DNA of 64,000 nucleotides from Nostoc sp. DedSLP01 (GCA_034530875.2 JAVRCJ020000003.1:32001-96000), one strand, 5' to 3'. Numbered from the stretch's first letter, positions 1-64,000 are shown. Notes: generated from the sequence alone by a model not told the origin. Program-made: numbers and translations.

Positions 1-388
1 CTGGATGTTGGATTGTAAGTTGCCTTGCTACTTCCAACTGTGATTCTATTTCATGTTCTTGAAGAGAACGCTCTGCTTTCAGAGAATACATTACATCCTC
101 AGGGTTGGTCATTACTAATTCAAATCTCCAACCAGGATGTTTTTCTACCGCTTGAGCTAAATTACGTAAGTATTGATTAGAAGGAGAACTAAGTGAGGAG
201 CGTGACTTGACTTCAATAACTACATTTTCTTCTCCTCGACGTACTATCATATCGGGACGATAGTTATTAAGGAACTCAGGCAAGTCTTCTGAATTCGGGC
301 GAACAAAAACTTCGTAACCCTTTTGGCGATATTCCTCTGCTAGTTTCAACAATCGCTCTTTTTCTAAGTTCGCGCTTGAAGTTGTCAT
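1..388 (-). CDS. REase_AHJR-like (PD-(D/E)xK) domain protein, partial (runs off window start)
   Basis: Manual translation from ATG at 388: MTTSSANLEKERLLKLAEEYRQKGYEVFV...YRPDMIVRRGEENVVIEVKS. PD...EVK nuclease-like motif; start overlaps the upstream stop codon. Confidence 0.6.
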   Translation of the reverse strand, partial: MTTSSANLEKERLLKLAEEYRQKGYEVFVRPNSEDLPEFLNNYRPDMIVRRGEENVVIEVKSRSSLSSPSNQYLRNLAQAVEKHPGWRFELVMTNPEDVMYSLKAERSLQEHEIESQLEVARQLTIQHP

Positions 389-802
389 CAAGTAACTACC
401 TCCTGGTTAGGAGCATCAATTACGACAATATGTAAGAACTCATTGCCACGAGCAAAGCCTTCCGCCAATGTCGGGGTCATGTTTTCTATTCTAAAGTTAC
501 CTGACAAATCCCTCTTTCTAACTACGAGATCGCTAACTTGGCGATCGTCTTTATAGGCTAATTCTTTAATTGCATCTAAAATGGGCTTCGGTATATTGTC
601 CACATCTATAATTGTCAGAATCATAGAAATAGGTTATCTGGAGCATAACCCACCCAGTAGCTGTTTTTTGTTCCGAAGACCAGTATTTTTCAGCCTCTTG
701 TCGCACTATCTTTTTCCAATCTTCAAGCCGATTGCCCTTACCACGCTTACGAGTTTGTTGTGATACTGGTGGTCCATCCACTATAAACTCAAATCTGGTC
801 AA
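388..802 (-). pseudogene. RusA-family Holliday junction resolvase split by a frameshift near 610-620
   Basis: ORF 566-802 gives the N-half (FEFIVDGPPVSQQ); ORF 388-624 gives the C-half with RusA motifs DVDNIPKPILDAI and DDRQV. Confidence 0.7.
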
Positions 803-1059
803 TGCACTTCTAAATAATAGACATAGGTTATTTTATGTTAATAACCTCGAACACAACCCAATAAATCACCATACGCCAATCAAAAAACGAGGCGGGTGCT
901 TTTCACATTCCCGCCTTAGCAAAGTTGATTTTAATCTTTAACTGCTAATTCTTAACTTGGCAATTTGAAATTTTCCTGACAATTCAAAATCAAAGTTGCT
1001 CTTTGGGCGAACCTTTGGTGCGCCCTGAAATCTAAAATTGAATGGCTCTTAAGTTTCTT

Positions 1060-1383
1060 TTACGCTTCTTCAGAATTATCTCTTTTCTGCCCTGGAGATG
1101 CTTCGTAAAGCGCATCAAGATGTTGGCGAGCATCTTCAACATTAATCGAACGCATTACCAATAATGGTTCTTTAATTAAATTGCCGGCGCTATCTAATAA
1201 CTCTGGATGGGGTACAAACTGTTTTCTCGCTGCGTAATAACCAAAACTACCTCGATCGCCTGAAGAATTGGTTGGATAAGTTCGCTCCCTATCGAAACTG
1301 AACATAATCAGGTTACGAATTAAGTTACCAACAGCTATAAATGCAAGGATTGTAAAAGCAAAGATGTAAAGCAGGTGTAACAT
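1060..1383 (-). CDS. Conserved cyanobacterial membrane protein (DUF2973-like)
   Basis: N-terminal TM helix and PHPELLD...EPLLVMRS motif. Confidence 0.7.
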   Translation of the reverse strand: MLHLLYIFAFTILAFIAVGNLIRNLIMFSFDRERTYPTNSSGDRGSFGYYAARKQFVPHPELLDSAGNLIKEPLLVMRSINVEDARQHLDALYEASPGQKRDNSEEA

Positions 1384-1672
1384 CGGATTTTCCTCCAGGG
1401 CAGCAATTTTTTAAAAGTTTATTTTGTAACGTTTTGGTTCGCCGACACGTGACTCACAGTTAAAGCTAAAGATTTAACGCTCTTTTTGTGCGCTTGTATT
1501 GATATGGAGCTATCTGTCAACCGTTATTCCACTTACGGTAACATAGGATACATTATTTTGTTAATCTCAACAGCCTTAAGAAAAAGTTAAGTTTTGTGTA
1601 CTATTTATTTAACGACTGAATATGTTGTTTTGTAGTTGTTAAGCACTTTATTCAGAATTTAACTGATACTGT

Positions 1673-1990
1673 TTAGGCTCCTGGGGCTTGACGAAAGCGC
1701 ATTGCCACATTCCAGCATTCTGTAACTAATTGATGCCAAGGCATTAAAGTTGCCATATCAATTCCGACTTGCCCCTCAGTAGCACTAAAAAGCATTTTGG
1801 CGGTGTTTAGTTCTTCTTGGGCTTGCTTAACCCGCAAGAGTAAGTCGGATTGCTCTTGATTGCTCATAAATGAGAGCTTCTCTGTTTCTAGTAAGTCACG
1901 CGATCGCTTAAACCAATACTGAAAATCATCCAACAACGGTTCTAAAACCGTTTTCAGCAAATCAGTCCCCGGTAAATTTGAGTCTCGCAT
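1673..1990 (-). CDS. Conserved cyanobacterial protein (DUF2605-like)
   Basis: LLKTVLEPLLDDFQYWF...PWHQLVTECW pattern. Confidence 0.7.
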   Translation of the reverse strand: MRDSNLPGTDLLKTVLEPLLDDFQYWFKRSRDLLETEKLSFMSNQEQSDLLLRVKQAQEELNTAKMLFSATEGQVGIDMATLMPWHQLVTECWNVAMRFRQAPGA

Positions 1991-2179
1991 AAATGAGAGG
2001 AATATTTCAAACTTTCTTACTAATATTAACGTTATTTACGATTCTTAACAATTATCTTATTTCTATCGCTCGGAAGAAATTTCAAAAAATTAGTATTTTG
2101 TAACAAAAGCTACAGATTTAATTATATAGCTTTGTTAAGAGGTTTGTACAGTTCCCTGAGGAAGGTGTCTATAGATATA

Positions 2180-2345
2180 GATGGGGCATGGGGAATAAGG
2201 CATGGGGCATAGGGTATGGGTAGATGGCAAGCAGGGGAAGCAGGGGAAAAGGAAAAAGGAATAAATTTAATCTTTCTCCTTCCCCCTTACCCCTTTCCCT
2301 TTCCCCATGACCAATGCCCAATGCCCAATTCCCCATACCCTGTTT
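2180..2345. repeat. STRR-type short tandem repeats in inverted arrangement
   Basis: GGGGCAT/GGGGAAA-like units followed by complementary CCCCTT/CCAATGC units. Confidence 0.7.
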
Positions 2346-2428
2346 GGCCAATGCCGCTATAGTTGAATAAGCTTACAAATTCAGCTCGATTCCTTTTTGT
2401 AATTACTTCGCCAACGGTTCAGCAACCA

Positions 2429-4267
2429 ATGTCGCTAAAACTATCATCAAATCCTTCAGAAGAGTTGGACAAACCTGAAAAAATTTATTTACCGCGTACC
2501 AGCGAATCGGAGAAGTTAAAAAAGATTCGCCATACTGCTTCCCATGTCATGGCGATGGCGGTACAAAAGCTGTTTCCCAAGGCGCAAGTTACAATTGGCC
2601 CTTGGATTGAAAACGGATTTTATTATGACTTCGACAATCCAGAACCATTTAGCGAAAACGATCTCAAAGCCATCAAAAAAGAGATGGTCAAGATTATCAA
2701 TCGCAAATTGCCAGTTATTCAAGAAGAAGTCAGCCGCGAAGAAGCCGAACGCCGCATTCAGGAAATTAACGAACCTTACAAGCTAGAAATCCTAGCGGAT
2801 ATTAAACAGGAACCAATTACGATTTACCACTTGGGGAATGAATGGTGGGATCTGTGTGCGGGGCCTCATGTGGAAAATACCAGTGAGTTAAATCCTAAAG
2901 CCATTGAATTAGAAAGTGTTGCCGGTGCTTATTGGCGTGGGGATGAAACCAAAGCCCAACTACAACGCATCTATGCTACTGCTTGGGAAAGTCCAGAACA
3001 ACTTGCTGAGTACAAGCGACGCAAAGAAGAAGCGTTGCGGCGAGATCATAAAAAACTTGGTAAAGAACTGGGATTATTTATATTTTCTGATTTAGTGGGG
3101 CCGGGTTTACCGTTGTGGACGCCCAAAGGTACTCTGTTACGGAATATTTTAGAAGATTTTCTGAAACAAGAACAATTAAAACGCGGTTATTTGCCTGTCG
3201 TAACGCCCCACATTGCTAAGGTCGATTTATTTAAAACCTCGGGACACTGGCAAAAATATAAAGAAGATATGTTCCCTTTGATGGCGGACGATGAAAAAGC
3301 AGCCGCACAGGAACAAGGCTTCGTGATGAAGCCGATGAATTGTCCTTTCCACATCCAAATATATAAGAGTGAATTACGTTCCTATCGGGATCTACCGATG
3401 CGCTTGGCTGAATTCGGTACTGTGTATCGCTACGAACAATCAGGGGAATTAGGCGGTTTAACGCGGGTACGGGGTTTTACCGTGGATGATTCTCACCTGT
3501 TCGTTACGCCAGAACAACTCGATAGCGAATTCCTCAACGTGGTGGATTTGATTTTATCGGTGTTTAATAAACTGCAACTGAAGAACTTTAAAGCCAGACT
3601 GAGTTTTCGCGATCCAGCTAGTGATAAGTATATTGGTAGCGATGAAGTTTGGGATAAAGCCGAAGGTGCGATTCGCCGTGCAGTTGAAACCTTAGGGATG
3701 GAACACTTTGAAGGAATCGGAGAAGCGGCGTTTTACGGGCCGAAACTCGATTTTATCTTCAGTGATGCCCTAGAACGGGAGTGGCAATTAGGAACTGTAC
3801 AAGTAGATTACAACTTGCCAGAACGTTTTGAGTTAGAGTACGTTGCTGAAGATGGTTCTCGCAAACGTCCGGTGATGATTCACCGTGCGCCTTTTGGTTC
3901 GCTAGAAAGGTTGATTGGTATTTTGATTGAAGAGTATGCAGGCGATTTTCCCTTGTGGTTGGCGCCAGTGCAAGCAAGATTGCTGCCAGTGGGTGAAGCA
4001 CAATTAGATTTTACTCAAGATGTGGCAGCAAAGATGCGGGCATTGGGTATCCGTGCAGAGGTGGATACTAGCGGGGATCGCTTGGGTAAACTCATTCGCA
4101 ACGCAGAGAAAGATAAAATACCTGTGATGGCAGTTGTGGGAGCCAAGGAAGTGGAAACCAATACCTTGAGCATCCGTACCCGCGCCTCTGGGGAATTAGG
4201 AGTTATATCTGTAGATGAGGTGTTGGATAAGATGAAGAATGCGATCGCTAACTTCGATAACTTCTAG
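2429..4267 (+). CDS. thrS: Threonine--tRNA ligase (ORF track starts at 2363; first ATG at 2429)
   Basis: RHTASH and DLCAGPH editing motifs, KPMNCPFH, YRYEQSGELGGLTRVRGF, and a C-terminal anticodon-binding domain. Confidence 0.97.
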   Translation: MSLKLSSNPSEELDKPEKIYLPRTSESEKLKKIRHTASHVMAMAVQKLFPKAQVTIGPWIENGFYYDFDNPEPFSENDLKAIKKEMVKIINRKLPVIQEEVSREEAERRIQEINEPYKLEILADIKQEPITIYHLGNEWWDLCAGPHVENTSELNPKAIELESVAGAYWRGDETKAQLQRIYATAWESPEQLAEYKRRKEEALRRDHKKLGKELGLFIFSDLVGPGLPLWTPKGTLLRNILEDFLKQEQLKRGYLPVVTPHIAKVDLFKTSGHWQKYKEDMFPLMADDEKAAAQEQGFVMKPMNCPFHIQIYKSELRSYRDLPMRLAEFGTVYRYEQSGELGGLTRVRGFTVDDSHLFVTPEQLDSEFLNVVDLILSVFNKLQLKNFKARLSFRDPASDKYIGSDEVWDKAEGAIRRAVETLGMEHFEGIGEAAFYGPKLDFIFSDALEREWQLGTVQVDYNLPERFELEYVAEDGSRKRPVMIHRAPFGSLERLIGILIEEYAGDFPLWLAPVQARLLPVGEAQLDFTQDVAAKMRALGIRAEVDTSGDRLGKLIRNAEKDKIPVMAVVGAKEVETNTLSIRTRASGELGVISVDEVLDKMKNAIANFDNF

Positions 4268-4273
4268 TAAAAA

Positions 4274-4298
4274 GTAGGGTGAGCAATGCTCATCCTAC
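4274..4298 (+). terminator. Hairpin directly after the thrS stop
   Basis: GTAGGGTGAGCA-A-TGCTCATCCTAC inverted repeat. Confidence 0.5.
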
Positions 4299-5221
4299 AA
4301 AATTAAATCTTTTGTTGATGCTTGCAGAAGTTTTCAGCCTACTGAACTTGAATAACCAGTGGTGTTGCTAAGGTAATCTGATAATTTGATCGCTTCGGTA
4401 CTTAAACGATCCCACCGTGAATTCCAATTAACAATTGCAACTATCGACGGCAAACTCCTTTGTGCAGACATCTGCGCGTAACTTTTTGCAAGGCGTTGCA
4501 TAATTGGGCGTTACTGATTTCATGTATGAAAAAGATTGTGCATGATAGCAAAATCTTTGTAAGCACGTTGTAATCGCTAATCTCTACATCTAGATTCAGG
4601 CTGTAGTCTTTAAAGGTCTAATTTTCTATTTTTTGAATGAATTTATGCAAAAATACTTAATTTTCTTAGTTATCAAGCGTTATCAAATGTATGGTAAGTG
4701 ATGAGTGCGCAAAGACATCAGAGGCAGTTTCGATCTGAGATGTTTTGCGAGAAAATAGGGGCTTGAATTTTCTTTTAACAAAAAATAAGATGAGCGTATT
4801 AAATATTTCTTAAGTAAGATTGACAGGAAAAAAAATAATTTTATTCTATATCGTGGGATGGATAACTGACAGGACAAATACATCTAAGGTATTAGAATCC
4901 TTTAATAAAAACGGTTTTGGCGCTTTATAATTTTTCCTATTTTTTCGTCAAAATCCTTATCCAGTAGGGGTTTTGTAAATACCCTGCCTTCGCCCTGAGA
5001 TTACTAGTTATCATTGCAATAATCACAGTCATAAGTACTGCCGAATTTTATTTCTAAAAATAAAATCCAAAGCCAAATAAGTATTTGTAATACAACAAAG
5101 GCGTTTATTAGTGATGATTTCAAGACAAGGGTATTGCATTATTAATCAACTAAATGTAATGTATTAAATTAAAGAGATTTTTGATAAAAAGTAATAAAAC
5201 TTAGTAAAGTCAACAAAAATA

Positions 5222-5263
5222 TTTAATTTAGATGAGAATAAATATATTTTCATCTAAATTAAA
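5222..5263. promoter_or_regulatory. Long inverted repeat upstream of the cluster regulator, possible operator
   Basis: TTTAATTTAGATGA (5222-5235) and TCATCTAAATTAAA (5250-5263) are perfect 14-bp arms. Confidence 0.4.
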
Positions 5264-5392
5264 GCTGACACAAATAAATAGGATGCTTATGTAAAATTTG
5301 ATATTGAATAAATTAAATTAAATCGATCTCATCTAAAAAGTCTTAAAAAATGCTTAGTTAAGTAACATACTTAATTTAAGAATAATTCTTCC

Positions 5393-6262
5393 TTGCTTAT
5401 GATGAATAAACAAGTTTGTAATATGAGAAAAATTTTGCTTATTGAATCAGAAGTAAAAGCCAAAAACTTTTTTTTAGATTGTCTTGAAGTCGGGGATTTT
5501 TATCCTATATATGCTGAAAATGGCCTAATTGGTATTCAACAAGCAAAAGAAGAATTACCCGATCTGATAATAAGTGAAATTTCGCTTCCTCAGCTTGATG
5601 GCTACAGAGTCTTAAGTATATTGCGCCAAGACCTTTCTACAGCTAGGATACCTATAATTTTTGTGACTACAAAAGCAAATCGCGCTGACATTCGTAAAGC
5701 TATGGAACTAGGAGCAGATGATTATCTGACTAAGCCTTGTACAGCAAACGAATTACTAGGGGCGATCGCAGCTTGTTTGGCAAAACGGAACCTTCTGCAA
5801 CAATGTTACAGTAATTGGCCTATTTTACCGTTACAACCATTGCCAGAATCATCATTACTTGCAGATAGTATCAAGCAAGTAAACGTTAAATTGGCATTTC
5901 CATCTAATTCTTTGTTGAGTAAAGTCTTTAATTTTATTGAGGCTAATTATTACCAACAAATTGCCCTCAGTGATGTGGCGATCGCAGTTGGCTACTCGTC
6001 AACTTATCTGACAGATTTAGTGCGTCGTCAAACAGGACAAACCGTCCAAAACTGGATTATTGAGTATCGAATGACAGCAGCTCGTGGTTTGTTATTAAAT
6101 ACTGACGAAACAATCGAGACAATTGCTGCAAAAATAGGCTATCAAAATGTGACTCATTTCTTCCGCCAGTTTCGTCAGCATCACGGAACAACGCCCCAAA
6201 GCTGGAGAACAGAGCATCGCCAGCAAGAAAATAAAGCAACAACAAAAGAATTGCTAGTTTAA
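5393..6262 (+). CDS. Response regulator with atypical REC domain and AraC HTH (start may be a later Met)
   Basis: REC fold (PDLIISEISLP, GADDYLTKP) and AraC C-terminus (IAAKIGYQNVTHFFRQFRQHHGTTP). Confidence 0.9.
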   Translation: MLMMNKQVCNMRKILLIESEVKAKNFFLDCLEVGDFYPIYAENGLIGIQQAKEELPDLIISEISLPQLDGYRVLSILRQDLSTARIPIIFVTTKANRADIRKAMELGADDYLTKPCTANELLGAIAACLAKRNLLQQCYSNWPILPLQPLPESSLLADSIKQVNVKLAFPSNSLLSKVFNFIEANYYQQIALSDVAIAVGYSSTYLTDLVRRQTGQTVQNWIIEYRMTAARGLLLNTDETIETIAAKIGYQNVTHFFRQFRQHHGTTPQSWRTEHRQQENKATTKELLV

Positions 6263-6630
6263 TCGAAGGATAAGTAATAGTTAAATACTTAGATTAATGC
6301 AAAAATTAGCCCTATAGACAATTACATAAATTTTGTTTCTCACAATACACAACAATGCTCCAAAGTTGGGGAATGGGGTATATTAACTAACTAAAGTAGA
6401 AACAAAAACAAAAGAATTGTTACCTTTTCCGAAGGATAAGTGATAGAAAACTATTCTCAAATACTGTAAATATTACCTCTGTAAGCAGTATACAGGATAT
6501 TAACTCAACTGCTGATAGTGAAAAATAGCGTGCAATCTAACTGGGTGTAACTACGAGAATTTTTGAAATCCCGATAAATCCTTCTATTGTACAGGAATAA
6601 CTGTACTGTAATGTCATAGAGGTAAATATT

Positions 6631-8469
6631 ATGAGTACTAATTCTCAGCCTTTGCTAACTCAAAACCATTTTGCAACATTGGTTGAATTGTTGAGTTATA
6701 GGGCAAGCACTCAGTCTAAACAGCAAGCTTATACTTTTTTACAAAGTAGTGAAGCAGAAGCAGAATCTCTGACTTATGAAGCTTTACATTTGCAAGCACA
6801 GGCGATCGCAGCTAACTTACAATCTCTAAATGCTTGCGGACAAAGAGCTTTATTACTCTATCAACCAGGTCTAGATTTTATTGCTGCCTTCTTTGGATGT
6901 CTGTATGCTGGTGTTGTTGCTGTTCCCGCCTATCCACCAAGGCGAAATCAGAGTCTTTCCAGATTGCAAGCGATCGCCCAAGATGCCGAAGCAAAAGTAG
7001 TATTAACCTCTACAAAATTGCTTTCCAGCCTCCAATCTAGTTCTATTCAAGAGGGTCTAGAACTCGCTGGATTGCATTGGCTTGCTACCGATGGATTGAG
7101 TACCGACATAGCATCAACCTGGCAACCTCAGGAACTAGATAGCGATACGTTGGCTTTCATCCAATACACATCTGGTTCCACAGGCACGCCAAAAGGAGTA
7201 ATGATTAGTCATGGGAATCTGCTGCATAACGAGTACGCCATCGAGAGAGCCTTCGGACATACAGACAAAACTGTTGTTGTTGGTTGGTTGCCTGTTTTCC
7301 ATGACATGGGACTGATTGGAAATGTCTTGCAACCCTTATATTTAGGCGTTCCTTGCATTCTGATGTCCCCAGTAGATTTTCTACAAAAGCCAATCCGTTG
7401 GTTACAAGCCATATCAGACTATAAAGCAACAACTAGTGGCGGCCCGAATTTTGCTTACGATCTTTGCATTCGTAAGGTAACACCCGAACAGCTGAACAAT
7501 CTCGATCTCAGCAGTTGGGAGGTTGCTTTCACCGGTGCTGAACCTGTCCGTGCAGAGACTTTAGAGCAGTTTGCTTCTACTTTTGCACCTTGTGGCTTCC
7601 GCAAAGAAGCATTTTACCCCTGTTACGGTATGGCAGAAACCACCCTGATAGTAACCGGAGGTGAGAAAACAGCTTTACCAATTGTTTGGAATCTAGAAAA
7701 AACAGCATTAGAGCAAAACCGGATTGTTAAAGCCCACAAGGTCAAGGAAGATATACAGACGATAGTAGGTTGCGGACAAAACGTTCCAGATCTGAAAGTT
7801 GTGATTGTTGACCCACAAACATTAACCGTTTGTGCTTCCGACCAAGTTGGCGAAGTTTGGGTATCCGGGCCGAGTGTTGCTCAAGGTTATTGGAATCAAC
7901 CAGAAAAGACAGAAGAAACTTTCCATGCCTATTTAGCAGATACAGGTGCAGGCCCGTTTCTTCGCACTGGAGACTTAGGATTTTTGCAAGATGGAGAGTT
8001 ATTTATCACAGGACGAATCAAAGATGTAATTATCATCAGAGGGCAAAATCATTATCCCCAAGATATCGAACTAACTGTAGAAAAAAGCCATCCATCTCTG
8101 CGGCCTAGTAGTGGAGCAGCATTTGCCATTGATGCCAAGGGTTCTGAACGATTAGTTATTGTTCAGGAAGTAGAACGGAGTTATCTGCGCAAGTTAAACG
8201 TTCAAGAAGTCGTCGGGCAAATTAGACAAAAAGTAGCTGCACAACATGGATTGGAAGTTTATGCTACCGTACTTGTCAAAACAGGTAGTATTCTCAAAAC
8301 TTCTAGCGGTAAAATTCGGCGTCAAGCTTGTCGAGATGCGTTCCTTACTGGAAGTTTAGATGTGGTAGACGATTGGAGCGAAAATCCTCAAAACAAAGCA
8401 AAGTTTATCCATTTACAAGCCGAACTTGATTCGATGCTAGGACAACTAACATCTGGAAAACAGTCATAA
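6631..8469 (+). CDS. Fatty acyl-AMP ligase (FAAL)
   Basis: FFGCLYAGVVAVPAYPP, QYTSGSTGTPKG, YPCYGMAETTL and KTSSGKIRR motifs; next to an ACP. Confidence 0.93.
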   Translation: MSTNSQPLLTQNHFATLVELLSYRASTQSKQQAYTFLQSSEAEAESLTYEALHLQAQAIAANLQSLNACGQRALLLYQPGLDFIAAFFGCLYAGVVAVPAYPPRRNQSLSRLQAIAQDAEAKVVLTSTKLLSSLQSSSIQEGLELAGLHWLATDGLSTDIASTWQPQELDSDTLAFIQYTSGSTGTPKGVMISHGNLLHNEYAIERAFGHTDKTVVVGWLPVFHDMGLIGNVLQPLYLGVPCILMSPVDFLQKPIRWLQAISDYKATTSGGPNFAYDLCIRKVTPEQLNNLDLSSWEVAFTGAEPVRAETLEQFASTFAPCGFRKEAFYPCYGMAETTLIVTGGEKTALPIVWNLEKTALEQNRIVKAHKVKEDIQTIVGCGQNVPDLKVVIVDPQTLTVCASDQVGEVWVSGPSVAQGYWNQPEKTEETFHAYLADTGAGPFLRTGDLGFLQDGELFITGRIKDVIIIRGQNHYPQDIELTVEKSHPSLRPSSGAAFAIDAKGSERLVIVQEVERSYLRKLNVQEVVGQIRQKVAAQHGLEVYATVLVKTGSILKTSSGKIRRQACRDAFLTGSLDVVDDWSENPQNKAKFIHLQAELDSMLGQLTSGKQS

Positions 8470-8601
8470 ACCCGAATCAGCTCGTAGCCGAAATACCAAC
8501 AAAAACACCGTGTAATTTAGCGTTTGCCTTAGCAAAATAATTACACACACTATTCTTTTATTGCCCATTCCTGTTTCTACCTACATTAAGGACGAAATCA
8601 A

Positions 8602-8883
8602 ATGACCCCAATTTCTACAATTTCACAAAAATCTACTCGGACACGCACAGCAGCCGAAATTCAGGAGTGGACAGTTTCTTATTTAGCGAACTTGCTAGAA
8701 GTTACTCCTGAAGAAGTTGATGTGACGATTCCTTTTGACCGTTATGGTTTAGATTCTTTAGCGGCAGTTAGTTTAACTGGCGACTTGCAAGATTGGCTAG
8801 GAATTGATGTCGATCCGACTCTAATTTACGATTACCCAACTATTGAAGGACTCGTTAAGTATTTAAGTACTAATTTAAATTAA
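8602..8883 (+). CDS. Acyl carrier protein
   Basis: FDRYGLDSL phosphopantetheine site and YDYPTI. Confidence 0.93.
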   Translation: MTPISTISQKSTRTRTAAEIQEWTVSYLANLLEVTPEEVDVTIPFDRYGLDSLAAVSLTGDLQDWLGIDVDPTLIYDYPTIEGLVKYLSTNLN

Positions 8884-8929
8884 GAATGAGAAATTCTGTT
8901 TTTCAAACTCAGGTTTTGAGGCACAAATA

Positions 8930-10288
8930 ATGACTACAGCTAACGTATTAAATGAGAAAACCACAGATTTAAATCTGCCTGGAGATAAACAGAAGAGGCA
9001 TTTTCAAGTCATTCAGAAAACATATCAGAACAACATCGACTCTGATTACACAGAGAAGATGGAATCTTTAGGCAAAAACTTTGATTACAACAAAAATAGT
9101 AATCATTTTTGGGGCGATCGCCAACTTTCTACCTTATATGGTACCCCTCTTTACAACCAAGCTTCTCAAGCGCAAAAATTAGCCCTTAACCATCTTTACT
9201 GGGTAGGGCAGTATCAACATACTGCCTCTGCGGAAGCAAACACCATGCTCTACAACCAAATTACATCTGGTGTTTTTACCCACGTTGGCGGATACGAAAC
9301 TCTTTGCCAAGAACTAGATTTTGAAACCAGTCAGGAACGCCATCACATCAATACTTTCCATAGAATTGGTTATAAGACCAAACTCGCTTTACTAGGCAAA
9401 GAATCCTTTGGTAATCCTTTGCATAAAAAATTAAATAATCAGACTCAGAAGAAATTGCTGCCTTTGCCAGAACTGCCGAAAAAAGAAGCAGTTCAAGATT
9501 TCACCTATCGCTTTCTCACCAAATTGATGCATCAAGGCAAAGACAACTACTATTCTGAGTACTTGAAAGAGAAAAGCGAATCAATTCCTACAGCAACTGG
9601 TGGACTCGCTGGCGTAACTGCATCTCCATCTGTATTTAAATACTTGAGTTTGAATTGGGGTAGTTCTCCCTTTTTAGCCGCGCAGTATTATTCGGTGCGG
9701 ATGGTTGCAAATATGTCCTTAAAAACTTATGAGTACCACTACTACAAACAGTTCAAGGAGCTAGATAAAAAGGGTGAGTTTATCCCAGATCCAATTGCTG
9801 TATCTCATTATCACTTGTTGGATGAGTCTTTCCATACCACAATGTCTCAGACCATTGCCCAAGAGGTATATAAAGATTTTCCGAAGCCAACAATGTATGA
9901 AAAGCTTCTCTCTAATGTAATTATCTTATTGGTACAAAGAGGGGTTTTGAGTGGGCTGTCTGGTGCTTTACCTGCTACATTCCGCGATGATGTGAATTTT
10001 ATACCTGCTTATTATCGTCTGCTGACATCGCCTCTATTTAAGATGTCCCAGGAAGACGCACTTTATTGGATGGAAAAATGCTTGTGTGAAGAACACGAAG
10101 GCTTTCATACGAATCACAAATTCCATCAAACTCTTCTGAATGATTTAAGACGCTTCTTTGGCCATCTAGAATATTTGTGGCCAGTTAACCGCGAAATGCG
10201 CTTAATGGCTGAAGGTGGTTCGATAGAGAAGGCAATTCAACGCAATCAAATAGCGTTTAAGCAGTTCGCTAGTTCTGTTGCTGCATAG
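8930..10288 (+). CDS. CylC-family dimetal-carboxylate halogenase (AurF/ferritin-like)
   Basis: ETSQERHH (ExxH) and SHYHLLDESFH (HxxDExxH) metal-ligand motifs; FAAL-ACP-halogenase gene order. Confidence 0.85.
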   Translation: MTTANVLNEKTTDLNLPGDKQKRHFQVIQKTYQNNIDSDYTEKMESLGKNFDYNKNSNHFWGDRQLSTLYGTPLYNQASQAQKLALNHLYWVGQYQHTASAEANTMLYNQITSGVFTHVGGYETLCQELDFETSQERHHINTFHRIGYKTKLALLGKESFGNPLHKKLNNQTQKKLLPLPELPKKEAVQDFTYRFLTKLMHQGKDNYYSEYLKEKSESIPTATGGLAGVTASPSVFKYLSLNWGSSPFLAAQYYSVRMVANMSLKTYEYHYYKQFKELDKKGEFIPDPIAVSHYHLLDESFHTTMSQTIAQEVYKDFPKPTMYEKLLSNVIILLVQRGVLSGLSGALPATFRDDVNFIPAYYRLLTSPLFKMSQEDALYWMEKCLCEEHEGFHTNHKFHQTLLNDLRRFFGHLEYLWPVNREMRLMAEGGSIEKAIQRNQIAFKQFASSVAA

Positions 10289-10423
10289 AGCGATCGCATT
10301 AATTTTGAGAAGTATGTTTTTTAACGCAGAATTAGTAATTCTGACACCTCAAAATTAACGATCGGAACTAGTAGAGCGGACACCTTTTTTTGCAGCAATA
10401 CATTAAGTGTTGAGGGCTGAGTC

Positions 10424-13400
10424 GTGGAACCCATAGCTATTGTTGGTATTGGTTGTCGCTTTCCTGGCGCTAACAATCCAGAGGAATTCTGGCATATTTT
10501 ATCTAATGGCATTGATGCTATATCCGAAGTCCCTAAAGAACGATGGGATGTAGATAATTTCTACCATCCCCAACCTGCCACACCAGGCAAAATGAGTACT
10601 CGTTATGGTGGATTTATTGAGGGAGTAGATAGTTTCGATCCGGCCTTTTTTGGCATTTCCCCGCGTGAGGCTGAACGTATAGATCCCCAACAGAGGTTAG
10701 TTCTCAAAGTTGTTTGGGAGGCTTTGGAAAATGCTGCAATTGTGCCTGCTAGCCTCTCTGGTAGTCAGACAGGAGTGTTTATTGGAATTGGCAACTATGA
10801 TTATGGAATTGTCATTTCCAAAGATTTAGAGCGCATCAATGCCTACGATGGCACCGGTAATACACTTGGTGTTGCTGCAAATCGGGTGTCTTATCTGCTC
10901 AACCTGCGGGGCCCGAGTTTAGCGATAGAAACATCCTGTTCTTCCTCGCTGGTAGCGATACATTTGGCTTGTCGCAGCCTGGAAAATGCCGAGTCCGATT
11001 TATGCTTGGTGGGAGCAGTTAGTTTAATGTTGTCGCCACAACAAACTATTATTTACTCCCAAGCTCGGATGATGGCATCTGATGGGCGTTGTAAGACCTT
11101 CGATGCTAGTGCTGATGGTTACGTTCGCGGTGAAGGCTGTGGGATTGTCGTACTCAAGCGTCTAAGGGATGCGATTAGAGATGGCGATCGCATTCAAGCA
11201 GTCATCCGCGGTACGGCAATTAATCAAGATGGTTTGAGTAATGGCTTGACTGCTCCTAACGGGCCTTCGCAACAGGCTGTGATTCGCCAAGCTTTAGAAA
11301 ATGCAGGGGTTGAGCCGTCCCAAATCAACTATGTAGAAGCACATGGAACCGGTACATCTTTAGGAGATCCGATTGAAGTCAGGTCTTTAAAAACTGTACT
11401 GATGCCAGGACGCAGTGCCGAGCAGCCTTGTTTGATTGGTTCGGTAAAAACCAATATCGGTCATTTAGAAGCTGCGGCTGGGATGGCTGGCTTAATCAAG
11501 GTAGTACTGGCACTACAGCACAAAAAAATTCCAGCCCACCTGCATCTTAAAGAGTTGAATCCATACATTTCCTTGGCTGGGACACCTATGGGTATCCCTA
11601 CAGAACTCCAGCCTTGGAATGTGAATGGAGGAACTCGTTTGGCAGGTATTAGTTCTTTTGGTTTTGGGGGTACTAATGCCCACATCATTGTCGAGGAAGC
11701 AGTCTCTAAAGAGGGTGTGGGTACAGGCACATACACAGATCCCGAGAGTTTTTTCCCCACGTCATCACCTCTCGCCCTCACCGCGTCTGCTTCTCGTCCT
11801 TTACATTTATTGAGTTTGTCTGCAAAAAGCGAACAAGCTTTACAAGATTTGGGCCAGCGCTATGTAGATTTTCTGGCAAGGTATCCAGAGTTATCTCTGG
11901 CTGATATTTGCTTTACTGCTAGTACGGGGCGATCGCATTTTGATTATCGCTTGGCTGTGAGTGCTGAATCTGTCGAACAATTAAAAGAGCAGTTGAGCGC
12001 TTTCGTTGCCAGACAGCAGTCTGGTGAATTAGTAACCGGCCAGCTAAGTAGCCGCAAACAACCAAAGACAGCCTTTTTGTTCACTGGGCAGGGTTCTCAG
12101 TATGTGAAAATGGGGCGCGAGTTATACGAAACCCAGCCCACTTTCCGTAAAACCTTACAGCAGTGCGATGAAATTCTGCGTTTGTATCTTGACAAATCAC
12201 TGCTAGATGTGCTTTATCCCACCGATAATGACACAGTTGGTCTAGTAGATGAAACTGCCTATACTCAACCAGCACTGTTTGCTTTGGAATATGCCTTATG
12301 CAAACTTTGGCAGTCTTGGGGTATTGCACCTGCTGTAGTCATGGGGCATAGTATCGGAGAATATGTCGCGGCTTGTGTAGCTGGCGTATTCAGCCTAGAA
12401 GACGGATTGAAGCTGATTGCTGCCCGGGGACGGCTGATGCAAGCTCTACCTGCTAATGGCATGATGGTAGCAGTCATGACCAGCCCAGAACAAATAGCAG
12501 AACATATTCAAGGCTACGAAAAGAATATTGCGATCGCTGCTATTAACGGGCCGCGGAGTGTGGTGATTTCTGGGGAACGGCAGGCGGTAGAAACATTGTG
12601 CCAGTCCCTAGACACAGATGGAATCAAAACGAAACAATTAACGGTGTCTCATGCCTTCCATTCTCCATTAATGGCACCGATGATTGAGGAGTTTGCAGCA
12701 GTTGCGAAAACCGTTAACTACTCGCTTCCTCAAATTAAATTAGTTTCTAACGTTACTGGCAAACTCATCAGCCAAGAAGTAGCTAATCCTGAGTACTGGT
12801 GCAATCACGTCCTGCAACCAGTATTATTTGCCGAGGGAATGCAGACTTTAGCACAGCAAAAGTGTGATGTATTATTAGAAGTTGGCCCCAAACCAATATT
12901 ATTGGGTATGGGCAAGCAGTGCTTGTCTGATGCTGAAATCCAAAAACTAGTATGGTTGCCGAGTTTACGTCCAGGCCAATCCGATTGGCAGCAATTACTC
13001 CAGAGTTTGGCACAAATGTACGTGCAAGGAGTAGCAATAGACTGGAAAGGATTTGACCGAGATTACATCCGTCAGCGCGTTCTATTACCTACATATCCCT
13101 TTCAGGAACAACGCTATTGGGTGGAACTTGAAGAAAATCAGTCAGCGAACAAGCAAGTGATTTCTACGAATCTTGTAGAAACTCCTATGTTGCACTTACT
13201 ACAGCAAGGAGAAATTCAACAGCTAACAGAACAAATTGCTAAAACAGCGAATTTATCTGCCCACGAGCAACAATTTTTACCGAAGTTGTTAGAAGTTCTG
13301 GCAAAGCAGTACAAACACGAATCAATAGCGGCCTCAATTCAAGATTGGCTTTACAAAATTGAGTGGCAACCCAAGGCAAGAAAGATTGCAGCAGGTGACA

Positions 13401-15271
13401 AAAAGCCCCAAATCGGCAGTTGGCTGATTCTGGCTGATATGAAAGGAATCGGACAAACTCTTGCCGAACACCTGCAAAAACAAGGATTATCTTGTATTTT
13501 GGTTTATCCAGGCGAATCTTATCAGTCGAAGGGAAATTCTACCTGGATTATTAATCCGACAAGTACAGAAGATTTTCAGCAGTTGCTAAATGAAATTAAG
13601 GTAACTAGCCAAAAGTTACAAGGTGTAATTCACCTGTGGACTTTAGATACAGCTACATCTGAGGTAACAGTACGAGAGTTAGAAAAATCCCAGGTGTTGG
13701 GCTGTAGTAGCGTTCTATCTCTAGTACAGGCTCTAACTCAAGACAGCGAAGTTGATTCACTCCGTCTGTGGTTAGTGACGCAAGGCGCGCAGCCAGTAAA
13801 AACTTTACCGCGAGTTACCCAAGCATCATTATGGGGTATGGGTAAAGTAGTGGCTCTCGAGCATCCTGAAATATTCGGTGGGATGGTAGATTTATCTGTT
13901 GAGCCAACGTCAGAGGAAATATCCTTACTGTTGTCAGACATTGCAGATCCTCAAGGTGAAGACCATCTAGTATATCGTGGCGGACAACGTTATGTAGCTC
14001 GTTTGATACCCAAACAATTACCATCTACCTTAGAAAGTTGTTCGATATCCCCGGATAGCACTTATTTAATTACAGGCGGACTCGGGGCGCTAGGGTTGAA
14101 AGTGGCAGAGTGGTTGGTGGAACAAGGAGCCAAACAACTGGTACTGACTGGGCGCAAACAGCCAACAGCCGAAGCACAAACAGCGATCGCTCGTTTAGAA
14201 AAAATGGGAGCTACAATCCTAGCAGCCCAAGCTGATGTCACCCAAGAGCAAGATTTATCACAGCTATTAGAAACAGTGCAAGCAACAATGCCACCGCTAG
14301 GCGGGATCGTTCATGCAGCAGGGGTTGTGGGATATGAAACATTGCCATCTCTGCAATGGGAGTCCCTAGAGGCAGTATTACGCCCTAAAACGATGGGTAC
14401 TTGGCTGTTACACGAACTCACCCAAGATATAAACCTGGATTTCTTTGTTGTTTTCTCTTCTATTGCCTCAGTATGGGGTTCTCGCGGACAAGCTCATTAC
14501 GCAGCTGCCAATGCTTTCCTAGATAGTTTTGCTCACTATCGCCAAGGACAGGGAATGCCGACTTTAAGTGTGAACTGGGGCCCCTGGGCTGATGGTGGTA
14601 TGGCTTCTGATGAAGCCCAAAGTTGGCTGACTCGTATGGGAATTGGCATATTACAACCAGAACAAGCGCTGACAGCTTTGGGTTTATTACTTGGCTCGGA
14701 TACAGCGCAGGCAACTGTAACTCAGGTGGATTGGGCGCTGTTCAAGAGGTTATACGAGGCCAGAGGACGGCGAACTTTATTTGACGAGATATTAATTCAA
14801 CCATTAGCTGACAACCAACAGCAGCCAACTACTACATCAACACTGGTGGAAGAGTTAGAAGCTGCTTCAGTTAGCGAGGCAAGAGCCATGTTAACTGCTT
14901 ATCTCCAGACAGAAGTCGGCAAAGTACTGGGCTTTGAGGCATCAAAACTGCCTAACCCAGAGCAAGGCTTTCTCGATATGGGTATGGATTCGCTGATGGC
15001 AATTGATTTAAAAAACCGACTAGATAAGAACCTGGGAACAACATTGCCCTCAACAATTACATTTGAGTGTCCGACAATTGTCGATTTAGTCAAATATTTG
15101 GGGCGAGAGGTGTTGAACTGGGACAGTACCGCCAGCGATGTCATAACTTCGCCAGACGAACAGGAAAGGGCTGCAACGGTGGAAGGAATTCAGCAACTTT
15201 CAGAAGATGCACTTGAACTTTCAATAGCAGAGGAACTAGCAGGATTAGAATCTTTACTTCAAAGGAATTAA
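10424..15271 (+). CDS. Type I PKS module KS-AT-KR-ACP
   Basis: KS triad (TSCSSS, EAHGTGT, NIGHLEAA); AT with GHSIG and HAFH (malonyl type); KR with GGLGALG and VWG...YAAAN, no LDD (A-type); ACP GMDSL. Confidence 0.95.
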   Translation: MEPIAIVGIGCRFPGANNPEEFWHILSNGIDAISEVPKERWDVDNFYHPQPATPGKMSTRYGGFIEGVDSFDPAFFGISPREAERIDPQQRLVLKVVWEALENAAIVPASLSGSQTGVFIGIGNYDYGIVISKDLERINAYDGTGNTLGVAANRVSYLLNLRGPSLAIETSCSSSLVAIHLACRSLENAESDLCLVGAVSLMLSPQQTIIYSQARMMASDGRCKTFDASADGYVRGEGCGIVVLKRLRDAIRDGDRIQAVIRGTAINQDGLSNGLTAPNGPSQQAVIRQALENAGVEPSQINYVEAHGTGTSLGDPIEVRSLKTVLMPGRSAEQPCLIGSVKTNIGHLEAAAGMAGLIKVVLALQHKKIPAHLHLKELNPYISLAGTPMGIPTELQPWNVNGGTRLAGISSFGFGGTNAHIIVEEAVSKEGVGTGTYTDPESFFPTSSPLALTASASRPLHLLSLSAKSEQALQDLGQRYVDFLARYPELSLADICFTASTGRSHFDYRLAVSAESVEQLKEQLSAFVARQQSGELVTGQLSSRKQPKTAFLFTGQGSQYVKMGRELYETQPTFRKTLQQCDEILRLYLDKSLLDVLYPTDNDTVGLVDETAYTQPALFALEYALCKLWQSWGIAPAVVMGHSIGEYVAACVAGVFSLEDGLKLIAARGRLMQALPANGMMVAVMTSPEQIAEHIQGYEKNIAIAAINGPRSVVISGERQAVETLCQSLDTDGIKTKQLTVSHAFHSPLMAPMIEEFAAVAKTVNYSLPQIKLVSNVTGKLISQEVANPEYWCNHVLQPVLFAEGMQTLAQQKCDVLLEVGPKPILLGMGKQCLSDAEIQKLVWLPSLRPGQSDWQQLLQSLAQMYVQGVAIDWKGFDRDYIRQRVLLPTYPFQEQRYWVELEENQSANKQVISTNLVETPMLHLLQQGEIQQLTEQIAKTANLSAHEQQFLPKLLEVLAKQYKHESIAASIQDWLYKIEWQPKARKIAAGDKKPQIGSWLILADMKGIGQTLAEHLQKQGLSCILVYPGESYQSKGNSTWIINPTSTEDFQQLLNEIKVTSQKLQGVIHLWTLDTATSEVTVRELEKSQVLGCSSVLSLVQALTQDSEVDSLRLWLVTQGAQPVKTLPRVTQASLWGMGKVVALEHPEIFGGMVDLSVEPTSEEISLLLSDIADPQGEDHLVYRGGQRYVARLIPKQLPSTLESCSISPDSTYLITGGLGALGLKVAEWLVEQGAKQLVLTGRKQPTAEAQTAIARLEKMGATILAAQADVTQEQDLSQLLETVQATMPPLGGIVHAAGVVGYETLPSLQWESLEAVLRPKTMGTWLLHELTQDINLDFFVVFSSIASVWGSRGQAHYAAANAFLDSFAHYRQGQGMPTLSVNWGPWADGGMASDEAQSWLTRMGIGILQPEQALTALGLLLGSDTAQATVTQVDWALFKRLYEARGRRTLFDEILIQPLADNQQQPTTTSTLVEELEAASVSEARAMLTAYLQTEVGKVLGFEASKLPNPEQGFLDMGMDSLMAIDLKNRLDKNLGTTLPSTITFECPTIVDLVKYLGREVLNWDSTASDVITSPDEQERAATVEGIQQLSEDALELSIAEELAGLESLLQRN

Positions 15272-15272
15272 C

Positions 15273-18200
15273 ATGGCTGAGTATTCTCCAAAAGTAGACC
15301 AGTTGAATTCATCACAGCGCTTGCTTTTGGCATTAAAGGAAGCGCGGGCTAAACTTGAGGCGGTAGAGCGTTCCAAAAGCGAGCCGATCGCCATCGTTGG
15401 TGCTAGCTGTCGGTTTCCTGGCAAAGCCAATAACCCAGAAGCATTTTGGCAGCTATTGCGTAATGGGGTAGATGCGATTACAGAAGTTCCCCCTCAGCGA
15501 TGGGACATAGACGCTTACTACGATCCAGAACCCGATACCCCAGGCAAAATATATACCCGCTTTGGTGGTTTTTTGGAAGATGTAGACCAGTTCGATCCGC
15601 AGTTTTTTGGCATGTCTCCCCGAACGGCGGCAATGTCAGATCCACAACAGCGATTGCTCCTACAAGTCAGCTGGGAAGCTTTAGAGAATGCAGGTCAAGT
15701 TCCAGAAAGGTTGTCAGGTAGCCAAACTGGGGTTTTTGTCGGAATTACCACCAATGATTATGCACGTCTTTTGCTTCAAGATGGCGGACTGAGCCAAATT
15801 GACGCCAATTACATCACAGGTAACCCACTCAACACTGTTGCCGGACGGCTATCTTACACATTAGGTCTACAAGGGCCCAGTTTAGTAGTTGATACAGCTT
15901 GTTCCAGTTCTTTGGTAGCAGTTCATTTAGCTTGTCAAAGTCTCCGCAATCAAGAGTGCGATCGCGCCTTGGCAGGAGGAGTCAACGTAATTTTGTCACC
16001 AGAAGGTGCAGTGGCTCTGTGCCGGACACGGATGATGTCGCAGGATGGTCGTTGTAAAACCTTTGATGCTAACGCTGATGGTTTTGTCCGTTCGGAAGGA
16101 TGTGGTGTTATCGTCCTCAAACGACTCTCGGATGCTTTAGCTGATGGAGACAACATCTTAGCTTTGATTCGCGGTTCAGCAGTCAATCATAATGGTGGCA
16201 GCAGTAGCAGTTTCCTGGCACCGAGTGGAGTATCTCAACAAGCTGTGATTCGTAAAGCTCTAGAGAATAGCGGCGTCAAGCCAGCCGACATCGATTATGT
16301 TGAAGTTCAAGGTACTGGCACAGCTTTAGGAGGCGATCCGCTAGAAGTGGCAGCTTTAGCGGCAGTATATAGCCAGGATCGTCCCCGGGAGCGACCGCTG
16401 GTAATCGGGTCGGTGAAAACCAACATTGGTCACCCAGAATCAGCCGCAGGTATAGCAGCCTTACTCAAGGTTGTGCTTTCCCTACAAAATAAAGAAATTC
16501 CACCCCATTTAAATTTCAAACAGCCCAATCCTCACATTAACTGGGATAAATTACCAGTAAAAGTACCAACCGAACTGATGCCTTGGTCTAGTGATTCCAG
16601 GCGGCTGGCGGCAGTCAATAGCTATGGAGCCAGCGGTACTAATGCTCATGTTGTACTTGAAGAAGCGCCAGTTCTAGAGACAATTACAGAATCTGCGGAG
16701 CGTCCCCTGCATCTATTAACGCTATCAGCTAAGACCGATGTGGCATTGAAGCAGTTAGCCAAAAAATACGAGAGCCACTTAGCTGCACATCCAGAGTTAC
16801 CGATTCAAAACATTTGTTTTACTGCTAACACTGGTCGCTTGCACTTCGAGCATAGATTAAGTGCGATCGCTACTTCTTCAGTGCAACTGCACCAACAGCT
16901 AGCAGCTTTTGCTGCTGGACAACAAGCAACCGCAGTCTTTCAAGGACAAATAGAAGGAAATAGCCAGCCCAAAATAGCTTTTGTCTTCGCGGGTGAGGAA
17001 TCCCAATACGTGAATATGGGGCGCCAACTTTATGAAACCCAACCGGAGTTCCGCAAATGGCTTGAGCGCTGCGAAAATATTTTGGGTTCTGAGCTAAAAC
17101 AGCCTTTAATTGAGATTTTGTACCCGCAAACACGGACTAACTCTCCTTTAAATGAAACTAGTTACAGCCAACCTGCTTTATTTGCCGTAGAGTATGCCCT
17201 CTTCCAGTTATGGAAATCCTGGGGCATAGAACCTAGTGTAGTCATGGGTCATGGTGTAGGAGAATATGTAGCCGCCTGTGTAGCTGGAATTTTCACCTTG
17301 GAAGAAGGTTTGCAGCTGGTTGCTCAAAGAGGACGCTTGCTGGAAACACTGTCCTCAGAATCAATATTAGAGAAATTTCAGCAGGCTGCCGAAGCGGTAA
17401 CTTACTATAAACCTCAAATTGCTTTCGTTTCTAGCCTCACTGGAGAATTAGCAACAAATGAAGTTAGCACCCCTGAATATTGGTGCGATCGCTTGCAACA
17501 GCCTGGGAAATTTGCTGCTAGTATCCAAACTCTGGCTCGACAAGAGTATAAGTTATTTGTCGAAATTGGTTGTCAGCCGCTTGGCAACAATTTGCCGGAC
17601 ATTGAGGGAGTTTGGCTTCCTAGCCTCAATCCAGAAAAAGAAGATTGGCAACAGCTACTAGAGAGTTTGGCAACATTATACGTAGGTGGTGTGAGAGTAG
17701 ACTGGTTGGGTTTTGACCGGGGCTATTTGCATCAACGCTTACCATTACCAACTTATTCTTGGCAGCAACAGCGCTGTTGGTTTGAGCCGACGAAAAATGG
17801 TCGCGGTAAGCTAGAAAACTCGTCTATAGCTAACTTATTTAGTCAAAGCGATCGCCAACAATTAGTTAACCAGTTAGAAAACACTGGAGAACTCACAAAA
17901 GATGAGTTGAGGTTGCTCCCCAGAATTGTTGAATTCCTAATCGAGCAATTCCAGCAGGAGATTGAAGTATCTCAACCACACGAAAAAATAGAACAAACAT
18001 CAATCCCCCAGGTGGATGTAAGTACTCTAACCGCAGCAGATATTCAAGTTTGGCTAGTTAATAAAGTTGTTAACGAGTTAGGAGTCAAATCTGAGGACAT
18101 TAACCTCCAAGCACCTTTTGATAGTTACGGTCTAGATTCAGTACTGGCAATTGGTATTGCTAGTGCTGGCGAACAATATTTTGGAGTTAAACTGTCTCCT

Positions 18201-18293
18201 TTGGTGTTAGTGCATTATCCAACAATTGAATCTCTTTCTCACTATTTAGCTCAAGAAATTGCAGCTTCAGAGTCAGAAATGTTTGAAATCTAA
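15273..18293 (+). CDS. Degenerate PKS module KS0-AT0-ACP
   Basis: KS Cys retained (DTACSSS) but HGTGT is QGTGT; AT has GHGVG (no Ser) and lacks the HAFH segment; ACP YGLDSV is intact. Confidence 0.9.
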   Translation: MAEYSPKVDQLNSSQRLLLALKEARAKLEAVERSKSEPIAIVGASCRFPGKANNPEAFWQLLRNGVDAITEVPPQRWDIDAYYDPEPDTPGKIYTRFGGFLEDVDQFDPQFFGMSPRTAAMSDPQQRLLLQVSWEALENAGQVPERLSGSQTGVFVGITTNDYARLLLQDGGLSQIDANYITGNPLNTVAGRLSYTLGLQGPSLVVDTACSSSLVAVHLACQSLRNQECDRALAGGVNVILSPEGAVALCRTRMMSQDGRCKTFDANADGFVRSEGCGVIVLKRLSDALADGDNILALIRGSAVNHNGGSSSSFLAPSGVSQQAVIRKALENSGVKPADIDYVEVQGTGTALGGDPLEVAALAAVYSQDRPRERPLVIGSVKTNIGHPESAAGIAALLKVVLSLQNKEIPPHLNFKQPNPHINWDKLPVKVPTELMPWSSDSRRLAAVNSYGASGTNAHVVLEEAPVLETITESAERPLHLLTLSAKTDVALKQLAKKYESHLAAHPELPIQNICFTANTGRLHFEHRLSAIATSSVQLHQQLAAFAAGQQATAVFQGQIEGNSQPKIAFVFAGEESQYVNMGRQLYETQPEFRKWLERCENILGSELKQPLIEILYPQTRTNSPLNETSYSQPALFAVEYALFQLWKSWGIEPSVVMGHGVGEYVAACVAGIFTLEEGLQLVAQRGRLLETLSSESILEKFQQAAEAVTYYKPQIAFVSSLTGELATNEVSTPEYWCDRLQQPGKFAASIQTLARQEYKLFVEIGCQPLGNNLPDIEGVWLPSLNPEKEDWQQLLESLATLYVGGVRVDWLGFDRGYLHQRLPLPTYSWQQQRCWFEPTKNGRGKLENSSIANLFSQSDRQQLVNQLENTGELTKDELRLLPRIVEFLIEQFQQEIEVSQPHEKIEQTSIPQVDVSTLTAADIQVWLVNKVVNELGVKSEDINLQAPFDSYGLDSVLAIGIASAGEQYFGVKLSPLVLVHYPTIESLSHYLAQEIAASESEMFEI

Positions 18294-18333
18294 TGATTTG
18301 AATAATTTAATAAAACCAAGGAAGTTGTCAACA

Positions 18334-20202
18334 ATGAATGCATCTGAAATTGTAGAAAATCTTACCCAACAAGGCGTTCAGCTTTGGGCTGATAATGGCA
18401 AACTCAAAATTAACTCTCCCAAAGGGATTTTAACGCCAGAATTGCGCACAGAAATTGCTCAACGCAAACCAGAAATCCTCAAGTTTTTAAGTCAAAATAA
18501 CCAAACCATCAGCGATAATTGTGCTACTCAGACCGAAGATCTGAGCTTACAAACAATTGGTCGTTTGATTGGAGGATTTTGTAATGGTTCTAGTATAGGC
18601 TTTAAAGCCCCAGTCATCGATTCCAAAGCAATGGCGAAAAAGTTGGTCATCACTTTCCGTCCGTTGCCGCAAGGATACAAAAATGATGCGATTATTAAAT
18701 TTAGAGAAAAATTAGAACTCAAATTTCAGAGTTACGGCATTAAAATTGAACCTTGGGAACAAGCAACAAAAGAGTTTTCCTACGAACTGAAGCTACCATT
18801 TACCAATTGGAAGAAAAGCATCAAAACAAGAGTTATCAAATCTGGCATTAGTGCAGTAGTTGATGTTGAAAGACATCCTAACTTCACAGGAAAATTAAAA
18901 ATTTTTACTGCTGAAAAGCTATATCAAGGCTACTCTCGTTTTATTTTAAAAAATCAAAAAATGTCAGTCTCGAAAATTGCTCAATTTATTAGCTGGGCAG
19001 AAGAAAATATCCGCCCGGCTGAAGACCCTACAAATACTCAAGTAATCGTACTTACAGAGCCAGACGAAAAATTTAGCGATCCCAAAATTCCTTACGAACA
19101 AAAAATTCCCATTGGTATTAGTACTTTAGTTAGAACATTTTCTGAGATTGTCATCGGAGTTTCTCATACTCAGATTTCTATCCTCAATATGAATCTTTCC
19201 GATTCAAAATTTCCTATAGATAATATAGATGAATTCGTTTTAAAATCATTAGTTCCGAAGATTTACGTGCCGATAATGCCACTATCAATGAGTCGATTTG
19301 AAGTGGGAGAATATGACTCAAAGCAATCTGAATATGCGGCAAAATTGGTGAAATTAGGTCAAGAATTAGCATCAACAGGTTTACTTCCTGCTGGCTTTAA
19401 GATTGATAACGTTATTAAAAGAAAGTCACACAGAGATATTGTTGACTGGATGGCTAAAGGACGGACGGGAGTTTCCTATGGTTTTGTTGCTTATGCCGAA
19501 CCACCGCAATATGTAGGGCCAGTTGAAATCTCAGCTAAAGAATGGGAAAGCCTTGCATCTGTAGATGGGTTTAGTAATAACGAACTGCGTCAGAATGAAA
19601 GCGGTAGAAAGTATATCAGAACCAAAATCGGTCAAGAATGGAAGTTTAAGCAAATTCCCGATATTTGGCTTGTATGCTCTCGTTCTGGCTCTAATAAAAC
19701 AAACTTGAATCTTGAAACCGACGTTCTCCGCATTGGGTTAAAAGGTAATTTATTACTCCAATTGCCACAAGGAAACGATTTAGCAGCAGCGGATATCAAG
19801 CCTTCTTACGATATTTATGTGATGATTGCTATGACTCTTGCAGCCGCATTGTATGCACCTGCACTGCTAGAAAATGGCGCACCTATGGTTCATTTTCATG
19901 GATATCCATCAAAAGAATGGTTCCAAAAAAATGAATACTGCACTGGAGTTGAGAATCCATCAGTACCTTGTGGAACTTACGAGGCAGGCGTTTTTAACTT
20001 CTTAGGCATTCGTCAATTGGCTGAGCAAAGTAACAGCAAGTTTGCCTTAGGTAGTTTGATAGAACCAGATCATGGAACCAACTTTATCGCACCCGATCTC
20101 ACGTATATCGTAGACAGGCTCAAAGCAGGAATTGAACAGGGACAAATCGAATTAGGCGGCAAGTATTTGGTGTCCTTAAAAGAAAACTTAGCTCTTAATT
20201 AA
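18334..20202 (+). CDS. TubC_N docking domain fused to a class II aldolase/adducin-like domain (ORF track starts at 18259)
   Basis: N-terminus GVQLWADNGKLKINSPKGILTPELR resembles TubC_N; C-terminus has SGSNK...KPSYD...HFHG...PCGT...DHG. Confidence 0.65.
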   Translation: MNASEIVENLTQQGVQLWADNGKLKINSPKGILTPELRTEIAQRKPEILKFLSQNNQTISDNCATQTEDLSLQTIGRLIGGFCNGSSIGFKAPVIDSKAMAKKLVITFRPLPQGYKNDAIIKFREKLELKFQSYGIKIEPWEQATKEFSYELKLPFTNWKKSIKTRVIKSGISAVVDVERHPNFTGKLKIFTAEKLYQGYSRFILKNQKMSVSKIAQFISWAEENIRPAEDPTNTQVIVLTEPDEKFSDPKIPYEQKIPIGISTLVRTFSEIVIGVSHTQISILNMNLSDSKFPIDNIDEFVLKSLVPKIYVPIMPLSMSRFEVGEYDSKQSEYAAKLVKLGQELASTGLLPAGFKIDNVIKRKSHRDIVDWMAKGRTGVSYGFVAYAEPPQYVGPVEISAKEWESLASVDGFSNNELRQNESGRKYIRTKIGQEWKFKQIPDIWLVCSRSGSNKTNLNLETDVLRIGLKGNLLLQLPQGNDLAAADIKPSYDIYVMIAMTLAAALYAPALLENGAPMVHFHGYPSKEWFQKNEYCTGVENPSVPCGTYEAGVFNFLGIRQLAEQSNSKFALGSLIEPDHGTNFIAPDLTYIVDRLKAGIEQGQIELGGKYLVSLKENLALN

Positions 20203-20274
20203 TCTTTGATTTGTAAGAGACTCTAGTGTGTTGCGATCGCCAGCAAAATTTACCTTAGAAAGATGTGAGTAATC

Positions 20275-21153
20275 ATGACAGCTATAGCAGGTAAAACGGT
20301 ACTTTTAACGGGAGCTTCCCGCGGTCTTGGTGTATTCATTGCTCGTGCTTTAGCAAAAGAAGGTGCAACGATAATCGGCGTTTCTCGTTCCAAGGAGAAA
20401 CTAGAAAAAGTAGGCCTTGAAATCAATGCTTTAGGCTCTAAAGGGATAAGCATTCCCTTTGATATTAGTCAGGTAGAGCAATTGCCGGATCTCTTACAAG
20501 AGGTGAATCAGCTTGCAGGCCCCGTTGATATTCTAATCAATAATGCTGGCATAGAAATTTACCGAGCTTTTCAAGATTACTCGCTTGCAGAACTAAAGTC
20601 AGTATTATCAATTAATTTACTGGCTGCTATGGAATTAACGCGTTTGCTTTTGCCAAGCATGTTACGCCAGCGTAGCGGTCACATTGTCAATATTGCTTCT
20701 TTAGGTGGTAAAAAAGGATCTCCTTACGACAGCATTTATTGTTCTAGTAAAGCTGGGTTGCTGATTTTTAGCGATGCACTTAGGCAAGAATTGGCTGGTA
20801 CTGGTGTAGAAATATCAGCTATTTCTCCAGGATATATAGCCGAATTTGGTATGTTTGCTGATACTCACGTACCTGCACCAGAACTTGCAGGTAAGTCTGC
20901 ACCAGAACAGGTAGTAAAAGCAGTAATTAAAGCTATTAGGGAAAATAAGGCGGAAGTGATTGTCAATCAAGATTCTATGACAGAAGTTTTGACGAAATTA
21001 CTATTTGCGGTTGAGCAATTTTTTCCTCGCTTTGGAGATGCGGTTCATCAGCGGTTAGGTGTAGGAGAGTTAAACAAAATGCGTGTAAAAAATCAAATAA
21101 TTGCAAATATATCTAAAAACCAAGTTTATTTAGATAAAGTTTCAAATAAATGA
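20275..21153 (+). CDS. Short-chain dehydrogenase/reductase
   Basis: TGASRGLG, NNAG and YCSSK (YxxxK) motifs. Confidence 0.92.
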   Translation: MTAIAGKTVLLTGASRGLGVFIARALAKEGATIIGVSRSKEKLEKVGLEINALGSKGISIPFDISQVEQLPDLLQEVNQLAGPVDILINNAGIEIYRAFQDYSLAELKSVLSINLLAAMELTRLLLPSMLRQRSGHIVNIASLGGKKGSPYDSIYCSSKAGLLIFSDALRQELAGTGVEISAISPGYIAEFGMFADTHVPAPELAGKSAPEQVVKAVIKAIRENKAEVIVNQDSMTEVLTKLLFAVEQFFPRFGDAVHQRLGVGELNKMRVKNQIIANISKNQVYLDKVSNK

Positions 21154-21389
21154 AAAAGAATTCAAAATTCAACAATCTTTTAGTGTGGAATTCACCAAAA
21201 ATTCGAGTTAGTGTATTCCTGTCCTAGAGCGCAGGCTTCCGACGATATGAAATTTTCAAGACAGATATGCCACTAATATTCAAGAACATAATTAGCAATA
21301 ATCTTGTTCTTTCTGTCAAGATTTGAGTCATCAATAAAGTGCATTTAAACATTAAAGAACATGAAGACAATAATAGGGAGATTAATTGA

Positions 21390-22664
21390 ATGAGCTATTA
21401 CACTCTTGCTTTTATCTTCACTACTTTTCCCCCTGAAGTAAGTGGTTCGTCACAATTTAACTGGGAGCGCGTACAATGGTTGGCACAACAAGGAATATAC
21501 CGTGTTGTTGTACTGACACCAGATTGCCAAAACCCATCAGCTTTGCCATCAGTACCATCAGATTTGTGTGAAAGGTTAATTATTGAAAGCTATCCCTCAA
21601 AACCTTGGCTTCCTTATGAACTGAATTATGTACCTACAGTAGCAGCAGAACGTCAAATTAGCGAGAGGTTGGCTTATTACAAACCACATCTAATTACTCT
21701 AGTGGATATAGAGAGGGCTTTCTTGTTTAGTACATGGCAATTCCCTGGCAAACGCTATGCAAAAGAAAACCAGATTCCATATATTACCGAATACCAAACA
21801 GATTATTACAATTTTGCAGGTAGCTATCCTGCTTGGCAATTTTTACGAGACTTAGTTATCCGTCCTTTGACCAACTATTTATATAGTCGATTCGATACCA
21901 CATTAGTTCCTAGTAAATTAGTCAAGAACAATCTCCAAAAAATTGGAATTAAAAATTCTCTCTTTGTACCCTTTTTTGGTATCGATATTTCCTTGTATAG
22001 CCCCCAGCGACGGAATCGAAAATTATTGGATAAGTGGTTAAGTGACGAGGAAAAAGATAACAAAGTTTTACTTTTTTTAGGGCGTTTGAGTTTAGAAAAA
22101 CGAGTGGATTTATTGATAGAAGCATTTGCAAGGTTAAAAACTAGACAAGAAAAGTATTCTTTGATAATTGCTGGAGATGGGCCTGCTGCTGCTGTCAAAA
22201 AATTAAAGAGCCTTGCTGCCTCTATTTCCAACATCCATTTTACAGGTTTTATTCACGGAGAAGAAAAAGCAAATTTGTTAGCTTCATGTGATGTATTTTG
22301 CAACCCTTCACCTTACGAAACTTTCGGACGAACAGTTGTGGAAGCCATGGCTTCAGGGATACCAACTGTAACTGTTAATAGCGGTGCAGTTTCTGAATAC
22401 GCAATTGATAATGTAAATTCCTATCTTGTCCCACATGATAATGTTGAAGAGTTCGCCAATACCATTGAAAAAGCCTTGTTTAAAGATAATACAGCAATAA
22501 TTAACCGCGCTCTAGAAGATGCCAATCAGCTCTCTAGCAAACAAGGATGCAAAAATCTTAATGAGTATTATCAACATTTATTAGGATTGTATAGTAATCC
22601 GCAAATAAATGCAAAAAAACTAACCGAAAATCGAGTTTATTTAGAGCAAGTTTCTCATAAATAA
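21390..22664 (+). CDS. Glycosyltransferase family 4 (GT-B)
   Basis: FLGRLSLEKR and ETFGRTVVEAMASG motifs. Confidence 0.9.
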   Translation: MSYYTLAFIFTTFPPEVSGSSQFNWERVQWLAQQGIYRVVVLTPDCQNPSALPSVPSDLCERLIIESYPSKPWLPYELNYVPTVAAERQISERLAYYKPHLITLVDIERAFLFSTWQFPGKRYAKENQIPYITEYQTDYYNFAGSYPAWQFLRDLVIRPLTNYLYSRFDTTLVPSKLVKNNLQKIGIKNSLFVPFFGIDISLYSPQRRNRKLLDKWLSDEEKDNKVLLFLGRLSLEKRVDLLIEAFARLKTRQEKYSLIIAGDGPAAAVKKLKSLAASISNIHFTGFIHGEEKANLLASCDVFCNPSPYETFGRTVVEAMASGIPTVTVNSGAVSEYAIDNVNSYLVPHDNVEEFANTIEKALFKDNTAIINRALEDANQLSSKQGCKNLNEYYQHLLGLYSNPQINAKKLTENRVYLEQVSHK

Positions 22665-22761
22665 ACAATCAATCGCAATTAAAATTATAGAGACTAAATA
22701 CAATAGTCTCTATAAATTTTTTACTGTTTGATGTAGCATAGATATCAAAAATTTTCCCAAC

Positions 22762-24288
22762 ATGACTAATACTCACTATGATGTCATAATTATAGGAACT
22801 GGTGCTGGTGGTGGAACTTTATTACATCGGTTAGCACCAAGCGGTAAGAAAATTTTAGTATTAGAAAGAGGTAATTTTCTCCCTAGAGAAAAAGCTAACT
22901 GGAGTTCAAAAGAAGTTAATCAAAATCGCCGCTATTCTACATCAGAGACATGGTACGATAAAAACGATAAAGCTGTGCATCCGATAACGCATTATTATGT
23001 CGGAGGTAACACCAAATTTTATGCCAGTGCATTACAGAGATTTCGCCAACGAGATTTTGAAAAAGTTATTCATGAAGGTGGTATTTCGCCAGAATGGCCG
23101 TTAAAATATAACGACTTTGCCCCCTACTACACCCAAGCGGAAAAACTCTATGAAGTCCACGGTAAACGCGGTCTAGATCCCACTGAACCAGACACTACTG
23201 AGGAATACCCGTTTCCAGCAATCAGTCACGAACCCTACGTGCAAGAAATCCACGATCGCTTAAAGGATAACTTCTTGCACCCATTTTTTGTACCTCTTGG
23301 GATTAAACTGAATGAAGCCCAGCGTCATTTAAGCGCCTGTATTCGCTGTGATACTTGCGATTGCTTCCCATGTTTAATCAATGGTAAATCTGATGCCGAT
23401 ATTAACTGTGTACGTCCGGCAATGACTCATGCAGATATTACCTTACTAACTCAAGCAAAAGTTTTACGTCTGCATACGAGTGCATCAGGTCGTGAAATAA
23501 CTGGAGTAGAAGCACAAATCGGCGCTCAACGTCAAATATTTTCTGCGGATATTGTTGTTGTTGCATGTGGAGCAATTAATTCGGCAGTTTTGTTACTCCA
23601 GTCTGCTAACGAGCGACATCCCAACGGATTAGCTAATAGTTCTAATCTCGTAGGGCGTAACTATATGTATCATAACAACGGTGTTGTCATCAGTTTATCA
23701 CAGCAACAAAAGCCGACAGTTTTTTCCAAAACACTGGCTATATATGATTTTTATTGGGGTGATAAAGAATTTCCTTTCCCAATGGGAATCGTGCATTCGC
23801 GGGGTAGTGTCGATAAAGATTTAATAGCCACGTATGGGCCGCCTTTTATGCCTAGCTTCATACCTGAAGAGTTATCAAAATATTCCTTTAGTTGGTGGAT
23901 TATCTCAGAAGATTTACCAGATATTAATAATCGCGTCTGGATTAAAGATAATAAAATCGTGCTTGATTGTACTAACAACAATATGCAAGCATTTAATCGT
24001 TTAATGCAGCGTTGGGTTGAAACATTAAAATTAATCAATCAAGGTAAATCTTTATATTTTAAACATCGAATTGGGCTAGAAGGTGTTGCACATCAATGCG
24101 GTACTTGTGTTTTTGGCGAAGATCCAACCACTTCAGTTCTGAATTTGAATTGCTGCACCCATGATGTTGAAAACCTTTACGTTGTTGATGGCAGTTTTTT
24201 CCCTTCATGTGCTGCTGTAAATCCTTCACTAACGATTATGGCAAATGCCTTACGTGTTGGAGACCATTTGTTAAAAGTACTCGCCTAA
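22762..24288 (+). CDS. GMC-family oxidoreductase
   Basis: IIGTGAGG FAD motif, VGGNTKFY, HQCGT and NPSLTIMANALR. Confidence 0.92.
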   Translation: MTNTHYDVIIIGTGAGGGTLLHRLAPSGKKILVLERGNFLPREKANWSSKEVNQNRRYSTSETWYDKNDKAVHPITHYYVGGNTKFYASALQRFRQRDFEKVIHEGGISPEWPLKYNDFAPYYTQAEKLYEVHGKRGLDPTEPDTTEEYPFPAISHEPYVQEIHDRLKDNFLHPFFVPLGIKLNEAQRHLSACIRCDTCDCFPCLINGKSDADINCVRPAMTHADITLLTQAKVLRLHTSASGREITGVEAQIGAQRQIFSADIVVVACGAINSAVLLLQSANERHPNGLANSSNLVGRNYMYHNNGVVISLSQQQKPTVFSKTLAIYDFYWGDKEFPFPMGIVHSRGSVDKDLIATYGPPFMPSFIPEELSKYSFSWWIISEDLPDINNRVWIKDNKIVLDCTNNNMQAFNRLMQRWVETLKLINQGKSLYFKHRIGLEGVAHQCGTCVFGEDPTTSVLNLNCCTHDVENLYVVDGSFFPSCAAVNPSLTIMANALRVGDHLLKVLA

Positions 24289-24432
24289 TAAGTTTGGGTG
24301 TAAAAATAGCCTTCTTTTGTGATTCTGGCTGAAAAATATACTTTGGAAAAAAAAGTTTAATTGAAATAAACGTTTCGCAAAATAATTCCAAAGCAAAAAT
24401 CAAGAAATTCAAGAGAACTGAGGTGAAATCAG

Positions 24433-25587
24433 ATGAAAAAAGTGCATTTAATGATATATGATTTAGGCGCAGGTCACCGGAGTACAGCTAATGCTTTGAA
24501 AGAAGTTATCGAAAAACGAAAATTGTCATGGGAAATTAAAATTGTTGATGTCTTTAAAGAAATTTTTGGCACGACTACGCCCCACTATATCTACAACAAT
24601 TTTGTATTGAAAAAAAAATGGGCAAGACTTATTAATGATTCTCTATCTGTACCTTTTTTCAAGCAGCAAATTCGCTTCAACCATAATGCTTGGCAAAAGC
24701 TTCTGAGAAATTATTGGCGGCAGCACCAGCCTGATATGGTAGTTTCATTGCTTCCACTTGTGAACCGAGTGCTTTACGAAAGCTTACAGGCAGAACTGCC
24801 AGGTACTCCCTTTGTGACTTCCATGACGGATTTTGCTGATTCTCCCCCTAACTTTTGGATAGAAAAGCAAGAGCAATATCTCATTTGTCCTTCTGAGAAA
24901 GCAGTTCACCAAGCCGAATCTTGCGGTTATCCAGAAAACAGAATTTTCCGCACTTCAGGAATAATTATCCAGCCTCGTTTTAATCAGCCTATTACTATCG
25001 ATCGCTACATTCAAAGACAACGCTTGGGACTAGATCCAAATTTACCCACCGGCTTAGTTATATTTGGTAGTCACGGCTCAAAGGAAATGATCGAGATTAC
25101 CGAGAGTATAGAGCAATCATCGCTGAAGTTGCAACTCATATTTATATGCGGACGTAATGAAAAACTAGCAACAGATTTGCAAAATCGTCAAAGCCGCTTA
25201 CCCAAGTTTGTGGAAAACTTTACTACTCAAATTCCTTACTATATGCATTTGTCCGATTTCTTCATTGGCAAACCGGGTAGTGTCGGTATTAGTGAAGCTG
25301 TGGCAATGAATTTGCCAGTAATTACAGAATGTAATGCTTTAACGCTCCATCAAGAAAAACCCACAACTGAGTGGCTGGCAAGTAATGAGTTCGGAATTGT
25401 AGTTAATAATTTTCGCAAAGATATCACTCAAGCGATCGCACAGCTCATTGAGCCAGAAAATTTTGCTCGCTATCAGGCTAATGTCAGAGCTTACAATAAT
25501 CAGGCTGTATTTGAAGTGGCTGATATTTTGGCAGGCATCCTGGAATCCCAGACTACTCACAATCGCCTCGTGGCTCAAAGAGCTTGA
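24433..25587 (+). CDS. MGDG-synthase-like glycosyltransferase (GT28)
   Basis: GAGHRSTANAL, ICGRNEKL and IGKPG...SEA motifs. Confidence 0.85.
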   Translation: MKKVHLMIYDLGAGHRSTANALKEVIEKRKLSWEIKIVDVFKEIFGTTTPHYIYNNFVLKKKWARLINDSLSVPFFKQQIRFNHNAWQKLLRNYWRQHQPDMVVSLLPLVNRVLYESLQAELPGTPFVTSMTDFADSPPNFWIEKQEQYLICPSEKAVHQAESCGYPENRIFRTSGIIIQPRFNQPITIDRYIQRQRLGLDPNLPTGLVIFGSHGSKEMIEITESIEQSSLKLQLIFICGRNEKLATDLQNRQSRLPKFVENFTTQIPYYMHLSDFFIGKPGSVGISEAVAMNLPVITECNALTLHQEKPTTEWLASNEFGIVVNNFRKDITQAIAQLIEPENFARYQANVRAYNNQAVFEVADILAGILESQTTHNRLVAQRA

Positions 25588-25717
25588 CTTGAAAAACTCA
25601 CAAATCCTGTTTCTAACTTCTCAGAATTGCTCAAATCTGAATCTTTAAGCAGCAATCTCAGAGAAATTAAAACTATCAACATATCTGCGTTGTTTGCTAA
25701 ATAACCGAGTCAAAGAA

Positions 25718-26845
25718 ATGAGATTTGATTGGCTGATAATCGGAGCGGGATATTCAGCCTGTGTCATGGCTGAACGACTGGCAACTCAACTTGCACACAG
25801 GGTCTTAATTGTCGAGCAAAGAGATCGCATTGGCGGCAATGCCTATGACTACTACAACGAGCATGGCATTTTAACTCATAAATACGGGCCTCACATCTTT
25901 CACACTAAGTCGAAAAAAGTCTGGGATTATCTCTCTCAATTTACAGAATGGAGACACTACTATCACCATGTGCTAGGAGTAGTGGAAGGTAAGAAAGTTC
26001 CCATTCCTTTTAACCTCAATTCCCTTTATGCTCTTTTTCCTCCAAAGTATGCAGAAAAACTAGAAAATTTACTTCTAGAAAACTTTGGTTTTGGGGTAAA
26101 AGTACCAATTTTAAAACTGCGTGAAAGTGCCAGCGGTGACCTAGCTTTTTTAGCTGATTATATTTATGAAAATATTTTCCTCCGCTACACCATGAAGCAG
26201 TGGGGAGTGAAACCAGAGGAATTGGATCGAGGAGTAACCGGACGCGTTCCAGTCTACATCAGTCGGGATAACCGCTACTTTCAAGACCCTTACCAAGCTA
26301 TGCCGAAACTTGGCTACACCGAAATGTTCCGTCGAATGTTGGCTCACCCCAATATTAAGGTGCTTTTAAATACAGATTATCGAGAAATCATCAACGACGT
26401 TAAATTTAATCGCATACTTTGCACTGGGCCGATTGATACTTTTTTTGATTATATGTATGGCGAGTTACCTTATCGGAGTTTGCGCTTTGAATTTGAGACT
26501 TTAGATCGAGAGTGTTATCAAGAAGTTGGTACAGTCAATTATCCCAACGACTACGAAATCACCCGCATAACCGAGCAGAAGTATTTGTCAGGACAAACTT
26601 CTCCCAAAACTACCCTGGTGATGGAATATCCGCAAGCTTATATCCCAGGAAAAAACGATCCCTATTATCCCATCCTCAATGACGATAACCGCGATCGCCT
26701 GAACCTATATCTCAAAGAGGTAGAAAAACTCAACGGTACAGTATTGTTTGCAGGACGACTTGCAGATTACAAGTATTACGATATGGATCATGCAGTCCTT
26801 CGCGCACTGGGTTTGTTTGAGAAAGAAATAGCAAATTCAAAATAA
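25718..26845 (+). CDS. glf: UDP-galactopyranose mutase (ORF track starts at 25694)
   Basis: IGGNAYD, HKYGPHIFHT, PYRSLRF, TRITE and GRLADYKYYDMD motifs. Confidence 0.93.
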   Translation: MRFDWLIIGAGYSACVMAERLATQLAHRVLIVEQRDRIGGNAYDYYNEHGILTHKYGPHIFHTKSKKVWDYLSQFTEWRHYYHHVLGVVEGKKVPIPFNLNSLYALFPPKYAEKLENLLLENFGFGVKVPILKLRESASGDLAFLADYIYENIFLRYTMKQWGVKPEELDRGVTGRVPVYISRDNRYFQDPYQAMPKLGYTEMFRRMLAHPNIKVLLNTDYREIINDVKFNRILCTGPIDTFFDYMYGELPYRSLRFEFETLDRECYQEVGTVNYPNDYEITRITEQKYLSGQTSPKTTLVMEYPQAYIPGKNDPYYPILNDDNRDRLNLYLKEVEKLNGTVLFAGRLADYKYYDMDHAVLRALGLFEKEIANSK

Positions 26846-26996
26846 GGTCTGGGAAAAAAAGGGTATATGGGTATGAGGGTGTAGGGGTATAAGAGAAGAA
26901 GTGAATTTCCATTAACTCTTGTTCCATTACACCCTTACACCAATATACCCAGACAATGTTTGTGCGTAAGTCCTGAGAAATTGCGAAGCATCTGGA

Positions 26997-28550
26997 GTGT
27001 TTTTAACGATGAATCGATTTAGCGAACAAGCGATTGCGCTCTTGGTGATGGGTTTGGCACTTTTTATGGCAAATCTCGATGATACCGTCATGAATGTAGC
27101 GCTTCCCAAGATTCAAATTAGTCTAGGTTCCGATCTCTCGCAATTGCAGTGGATTCTTAACGCCTACACCCTGACTGCTGCTAGTTTAATATTGACGAGT
27201 GGGACATTGGGCGATATATATGGGCGCAAACGAATTTTCCTTACAGGCCTGGTAGTTTTCACAATTGCTTCTATAATTTGCAGTCTAGCTCCCAATTTAG
27301 GAATTTTGATTGCTGGGCGTACTTTTCAGGGAATCGGTGCTGCTGTCTTAGTAACAATTTCTCTGTCTATTCTCACTGAAAAGTTTCCTGAGCCAAAGCA
27401 GAGAGCTAAAGCTCTTGGTATCTGGGCTGGGATATCAGGAATAGCTCTGGTTGCCGGGCCTGTGCTTGGTGGGTTGTTAGTAGATAACTTGGGATGGCAG
27501 AGTGTGTTCTTTCTCAACGTGCCCCTTGGCGCGGTCGTTTTTTGGCTGACCTCCCGCGTTATCAGAGAAAGTAAAAATCCCGGAAAGCAGCGTCTTGATG
27601 TGCCAGGTTTGGTGTTGAGTATAGTGTTGCTGGCATCACTGACCTACGCACTTACCGAGGGTAACGCTGGCCTGTGGCGATCCCCGTTGATTGTTTTTTT
27701 GCTGGCGATGGCTGGATTGAGCCTTTTGGGTTTTTTGCTTGTTGAGTCCCGCAGTAGCCACCCAATGCTGCCACTACATTTATTCAATAACCCAACCTTT
27801 GCTGTAGTCAACATCGTCTCAGTTTTAGTGTTTTTCACTCTCGTCAGCTTGCTGTTCATCTTCAGCCTGTTTTTACAGCAAGTACAGGGTTACTCGGCGG
27901 CGGCTACTGGTGTGCGCTTTTTGCCGATGAATGCGGCTTTTGTAATTGCATCACTTTGTTCTGGGTGGTTCGCTGCTCGTTTGGGGTGGCGGTTTGGAAT
28001 TGCAACGGGACTATTGCTTGCAGGCATGGCTGCCTTATCGTTTATACAAGTAAATGCCGATACGGAGTATGGAGCCATCTGGTGGAAGCTTATTCTCTGT
28101 GGGTTTGGTGCTGGCTTAACACTAGCGCCTTTGACAGCAGCAGCCATGAGTACCGTAGCCCCGACTCAAACAGGAATTGCCTCAGGGATACTTAACACTA
28201 GTAACCGTCTCGGCAGTGTTCTGGGAGTTGCCCTACAGGGAACAATTTTGACACAACGCCTTGCTTCGGATTTGAGGCGATCGCTTTCTGCTTGGGATCT
28301 ACCCTCAAACCTAAAACAACAGCTTATTGTCGATGCTTTGCACGGTGCAGCGAAAGTTCCTAGCGACCTCCCAGGCAGTATTTCTGAGGTCGATCTGGAG
28401 CAAGCGATTAATAATGCCTTCGTATCAGGTCTACATGCAGCTATACTCGTAGCTAGTTTTGCCCTTCTAACTGGAGCATTTTTGATTCTGGTATTTGTTC
28501 AACCAACTTTTAAGGAAGCCACCAGCAATTCTCGTCTTTCTGTTAAGTAA
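26997..28550 (+). CDS. MFS exporter, DHA2 (EmrB/QacA) family
   Basis: LDDTVMNVALP, GTLGDIYGRKR and WQSVFFLNVP motifs; many hydrophobic helices. Confidence 0.9.
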   Translation: MFLTMNRFSEQAIALLVMGLALFMANLDDTVMNVALPKIQISLGSDLSQLQWILNAYTLTAASLILTSGTLGDIYGRKRIFLTGLVVFTIASIICSLAPNLGILIAGRTFQGIGAAVLVTISLSILTEKFPEPKQRAKALGIWAGISGIALVAGPVLGGLLVDNLGWQSVFFLNVPLGAVVFWLTSRVIRESKNPGKQRLDVPGLVLSIVLLASLTYALTEGNAGLWRSPLIVFLLAMAGLSLLGFLLVESRSSHPMLPLHLFNNPTFAVVNIVSVLVFFTLVSLLFIFSLFLQQVQGYSAAATGVRFLPMNAAFVIASLCSGWFAARLGWRFGIATGLLLAGMAALSFIQVNADTEYGAIWWKLILCGFGAGLTLAPLTAAAMSTVAPTQTGIASGILNTSNRLGSVLGVALQGTILTQRLASDLRRSLSAWDLPSNLKQQLIVDALHGAAKVPSDLPGSISEVDLEQAINNAFVSGLHAAILVASFALLTGAFLILVFVQPTFKEATSNSRLSVK

Positions 28551-29769
28551 AGGTCAAATAGTAAATTTTAGAGGCAGATTTACAACAGGTAATACCAATT
28601 TGAAAAAAGAATGCGACAGATACATAAGCTCTAAATCTGTTGTTATAGGTAACTTTATTTTTTGAGAATTTCTACTCAATAAAAACCTAAATATTTTCAA
28701 TTAAGGATTTAAACAACTTGCTTATGTGATTTCCAAACCTGAAGTAGATTTAAAGTTAACAAGTATTTTTATTAACATCAAAACTTCAGAAACCTAACTC
28801 CCTTAGCCTCCCTTTTCTACAAGAAAATGGGGGTTGCAAAACCTCTCTCTGTTTCCAAGAGAGGTGTAGAGAGGAATTGATAGTACACTTTATGGCTTTT
28901 CCAAATTCTCTAAAGAGAGAAATATAGTAGATGACTTCATTCGACATCTGCAAATAAAGTGCGAGTACGATAGAAAGCTGTTTATTTTTTTCTATTAGCT
29001 CTTTATTCAGCTTTTTAGCAGTTAATTGCTGTTCTATTTAATATCACAAAATGTTTTATTTTGTGTACCAAATTTGCTAAATTTTTTATAAAGTTTAGAT
29101 GAATTCTTAAGAATAGCCAAATAATGTCTTGACAGACTGAGCATGAATTTACAATACTACTAACAAATACTTATGTGCGTATAAAAACGCTGATTTAAGT
29201 CTGTTTTTTGGCAAAAGTTTTTCCTCTAGACGAGTTATTTCATTTATTTGCTATTACACTTTTCTTTTGAAAGTGAGCATTAATTTAAGGTTTTTGCTGC
29301 AAGAAATATGTCATATTTTACTGACACATGACGCTAAGATTTTTTAGCACAGCGGACTTGTGCTGGAATTAATCAAATTTTCAGGGTTGCATCTTCGCAG
29401 GATAACTAAGGCTACGACAGACAAAGCATTATAGTACTGCACATGATGTAAGATAGCTTTACCATTTTTACTGAAGTATGGATATTGAAGTGCATAAAAA
29501 TACTTCCTAAATAAATATTAATTTAGGAATTAATAATTGGGTTGGTTTACTATCGCGACCATTATTTTTCTGCTAGCCTGAGCATTTTTGATTTTGGTGT
29601 TTGTTAGACCAAGTTTGAACTAAACGGTTGAAAAATCTTTACTTTTTCTCAAAAAATAAACGCACAAAATAAATTTTTTAGGTGCATCTACACGAACTAA
29701 GGCAAAGTAGCGACAAATGTAAATGTTACATCTCAAAAAACTGAAATTCTAAAAAAGGACTGAAATGAA

Positions 29770-31998
29770 ATGGCTACTCCTAAAGTAATCTCTTCGTTAT
29801 TTACACCTGCCAGCGATCTAGTCTTTGGAGGGCAAGTAAATTTTGAAGCCATTTTCGGGCGTGCAGGAAACGATCTGATTTACAGTTACGATCCTGATGT
29901 AGATAATACTCAAAGTCAAAATATTGATTTTTTGTTTGGCGACCTATTTGATAATTCACCAGAAGAATTTGGGGTTATTCTTAATATTCAACAAGGTAAT
30001 CTCTTAGCTATTTTAGATACAAATATACCATCAGTAGGAAAGGATAAATTTATTCTTGGCGACAAAAACCAACCCTACTACACAAATAATGGCAGCCCAG
30101 GCAATTTACTCACCACAGATTTTCTTGGTTTGAATGAGTACGCCTTAATTTATGATTTCAGTCCGTCTCAAGATACTATACGGCTAAATGGCAAAAAAGA
30201 AGACTATCGAATAGTAGAAATTAATGGATTAAAGGTTGAGGGAATCGAACCACTTTTTTATGGAAAGGCAATTTTTTCAATCCAACAGGGAATACCTGAC
30301 CTCGTTAGTTTTGTAATTTCCAAACCTGAAGTAGATTTAGATCTTAATGGATCGTATTTCGAGTTTATAGGCGAAAAACCACTAACAAAACCAGCAAAAA
30401 AGAAGATTGGGCAATTAGGAACTACTGCTATAGATGTTGGTACTGCTGCCGCTACAGATCCTTCGGGCAATGTATACATAGCAGGATTTACTGGCGGCTC
30501 TTTGCAAGGAACCAGTAAAGGTTCTACAGATGGCTGGGTAATTAAATATGATAAAAGTGGCAATCAGTTGTGGGGTAAACAGATTGGTAGTTCTAATTTG
30601 GATCAAATCTATTCTACAGTCACAGACAAGGACGGTAACTTTTATTTAGCAGGGCCTACAGGGGGCAACTTATTTGGAGCCAAACAATCACAAGATAGTG
30701 ATGTTTGGGTAGCTAAGTACGACAAAAATGGTAATCAGTTGTGGGGTAAACAGTTTGGAACTAATGTAACTGGAGGTTTTGCTAATGCTAGCTTTGGTCT
30801 AGATGTAGATGAAAAGAACAATGTCTACTTATCGGGATTAGCAATTAAGGAAAATACAAATCTGAACATTTTCAATTTTCCCGTTCAAGATGATTCTTGG
30901 GTGGCTAAATTCGATAGTAATGGTAATCAGCAGTGGTTTACGCAAATTAAAGATCCGAATGCGGGTTTCCCTTTTAACCTAGCTCCCTTTTTTGACGAAA
31001 CTTACGATCTTGCCGTCGATAAGGATGGCAATAGTTACCTTTCAGGATGGACTCAAGGTTTAGTAAAAGAGTCAGACCCGTCTCGAAATCTTTTAAAGTA
31101 CGATGCTTGGTTGGCGAAGGTCAATCCCGGCGGTCAGGTACAGTGGGTTCAGCAGTTTGGGAGTAAAAATGAGGGTACTGAATTTTCATGGGCTGTTGAC
31201 ACTGATAGTAAGGGAAATATCTATGCTACCGGATGGACTACAGGCGACTTAGGAACAAAGGATAAAAAGGGTAGCAAAATCGGATCTTACGATGTTTGGC
31301 TGGCTAAGTTTACCCCAGATGGAACTCAGGTGTGGGCTAAACAGTTTGGCTCTAAAGGTGATGATGGCGTCTACTTATCTGACTTAGAGATTGATTCACA
31401 AGACAACATCTTCTTGACAGGATATTCTAACGATAAGTTAGGAAAAGGCAACAAAGATACGGCTTATAATGCTTTTGTCGCAAAGTTCGACACTAACGGC
31501 ACAAACAAGTGGATTCAACAGTTCGGCAGCAAATCCAGACTCGACTACGCTACAGGTCTTACTGCTGACGATACTGGTAGGCTTTTCGTTACTGGAGTTA
31601 CAGATGGCTTATTGGGCAGTGGTACTAGTGCAAATAATGGCTCGGCTTTAGATGCTTGGGTGGCCGAACTTAATGCAAATAATGGTAAACTACGAAAATT
31701 TACTGGCACTGCAAACGATGTAATTAGTATTACCGATCCCGGGCCAATCCCCACTATTGATGTAACTGATGATTTTGTGACTGATGATAAGTTACCTAGT
31801 GGTGATAATATCATTGACCCCGCTAAGGGAATCAATACGGACGTCAAGTCATTTAATTATGGACAATTCTCTTCTAAACTTGGCGATATATTCGACCCTA
31901 ACGAACAAAACTCTTTTGCTTCAGTATTGTCTCGGGGAGTTAGTAGTGGTAATGCTCCCTTCCTCAGTAATGATGATTTAAAATTTTTACAACGTTAA
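29770..31998 (+). CDS. CylK/BrtB-like protein (RTX-like N-terminus plus SBBP beta-propeller repeats), putative alkyl-halide-using alkyltransferase
   Basis: GRAGND and DKFILGD...YALIYDF in the N-domain; about seven repeats of D..GN.Y..G.T...D.WVAK.D..G.Q.W..Q.G; linked to a CylC homolog. Confidence 0.7.
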   Translation: MATPKVISSLFTPASDLVFGGQVNFEAIFGRAGNDLIYSYDPDVDNTQSQNIDFLFGDLFDNSPEEFGVILNIQQGNLLAILDTNIPSVGKDKFILGDKNQPYYTNNGSPGNLLTTDFLGLNEYALIYDFSPSQDTIRLNGKKEDYRIVEINGLKVEGIEPLFYGKAIFSIQQGIPDLVSFVISKPEVDLDLNGSYFEFIGEKPLTKPAKKKIGQLGTTAIDVGTAAATDPSGNVYIAGFTGGSLQGTSKGSTDGWVIKYDKSGNQLWGKQIGSSNLDQIYSTVTDKDGNFYLAGPTGGNLFGAKQSQDSDVWVAKYDKNGNQLWGKQFGTNVTGGFANASFGLDVDEKNNVYLSGLAIKENTNLNIFNFPVQDDSWVAKFDSNGNQQWFTQIKDPNAGFPFNLAPFFDETYDLAVDKDGNSYLSGWTQGLVKESDPSRNLLKYDAWLAKVNPGGQVQWVQQFGSKNEGTEFSWAVDTDSKGNIYATGWTTGDLGTKDKKGSKIGSYDVWLAKFTPDGTQVWAKQFGSKGDDGVYLSDLEIDSQDNIFLTGYSNDKLGKGNKDTAYNAFVAKFDTNGTNKWIQQFGSKSRLDYATGLTADDTGRLFVTGVTDGLLGSGTSANNGSALDAWVAELNANNGKLRKFTGTANDVISITDPGPIPTIDVTDDFVTDDKLPSGDNIIDPAKGINTDVKSFNYGQFSSKLGDIFDPNEQNSFASVLSRGVSSGNAPFLSNDDLKFLQR

Positions 31999-32281
31999 GG
32001 TTAAATTTTGCTGCAAGTAGTATTGGATACTGTTGCACCTTTACTTTTAGTAGCCTGCACTAGGCTATGGCAATCCTATTTGATTGAACAACTTCTCATC
32101 CCCGGAGGGAACTCTTAACAGGAATAGGGAATAGATTTATTCGTATCTCATTTAGGATTGCTATAGCAAGGTAACTGGCAAACAAAGAGTTGATTTATTG
32201 CTGTAAGTCAAAAAAATACTATAAGAATGAATCTAATTCTACTAGTTTGAGTACAATCTTTATCTATAGACTGTATTTCTT

Positions 32282-32479
32282 TTAATTACCTTCTTGATGT
32301 TCATCTGGCTCTTGATTTTCTTCCTTAGGTAACTCATCATCTATATCATAATTATCTCTTTGTTGTATGTAACCCTCACAAAATCTGTGCCATACTTCAC
32401 CGTATTGGCTTTCTAAAAAAAGGTCGATTATTCGTACAAGCTCGGAATAGTCATATTTATTGTGGCGCATATTGTTCAT
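32282..32479 (-). CDS. Small acidic hypothetical protein
   Basis: 65-aa ORF with plausible composition; no recognised motif. Confidence 0.35.
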   Translation of the reverse strand: MNNMRHNKYDYSELVRIIDLFLESQYGEVWHRFCEGYIQQRDNYDIDDELPKEENQEPDEHQEGN

Positions 32480-33601
32480 TAGGGAATTTAAGATTTTTAT
32501 AGCGAAATTAAATCGACATATTTGATAGTAGCTTAGTTAAAACAAATTTTCTATTAAGCACAAAAGACCTCAACTTTGTCTAGAAAATAAAAGGTCTAAA
32601 ATCAGAGGATCGCTTAAAAAATTATTCAAAATACTTTAATTTTTTTTCAATAACATAAATATTTACTTATGTATATAGTCAACTCTAGTAAAAGGATAGC
32701 AAAAATACTTGCTGTCTAAACAATACTTTAGAGAGTATTTATTCAGCCTCGTTATTGAACCCTGTTTTAGCTATATCCTGAGGTTAGACCAAAAATGTGA
32801 GGATTTTGTGAGGAGCTAACTTAGGTATGACTTAATCCTGTTTTATCACTCTGAGAAAACAAAAATAAGAGCAAAATTTCCAACTGTAGATATGACGGGT
32901 ATTTGAGCGTTTATTTTCTAACACAATCCCTGAAATTAAGGTTTTGGTAAAACTCTCATCCCGTAGGAATTCCAGATTATTCTCTCCCGAAAGTCATAAA
33001 AGAGGGTTAATCTTGAAGAATTGCTGTTAGACTCTCCACAAGCTGCTTAAATTTTTCTTCTATCATTCCAAGTACAAGACGTAGAAGATGCCGAAATTCT
33101 ACCTTGTTCATTCTCTCTTTCCTGTGCCGGATTAAATCGCTTTTTTGGGTTTTGATAGTTAAGTCAAGAATTTTGACTTTTCTAATTAGTGGGTTTTTTT
33201 GATTTTAAGCTTTTAAATATTCCTAAATTAGCTGATGAATAATCCAAATTATATCATGCTAATCCTAGCAATACCCCTGTAAAAAATTCTTTTATAAAAA
33301 TTTAATTCATCTCCAGGCAATAAAATAAAGCGATCGCTTTTATCAAAATCCTGTTTAAATTCCGAAAATACTTGTGTGGTGAGCGGGTGAGCGTTCGCGT
33401 TGGCCAAGCCTCTCGTAGAGAAGGGCAGGGCAAGCGCGATAGGGAAGGAACTCTTAACAGCAAAGCAGGTAAGTATAAATGTAGTAATTCTTTTCAAAAA
33501 TAAAATATTCATCCTATATTTTCTCTAATTACTCTACAATTTTGAGCCATTACTAGCAATGAGTAATAACTAAATTAACTGATGGCTATCCCTTACACCC
33601 C

Positions 33602-34300
33602 TTAAAAGGATGTGATTCCGGTAGATTTTTTTTGATATTCAATCCGTACTTGTTTAACCTTAATTTGTTCGGATATTAAAAACTCAAGTTTTTCTACTTG
33701 CTGCAATCCCAAGCTTTCAAAGCGCGCTAATTCCAAATTAGATAACGGCCAAGGTGGACCGCTTGGTTCAAGTTCTGTATCCCGAATACGAGTGATTAAT
33801 AAAAGCGTACCACCAGGAGCAACAACAGAGGTAACTGAAGAAATAACTGAATAACGCACATTCAAAGGTAGAGCTTGAATGTTGCGGCATTCAAAAACAA
33901 AGTCAAAGGCTTGATGCCATTGTGAGGGAAGTGCAAATAAATCTGCAACTAGATAGCTGACATTTGAATCAGGAAATCGCTGCTGACACCAAGCGATCGC
34001 TGTTGGTGAAATATCAAAAGCGGTTACCTCAAATCCAAGTATCGCTAAAGCTTCTGCATCATCTCCCAAACCACAACCAATTACTAGTGCCTTTTGCCCA
34101 GAAGCGAATGGTTGATTATCGTTCAACCAATCTTGTAGATAAGGATGAGGAGCTAACTTAGCCCAAGGAATTTGTGCGGCGTCACCTTGAGCTTCGGCAT
34201 ATAAAACTTCAAACCATGCTGATGGTTGTGATTTCTCTAAAGCTTCTGTAGCTAAGTTTTGAACGCGAAGCTGTAAATTTTCTGGTTGTTGTTCAAACAT
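33602..34300 (-). CDS. Class I SAM-dependent methyltransferase (TPMT-like)
   Basis: ALVIGCGLGDDA, FDISPTAI and SGPPWPL motifs. Confidence 0.85.
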   Translation of the reverse strand: MFEQQPENLQLRVQNLATEALEKSQPSAWFEVLYAEAQGDAAQIPWAKLAPHPYLQDWLNDNQPFASGQKALVIGCGLGDDAEALAILGFEVTAFDISPTAIAWCQQRFPDSNVSYLVADLFALPSQWHQAFDFVFECRNIQALPLNVRYSVISSVTSVVAPGGTLLLITRIRDTELEPSGPPWPLSNLELARFESLGLQQVEKLEFLISEQIKVKQVRIEYQKKSTGITSF

Positions 34301-34552
34301 AAAGACTGATGATACTCTCTGGGGGTCGCGAGTCAGAACTAATTACAAAAAACATTTTTAGCTTTGTTGACAATTATCGCTTCCGGTAGAAAAATCCACA
34401 AAACATTAGCGATCGCCGTTGCATTTTTAAATAGCCTTGACTGATACCAATTCTCCATGAATATGCACTAAATTACTAGAAACAGAATAACCGCGCTAAT
34501 ACCTACGCTCAAGCTGATATAGAGTTTATACAAAAGTTGAAAGTTAATCTTC

Positions 34553-35665
34553 TCAACCAACAATATTAGCTACTTCCTGGCAAATAGTCGTAGGCTCAAA
34601 AGGTTTCGCAACTACTCCGGTAATTCCCATCTGGGCAAAGTGAGCGCGATCGCTTGGTAAAACTTTAGCTGTGAGTAGAATTACAGGTATAGATTGAGTT
34701 GCGGAATTTGCCTGAAGTTGCTCGTACACTGCAAACCCGTCCATGTTAGGCATAGACACATCAAGCAGAATCGCATCAATGGCTTGTGCCTCAGCGATAG
34801 TTAAACATTCCATCCCTGATGCAGCCGTCAGCGTATCCCATCCGCCCAAATCTTCTAAACAAGCCGATCGCCCAATCAGCGATGCAACTGAATCGAGATG
34901 ATGGTCGTCTACCCATCTTTGGCTGACAATTAAATAGCGCATATCGCGATCGAACATCGCAATCCCAGCAGGTGCATACTGGACAAATAGGCGTAAGGTT
35001 GTTTCCCTCTCGTGCAAAGCACTTTTAAAGGATTCTAGGTTCTCTTCATCAATACATAAATCGTTAATTTGGAGTGGTAAGATAGCCATCCACTCGGGTA
35101 CAACCGATTCCACAACAACTCTTCCGCCCCGGTCTGAAGAAAATTGGAAAATAGTCACGCGATCGCACGTTAAAAACTGCCGTACTTCATCGACCGTAGT
35201 TTGTAAAATATTTTGTAAATTCAGCGATGGTCGAATCCCCTGTGCGATTCTCATCACTAAGCCTTGTTGCTCGAATTGCTGTTGCAATTGTTCGGCATTT
35301 TCCAGAGCTAATTTTTGAGCTAGTTGTTTAACCTTGTGTTTACTTTTAACTACATTGCTAGTCAGCAGATTAATTATTAATGCTACCGATAGGAAAAAGC
35401 CTAGCTGCAATATATCTTCTGGTTGAGAGGTAAAAATTTGATATTCGGGGGAAATCAAAAAATAATCAATTGCCAGCGTTGAAAGGATGACTGTAACTAT
35501 CCCTGGATGAAAACCACCATAGAGAGTACTGACAATAATAGCTATATAAAAAAAAGCATCTATAGTTCGAGATATCAGTGATTCTAACCAAAGTGTGAAT
35601 AACAAAGCGATCGCACTTGAGCCAATAGCAACGCTATAGGGCAATAATCGCAGATAAAATCTCAT
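34553..35665 (-). pseudogene. Internally deleted sensor/response-regulator fusion (DUF4118 TM, partial GAF, partial PAS, N-truncated REC)
   Basis: GAF stops after QINDLCIDEENLESFK; PAS stops at SLIGRS; REC begins mid-domain at ACLEDLGGW; no kinase core. Confidence 0.6.
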
Positions 35666-35964
35666 AATTTTTGATTTTTACTAGCCCTAGCTTGATATTA
35701 CACTGATTTTGGGGCTTTGACGCGCTCGGGCACTTTGAATGGAATGCGGATCGGTGAGACAACTGTAATCCATTAACTATCGGCATCTCTAGTTCTAGCA
35801 ACAGTAGATTTGACGATGTTACGATTAATACTTGTCAAAATTAGCGATCGCTCATTCCCAACCAAAATTGTAGAAAAAGCGATCGCTCTCATTACTATAT
35901 AGATATAGGATAGATATAGGACTTAATTCTTCAGTTCAGCTAACTATTCTCATTTAACAAAATA

Positions 35965-36456
35965 TTAAATTTGATAACAAGCCGTCAAAGCCACTGCTAA
36001 AGCATCAGCAGCATCATCTGGCTTGGGAATCTCATCTAAATCCAACTCCCGCGCCACCGCTTCTTGCACTTCAGACTTATCGGCATTGCCATATCCTGTT
36101 AAAGCTTGTTTAATTTGAGCAGGAGTAAACTCCATATAAGGAAGCCGACGTTGCCCCAAGACTAACATAATTACACCCCGCGCCTGTGCAACCAAGATAG
36201 TGCTTGACATACGATAGAAGAATAATTTCTCGATCGCCACTAAATCTGGTTGAAATTCCTCAATTACAGTGTGTAAATCATCAAACAAGGTACACAGCCG
36301 CTGTCCCATTTCTACATCTGCTGAAGTTTTGATTACTCCAAAATCCAGCATATTTACTGTGGTCTGTTGCAGCTTGTTAGGAATTTGCGTGCAACTAATT
36401 GCCCCAAATCCTAAAATTGCCAGTCCTGGATCTAATCCTAAAATTCGTTTTTCCAT
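35965..36456 (-). CDS. ruvC: Crossover junction endodeoxyribonuclease RuvC
   Basis: [23 protein letters not shown] and [10 protein letters not shown]; true start is Met51 of the track ORF. Confidence 0.95.
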
Positions 36457-36956
36457 TCTTACCAAAAAGGGGGTGTCGGGTGTAGGGTGTAGGGGAAAAA
36501 CTAAAATTCCCGCACCAAGGGAGGGCACAAGCCCTAGAACGCTCGTCATGAAAAGAGTGTAGGGATTATCTACCAAAACTAGTACAGCAAGCGTGGAAAT
36601 AAACATACCATTTGAAATGCCTAAAACCCTTACACAACATTAATTACGTTAGCGTAGCGGGGCGTAGCCCATTACGAATTACACGAAGCAGTACTAGGGT
36701 GTAGCTGAGTGGGTATAGTGTAATTTAACAACGATTAACAATCGCGTTGATTCCCCAACCTTTAAACGCCGAACAGATTGAATTTTTGATGCCATAAGTT
36801 CGATCGAGTTATTCCTCCACCCCACACCCTTTTAATAACTTGCTTTTAGCCCTATAGGATTGAAAAATATAATAGTTTGACACTTCGTGTTTAAAACCAA
36901 GTGGTGTTGATTTTCTGTTAATTATTAGTTTGTAGCACTGCTGTGAATCATCAGGT

Positions 36957-38327
36957 ATGTCAATTGGTTTTCTCAGACAAGCCCTCAACGCCCTGCGAAA
37001 GCAGTCGCCCTCTCGTACTTCCTATCGGGTTAATCAGTGGTTTAAATGGTTATCCCCCGGATTATCGATTAAACGTTGGTTCCTAATCAGTATTGGAGGT
37101 GTAGTGCTAGCGATTTTGGGGTTAGCTATTTGGGTTAAGCTGACCCCAATTTTTTTAACGATTGAGTTGATTAGGAGCTTCCTGGGAGTAATCACCGAGA
37201 TCTTACCCAACTATATTAGCGGGCCTTTGGTGCTGCTCGGTGGCTTGCTGTTGCTGCTTTGGGGGCAAACTCGCACCGTCGGCTCAATTACTAAGGTATT
37301 AAGAACCGATCATGAAGAGGAACTGATTGATGTTTTGCTGGCGCACCGTAGATTATACCGAGGGCCAAAAATAGTAGTCATTGGTGGTGGTACGGGGCTT
37401 TCTACGTTATTGAGGGGATTAAAAACTTACAGTGCTAATATTACTGCGATCGTCACTGTAGCAGATGATGGTGGATCTTCTGGGCGATTGCGCCAGGAAT
37501 TTGGCGTGCTACCACCAGGAGATATTCGCAATTGTTTAGCAGCCTTAGCAGATGAAGAAAAGTTATTAACGGAATTATTTCAATATCGCTTTCGTGCTGG
37601 AGATGGGTTGACTGGTCATAGTTTTGGCAACTTGTTTTTAACAGCAATGAGTGAAATTACTGGAGATTTAGAACGCGCAGTTGCAGCTAGTTCTAAAGTG
37701 TTAGCTGTGCGGGGACAAGTACTACCAGCAACTTTGAGTGATGTTCGCCTTTGGGCAGAATTAGCCGACGGCCGCCGCATTGAAGGAGAGTCAAATATTC
37801 CCAAAGCTGGCGGCAAAATTGTCAAAATTGGCTGTATTCCGGCTAATCCCCCAGCCATACCAGCAGTTATTAAAGCCCTTAAAGAAGCAGACTACATTAT
37901 TATTGGCCCGGGTAGCCTGTATACTAGCCTGATTCCGAATTTATTGGTACCAGAAATTGCCGATGCGATCGCCAAAGCCAAGGTTCCCCGTATCTATATC
38001 TGCAATATAATGACTCAACCAGGAGAAACTGAAGGATATACTGTTGCGGATCACATCCGAGCAATTGACGCTGCTTGTCAGCAAAGACAGCTATTTGATG
38101 CCGTACTCGTACAAAAAAGATCCCCCTCCGAACAATCACTCATCCGCTACGCGCAACAAAATTCCCATCCCGTTTTCCTAGATAGAGAAGCTGTAATTGA
38201 GCTAGGACGGCGAATTGTGCCAGCTAATGTTTTATACGAAGATGACATAGGTATAATCCGCCACAATCCCCAAAAATTAGCCCGAGTTTTATTGCGCTGG
38301 TACGGTAGAGCGAATCAAGGAAAATAG
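36957..38327 (+). CDS. YvcK/UPF0052 family protein with N-terminal TM helices
   Basis: [28 protein letters not shown] and GPGSLYTS motifs. Confidence 0.92.
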
Positions 38328-38424
38328 TCATTGGTCATTGGTCATTGGTCATTGGTCATTGGTCATTGGTCATTAGTCATTGGTCATTAGTCATTGGTCA
38401 TTGGTCATTGGTCATTAGTCATTA
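38327..38424 (+). repeat. STRR heptamer array (GTCATTR) x14
   Basis: Read directly from the sequence. Confidence 0.95.
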
Positions 38425-38454
38425 ATTTTTCTCCCCTGCCCCCTCTGCCCAATT

Positions 38455-38910
38455 ATGAAAATTCTTCTTCCAGACCCACAAGCAACGCTACGTTTAGGTA
38501 TTACTCTCGGTGAATCCCTAAGCGCTGGTAGTGTAATTTTACTAGAAGGTGATTTAGGTGCTGGTAAAACTACTTTAGTCCAAGGTATTGGCAAAGGTTT
38601 GGGAATTAGCGAACCGATTGTCAGTCCGACTTTTACCTTGATTAATGAGTATACTGAAGGACGCCTGCCCCTTTACCATTTGGATTTATATCGCCTAGAA
38701 CCCCAAGAAGTTCTCAGCCTGAATTTAGAAAGTTACTGGGAAGGCGTTGAGGTTACACCAGGAATTGTGGCTATTGAATGGGCAGAACGAATGCCTTACA
38801 AGCCAGATAACTATTTGAATATAAGTTTGATACATACAGACCAAGGCGAGCGCCAAGTCGAAATCATAGCATTCAATTGTGCAATTGATAAAATCATTGC
38901 CGCTATTTAA
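38455..38910 (+). CDS. tsaE: tRNA t6A biosynthesis ATPase TsaE
   Basis: GDLGAGKT, SPTF, HLDLYRL and IEWAE motifs. Confidence 0.95.
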   Translation: MKILLPDPQATLRLGITLGESLSAGSVILLEGDLGAGKTTLVQGIGKGLGISEPIVSPTFTLINEYTEGRLPLYHLDLYRLEPQEVLSLNLESYWEGVEVTPGIVAIEWAERMPYKPDNYLNISLIHTDQGERQVEIIAFNCAIDKIIAAI

Positions 38911-39654
38911 GTAACTAGAATTGAGAATTCTAACTCCTGAGTTAGGAAAAACTCTACATTTGTTCTATCTGCCGCTACCACGTTCGCCACTGTCAATTAC
39001 TAACATTGTTATCTCAACTAAAAATAAACGATAAAATTTTTCAACAGCAGATATACGGTTCAGTTAGAGAGCAAAACACAACAGACAAGCACGTTGAATG
39101 ATAATACAATTCGGTTAGCTTTTTTAATCCGAAGGCATTGAACCTACAGCGCTTTTTACCAAACAATATTGATAAATTCAGAATTAATATTTACTAGCTT
39201 TATTGCTGAAAAGTCAGTTAAAAACCTAATTTGATAGTTTATAAATCAAGCGAATGCAAACTGTTGTTGGGTAAAATGGTAATTTTGATAAAACTTAGTA
39301 AATTTTACTTAACGAGATTATTTCTCCACTATCATCTTGAGAAATAACCTAAATATTTAGCAGCTAAAGCTAGTACAGAAAAGTTAAACAACAATCTATT
39401 TTTTATAAGTCGTCTCACTTCTCCTGAGACTTAGTATTCCCAAATTAAATAAAAAATATATACACAAAAATAAAAACTACTTTATATTTTTTAATTAGTT
39501 TTAACTAACAATAAAATATTATATTTACATCTGTAAATAGCGCTATATCCGAATATAAATAAGTCATTATTATCGTATTTCTACATAAAAGAGCGTAGAA
39601 ATACGATAAATATTAGAAGAACTTGGTTGACATTGATATACCTACGTAGATGCA

Positions 39655-40833
39655 CTAGTTATCTCTAATAAAAGAGGCGATCGCCTTTCTCACCTGCGGC
39701 CCGTTTCCATCTCTGGTATAGTAACTATAGCCTTTGTCAATAAAAGCAGATGTCGTATCTATTAATTGCTCGATAATCTCTTTTTGAGCATTATCCATTT
39801 CTTCATTAACATTTTGATTCGTAAACTGATTTTTTCGCTCCTTTTGCTGCAATAAAATCCGGCTGTCTTTATCAGTTTCATTTGGCTTGGCTTTAAATCT
39901 TTCGTTTAAGTCAAATTGCAAGCGTAAGTAACGTTTGGAATTATATCCACCCATAATTTGCCGACAAATTGTACTATCAATTTCAGATGTAGGCTCCATA
40001 AAAATATCAATTAGATGTTGCGCCCAATCTAAGCCTTTCCAGGTTTTTACTTGTTGGTATTGATATGGTTCGCCAGTTTGACCAGTACCAATAGAAAGTA
40101 TGGATACATCTTCTAAACGCAAATTATCCAGTTTATATTGTTGCTTAATTGTTTGAGGAACTAAAGTAGATTGACTTACTCTCAAAACTAGACTCAGCGC
40201 GGCTAAAGAAGGGTTATTAGCGCTCACACCTCCATCAATATGTGGGAATACCCAATCACCAAATTTATTTTTGTCAACACACTCTAATTTATAGGGCGGA
40301 AAGAAAGTAGGAGCTGAGGCAGAAGCGGTGCATATCTCCCATAAATAACAGTCATCATACCATCTGTCTCCTAAATCGGGATGGCAATTTGTAAAAAAAG
40401 TGGTATTACGATAAAGTGTATCGTAAGCCAGAATTAAAATAATGGGGTCTTGAATATCTTTAATTCTTTGATTTTTATATGCATCTTGAAGGACATTAAT
40501 AATACCATCATGAGAATATTTAGGTGGCGAGAATATATCTAAAATAGCTTTAATAATAGACGGCATTTTTTTGTAGCGGTCTTTTACATTTTGCGGGAAT
40601 ATATCTTTACCTCTCTCTCGATAAAGCTTCATTAGTTCATAGCTATCTTTACCTACAGCAATCCCTGCTGTTAATATTGAGCCAGTAGAAGTGCCTGCAA
40701 TCATATCAAAGTATTCGTGTAAAAAGTCTGCTTTCCCCTGACTTCTAATTTCTTGCTCTACTTCTTGAAGTATCCGTGCTGTAATAACTCCGCGAATACC
40801 ACCGCCATCTAAACTAAGAATTTTGAACGACAT
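39655..40833 (-). CDS. Patatin-like phospholipase
   Basis: DGGGIRG, GTSTG, SASAPTFF and DGGV motifs. Confidence 0.92.
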   Translation of the reverse strand: MSFKILSLDGGGIRGVITARILQEVEQEIRSQGKADFLHEYFDMIAGTSTGSILTAGIAVGKDSYELMKLYRERGKDIFPQNVKDRYKKMPSIIKAILDIFSPPKYSHDGIINVLQDAYKNQRIKDIQDPIILILAYDTLYRNTTFFTNCHPDLGDRWYDDCYLWEICTASASAPTFFPPYKLECVDKNKFGDWVFPHIDGGVSANNPSLAALSLVLRVSQSTLVPQTIKQQYKLDNLRLEDVSILSIGTGQTGEPYQYQQVKTWKGLDWAQHLIDIFMEPTSEIDSTICRQIMGGYNSKRYLRLQFDLNERFKAKPNETDKDSRILLQQKERKNQFTNQNVNEEMDNAQKEIIEQLIDTTSAFIDKGYSYYTRDGNGPQVRKAIASFIRDN

Positions 40834-40958
40834 AAATAGTAATTCTCCTTGATTTTCTAATTCTGAATTCAGAATTTGTAATTAAGTCGCTGTTAGAAAT
40901 TTGTGATTTTAACCCACAACTACTTAAAGTCAAAAGGGTAAAGAAACGGATATTCACT

Positions 40959-41879
40959 AGACCTCTTGCAAAAGTCACTTAGGTAAATTCGGTTTGGGAG
41001 AGATGAAGCTCGTAATTGTAGAGAGCAGCAATCAAATTAAACCTCAAACTAAATCTTTTTCGACGATTTCTATAAGTGAGGGACAAAATTTTAAATCCCT
41101 TCAGCTTCCGATTTACATGCTCACCTAAAACTCTGATTTGGGCTAATTTTTGATTACTCTTTTTATCCTCACAACTTAACTTACTTCCTCTAGGCTTTTT
41201 TTTAGGAATTTGACTATTGCTATGTAGCTTTTGAATACCTTGATAACCTTTATCTCCCAAGCATTTTATGTCTCCTCGCAACCTAACTTTACTATTTTTA
41301 AATATCCGAAAATCATGCTCTCTACCCTTACCATGAGCGGTACAGATGATTTGACCATTCGCTTGGTCTACTACTACCTGTGACTTCAATGTATGCTGTT
41401 TCTTTTTCCCACTATAGAACTTTTTTTGTTTTTTTTAGGACGTTCAATTGGACTTTCTGTTACATCAACTACTACCACTTCTAATTGATAATTAGAAGTA
41501 GTCAGCTTTTTCTTCCCTGGCAGTGTGAACGCCCTCGATTTAGTCAGCATATCTTCTATTTTTCTGATAATTCTGTATGCCGTAGACTCATTTACTCTCC
41601 AAGATTGACCTATATGGAAGTATGTCCGGTATTCTCTCCAATATTCTAATGTCATTAACAATTGGTCTTCCAAGCTTAATTTACCTGGTCTTCCTGTTTT
41701 TTGTTTTAGCTGACTTTGCGATCGCACTATCTCTAACATCTCGTTAAAAGTCTCTGGACGTACACCACACAAGCGTTTAAAGTCTTCTGACTTCAGGCTC
41801 TTTACCTGTTCGTAGGTCATTTATGCTACCCAACTCTCACTTACTTGTCCCATGCATCTAGGACTTTTGCAAGAGGTCT
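40959..41879 (-). mobile_element. IS5-family (ISL2/IS702-like) insertion sequence; transposase in two ORFs (41386-41820, 40979-41389) joined by an A-tract frameshift
   Basis: Perfect 18-bp terminal inverted repeats AGACCTCTTGCAAAAGTC (40959-40976, 41862-41879); HTH region, DVTE and GDKGYQG motifs; A8-C-A7-G tract near 41420-41437. Confidence 0.92.
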
Positions 41880-41948
41880 CTTCATCAGCTGTCATCAAAT
41901 TGAGAAAATTGTTAGCTGAAAAACAAGCTCTGCCAAAAGCACAGGATA

Positions 41949-42310
41949 ATGACTCTGAAATATTTGCTGGATGAAAATGTTGCTCCTCTTTACCAGATTC
42001 AACTCAAACGGCAAAAACGCGATTTAATTGTTTGGGTAGTTGGCGATGCTGGTACTCCTCCTAAAAGCACATTAGATCCAGAAATATTATGCTGGTGTGA
42101 GGAATACGATTTTATTTTGGTAACAAATAACCGCAGATCTATGCCTGTACATTTAGCTGAACATATTGCCCAAGGGCGTAATGTACCAGGTATTTTTATT
42201 TTGAGTGAAAATTAACTATAGGTCAGACTATTAATCAATTAATTTTAATTGCTGAAGCCTCTTTTGATAACGAATATCAAAACCAAATTTTTAATTTACC
42301 ACTATTTTAA
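41949..42310 (+). pseudogene. DUF5615 PIN-like toxin, frameshifted near the 3' end
   Basis: KYLLDENV...DPEIL...LVTNNR; after the stop at 42215 another frame continues TIGQTINQLILIAEASFDNEYQNQI to a stop at 42310. Confidence 0.7.
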
Positions 42311-42452
42311 TATATGCTTTAGAACAACTAAAACGAAGTGATGAGTATTTTAATTCAATAAGCATTTGAAAAAAATAAACTCCCCGACTTCTTAAAAAAT
42401 CGGGGATTTATCTTACAGCCAAAAGTCAACAATTTAGAACTGCTATCTTGTC

Positions 42453-42923
42453 CTATGGCTTTTTCACAGCTTCAACTTTTGCTTCTACCTTCACCGTTTT
42501 CACACCTTGAACTTGCTTCGCTAAAGTTTCAGCTTTTTTGAGTTCATCAACAGAAGCAGCAGTACCTTGGAGGATAATTTCACCCTCTTTATTTTCAACT
42601 TGTAACTTATTTCCTGGTAAATCTTTATTCAACTTTTTGCTGACTTCAGTTTTTAAATCACTTTCAACTTTCGTTGCTGCACTTTTTGGAGAATCGATTT
42701 TAACTTTAGTCTGTGTAGTAGGTATTGGAACCAAAGTTGGTAGTGCTGGAATTTTAATAGTTTTATCAACATTTGGATTTGTTGCGGAGGCTGGTGTTGC
42801 TGGTGCTTGGGACGCTTCATTGGTAGTGTTAGGAGTTTGGGAACCAGTTTTAGCAGTCTCTTGGCAGCCAACAGTACCAATTACCAGAATGCCACTAACT
42901 AAAAATGGAATTAGCTTTTTCAT
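42453..42923 (-). CDS. BON-domain lipoprotein
   Basis: Lipobox TVGC, low-complexity linker, C-terminal IILQGTA...AETLAKQVQGVKTV. Confidence 0.8.
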   Translation of the reverse strand: MKKLIPFLVSGILVIGTVGCQETAKTGSQTPNTTNEASQAPATPASATNPNVDKTIKIPALPTLVPIPTTQTKVKIDSPKSAATKVESDLKTEVSKKLNKDLPGNKLQVENKEGEIILQGTAASVDELKKAETLAKQVQGVKTVKVEAKVEAVKKP

Positions 42924-43433
42924 TATTTATCTCCGAATTCAGTACTTGAAGCGATTAATTAAGCTGTCTGTTGTGGTGAGGAGCAAATGTTAAAAATTTA
43001 TTATTTTTTGTTTACCATTTGTCATCTGTCATTTGTACTTTGCTAACGACTAATGACTGTTGTACAGAGGTAATAAATCACGTCTATGCACAGACGCGAT
43101 TCATCGCATCTCTACAATGGCTAAAATTTTGGAGAATGCACCAACTCAATTTCTTTATGGCTGCTTACTAGCATAGTTCAACATCAGTCTCTAGCTTTTT
43201 CAATTTCCGGTAGATGCTCAATAGCTTTCTTGGAATGAGACGATGCTGCCATATCATCGTGATTTGATGTTATCAGATTTGCAGAAGTTTGGCGATGTCT
43301 ACAACAACCTCGTAGATACAACTCAAAATTTCCGCATTTTTCCAATTCTTTGCCAGCAAAGTTACCAACAAAATGTTAGTTTAAAAAACTATGGCTTGCT
43401 TAAAATGTCCACAATACCAGGAAATATTAGCCA

Positions 43434-44354
43434 ATGCCCTATCTTAGTTCTGCCAGGGAAATTCGCGCCATTGTCGCTGAATATACTCATACTAAAACGC
43501 TGTGGATAGATACAGAAGTGGCTGACTATAAAAGCCGCAATCCCAAGCTGTCGCTGATTCAGGTATTGGACGATCCTGATGATATGAGTGGCGATCGCGT
43601 TTATCTTTTAGATGTCCTAGAGCAGGATAATATTATAGCTGAATTTATTGAAAAAATTATGTTCAATCCTAATATTGAAAAAGTTTTTCATAATGCCAGT
43701 TACGATCTAAAACTTCTCGGTAATAAAAAAGCAAAAAATATTACTTGTACTTTGGAAATGGCCAAGAAAATTCCTTATTATCTGTTGCCATTGCCAAATT
43801 ACCAACTCCAAACCATAGCTACTGCACTGTGTAGTTTTAACAATATCGACAAACAAGAACAACAAAGCGATTGGGGGAAACGTCCCCTTACCGAAGAACA
43901 AATAGAGTATGCTTACCTAGATTGTATTTATCTGGCTCAAATCCACTCGAATTTGTTAAAATTACAAGCCCAAGCTAACCTCGATCCGGCAACAGAAGAT
44001 TTAGGAATACTTAGTGCTAAATACTCGCAACTTGAACAGCAATGGAAGTTATTAAATTCAGAATTCGAGCATTTGCAAGAACGTATCAAAAAAGCTATGC
44101 AAGCCCAGAATATATCTGAAACTCCTGATTACAAGTTGACTAGTTATGAACGTACCACAATCAAAACTACATTTACAGAATTGTTCAATTTAGCACAAAC
44201 TGAAGGTATTGATGTAGATTTTCCCATTACACTAACTCAGAAAATCCAAAAAGATTTAGGGCAAAATCTAGAACAGTTATCTGTAGATGTTGACAAAACT
44301 ACTGCTTGGCGCTTAACTCCTAAAACTCAGGATGCGGAAACGGACAATGATTAA
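43434..44354 (+). CDS. Ribonuclease D-like 3'-5' exonuclease
   Basis: IDTE, VFHNASYDL, SDWGKRPL and YAYLD (DEDDy) motifs. Confidence 0.85.
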   Translation: MPYLSSAREIRAIVAEYTHTKTLWIDTEVADYKSRNPKLSLIQVLDDPDDMSGDRVYLLDVLEQDNIIAEFIEKIMFNPNIEKVFHNASYDLKLLGNKKAKNITCTLEMAKKIPYYLLPLPNYQLQTIATALCSFNNIDKQEQQSDWGKRPLTEEQIEYAYLDCIYLAQIHSNLLKLQAQANLDPATEDLGILSAKYSQLEQQWKLLNSEFEHLQERIKKAMQAQNISETPDYKLTSYERTTIKTTFTELFNLAQTEGIDVDFPITLTQKIQKDLGQNLEQLSVDVDKTTAWRLTPKTQDAETDND

Positions 44355-44786
44355 CAGACGCGATAAATCAATAAGTGAGAGACGCGATAAATTGCGGTCT
44401 CTACAAAAATGATATTGAATTCAATGGAGGCAGCGTTAATAAAGTTATTAAATTGACAAAGCTCATTGCCAAATTATGAGAATAATTTTTAATCTAAAAT
44501 TTAAAATTAGTACGGTCAATTAATAAAATTTATTGAAAGCTGTATCAAAAGTTAGAGTAATTATTCTGTTAAAGAATTAAAATCTAGATTTTGGGATTAA
44601 TTCCAGAAGATTGCAGAGGAGTTGCAGGGGCACGACATTGTTGTGCCCTTAGCCGTGTACTTCATTTACCTGAAAAAGGCTGTATTTCAGGCGTTCTTAA
44701 GAAAGAACAAAGGCGTCAGTCAGCAGATGTTCTTGTTCTGATTTCTGAATTGGTGAATTCTTATTCAAGGCAGTTTATTTTAACTT

Positions 44787-45629
44787 ATGATACGGCGTTT
44801 ATTTGGGCAAAAGCGAACAAAGGTAAATAAAGTATTTACCATAGCTATTTTTACTACATTGACGGCAATTAGTAGCGTGTCTTGCAGTAAGAATGATAAT
44901 GTATTAATTACCGAAGTCGGAGTTAGTCCACCTAGCCGTCGTTCAGCTATCAGAACCAAAGCTGAAGCATTCTACGTTCAGGGAAAAAATCAGCATATCA
45001 ACGGCGATTTGCAAGCCGCGATCGCTTCGTATACTCAAGCAATAGAGCAGAATTCTCAATATGTCGCTGCTTACAACAGTCGGGGATTAGCCTATTTTGA
45101 TTTGGGAGATAAACAAAAAGCGATCGCAGATTACAATGAAGCGCTGCGTATCAATCCCAACAACGCCGAAGCATATAATAACCGGGGAAATGCCCGCGCC
45201 TCCCAAGGAAATAACCGAGAAGCTGTTAAAGATTATAGTGAAGCGATTCGCCTAAATCCCAACTACGCCGAAGCCTATAATAATCGAGGAAATGCCCGCG
45301 CCTCATTAGGAGAAAAAAACAGGGGGATAGATGATTTTGACCAAGCCATCGCCCTCAGACCGAGATATGCCATCGCCTACAATAACCGCGGAAATGCCCG
45401 TGCTGCCAATGGAGATCCGCAAGGAGCGATCGCAGATTACAATGAAGCCATTCGCCTCAATCCTAACTTTGCCCCTGCCTACAATAACCGCGGAAATGCC
45501 CGCGCCAAGAATGGAGATAAAGAAGGCGCACTTAAGGACTTGGAACAAGCAGCCAACATCTTTCAAACTCAAGGTAACAACGATCTATATCAGCAAGTGA
45601 CAAAAAATATCAAAGAACTTGCACAGTAG
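44787..45629 (+). CDS. TPR-repeat lipoprotein
   Basis: SVSC lipobox-like sequence and repeated AYNNRGNAR TPR units. Confidence 0.88.
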   Translation: MIRRLFGQKRTKVNKVFTIAIFTTLTAISSVSCSKNDNVLITEVGVSPPSRRSAIRTKAEAFYVQGKNQHINGDLQAAIASYTQAIEQNSQYVAAYNSRGLAYFDLGDKQKAIADYNEALRINPNNAEAYNNRGNARASQGNNREAVKDYSEAIRLNPNYAEAYNNRGNARASLGEKNRGIDDFDQAIALRPRYAIAYNNRGNARAANGDPQGAIADYNEAIRLNPNFAPAYNNRGNARAKNGDKEGALKDLEQAANIFQTQGNNDLYQQVTKNIKELAQ

Positions 45630-45747
45630 AGGGAATGGGGACTGGGAGATGGGGAAGTGTGGGGAGTGTGGGGAGTGTGGGGGGAAAGATTTCTTCCCCA
45701 TCCTCCTACACCTGCCACACTTCCTATGCCCCATGCCTTATTCTCAA

Positions 45748-47322
45748 TTACATTTCAGAGCCAATGTGGATGCGATCCTCAACTTCTGCAAATTTTTCCT
45801 GTGCCTGTCGTTCGGTACCCAATAACGAAACAACGATCGCCACGATAAATGCTAGAGGAATCGTAACTAATCCAGGATTTTTCAGCGGGAAGGGCGCCCA
45901 AGGGTTTTTGAGAATTGTTACCTGAATAGTAGGTGACAAATAAATCAGTAGTAAGGAGGAGAAAGTACCTACTAGCGTACTTGCAACTGCCCCGTTAGTG
46001 GTAAAGCGTCGCCAAAGCATTGACAGAAGCAATGCTGGGAAGTTGGCACTAGCAGCGATCGCAAATGCTAAACCTACCATATAAGCCACGTTTTGCCCTT
46101 TAAACAAGATGCCCAGGAGTATGGCTACTAACCCGAGAAGCATTGTCGCACCACGAGCCACCTTCAGCTGTTCTGACTCGTCAGCATGACCCGAACGCAC
46201 CACATTCACCCACAAATCGTGAGAAAGTGCAGCTGCACCTGAGAGTGTTAATCCAGCAACAACCGCCAAAATCGTTGCAAAGGAAACGGCAGCAATAAAG
46301 CCTAAGAAAGCATCGCCACCAAGAAATTCTGCCAACATCGGTGCAGCCATATTACCACCAGTACCGATTTGCTTGATGGCATCTTGGCCTACTAGCACCA
46401 TTGCCCCAAAGCCCAGGATGAAAGTCAGAAGGTAAAAAGCTCCAATAATGGCTGTGGCGTAGGTAACAGAAATCCGGGCGGCTTTAGCGTCGGGTACTGT
46501 GTAGAAACGCATTAGGATGTGGGGTAATCCAGCTGTGCCGAACATCAACGACATGCCTAAGGAAATAGCATCAAAGGGGTCAGAAACTTGTTTGCCTGGA
46601 GCTAATACACCTGTATATTTCTCAGCCGCAGCGGCAAAAAGAGCCATTGGGTTAAAGCCAAATCGCGCGAGTACCAAAATAGCTAGCAAGATAGTTCCGC
46701 CAAGCAAGAGAACTGCTTTGATAATTTGTACCCAAGTGGTGGCAATCATCCCCCCAAAAATCACATAAGCCATCATTACGCAACCGACAATGACCACGGC
46801 TAATTCATAATCAAAGCCAAACAGCAGTTTGATTAGCTCCCCAGCACCTACCATCTGGGCAATTAAGTAGAAGGTGATTACTGCCAAGGTTCCAATTGCA
46901 GATGCTATGCGTACAGGTTTTTGTCGCAAGCGAAAAGCTACTACATCAGCAAAGGTGTATTTACCCAAGTTACGTAGCGGTTCTGCAATCAAAAACATGA
47001 CAATCGGCCAGCCCACCAAGAAGCCGATAGAATAAATTAAGCCGTCAAAGCCGTTGAGTGCTACCAGCCCAGCGATACCTAAAAAGCTGGCTGCACTCAT
47101 GAAGTCTCCCGCTAGGGCTAACCCATTTTGAAAACCACTGATTTTACCGTCAGCTGTATAAAAGTGTGAGGTGCTTTTAGTGAGCTTTGCCGCCCAATAA
47201 GTGATGCCTAAAGAACTTACAACAAAAAGAAAAAAGAAAGCGATCGCCAACGGATTAAAGTGGCCAAGTCTAGAAATATCCGTTACTGCTAAAGGCAAAT
47301 CGCACCAAAACACAATATTCAT
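45748..47322 (-). CDS. actP: Cation/acetate symporter (SSS family)
   Basis: [18 protein letters not shown] and [15 protein letters not shown] motifs; downstream of a DUF485 gene. Confidence 0.9.
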
Positions 47323-47377
47323 GCTTAATTGGGTTTGATATCTTAGATTTTGGACTAGAAATTGCTAATAACTAAAT

Positions 47378-47653
47378 TCACTTGCGTGTGAGTCTTGCGA
47401 TTTGGTTATCGTAACTGCTATTTGCCCAACGCACGTAGATAAAAATTAATACCCATGCCGAGACAATTACCAGCGCCCCTAGTAAAATTCCCAAACTCAG
47501 ACCTGGAACTACTAACGATCCCAATAGGGGCTTATTGAAGGCAATTAACAGGATAAAACCAAAGTAAATAAACATCATGGCTCCACTCAAAATCAGGGAT
47601 ACCCGCCAACGTTCAGCCGCGAGAGCCTGGAGAGCCTTTGTGCGATCGTTCAT
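47378..47653 (-). CDS. DUF485 (YjcH-like) membrane protein
   Basis: Two TM helices, YVRWAN..YD, upstream of actP. Confidence 0.85.
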   Translation of the reverse strand: MNDRTKALQALAAERWRVSLILSGAMMFIYFGFILLIAFNKPLLGSLVVPGLSLGILLGALVIVSAWVLIFIYVRWANSSYDNQIARLTRK

Positions 47654-48457
47654 GTCTTCCTTGAGGTAGAGAAGATTAGGTCACGATTGTCTCATTGAAG
47701 TTGATTTCTGTGTAATTTTCTTAAAGATTATTAGTAAATCTATTGTTGTGTTAGGTAATAAAATTAACTTTGCTAAGGAATATACACAATAAAAAGACAA
47801 TAATGACTATGTTTTGATATGCGTAAAACTACAGATACTATGAGATATCAATAAATCTGAAATATAAATAATTTTTTACCTAGTTACTGACTCAGTAGTA
47901 ACTTATCCTCTTGAGATACTCAAACAAGAGTCAAAAATATCAAGTTTTGATATACAAAAAGTTTAAATTTAATGCGTATTTATTGCTAGGTTTTTATTTT
48001 TAAAATTTCATAAAAAATTTCTCTCAAGTAGATAATATATTAAAAAAACTTGGTTTTTTGGTATTTCTGATAAAGAAATACCAAAAAATACCGGAGTTGA
48101 TTACGTAAATAAACAGTAATATTTATATCATCAGTTTACTAACATACAGATAAAGCGCTAGAAAAATCTAGTAAATCATAGTACTAAAAATATCTGGCTC
48201 AGCTTTTATCTGCATTGCAATTTGCATAGATATGAATTTCATCATTGTAACGAGCGAAAGCTGATTTTTAACACATTGTCTGACTATATCAACTGATTCA
48301 GAGCATCTCAGTTCCACAAAAATATTTAGGAAAAAATGCGAAAATTATCGACGTAAATTTGTAGATATATCTATGTCTACAAAAGTGAGATGCACTCTTT
48401 AATTTAACCCTCAAAAAGCCCAAATTTCAGCTTCTACCATACCACAAACCAGAATCT

Positions 48458-49081
48458 ATGTTTATTGAAACGCTATTCACAGACCCAATTTCTTTTTTGA
48501 GAATCATTGTAATTGTCATATTTTCCATTACTTTGCACGAACTTGCTCACGGCTGGGCTGCTATGAGTCAGGGGGATAATACTCCACAAAAGACAGGGCA
48601 TCTCACCCTTAATCCTGTAGTTCACATGGGCAAAGAATCGATTATCTTTCTTTGTCTGATGGGTATAGCCTGGGGACAAATGCCCGTCAACCCGTCTAAA
48701 TTTCGCTCTCGCAAGCTAGGCAATATTTTGGTGTCTGCGGCTGGCCCATTTTCAAATTTGGCTTTAGGTATTCTATTTACTCTAGCCCTTAAAATTCTCG
48801 CTACCTTGACCCTTGCAGGAGTCTTCAGTGTCGAATTTCTTTATCTAGCGGCTCGAATCAATTTAACATTATTTATGTTTAATCTCTTGCCAATCCCACC
48901 ACTTGATGGCTTTCATGTCTTCAGTGAAATTTTTCCAAAATTAAAACCATTAGAAACTACTCAATTTGGAATCTTTGCAATGATGCTTCTATTTATAATT
49001 CCAGAATTTGGGATTGGACTTAGTAGCATTTCTGATTTAGTTATTCGGTCGGTAATTGGTGTAAAATCCGGAAATTTTTAA
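48458..49081 (+). CDS. Site-2 protease (M50) family
   Basis: HELAHG, AGPFSN and NLLPIPPLDG motifs. Confidence 0.92.
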   Translation: MFIETLFTDPISFLRIIVIVIFSITLHELAHGWAAMSQGDNTPQKTGHLTLNPVVHMGKESIIFLCLMGIAWGQMPVNPSKFRSRKLGNILVSAAGPFSNLALGILFTLALKILATLTLAGVFSVEFLYLAARINLTLFMFNLLPIPPLDGFHVFSEIFPKLKPLETTQFGIFAMMLLFIIPEFGIGLSSISDLVIRSVIGVKSGNF

Positions 49082-49284
49082 CCTCATAAACTATTTAAAG
49101 CCAGGGATGCCCGACTTGTTACCAAAAGTCGGGTATCTTGTTGTTTATCAATCAATACAGTTCAGTTAAGATCCCCCCGCCTGCGGCGACCCCCTTAAAA
49201 AAGGGGTGAAAGAGAGTTGTTAGCCCCCCAATTTATCGGGGAGTTGCGGGGATCTTAAAACACTAAGCCAAGCGTATTGGTTTA

Positions 49285-50736
49285 TCAATGATTTAGAGTT
49301 GCCACTTTTTTGCTGTAATATTCAGTTTTTGCATAGATACTGATAATACTATCACCAACTGCAAAAAAAGTACCTTGTTGCTCATTTTTAGAAAATTGCA
49401 AATTGGGATATTTAGCAGCGACTTCTTGCACAGTCATCGGTTTTGCGTTCATTTGGTCTGGCAATACTCCAGTACAACCAATATAAAATACTAAGGGAGA
49501 AATCTTGTCTTGGTAGATTTTTTCTGCATATTGTTCTAACTTAGTATTTGCAGTTGTTAATGCTGCGATCGCTTCTTCTTTATTGATTTGCTTGCCAGCT
49601 TGTTTATCCTGTAATAAATCTGCCAAATCTTCAGCACCAACTCTTGTGAGAATGCGTACAACTATGCCATTTTGCTCAAGTCCAAGAAAATCATCAAAAA
49701 TCGGTTTCATCAACTCGTCAACTTTTGTAATCTTGGTGCGTGATGACAGTAGCCTCTGTCTCACAGCAAGATTCCGATTAAATATCATCTCAAAACTCGA
49801 CTTTTTAATAATCTCTCCAGTTTTTTTATTGTAGAGACGATACATTCTATTGAGAAATTTGTTCGCAGAATGCAACTTGTTCAAGTTAAGGATATCCTGG
49901 CTACCAATATCAATTTTATAGCTCAATCTGGATTCTAAAGTACCATTTGCTATAGCTTCATGGATATCTGTGTATTCATTAGTCGTCGGAAAATTGATGT
50001 AAACATTCTTAGATAGGTAGTGCTTTTTAAATTCATCTAACTGTTCTGCTACAAATACATCGGACTCATTTTTCAAGCAAGCAGAAATCATACTAGTAAG
50101 TACTTTAATTTCTGCAAGTTCATTGAATAGTCCATCTATGCTGCTGTAATGACTATCAGCAGGTACAAGCGGTAAATTATCTAATTGGATAGTATATTCA
50201 CCACGAAAGTCAAAATTTTTTGCATCTAGTACGCCCTTTTGTTGAAGTAATTCAAAAACTTTTTTACTACTAATTTTGACTCGTAAAGATTTGACGTTGA
50301 TGTTGCCGTTACTAACAATCGTGTAATTATTAAAGCTATCTAGCTCATTAACTAACAAACCTGCTACCTCAAGAGTGGGAGTTTGGTCTGCGGATTTAGC
50401 AAGTTTGACTTTACGTTTGATAAGCATATTAATAGTAGCGGTATTGCGATTAAAGTGAAACTCGCCCATACCAACATACTCAGCATTATCTATATTTTCT
50501 GTTCGCAACCAAGGTTGGATCGGTTCTCCGTTTTCGTCTCTCACACCTTTAATACGCTTGATACCTGTTCTTTGATAATTTTCTTGCAGGTGCTTGATGT
50601 TGACGATAATATTGTGACGATATTGCGTAAAGATTTTGATGAGTTCTACTAGAGAGATTTGATTATTTGTCATATTTCCACCTTGGATATAAAGGCTAAC
50701 AAGCTGTTGAACCGTGGAAAATTGAAGTGCAAACAC
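49285..50736 (-). CDS. Hypothetical protein (likely start MTNNQ near 50673)
   Basis: Long ORF with no recognised motif. Confidence 0.7.
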   Translation of the reverse strand: MFALQFSTVQQLVSLYIQGGNMTNNQISLVELIKIFTQYRHNIIVNIKHLQENYQRTGIKRIKGVRDENGEPIQPWLRTENIDNAEYVGMGEFHFNRNTATINMLIKRKVKLAKSADQTPTLEVAGLLVNELDSFNNYTIVSNGNINVKSLRVKISSKKVFELLQQKGVLDAKNFDFRGEYTIQLDNLPLVPADSHYSSIDGLFNELAEIKVLTSMISACLKNESDVFVAEQLDEFKKHYLSKNVYINFPTTNEYTDIHEAIANGTLESRLSYKIDIGSQDILNLNKLHSANKFLNRMYRLYNKKTGEIIKKSSFEMIFNRNLAVRQRLLSSRTKITKVDELMKPIFDDFLGLEQNGIVVRILTRVGAEDLADLLQDKQAGKQINKEEAIAALTTANTKLEQYAEKIYQDKISPLVFYIGCTGVLPDQMNAKPMTVQEVAAKYPNLQFSKNEQQGTFFAVGDSIISIYAKTEYYSKKVATLNH

Positions 50737-50809
50737 ACGAGATTTTGCTCAATAAAAGTATGACAATTTCACGCAGAGGCGCAGAGTGAGAGATTGAGTT
50801 TTCATACTA

Positions 50810-50829
50810 TATAGTACAATTGTACTATA
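50810..50829. promoter_or_regulatory. Perfect 20-bp palindrome containing a cyanobacterial LexA-box-like core
   Basis: TATAGTACAATTGTACTATA; core AGTAC-N4-GTACT. Confidence 0.55.
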
Positions 50830-51013
50830 AAAATGTCAAATTGGGTAGGTTTAGTCCATCGTAGGCATTGCCGTACTGTTGAATAGGACTAGAATAAGTG
50901 CCTTTTCAGCTTTACGCCTTTGAGTGACTTTAAATAAATTTGTTGTGCTTGGGAGAGAGTTAGATACTTATCTCGCGAATTTTTTGAATTAGGGTGTTAT
51001 CATTTTCTGATAT

Positions 51014-52684
51014 TTAGGCTCCGGGTTTAAAATAATCCAAGAGGCGATCGCCTGAATCAGCGCGAATCAATGCTACAACTACATCTGGTAAGGCAGCTAA
51101 GCTGGGATAAACTAAATAACGCGGTTCCCAACGGGGGTGGAACTTCTCTTTATAGGTATGTAACCCCTGGAAATTGTAGAAGTGATTTAAATGTTCGTAA
51201 AGATAATGCAATACTTTCTCTAAACGGCGCGATTGTGGGTTATCTCCAACTCCAGCGAGTGCAGAAAGACCAAAATTGAAGCTATCGTAACCACATTCTT
51301 TAAAATGCTGGAGCAGCGAAATGAATAAAAAGTCCATTATGCCATTTTCAAGGGACGAGCGATATCGCATCAAATCGATAGTTGCTTCATTAAGTTGATA
51401 CTCTGGAATAATATTTGCAAAGGCGCTAATCTGACCTTCAGGGCTATGCAGGACAGCAATCTCACATTCTCGCAGATATGCTTCATCAAACCAACCTAAA
51501 GAAAAGTGTTTTTCCGAACCTTGTACCATATTTAGCCATTCATCACTTACAGGTTTGAGTAAGTGCAACAAATCATTGTCGATTGGTGGTTGGTAAAAGT
51601 TAATTCGGTATCCTAGTTTTGTTAAACGATTGATTGATGGTCTAAAATTTTTCCCAGCTTTACCTTGTAATGTAAAACTTTGCAAATCAACGATCGCTTC
51701 TTCTCCAATCTTGAGTACTTGAAATCCCAATGACTTGTAAAGTTCAACATCATCGGGCAAAGTTTGATAAAAACTAGGATACCAATCATTGCGCAGGCAA
51801 AACTGCCAAAAAGCAACAATTGTCTCTTTGCGGTCTTCAATGGGGCCGATGGGATCTCCTAAGGCGATCGCGCCTCGTCCTTTGGAAACGTAAGCGATTA
51901 CACTATTACCAGAAGGGCTGAAATAATAACTCTTATCATTTAATAATGTCAAAGCTGCTAAAGAAGAACATCCATATTGTTCGATAATTTCTTTAGCTTT
52001 TTTGCGTTCGTTTGGAGTTGCTAAATTACGCCAAAATACGGGTTGCAACAACATAACCACCGCGTATGTAATAGTAACTGCTGCAATCACATAAATAGAA
52101 TTAGCAAAAAAAGCCCCAAACTTGCTTTTTGGTTCCAGACCCCAATTATCTTCGGTGAAGAACATTGCTAAAGTCTGAACTACGGCTTCACGCCAATTAA
52201 AATTTTGTGAAAACTTGCCATCTAATAAGTAAAATCCAATAGTTCCGTATGCCAGGGTAAATAATAAAGCACCAATTAGCACTCGGACTCCCCTTGCAAT
52301 AGAAGGAGGGTCTGATTGCGCTGTAAAAACATGGCGCATCAGAATTAATTGCATTAATAATATGCCAGATAATATACTTTCTTCGTAATCAAATCCTTTC
52401 ACCAAGTGGCTGAACATAGAAATGACTAGCAGGCTAACAATCAGTAACCAAGCTATCTTTTTTCGGCGTAATAAATTAGTTGCAAGTGTTAATAAAACAA
52501 ACCCAGTCAGTGCTGCAAAAATATGACCAGTAGCACGAATTTCAAATGGTAAAAATTCCTTTAACCAGTGATTTCGACCGTACAGGTTAGGTGTCACTGC
52601 GGATAACAAATTTACTATCCCCACTAAACCTGTAAGGAAAGCTGCACTCCAAAGTCCAATCTGAGTTTTTAAGTTATTAGTCAT
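51014..52684 (-). CDS. Aminoacyl-phosphatidylglycerol synthase, MprF C-terminal part (DUF2156)
   Basis: TM helices followed by ALGDPIG, KIGEEA, IDLMRY and YKEKFHPRWEPRYL. Confidence 0.88.
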   Translation of the reverse strand: MTNNLKTQIGLWSAAFLTGLVGIVNLLSAVTPNLYGRNHWLKEFLPFEIRATGHIFAALTGFVLLTLATNLLRRKKIAWLLIVSLLVISMFSHLVKGFDYEESILSGILLMQLILMRHVFTAQSDPPSIARGVRVLIGALLFTLAYGTIGFYLLDGKFSQNFNWREAVVQTLAMFFTEDNWGLEPKSKFGAFFANSIYVIAAVTITYAVVMLLQPVFWRNLATPNERKKAKEIIEQYGCSSLAALTLLNDKSYYFSPSGNSVIAYVSKGRGAIALGDPIGPIEDRKETIVAFWQFCLRNDWYPSFYQTLPDDVELYKSLGFQVLKIGEEAIVDLQSFTLQGKAGKNFRPSINRLTKLGYRINFYQPPIDNDLLHLLKPVSDEWLNMVQGSEKHFSLGWFDEAYLRECEIAVLHSPEGQISAFANIIPEYQLNEATIDLMRYRSSLENGIMDFLFISLLQHFKECGYDSFNFGLSALAGVGDNPQSRRLEKVLHYLYEHLNHFYNFQGLHTYKEKFHPRWEPRYLVYPSLAALPDVVVALIRADSGDRLLDYFKPGA

Positions 52685-52742
52685 TTGTCGTTAATAGTTA
52701 GGAGTGAGGAGTTAGGAGTTAGGAGTTTTCAATTTTTAACTC

Positions 52743-53651
52743 TTAACTTCTACCTTCTGACTTATGAAACTGTTCTCCTACATAAGAGAGTGAATTTTTG
52801 AGATGTTTGTGGAAGTAGTTCCAGCCGACATCAGTACCAGATAAACCATGACCTCCAGGAAATGCATAAAATACGTGAGTAATACCTAACTTATTTAAGG
52901 TTTGATTAAAGGCTTTGGTTGAAGCTAGTAAATTAGTATCGTTAACGCCCGCATCTAAGTAAATACGTAATTGCTTCCTATCTTGAATTGGTAACTGTTG
53001 CACAATTTGTTGAGGACTATTTTGCGAACCGCTGCTATCAGTAAAGTAACCGCTATGACTAAAGAAAATATGGAAGTTGTTAAGATAGCGTAAGCCGATA
53101 TTAAAAGCTCCCCACCCTCCAGAGGATATACCTCCTATAGCCCAAAATTGGGGTTTTTCTAAAGTGCGGTAGCGTGACTTGACAACTTGTACTAATTCCG
53201 AACCAATTAAAGTCCCGACTTTGCCATTCGGCCCGTCAAAATAATCAGGGTCGTATAAAGGACTGGAACCGCGATTGTCATTACCATCAGGTGTAATTAC
53301 AATCGATGGCGGTAATTTCTTACTTTGATAAAGTTCGTGCAACACATCTAAGATTGCATATTTATCAGCAAAGGCGCGAGCATCATCATGTCCCCCATGT
53401 AGTAAGAATATCACGGGGTAGCGCTTTTGCCGATTTTTGTTATAGCCAGGAGGTAAGATGACGCCATAGTTGCGGACTGCACCCATCGCTTGGGAATTGA
53501 AGCTTACTAATTGAAACTTTAGCCCAGTATTTGTTTCTTCTGCGGGCGGGTCTAGTTGTGGTGCGCCTAAGATAAATACATAATAGTAAGCAGCGATAGT
53601 GAGAAGGGCGATCGCTCCTACCAAGCTAATCAAAAATTTGGAAATCTTCAT
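52743..53651 (-). CDS. Alpha/beta-hydrolase esterase, membrane-anchored
   Basis: YPVIFLLHGG, GISSGG nucleophile elbow, FPGGH. Confidence 0.88.
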   Translation of the reverse strand: MKISKFLISLVGAIALLTIAAYYYVFILGAPQLDPPAEETNTGLKFQLVSFNSQAMGAVRNYGVILPPGYNKNRQKRYPVIFLLHGGHDDARAFADKYAILDVLHELYQSKKLPPSIVITPDGNDNRGSSPLYDPDYFDGPNGKVGTLIGSELVQVVKSRYRTLEKPQFWAIGGISSGGWGAFNIGLRYLNNFHIFFSHSGYFTDSSGSQNSPQQIVQQLPIQDRKQLRIYLDAGVNDTNLLASTKAFNQTLNKLGITHVFYAFPGGHGLSGTDVGWNYFHKHLKNSLSYVGEQFHKSEGRS

Positions 53652-53768
53652 ATATTTTTAGCTTGAAAAAATTCACCTCCATATAGAATTTCAGATATTT
53701 AGTCTAATGCAATTTTCGACATAGCTTTTTGATTCAAATTTGACCGTTAAGCTTTTGATAATATTCTG

Positions 53769-54737
53769 TTATTTTTTGACATTAAGACTTTGATTTTCAC
53801 CTTTATCCATTATCTTTGCTAATTTGAATTGTTCGCCCACGAATGTTAAAGAATCAGCTAAATGTTCGCGCCAATATTGCCAAGTATGACTGCCAGGAAA
53901 CTCCCGAAACAGATGGTAAATTTGGAGTTGTTCGAGTACTTTCTCAAATTGTTCGGCTTCTTGGATTTCTTCTGTATCTGACCTACCAGAATCGAGGTAG
54001 ATTCTCAATCTTTTTTGTGCTTGCAAAGGAATAGTTTTGATATAAATTATTGGGCTATTTTTAGGACCGCTTTTATCCTGAAAATAACCGCTATGACTAA
54101 ATAAAACTGAAAAATTATTTAGATTGTGTAATCCCACATTCACCGCACCCCAACCGCCAGAAGATAAACCACCTATTGCCCAAAAATCTGGGTTTTTTAT
54201 TGTACGATAACGGCTTTGGATAACTTTTACTAATTCATCTCCCACGGCTGTGGAGACATTACCGTTAGGGCCATCGATATATTCAGGGTCTCGGTAGGGA
54301 CTAGAGCCGCGTTTATCGTTACCATCTGGTGTAATAATTATGCTCGGCGGCAACTTACCTGTAATATAAAGTTGTTTGAGAGTTTTAAGAGCTTGTCCTT
54401 TATTTTCAATAAACCAATCTTTAGGATTGCCATGTCCGCCGTGGAGAAGAAAGATTACAGGATAGCTTTGTTTTGGATTTTGCTCGTAACCAGGGGGTAA
54501 AGAAACGCCGTAGGTACGACTTCCACTCATAACTTGACTATCGTAAGTTTCAATTTTATAGCTGAGGGGAGTAGCTAAGTCGCTATTATGAGGCTGCGAT
54601 GGAAAAAGCGAAGGCGTTGTTTGTAAGTTTTGCTGTTGCGGTGGGTTTGCTACGACACTTTGCGAGAAATGACAGCTAAATAGAGTTAATAGTGAAACTA
54701 GCAAGAAAATATTCGATTGTTTGTAGTTCATTTTCAA
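53769..54737 (-). CDS. Alpha/beta-hydrolase esterase, secreted; paralog of the neighbouring gene
   Basis: YPVIFLLHGG, GLSSGG and GSHTW motifs. Confidence 0.88.
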   Translation of the reverse strand: MKMNYKQSNIFLLVSLLTLFSCHFSQSVVANPPQQQNLQTTPSLFPSQPHNSDLATPLSYKIETYDSQVMSGSRTYGVSLPPGYEQNPKQSYPVIFLLHGGHGNPKDWFIENKGQALKTLKQLYITGKLPPSIIITPDGNDKRGSSPYRDPEYIDGPNGNVSTAVGDELVKVIQSRYRTIKNPDFWAIGGLSSGGWGAVNVGLHNLNNFSVLFSHSGYFQDKSGPKNSPIIYIKTIPLQAQKRLRIYLDSGRSDTEEIQEAEQFEKVLEQLQIYHLFREFPGSHTWQYWREHLADSLTFVGEQFKLAKIMDKGENQSLNVKK

Positions 54738-54865
54738 AGAGCATTGAGTATTGGACAGTGAGCGCTAGCAATCAAAAGTTTACGCAAGTAATTTGTCAAT
54801 CTTGTGTCAAGACGATGGAAACTTTACGACTAGTTGTAAGTTAAAAATCAATAGTTAAGATAAGT

Positions 54866-55804
54866 TTGCTGGCGATGATGAAAAAGCTGCGACTTCATTT
54901 GAGTTCTTTGTTTGGCTTGCTGCTGCTGGTAATTTCTGTCTGGGCGATCGCTCGCGAATTGCATGACTATAATTATCGTGATATCCTCAACTCATTAGCG
55001 GCAATTCCCAAGAATCGCTTAAGCTGGGCAATTTGGCTGACAGCTTTGGGCTATCTAGTGATGATTGGCTATGATATTTTGGGTTTTAAATATATTAATC
55101 GTTCGCTAAGTTGGAACAAAATAGCTTTCACTAACTTTATTAGTTCTACATTTACCAATACGATTGGTTTTGCCTTGCTAACTGGCAGTGCTATCCGTTA
55201 TCGATTTTATGCTAATTGGGGAGTGTCAGCAGTAGCGATCGCTCAAGTGATTGCTTTTGCTAATTTTACTTTTTGGTTGGGAATGTTTGCCATTGCTGGA
55301 TTGATATTTATTACCAACCCTTTAACAATTCCCCCACAACTACATTTGCCTTTTGCAACAGTACGTCCCATCGGTGTAATTTTTTTGGTACTGATTGCTA
55401 TATATTTGCTGGGAAGTATTTTAATTAAAAAACCTGTAATCATTCTTCAGCATGAATTTCGCTTTCCTTCATTGCCAATATCCTTAGCTCAAATTGTGAT
55501 TTCTAGTCTTGACTGGATTATTGCTGCGGCAGTTCTTTTTGCAATGCTTCCTAGTAATATAACTTTGTCTTATCTCGATTTTTTAGGAATTTATTTACTA
55601 GCGATGTTTGCAGGGGTGGTGAGTAATGTTCCTGGTGGTTTGGGTGTTTTTGAAACTGTGATGTTGCTGCTTCTCTCATCAAAAATTTCGGCGGCGGTAG
55701 TTTTGGGTTCGCTGTTAGCTTATCGTGGGATATACTATTTTTTACCTTTGCTGGTTGCGGCAGGTTTGTTAGGAATATATGAAGTTAAATTTGGAAGAAA
55801 TTAG
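54866..55804 (+). CDS. Lysylphosphatidylglycerol synthase TM / MprF flippase-like domain protein
   Basis: GSAIRYRFY, VPGGLGVFE and LAYRGIYY motifs. Confidence 0.85.
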   Translation: MLAMMKKLRLHLSSLFGLLLLVISVWAIARELHDYNYRDILNSLAAIPKNRLSWAIWLTALGYLVMIGYDILGFKYINRSLSWNKIAFTNFISSTFTNTIGFALLTGSAIRYRFYANWGVSAVAIAQVIAFANFTFWLGMFAIAGLIFITNPLTIPPQLHLPFATVRPIGVIFLVLIAIYLLGSILIKKPVIILQHEFRFPSLPISLAQIVISSLDWIIAAAVLFAMLPSNITLSYLDFLGIYLLAMFAGVVSNVPGGLGVFETVMLLLLSSKISAAVVLGSLLAYRGIYYFLPLLVAAGLLGIYEVKFGRN

Positions 55805-56014
55805 GTTTTTGAAACGCAAAGGTATGCAGAGGTTAGCGCAGAGGAACGCAGAGGATTTTAGCAATATCTTCATAAACTGCGGCGTAAATTCCTAAGTTTT
55901 GCTGAGGCAGTTGCCAGTTGAATTTTATAAGATTAGTAATAGTTATTTAGGATTTTTGATGATATTACAAGAGGTCATCAAAAATTTTGTTTTATCGATT
56001 GAAGAGAAAAAATA

Positions 56015-56404
56015 ATGAGAAATAAACTATTGTTTGGCGCCATATTTATGGCAACTTGGGTAGGAACATTAATCCCGAGTGCTTTTGCGGCTTCACCTTG
56101 TTCTGTGGGACAAAAAGCAGAGGTTTTTTGGAAAGATACATGGTATGCAGCAACAGTCTTAGAAGTGAATGACGATCGCTGCTATATTACCTACGATGGT
56201 TATGATAGTTCTTGGGATGAATGGGTTGATTCTTCACGCTTTCGGGTATCTTTTGAAGTTGGAGACGCAGTACAAATTCTCTGGAAAGGTAAATGGTATG
56301 CAGGGAAAATTTTAGATGTGAGTGACAATCTTTATAAAATTACTTATGACGGTTATGATAGCTCTTGGGATGAGTGGGTTGAACCTGCACGAGTAAGTAG
56401 ATAG
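56015..56404 (+). CDS. Secreted protein with two Tudor/Agenet-like repeats
   Basis: Signal peptide ending AFA; two copies of W...WY.A.(V/I)L.V....Y.ITYDGYDSSWDEWV. Confidence 0.8.
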   Translation: MRNKLLFGAIFMATWVGTLIPSAFAASPCSVGQKAEVFWKDTWYAATVLEVNDDRCYITYDGYDSSWDEWVDSSRFRVSFEVGDAVQILWKGKWYAGKILDVSDNLYKITYDGYDSSWDEWVEPARVSR

Positions 56405-56427
56405 CTAATATTTTAGTTTTATAAGTT

Positions 56428-56463
56428 CAAAGGGACGATTTCATTTGTAGAAGTCGTCCCTTC
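56428..56463 (+). terminator. Probable intrinsic terminator
   Basis: AAGGGACGA...TCGTCCCTT hairpin followed by a T-tract. Confidence 0.55.
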
Positions 56464-56552
56464 AATTTTTTTATAATTTTTTCTATTATTACTTGTTTAG
56501 AGGCTGGTAGACTGAGAACCATAAATAAAATTCCGTATATTTTGGCGAATTT

Positions 56553-56930
56553 ATGGAGCCAGTATCACTAACAGCAGGTGCGATCGCAACCTTGGTCATC
56601 ATCAAAGCTTTTGAAAAAACTGGTGAAATCATCGGCGAAAAGGCTTGGCAGGAAGGTGAAAAGTTATTTTTACTCCTAAAGCGCAAACAACCCAATACGG
56701 CAAGTGCCATTGAACAGGCTCAAACACAACCTTTAAATTATGGTCAGGCTTATCTGATTGGACAGCAAGTAGAGGAAGCAGCAAAGAAAGATCCTGAAAT
56801 TGCTCAAGCGGTGGCAGCTGTAGCCAATGAGGCACAACCTCAACTGACGAACACTATTATTGAAAATTGGCAGGGGATAAACATTAAAGGTGGAACTAAT
56901 ACTATTTCTGGCAATACCTTTAACTTCTGA
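56553..56930 (+). CDS. Small helical Bell/HeLo-like protein with C-terminal N/G/T-rich amyloid-like motif
   Basis: MEPVSLTAGAIATL...GEKAW...DPEIA helical region; tail QGINIKGGTNTISGNTFNF. Confidence 0.6.
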   Translation: MEPVSLTAGAIATLVIIKAFEKTGEIIGEKAWQEGEKLFLLLKRKQPNTASAIEQAQTQPLNYGQAYLIGQQVEEAAKKDPEIAQAVAAVANEAQPQLTNTIIENWQGINIKGGTNTISGNTFNF

Positions 56931-56990
56931 CTACAGTCGCCCGAACAGGAACGGGTAAAGTCAAATCCTTCTACTGAAATACCGCAAAAT

Positions 56991-58703
56991 TTGCCCCTGA
57001 GTGGGGTGGTGGAATTTATCGGACGCGAAGAAGAATTGCAAAATCTCCACCAACTTTTGCAGGATAATAAACAAGTAGCTATAGCCGCTATTGCGGGGAT
57101 GGGTGGAGTTGGTAAAACAGAACTCGCCTTGCAATATGCCATCCAGCAACGCGAGACTTACAAAGGTGGGCTTTGCTGGTTGTTACCGAAAATTGGGGAT
57201 GTGGGCATTCAAGTTGTGCAGTTTGCCAGAACGCAGCTTGACTTAAACCCGCCAAAAGATTTTGATTTACTCGCTCAAGTGCAATACTGCTGGCGGCGTT
57301 GGCGTGGTGGTGAGGTGCTGCTAGTGTTGGATGATGTCAGCGACTACGAGGAAGTTAAGCCTTACTTCCAGTCGCTACCTTCTCGGTTTAAAGTGTTGAT
57401 GACTACGCGCCAGAAGTTGGGACGCATCGCACAGTTATCTTTGGATGTGCTGCAACCAGAGGCGGCGCTGGAGTTATTAAGGTCTTTACTCAAGGAAACA
57501 CCAGAGCGAATTGAGCGAGAATTAGCTTTAGCAAATCAGTTGTGTGAGTGGCTGGGATATTTGCCTTTGGGTGTGGAATTAGTGGGGCGCTATCTGGCGC
57601 GGAAACAGGATTTATCTCTAGCAGAAATGTTGCGACGGTTGCAGAACAAGCGATTAGATGAGCGTTCCCTGTCTAAATCTAAGTCGGAAGCCGACATGAC
57701 AGCACAACGAGGTGTGTTAGCAGCCTTTGAGTTGAGTTGGCAAGAATTAGAAGACGACGATAAGCAATTGGGTTGTTTATTGAGTTTATTTGCTGCTGCA
57801 CCCATACCTTGGAAGTTGGTGGAACAGTGTTTACCAGATGAAGATGCTGAAGATTTAGAAAAAATTAGAGATGATAGTCTGCTGACTTTGCATTTACTCC
57901 AGCGCAAAAGTAAGGGAGTTTACCAACTGCATCCACTGTTGCGGGAGTTTTTCCAATATAAGCTTACAGGTTTAGAACAGGCAGAGGAATTTAAGCGATC
58001 GCTTTGTCGAGTAATGGTAACAGTTGCTAAGAAGATTCCTCAAGACCCCACCCTTGAGCAAATTAAAGATTTCACCCTGGCAATACCTCATTTAGCAGAA
58101 GTAGCTAACAATCTTATTCAATATGTGAGTGATGATGATTTAATTTGGGCATTCGTTGGTAATGCTCGATTTTACAATGGTCAGGGATTGTATGACAAAG
58201 CAGCACCTTGGTTGAAGCAGTGTCTAGAAGTTATCAAAAAACGCTTGGGAGAAGAACATCCATCTGTCGCCACTAGCCTCAACAACCTAGCAGAACTCTA
58301 CCGTTCCCAAGGCAGATACAGCGAAGCCGAACCCCTTTACATCCAAGCTTTGGCACTTAAGCGCAAGCTGCTGGGAGAAGAACATCCAGATGTTGCACTT
58401 AGCCTCAACAACCTAGCAGCACTCTACGACTCCCAAGGCAGATATAGCGAAGCCGAACCCCTTTACATCCAAGCTTTGGCACTTAGGCGCAAGCTGCTGG
58501 GAGAAGAACATCCAGATGTTGCACTTAGCCTCAACAACCTAGCAGCACTCTACTACTCCCAAGGCAGATACAGCGAAGCTGAACCCCTTTACATCCAGGC
58601 GTTAGATATTTTTGAGCAACGGTTAGGTGCAAATCATCCTAATACTATTACTGTGCGTCAAAATTTAGCATATTTGCGCGATCGCCTCTCCTCAGAACAG
58701 TAA
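56991..58703 (+). CDS. NB-ARC (STAND) NTPase with TPR repeats (bacterial NLR-like); true start uncertain
   Basis: FIGREEEL, GMGGVGKT, LLVLDDV, MTTR, GYLPL and LHPLL motifs; 42-aa GEEHP..A.SLNNLA repeats. Confidence 0.92.
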   Translation: MPLSGVVEFIGREEELQNLHQLLQDNKQVAIAAIAGMGGVGKTELALQYAIQQRETYKGGLCWLLPKIGDVGIQVVQFARTQLDLNPPKDFDLLAQVQYCWRRWRGGEVLLVLDDVSDYEEVKPYFQSLPSRFKVLMTTRQKLGRIAQLSLDVLQPEAALELLRSLLKETPERIERELALANQLCEWLGYLPLGVELVGRYLARKQDLSLAEMLRRLQNKRLDERSLSKSKSEADMTAQRGVLAAFELSWQELEDDDKQLGCLLSLFAAAPIPWKLVEQCLPDEDAEDLEKIRDDSLLTLHLLQRKSKGVYQLHPLLREFFQYKLTGLEQAEEFKRSLCRVMVTVAKKIPQDPTLEQIKDFTLAIPHLAEVANNLIQYVSDDDLIWAFVGNARFYNGQGLYDKAAPWLKQCLEVIKKRLGEEHPSVATSLNNLAELYRSQGRYSEAEPLYIQALALKRKLLGEEHPDVALSLNNLAALYDSQGRYSEAEPLYIQALALRRKLLGEEHPDVALSLNNLAALYYSQGRYSEAEPLYIQALDIFEQRLGANHPNTITVRQNLAYLRDRLSSEQ

Positions 58704-58767
58704 AATTTAAGTTCTCAACTTCATCAATCAAGGTTTTTTCTCCAACGTTCGTGTTTTGAACTCAAAG

Positions 58768-58950
58768 TTTCCTGTTCCAAACGAGAACGTTCCCGTTTCA
58801 AGTGAGAATGTTCTTGTTCTAAACGAGAACATTCCTGTTTCAAGTGAGAATTTTCTTGTTCTAAACGAGAACGTTCCTGTTTCAAGTAAGAATGTTCTTG
58901 TTTCAAACGAGAACGTTTCTGTTTCAAGTGACAACGTTTCAGTTTCGAGC
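58768..58950. repeat. 21-bp tandem repeat array, about 9 units, alternating two variants
   Basis: Units such as GTTCCTGTTTCAAGTGAGAAT and GTTCTTGTTCTAAACGAGAAC. Confidence 0.9.
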
Positions 58951-59025
58951 TAGTCGTTTCGCGTTCTGACGTGGAATGATGGTGTTGTAAAGGCGATCGC
59001 TCTACTTTAAAGTGTAAATCAACTG

Positions 59026-59054
59026 GCGATGTCTCTGACGGGCTACGCCTACGC
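59026..59054 (+). mobile_element. 21-nt small dispersed repeat inserted in a HIP1 site (second copy inverted at 59894-59922)
   Basis: GCGAT[GTCTCTGACGGGCTACGCCTA]CGC. Confidence 0.7.
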
Positions 59055-59148
59055 TTTGATGTGATTATGAATAATGGAAAGCGTAGACGCATAGCGGCTT
59101 GTCGTCAGACATCGCTTTTCTTGAGATAAAGTTGTAAAAAAAAGCTAT

Positions 59149-59589
59149 ATGACCAGGGTTTATCTAGATACCAGTATTTATAATCGTCCGTTCGATGACC
59201 AAACACAGCCAAAAATATTTCTAGAAACACAAGCTATTATCATAATTTTACAAATGGTGGAGGCCAGATTAATAGAATTAGTTAGTTCTTCAGTTCTAGA
59301 ATATGAAAATAGTCGTAACCCTTTTGTGGTAAATCAGCAATCGATGGAGCGATATTTACAAATAGCTGTCTTGAAAGTATTAGTAGATGAAAATATTAGA
59401 GGTAGAGCAGAAGAACTAGAGCAACAAGGAATTAAACCTATCGATGCACTTCATGTAGCGTGTGCAGAAGCTTCCCAAAGTAATTATTTTATTACTTGCG
59501 ATCGCAGATTAATCAACCGCTGCCAAGATTTATCACTTTTGGTAATCAACCCAACTAATTTTATTCTAGAGGTAGACAATGGAAATTAA
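59149..59589 (+). CDS. PIN-domain (VapC-like) toxin
   Basis: VYLDTS, DALHVACA and FITCD motifs. Confidence 0.88.
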   Translation: MTRVYLDTSIYNRPFDDQTQPKIFLETQAIIIILQMVEARLIELVSSSVLEYENSRNPFVVNQQSMERYLQIAVLKVLVDENIRGRAEELEQQGIKPIDALHVACAEASQSNYFITCDRRLINRCQDLSLLVINPTNFILEVDNGN

Positions 59590-59803
59590 AGTGATTAACG
59601 AACAAGAAAATTTACAAGAAGTTATGCAGGTTTTACTCACTCATTTAGAACCATCGAAGGTAATGAAATTTTGGGCTGCTTGTAAACTTAGTGAAGGCGA
59701 CTATTTGCAAGTTAAAGAAAAACTATTTGCTCAAGAAACAGTTAGCAGCTTATATGCCAAAATCAAAGAATATCAAGATGATAGTAAACGCGAAGTCTCT
59801 TGA
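59579..59803 (+). CDS. Putative antitoxin overlapping the PIN gene
   Basis: 74 aa, overlaps the toxin 3' end, GDY motif. Confidence 0.6.
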   Translation: MEIKVINEQENLQEVMQVLLTHLEPSKVMKFWAACKLSEGDYLQVKEKLFAQETVSSLYAKIKEYQDDSKREVS

Positions 59804-60007
59804 CTCGCCCATGCAGCGTCTACGCTCTATTTTAAAGGGTAAATCAACTGGCGATCGCTCTTAGATTATAGATAAAAAATATAAACGCGATGTGCGTAGG
59901 CGTAGCCCGTCGTAGACATCGCTTATCTATTACACATCTGGTAAAACGAATGTAGAGACGTAGCAGTGCTACGTCTCTACAATATTTGTCTATAACGCAT
60001 TCAAATT

Positions 60008-60586
60008 ATGATAGCCTCCCCCAAACAAAACTACCTTACCCCTGAAGAATACCTCCAACTGGAGGAACAAAATTCTGTTAAACATGAATACATCAACGGC
60101 TACATCTATGCAATGGCTGGCGCACTCGATCCACACGTTACCATTGCTGGAAACCTGTTTGCTCTCCTCCGCGATCGTGTGCGCGGTTCTGGTTGTCGTG
60201 TGTACATCGCCGATATGAAAGCCCGAATTGAATCTCTAAATCGCTTTTATTATCCCGATGTCATGGTTACTTGCGACTCACGAGACCAAGAAACACCAGC
60301 GTATAAAAGATTTCCTTGTTTAATTGTCGAAGTTTTATCCAATTCTACCGAAGCCTTTGACCGAGGCGACAAGTTCGCTGATTATCAAGCACTGGAAAGT
60401 CTGCAAGAGTATGTTTTAATTAATACAAAACGTCAGCGAGTTGAGTGTTTTCGCCGCAACGATGAGGGATTGTGGGTTTTGCAATCTTACACAGCAGAAG
60501 ATAAATCATTTCGGCTCAACAGTATCGATTTTCAAGAAACAATGACAGCACTCTACGAAGATGTGGTTTTTGAACGATCGCAATGA
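60008..60586 (+). CDS. Uma2 (DUF820) family endonuclease
   Basis: HEYING, YPDVMV and IVEVLS.ST...DRGDK motifs. Confidence 0.92.
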   Translation: MIASPKQNYLTPEEYLQLEEQNSVKHEYINGYIYAMAGALDPHVTIAGNLFALLRDRVRGSGCRVYIADMKARIESLNRFYYPDVMVTCDSRDQETPAYKRFPCLIVEVLSNSTEAFDRGDKFADYQALESLQEYVLINTKRQRVECFRRNDEGLWVLQSYTAEDKSFRLNSIDFQETMTALYEDVVFERSQ

Positions 60587-60700
60587 TGATTGGGTATGCT
60601 ACACAATGTTTAGTAAACTAAATATCTATTAAAAGCTTTAAGGCTTCCTAACCCGGCGGAGGCATTGAGCAAAACGGACACAATTAATTGACTCAAAGTT

Positions 60701-62548
60701 ATGGCGCTCATAGTTCAGAAATACGGTGGTACATCTGTCGGTTCAGTTGAACGCATTCAAGCTGTTGCACAGCGCGTTTACAAAACTGTCAAAGCTGGAA
60801 ACTCTGTGGTTGTAGTGGTTTCGGCAATGGGCAAAACCACTGATGGACTCGTCAAGCTAGCCAATGAGATTTCGCCAAATCCTAACCGCCGGGAAATGGA
60901 TATGCTGCTTTCCACCGGCGAACAAGTAACTATTGCTTTACTCAGTATGGCGTTGCAGGAACTCGGACAACCAGCAATTTCCATGACTGGCGCTCAGGTA
61001 GGAATTGTTACCGAAGCCGAATACACCCGCGCTCGCATTTTACATATTGAAACCACTCGCTTAACTCGCCACATAGAAGCAGGTAAAGTAGTCGTTGTAG
61101 CTGGTTTTCAAGGTATCGCTAGCACTGATGCCTTAGAAATTACCACTTTAGGGCGCGGCGGTTCTGACACTTCCGCAGTCGCACTCGCAGCAGCATTACA
61201 AGCTAATTTTTGTGAAATTTATACAGATGTTCCCGGTATTTTAACTACAGACCCGCGCTTAGTTCCCGAAGCTCAGTTGATGGATGCCATCACCTGCAAT
61301 GAAATGCTAGAACTAGCGAGTTTGGGAGCAAAAGTCTTGCATCCCCGCGCAGTGGAAATTGCTCGTAATTATGGCGTTCCCCTGGTAGTGAAATCGAGCT
61401 GGACAGATGACCTAGGTACTTGGGTAACATCAGCTAAACCCAAAGGGCGATCGCTCGTCAACCTCGAAATCGCCCGCCCAGTTGACCATGTAGAATTTGA
61501 CACCGACCAAGCAAGGGTTGCTTTGTTGCGCGTGCCAGACAAACCAGGTGTAGCAGCAAGTTTGTTTGGCGAAATTGCCCGCCAAAAAGTAGACGTAGAT
61601 TTAATTATTCAGTCAATTCACGAAGGTAATAGTAATGACATCGCCTTTACTGTCACTACACCAATTTTAAAACGAGCCGAAGCAGTAGCAGCAGCGATCG
61701 CTCCAGCCTTGAGGAGCAAATCTAACCCCAAATCTGACGAAGCCGAGGTAATGATAGAGCATAACATTGCCAAAGTCAGCATCGCAGGTGCAGGGATGAT
61801 TGGGCGCCCTGGTGTAGCTGCCAAGATGTTCGCCACCTTAGCCGAAGCTGGCGTCAATATACAGATGATTTCCACCAGCGAAGTCAAAGTTAGCTGCGTA
61901 GTAAATGCAGCCGAATGCGATCGCGCCGTTACTGCGCTACGTAGCGCCTTTGAAATTGAAGCAGAGGAGCAGGGGAGCATGGGAGCAGAGGAGAGTTCAT
62001 CCCCTCTGCCCCTCCGCCCCTCTGCCCCTGTAGCCAGTTTTCCTCCCGTCCGTGGCGTCGCTTTGGACTTAAACCAAGCGCGTCTTGCGATTCGCCAATT
62101 ACCAGATCGTCCAGGGATGGCGGCGAAGTTGTTTGGATTATTAGCGCAACATAACATTAGCGTTGATATGATTATCCAATCTCAGCGTTGCCGGGTAGTT
62201 GATGGCGTTCCTAGACGGGATATTGCCTTTACAGTCTCGCGGATGGATGCGGAAAATGCCAAACAGCTGCTTACCCAAGTAGCAGCAGAATTAGGATGGG
62301 GTGAAGTTGTTTTAGATAATGCGATCGCCAAAGTGAGTATTGTCGGTGCAGGTATGGTAGGACAACCAGGTGTTGCCGCTAAAATGTTTGAAGCATTAGC
62401 CCAACAAAAAATCAATATTCAAATGATTGCCACCTCAGAAATTAAAATTAGCTGTGTTGTAGCACAAGAACAAGGTGTTAAAGCTTTACAAGCTATTCAT
62501 AGCGCCTTTGGGCTAGCTGGTAGTGAAAAATTTGTAGTACCAGCGTAA
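60701..62548 (+). CDS. lysC: Aspartate kinase with four ACT domains
   Basis: VQKYGGTSV, TLGRGGSDT and repeated ACT domains. Confidence 0.95.
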   Translation: MALIVQKYGGTSVGSVERIQAVAQRVYKTVKAGNSVVVVVSAMGKTTDGLVKLANEISPNPNRREMDMLLSTGEQVTIALLSMALQELGQPAISMTGAQVGIVTEAEYTRARILHIETTRLTRHIEAGKVVVVAGFQGIASTDALEITTLGRGGSDTSAVALAAALQANFCEIYTDVPGILTTDPRLVPEAQLMDAITCNEMLELASLGAKVLHPRAVEIARNYGVPLVVKSSWTDDLGTWVTSAKPKGRSLVNLEIARPVDHVEFDTDQARVALLRVPDKPGVAASLFGEIARQKVDVDLIIQSIHEGNSNDIAFTVTTPILKRAEAVAAAIAPALRSKSNPKSDEAEVMIEHNIAKVSIAGAGMIGRPGVAAKMFATLAEAGVNIQMISTSEVKVSCVVNAAECDRAVTALRSAFEIEAEEQGSMGAEESSSPLPLRPSAPVASFPPVRGVALDLNQARLAIRQLPDRPGMAAKLFGLLAQHNISVDMIIQSQRCRVVDGVPRRDIAFTVSRMDAENAKQLLTQVAAELGWGEVVLDNAIAKVSIVGAGMVGQPGVAAKMFEALAQQKINIQMIATSEIKISCVVAQEQGVKALQAIHSAFGLAGSEKFVVPA

Positions 62549-62560
62549 GGCAATAATTTT

Positions 62561-62610
62561 GTAATTCGTAATTCGTAATTCGTAATTAAAAATTTTTAAT
62601 TACGAATTAA
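62561..62610. repeat. STRR (AATTCGT)n with inverted copy between convergent genes
   Basis: GTAATTCGTAATTCGTAATTCGTAATT...AATTACGAATT. Confidence 0.8.
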
Positions 62611-62628
62611 ATAATTAATTGATTAAGT

Positions 62629-63507
62629 CTATCTATTGCCGGGATGCCATTTTTCCATCATGGTTATTATTTCAGAAATTTGCCGATCGCCACACCAAAC
62701 TAAATCAAGTTTTTTGAGTTGTTCGAGGCTGATACCGCCATCTTCGTCAGCAATTCGATAATATTCTGTATCTTCCATTGCTGCTAATAAATGTTGAAAG
62801 ATAATCGTCTCATCAAACTGAGGATTTTCCTCTGGATCGTTGAGGATTAGCATTGCTCGTTCTTGCGGTAATTCTTGCAGAGTAGTAAAAATAAACCGTG
62901 TGGGAAAGTCTACATCTTGCAATTCAGGATGACGCGAGACTAACCCAGCTACTAGCACTCCCAAGTAAGCAGCTGCTTGAGAATTACTCAATACCTGCAT
63001 CTGTTGGATAGCAATCTTGGTCAAATTACTAAAAAATGCACACCCTAACTGCTGTTCGATAGCAATAATTCGATCTTCGACTAGTAAAGGTTCTACTTGT
63101 GCTGCAAATAAAGCCTGACGTTCCTGTGGCACATGACGCTGTAAAATTTGCTTGGCGCGATCGCTTACAAGGAGTCTGCCATCAGATCCAAAGCTAAAGT
63201 CTTTGCCTGGTTCCAAACCTTCACCCAAAAGGATTTGAAAAACATTCGTTTGGGCTTTTCCTTGCATCTGTTCGTATTGTGCTTGCCCAAGAAAAATTTG
63301 GCAAAACCAACGGTGGCTCTCAGAGTCACACTCGAGCATTACCTCGTTAACAATCAAATTAGTTAACTTTTCTGCTCCCACAACTCTTTGCCAATGTACA
63401 ATCAGGCTACTAATAGCATCAATGTCACGACGACTCAGCGCGTTGAGCAATTGGCGCTTTGCAGTAGCTAGTCGATCTTTGTTTTGCCTAAATCTCTTGA
63501 TTTTCAA
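62629..63507 (-). CDS. Hypothetical protein
   Basis: 292-aa ORF with no recognised motif. Confidence 0.65.
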   Translation of the reverse strand: MKIKRFRQNKDRLATAKRQLLNALSRRDIDAISSLIVHWQRVVGAEKLTNLIVNEVMLECDSESHRWFCQIFLGQAQYEQMQGKAQTNVFQILLGEGLEPGKDFSFGSDGRLLVSDRAKQILQRHVPQERQALFAAQVEPLLVEDRIIAIEQQLGCAFFSNLTKIAIQQMQVLSNSQAAAYLGVLVAGLVSRHPELQDVDFPTRFIFTTLQELPQERAMLILNDPEENPQFDETIIFQHLLAAMEDTEYYRIADEDGGISLEQLKKLDLVWCGDRQISEIITMMEKWHPGNR

Positions 63508-63870
63508 GCTTCTAGATGAGGTTATATTTCACCAATGCGCTATTTTTTAGCGCATTTCGGGATCGGCTGTCATGGGTGAGATTGCTGAAGAATAAAGATT
63601 AAAAGAACCAGTTAATACACTCACTTTTCGCTTATAGTCTCTTTTGATGCAAAAATATTACTTAAATCTGGTAGTATTTAACCGTATAAATTCAGTAACA
63701 TTTTGCTAAAAAAGAAAAATACTAGTAGCAATATTAGTATTGGTTAATCAATCAAATTTTATATATACAAGTTTTGGGTTCGTTATTTTCTTTTACAAAG
63801 GTTTTTTATTTTAAAATAACCAGTAATAATACGTATACTAAAATCAAATAAAATATGAAAATTGATATTA

Positions 63871-64000
63871 ATGAATAGTCATTTTCTAGATGGACGCTAC
63901 CGAATAATAAAAGTTCTAAATGATGGGGGAAAGGCAAAAACCTATCTAGCGGAAGATGCCAATTATACTACTAATCAATATACAGTCAAGCAGCTACATA
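63871..64000 (+). CDS. Ser/Thr protein kinase-like N-terminus, partial
   Basis: Manual translation MNSHFLDGRYRIIKVLNDGGKAKTYLAED...VKQL; degenerate Gly-loop. Confidence 0.65.
   Translation, partial: MNSHFLDGRYRIIKVLNDGGKAKTYLAEDANYTTNQYTVKQLH

Follow-up and report, generated by a model that had tools for sequence, protein, structure and literature searches.

In multicellular cyanobacteria, Bell-domain effectors are described as helical domains of ~100 aa within proteins of 120–140 aa, with a hydrophobic first helix and an acidic residue at position 2 or 3; BASS motifs, ~25 aa long and rich in N, Q, G, I and V, lie at the C-terminus of the effector and at the N-terminus of the NLR (bioRxiv 10.1101/2020.01.06.895854). 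The 2020 screen for such pairs demanded paired motifs (bioRxiv 10.1101/2020.01.06.895854). Bell folds have been reported as widely variable, and membrane damage and cell death upon activation have been demonstrated only for Bab (bioRxiv 10.1101/2024.11.07.622273). As for stop codon readthrough in bacteria, the table of a 2019 review gives SacB as the only cellular bacterial gene with functional readthrough and enters no determined downstream structure for Qbeta (PMC7026636).

The window analysed here is a stretch of 64,000 nucleotides from Nostoc sp. DedSLP01. A first-pass annotation had proposed that a 125-aa ORF and an NB-ARC-TPR receptor share one frame across a single TGA, followed by 20 sense codons without a stop, ATG or GTG. 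Both statements hold. The small ORF runs from the ATG at 56553 through 125 codons to the TGA at 56928-56930, whose next codon is CTA, and the frame then stays open for 590 sense codons up to the TAA at 58701-58703; the readthrough product would have 716 aa. Codons 1-20 after the TGA contain no stop and no ATG, GTG or, beyond what had been noticed, TTG. The earliest start candidate, TTG 56991 (codon 21), does lie within the PQNLP lead-in to NB-ARC, as the annotation had it, and no ATG appears until codon 57, within Walker A. For the 14-nt junction pattern the window has one occurrence as compared with 0.01 expected, which exceeds chance. The small ORF is single-copy in the DedSLP01 genome (99.8% complete), where CTA follows 9, and CTG 7, of 905 long TGA-ended frames. 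The features of the locus are as follows.

56430..56462, + strand: terminator-like hairpin, by consensus match, closing the upstream gene and delimiting the module.
56553..56930, + strand: Bell-domain effector ORF, 125 aa, TGA-ended; 111/125 residues (89%) identical to RCJ33357.1; five predicted helices.
56553..56612, + strand: N-terminal MEPVS motif and hydrophobic helix 1 (helix 8-20), predicted membrane-inserting; resembles what bioRxiv 10.1101/2024.11.07.622273 calls the 'MEPIS' region, with a presumed function.
56862..56927, + strand: C-terminal amyloid-like signalling motif, N/G/I/T-rich, about 22 aa; pLDDT <50 at residues 103-125; recurs in NLRs of relatives.
56928..56930, + strand: in-frame TGA, putative readthrough codon, conserved across loci.
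56931..56938, + strand: 8-nt spacer CTACAGTC, conserved at the nucleotide level.
56939..56956, + strand: predicted pseudoknot stem 1, 5 bp with an 8-nt loop, pairing 56939-56943 with 56952-56956; 97.7% and 99.2% of alignment cells paired, double-sided changes, returned by RNAalifold.
56947..56969, + strand: predicted pseudoknot stem 2, pairing loop 56947-56950 (AGGA) with 56966-56969 (TCCT); 83.5% of alignment cells paired.
56931..58703, + strand: 590-codon extension comprising a linker, NB-ARC (about 57027-57701) and a TPR sensor (about 58092-58622); family matches; dN/dS 0.22.
57096-57119, + strand: Walker A of NB-ARC, within the 590-codon extension.

We identify the 125-aa ORF, from its sequence, as a Bell effector. 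The legend to Fig. 1C in bioRxiv 10.1101/2020.01.06.895854 gives RCJ33357.1, its orthologue at locus L040, as a Bell domain protein, and the Bell traits described in that paper are present: 125 aa, Glu2, helical residues 8-105 and a hydrophobic first helix. An AlphaFold2 model (pLDDT 67) places helices across residues 8-105 and gives the tail low confidence. Comparison of this model with known folds returned a best E of 0.99 with Foldseek and a best Z of 4.5 with VIA-align (rmsd 3.7, 92 aligned), and no solved relative was found by sequence or by fold; nor did the ORF match Pfam, PADLOC or NCBIfam above cut-off. HetE-N is found on 20% of the ORF's Atlas cluster, yet has no match in the DedSLP01 genome. 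Bell dN/dS is 0.14 (30 orthologues). The tail is enriched in N, I, T and G, as BASS motifs are described, and its motif reappears at the N-terminal end of NLRs that relatives encode as separate genes (L002, L003, L004, L075, L077-L079 and L081). Two-gene relatives such as L002, L003 and L077 thus show the sharing between effector tail and NLR N-terminus by which a BASS motif is recognized.

An adjacent collinear NB-ARC receptor with repeats is also present, as in Bell/BASS-NLR pairs. The second frame matches NB-ARC (PF00931, E 4.7e-16, residues 33-257) and TPR families, and its dN/dS of 0.22 over codons 14-380 (30 orthologues) indicates purifying selection on the receptor frame. What the receptor does not carry in the window is a motif copy of its own: the local alignment scores 14, below the threshold of 35.

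In order to compare layouts, loci were gathered by protein homology alone; 3 of 105 were duplicates, leaving 102. A locus was classed as in-frame when the frame was open for ≥100 codons past the stop, and a motif copy was counted at an alignment score of 35. By these definitions 63 loci are in-frame, 31 have a separate downstream frame and 8 have no downstream frame. The in-frame stops comprise 62 TGA and a single TAG, at L075, an ordinary two-gene pair whose receptor has a separate ATG and a motif copy of its own. The annotation had held that this receptor lacks the motif copy that two-gene relatives carry; across the family a second copy is present at 0/62 in-frame TGA loci (scores 12-25) as compared with 23/31 separate-gene loci. 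Conversely, the 5' core of the RNA element described below occurs at 61/62 in-frame TGA loci, L031 being one base off, and among the 31 separate-gene loci only at L019, which is frameshifted. The stops of the separate-gene loci are mixed (17 TAA, 9 TGA, 5 TAG), and this class takes in broken or unrelated cases (L047, L082, L335). L335 was considered as a fixed form of the DedSLP01 locus and rejected, being Bell fused to other repeats. The loci are related by descent, and the counts therefore overstate independence. Within this set, the sequences indicate that an in-frame receptor with the element and a separate receptor with a second motif copy are mutually exclusive layouts; the DedSLP01 locus is a Bell family member outside the two-gene BASS layout. 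Stop and frame persist in relatives with as little as about 37% Bell identity. A phylogeny built from 56 Bell domains shows 9 layout changes, at least 6 of them forced by strong branches, which may reflect repeated switching or recombination.

The conserved sequence behind the stop is predicted to form an element composed of the 8-nt spacer followed by a two-stem pseudoknot that starts at +12 and shows compensatory changes. In 27 junctions found by homology, 97.7% of the alignment cells of stem 1 are paired, and none of 500 shuffles reaches the structure score; RNAalifold returns the identical stem. In 53 dereplicated junctions the value is 99.2%, in a set where stem 1 is shaped in part by the search pattern, which does not demand complementarity. 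The columns of stem 2 (loop 20-23 with tail 39-42) are free of pattern constraint; here 83.5% of cells are paired in the same 53 junctions (0/500 shuffles), and double-sided changes occur at 4/4 pairs, the window having A-U where most loci have G-C. The top three pairs by corrected mutual information over 125 unique junctions are 13-28, 15-26 and 20-42. In stem 1, both pairs that the pattern leaves free are complementary in 64/69 unique loci as compared with 32 ± 3 after shuffling (maximum 44 in 2000 shuffles); the shuffles ignore kinship, and these counts are therefore not probabilities. G-U pairs are tolerated in the stems, which indicates structure at the level of RNA. The coding sequence bears the same imprint: the second codon after the stop ends in G in 40/46 junctions (23-27% for Gln, Lys and Glu codons in the genome), the third ends in CG in 45/46, and pS is 0.17 within the element versus 0.28 and 0.37 in its flanks (16 full-length orthologues, short-linker variants left out), indicating that its silent sites are constrained.

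The canonical stem 1 is broken in 15/55 homology-found in-frame TGA loci, in which the linker is shorter, in most by 9 nt. These are close Nostoc orthologues, including the RCJ33357.1 locus, and they keep the stop and the open frame; the knot is therefore not universally needed. The folding energy of the window's 48 nt is no better than that of shuffles (z -1.0) in a model that does not include pseudoknots, and none of the 7 Rfam matches with E ≤ 10 comes near the gathering score. The stop itself can pair downstream (columns 1-5 with 32-36) in 83.8% of cells; we did not rely on this outer helix, which shows little covariation and is equalled by 11/500 shuffles.

The element extends well beyond the homologues of this locus. 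A motif-only scan of GTDB gave 121 loci among the matches listed (~310 estimated), of which 6, in other phyla, are chance matches and 115 genuine; matching stretches in GTDB are estimated at about 310-390, chance matches included. The genuine loci span 18 named cyanobacterial families (3 records have no phylum label), the downstream frame is open for ≥100 codons at 114/115, and a Bell profile matches upstream at 99 of the 121 listed. When the stop was left out of the pattern, the 121 loci among the matches listed comprised 84 TGA, 4 TAG and 33 sense codons. All 33 sense-codon matches are non-cyanobacterial, lack Bell and are chance matches; the genuine ones lie behind a stop in 88/88 cases, and TAA in 0/88. 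TGG, TGC and TGT versions gave 10 matches in a full GTDB scan, none of them cyanobacterial and all in other phyla. In metagenomes, 36 matches comprise 35 TGA and 1 TGT (TAA 0/36), 3 of the 35 TGA loci having an early stop downstream, and a narrow TGG pattern found no match. A covariance model, with the best 40 candidates per genome scored, yielded at least 22 matches in at least 15/151 genomes of the phylum, each of them at a TGA that is followed by an open frame, and 20 with a Bell match. The element was not found in viral contigs, nor among the best 50 candidates per genome in 121 genomes of an actinomycete's class and 121 genomes of a Chloroflexota genome's phylum, both weak negatives, since these two scans had no positive control.

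Effector tails upstream of the element are highly diverse. Of 27 downstream frames scanned, 24 contain NB-ARC or TPR families, 1 contains NACHT alone and 2 have no match. The element also stands behind effectors without an amyloid-like tail (L139, L142), so that motif matching is not its sole use, and ahead of non-NLR proteins (L062, L105). We conclude that the phenomenon is real, conserved and larger than first described.

No independent start codon for the receptor is conserved. Among 95 unique NB-ARC loci, the first ATG, GTG or TTG is spread over 31 positions; 45/95 lack one ahead of the GR lead-in to NB-ARC, and before Walker A 69/95 have no ATG and 9/95 no ATG, GTG or TTG, while 86/95 have one of these. 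There is no Shine-Dalgarno site ahead of TTG 56991, an absence that is uninformative because the Bell ATG lacks one too. The first-pass annotation had named a sense codon at the stop in orthologues, an unconserved spacer frame and an independent start of the NLR as findings that would speak against it. Orthologues with a sense codon were not found (62/63 in-frame loci have TGA, and no GTDB sense-codon match is cyanobacterial), the spacer frame is conserved, linker lengths among loci differing by whole codons, and the starts behave as just described. These comparisons therefore support the interpretation.

The best reading of these data, and one we hold with considerable confidence, is programmed readthrough of the conserved UGA, probably with insertion of Trp. 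It is favoured by the lack of a conserved start, by natural fusions with Trp, by a geometry like that of the MoMLV gag-pol signal and by the decoding of UGA in E. coli, where it is almost always read as Trp (PMC11126739). The fusions are two database proteins, P0003 (from Nostoc sp. CALU 1950, NCBI) and P0002 (from Logan, where the gene call may have used code 4), that have Trp at the stop position and are known from protein records alone. The comparisons support a signal made up of TGA-CTA together with the spacer and the covarying pseudoknot, and not of TGA-CTA only. In an E. coli reporter study, readthrough was unlinked to local folding energy and the weak +1 base after the stop was G, not C (PMC11126739).

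We envisage that the spacer and predicted pseudoknot would let a minority of ribosomes pass the UGA, the pseudoknot slowing RF2 termination from the mRNA entry channel while near-cognate tRNA-Trp decodes the stop. A single mRNA would then yield free Bell effector and an effector-motif-receptor fusion, which we assume to be rarer. When an invader is sensed, the fusion would oligomerise via NB-ARC; its clustered motifs would act as seeds for free Bell, whose motif is identical, and helix 1, freed into the membrane, would kill the cell and protect the filament. The oligomer, seeding and membrane-damage steps are modelled on experiments with Bab/Agp and BASS. Encoding the motif once would keep the two partners matched at all times.

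A shared frame would also be accounted for by termination and restart, with ribosomes re-initiating at the next codon (CTA, CTG, GTG or ATA) or at a later TTG or GTG to make a headless receptor, and the element tuning the coupling. In 44/46 junctions the stop is followed by an NUR codon, which suits weak re-initiation, and a standard start precedes Walker A in 86/95 loci. Nevertheless, initiation at the commonest next codon, CTA (35/46), is very inefficient; L083, L361 and L363, which have at least 500 open codons, carry CCA or CCG after the stop; the first starts lie at 31 scattered positions, with none ahead of Walker A in 9/95 loci; a headless receptor would have no motif with which to seed the effector, although the effector motif is kept; and natural Trp fusions exist. 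We regard restart as improbable, yet as the strongest competitor to readthrough. RNA editing, in which a structure-guided adenosine deaminase would convert UGA or UAG to a Trp codon in some of the mRNA, gains from the observation that TGA and TAG, each one A-to-G change from TGG, alone precede the element, from the possible pairing of the stop with downstream bases (83.8% of cells, with weak covariation) and from the Trp in the fusions. However, the absence of TAA fits readthrough equally, since TAA is the tightest stop; the stems that covary begin only after the stop and do not span it; and the edited A would be outside UACG, the motif of bacterial TadA. A single RNA-library contig of a relative, covering 56508-57502, crosses the junction with the TGA unchanged, although a contig hides rare variants; it fits a single unedited message and proves neither a single message nor a lack of editing. 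Run X2 has no coverage of the junction. Editing thus seems very unlikely, and we give as little credence to another form of recoding or a role at the DNA level, that is, a ribosome hop over the stop or a recombination site that shuffles effectors and sensors, the receptor being rarely made. One element does join diverse effectors, motifs and sensors, and the Bell phylogeny shows at least 6 switches of layout, but no conserved matching take-off and landing codons are visible for a hop, G-U pairs and the loop-tail stem indicate RNA, and a receptor frame under purifying selection, open in 114/115 genuine matches, speaks against a DNA-level role.

The remaining explanations have next to no probability. 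A UGA with a stem-loop close behind is the layout of a bacterial SECIS, as described in PMC7026636, and would call for selenocysteine insertion; the 99.8% complete DedSLP01 genome has no SelA, no SelB above cut-off and no tRNA-Sec above cut-off, 7 weak matches being Ser, Gly and Tyr tRNAs. It likewise has no tRNA with a UCA anticodon, TAG takes the place of TGA at 4 loci, and the fusions have Trp, not Cys; selenocysteine is excluded for this genome unless the Sec genes are in DNA missing from the assembly. A suppressor tRNA was rejected on the same lack of a UCA anticodon. An RF2-type +1 frameshift was rejected, since it is frame 0 that stays open and is conserved; the prfB site of the genome reads TGA-CGT, not UGA-CUA. 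That the stop is a strain-specific nonsense mutation, a sequencing error or a chance match of frames might be suggested by the broken alleles in the Bell family (L047, L050, L063, L410), but is refuted by its conservation across 18 named cyanobacterial families and by the finding that sense versions (TGG, TGC, TGT) in the full GTDB scan are all non-cyanobacterial.

We lean towards regarding the element as an undescribed, portable readthrough pseudoknot of multicellular cyanobacteria, convergent with the retroviral gag-pol signal, and the locus as a third kind of immune-gene layout, with an amyloid-controlled killer and its receptor both made from one gene, and perhaps also a switch. As a switch, it would arm the cell through more receptor whenever termination is weakened (by stress, infection or release-factor supply). 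The family would comprise hundreds of loci with the 42-nt element. It would account for many cyanobacterial Bell proteins that seemingly lack a motif-matched receptor, the published example included, and would imply that the starts of such receptors are wrongly annotated. It would also offer a simple way to keep two amyloid motifs compatible during diversification, make the response of bacterial ribosomes to retrovirus-style readthrough knots testable and provide a potential part for expressing two proteins in fixed ratio. No published report of an in-frame stop junction between Bell and NLR was found in a literature search that left most subscription journals outside, and no structured readthrough signal in bacterial chromosomes was found in it. 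The terms 'stop codon', 'readthrough' and 'frameshift' are absent from bioRxiv 10.1101/2020.01.06.895854, and 'stop codon' and 'readthrough' from bioRxiv 10.1101/2024.11.07.622273, PMC7159879, PMC8195603 and bioRxiv 10.64898/2026.01.04.697583; PMC7918605 makes no mention of cyanobacteria, Nostoc, TPR or NB-ARC.

Among known systems, the locus most resembles the Bell/BASS-NLR pairs described in bioRxiv 10.1101/2020.01.06.895854, in which a Bell domain with a C-terminal N/G/I/Q-rich motif lies directly upstream of an NB-ARC-TPR gene in multicellular cyanobacteria. The Nostoc example of that paper, RCJ33357.1, is the 89% identical orthologue, and relatives with the DedSLP01 motif show the classic two-gene layout. 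The difference is that in the pairs described there the receptor is separate and has its own N-terminal motif copy, whereas the DedSLP01 receptor has none and is joined in frame across the conserved stop and the RNA element. Bab/Agp of E. coli, as described in bioRxiv 10.1101/2024.11.07.622273, similarly has a Bell-related effector with a 'MEPIS' first helix, triggered via a shared amyloid motif, and supplies the experimental basis for the killing step proposed at DedSLP01; it differs in being two genes with a BASS11 motif and a TPR-GreA/B-PIN sensor, not an NLR.

The predicted signal has its closest likeness in MoMLV gag-pol (PMC13517186, PMC7026636), where, as described, a stop is followed by an 8-nt spacer and an H-type pseudoknot that starts at +12 with G, the cyanobacterial counterpart being seen by covariation only. 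In both, a short product and a long fusion would co-assemble through their common part, as we infer for the cyanobacterial proteins. In contrast to MoMLV, the cyanobacterial element lies on bacterial chromosomes and plasmids, mostly behind UGA; its CUA/CUG context is the type II context of alphaviruses, unlike that of MoMLV; and its knot, known here from sequence, is smaller, about 31 nt as compared with 50, no sequence homology being claimed. Phage Qbeta A1 and B. subtilis SacB (PMC7026636) are described as cases in which bacterial ribosomes pass a stop to make an extended protein, as proposed here, but they are single genes, whereas the cyanobacterial element is portable, covaries and would serve a whole class of immune genes. 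Finally, all-in-one NLRs carry effector, NOD and repeats in one polypeptide, which is the layout of the readthrough product, and P0002 and P0003 are fixed fusions of this kind; all-in-one NLRs have no free effector pool, whereas the DedSLP01 locus would give both forms.

The element, an 8-nt spacer and predicted two-stem pseudoknot behind the in-frame stop of the Bell effector ORF, was also found in altered settings. L002 and L003 are two-gene loci in which the receptor has its own copy of the amyloid-like signalling motif, followed by a stop-less relic of the element; in L003 both arms of stem 1 are kept. The presence of such a relic, without a stop, behind the receptor motif copy suggests that both loci derived from a readthrough locus. 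In a short-linker Nostoc variant (L031–L035, L038–L042, L048–L050, L055 and L060), the TGA and the first 12–15 nt of the element are retained and canonical stem 1 is lost; a candidate alternative pairing from near +9 looks possible. Internal stops break the Bell frame in L047 and L050, while the junction and the downstream frame persist (759 and 215 codons). At L335 (G229:C9:53380 onward, in another genome compared), a Bell domain and helical repeats, HEAT-like in appearance, lie in a single 717-codon frame with no stop between them.

The module also occurs in tandem and on plasmids. Tandem copies lie ∼5 kb apart in Scytonema hofmanni (L171/L172) and ∼6 kb apart on another cyanobacterial contig (L083/L099), and two Acaryochloris plasmids carry copies (L095/L126). 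In the RNA library of a relative that yielded a contig across the junction of the window (run X1), there is a second contig, noted from a loose end at 56938. It holds a further junction, which reads TGA-CTG behind an upstream tail that differs and has the same linker.

The proteins on either side of the element also vary. In L139, L142, L401, L404, L416 and L420, it is preceded by larger proteins without an amyloid-like tail, presumably alpha/beta-hydrolases as judged by motif, and followed by NACHT-like frames; the upstream protein of L139 has PADLOC matches, and L416 has TGT at the stop position. In L006, L017, L062, L105, L119 and L182, the frame 3′ of the element has a hydrophobic segment and lacks NB-ARC. 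These downstream proteins may be membrane sensors; that of L105 matched no Pfam or NCBIfam family.

Within the window, the TPR units of the receptor (58260–58600) are almost identical among themselves at the DNA level, as would be expected of a rapidly reshuffled sensor. The module is flanked by the following features:

56015–56404, upstream neighbour: small protein with a probable signal peptide and a pair of Tudor/Agenet-like domains
58755–58950, directly 3′ of the receptor gene: degenerate tandem repeat, period ∼21 nt
59149–59803, downstream neighbour: PIN-domain gene overlapping a 74-aa ORF

The tandem repeat is open in several reading frames, and the PIN-domain gene and overlapping ORF are possibly a toxin–antitoxin pair.

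Elsewhere in the genome of the window (G000), a further frame is interrupted by TGA:

G000:C5:131032–132054 (− strand), also L355:2770–3792: second RF2-like frame, immediately 5′ of prfB

This frame lacks the GGQ motif, has its own CTT-TGA site close to its start and is also interrupted internally by a TGA in the same frame, with CTA or CTG as the next codon. The internal site was found in nine of 13 loci examined, being TGA in five (G000 and L426–L429), TGG in two, TAC in one and CTG in one; L426 has one more stop besides. The frame could represent a paralogue in decay or a further recoded gene, and a GGQ-less RF2 could in principle influence UGA readthrough.
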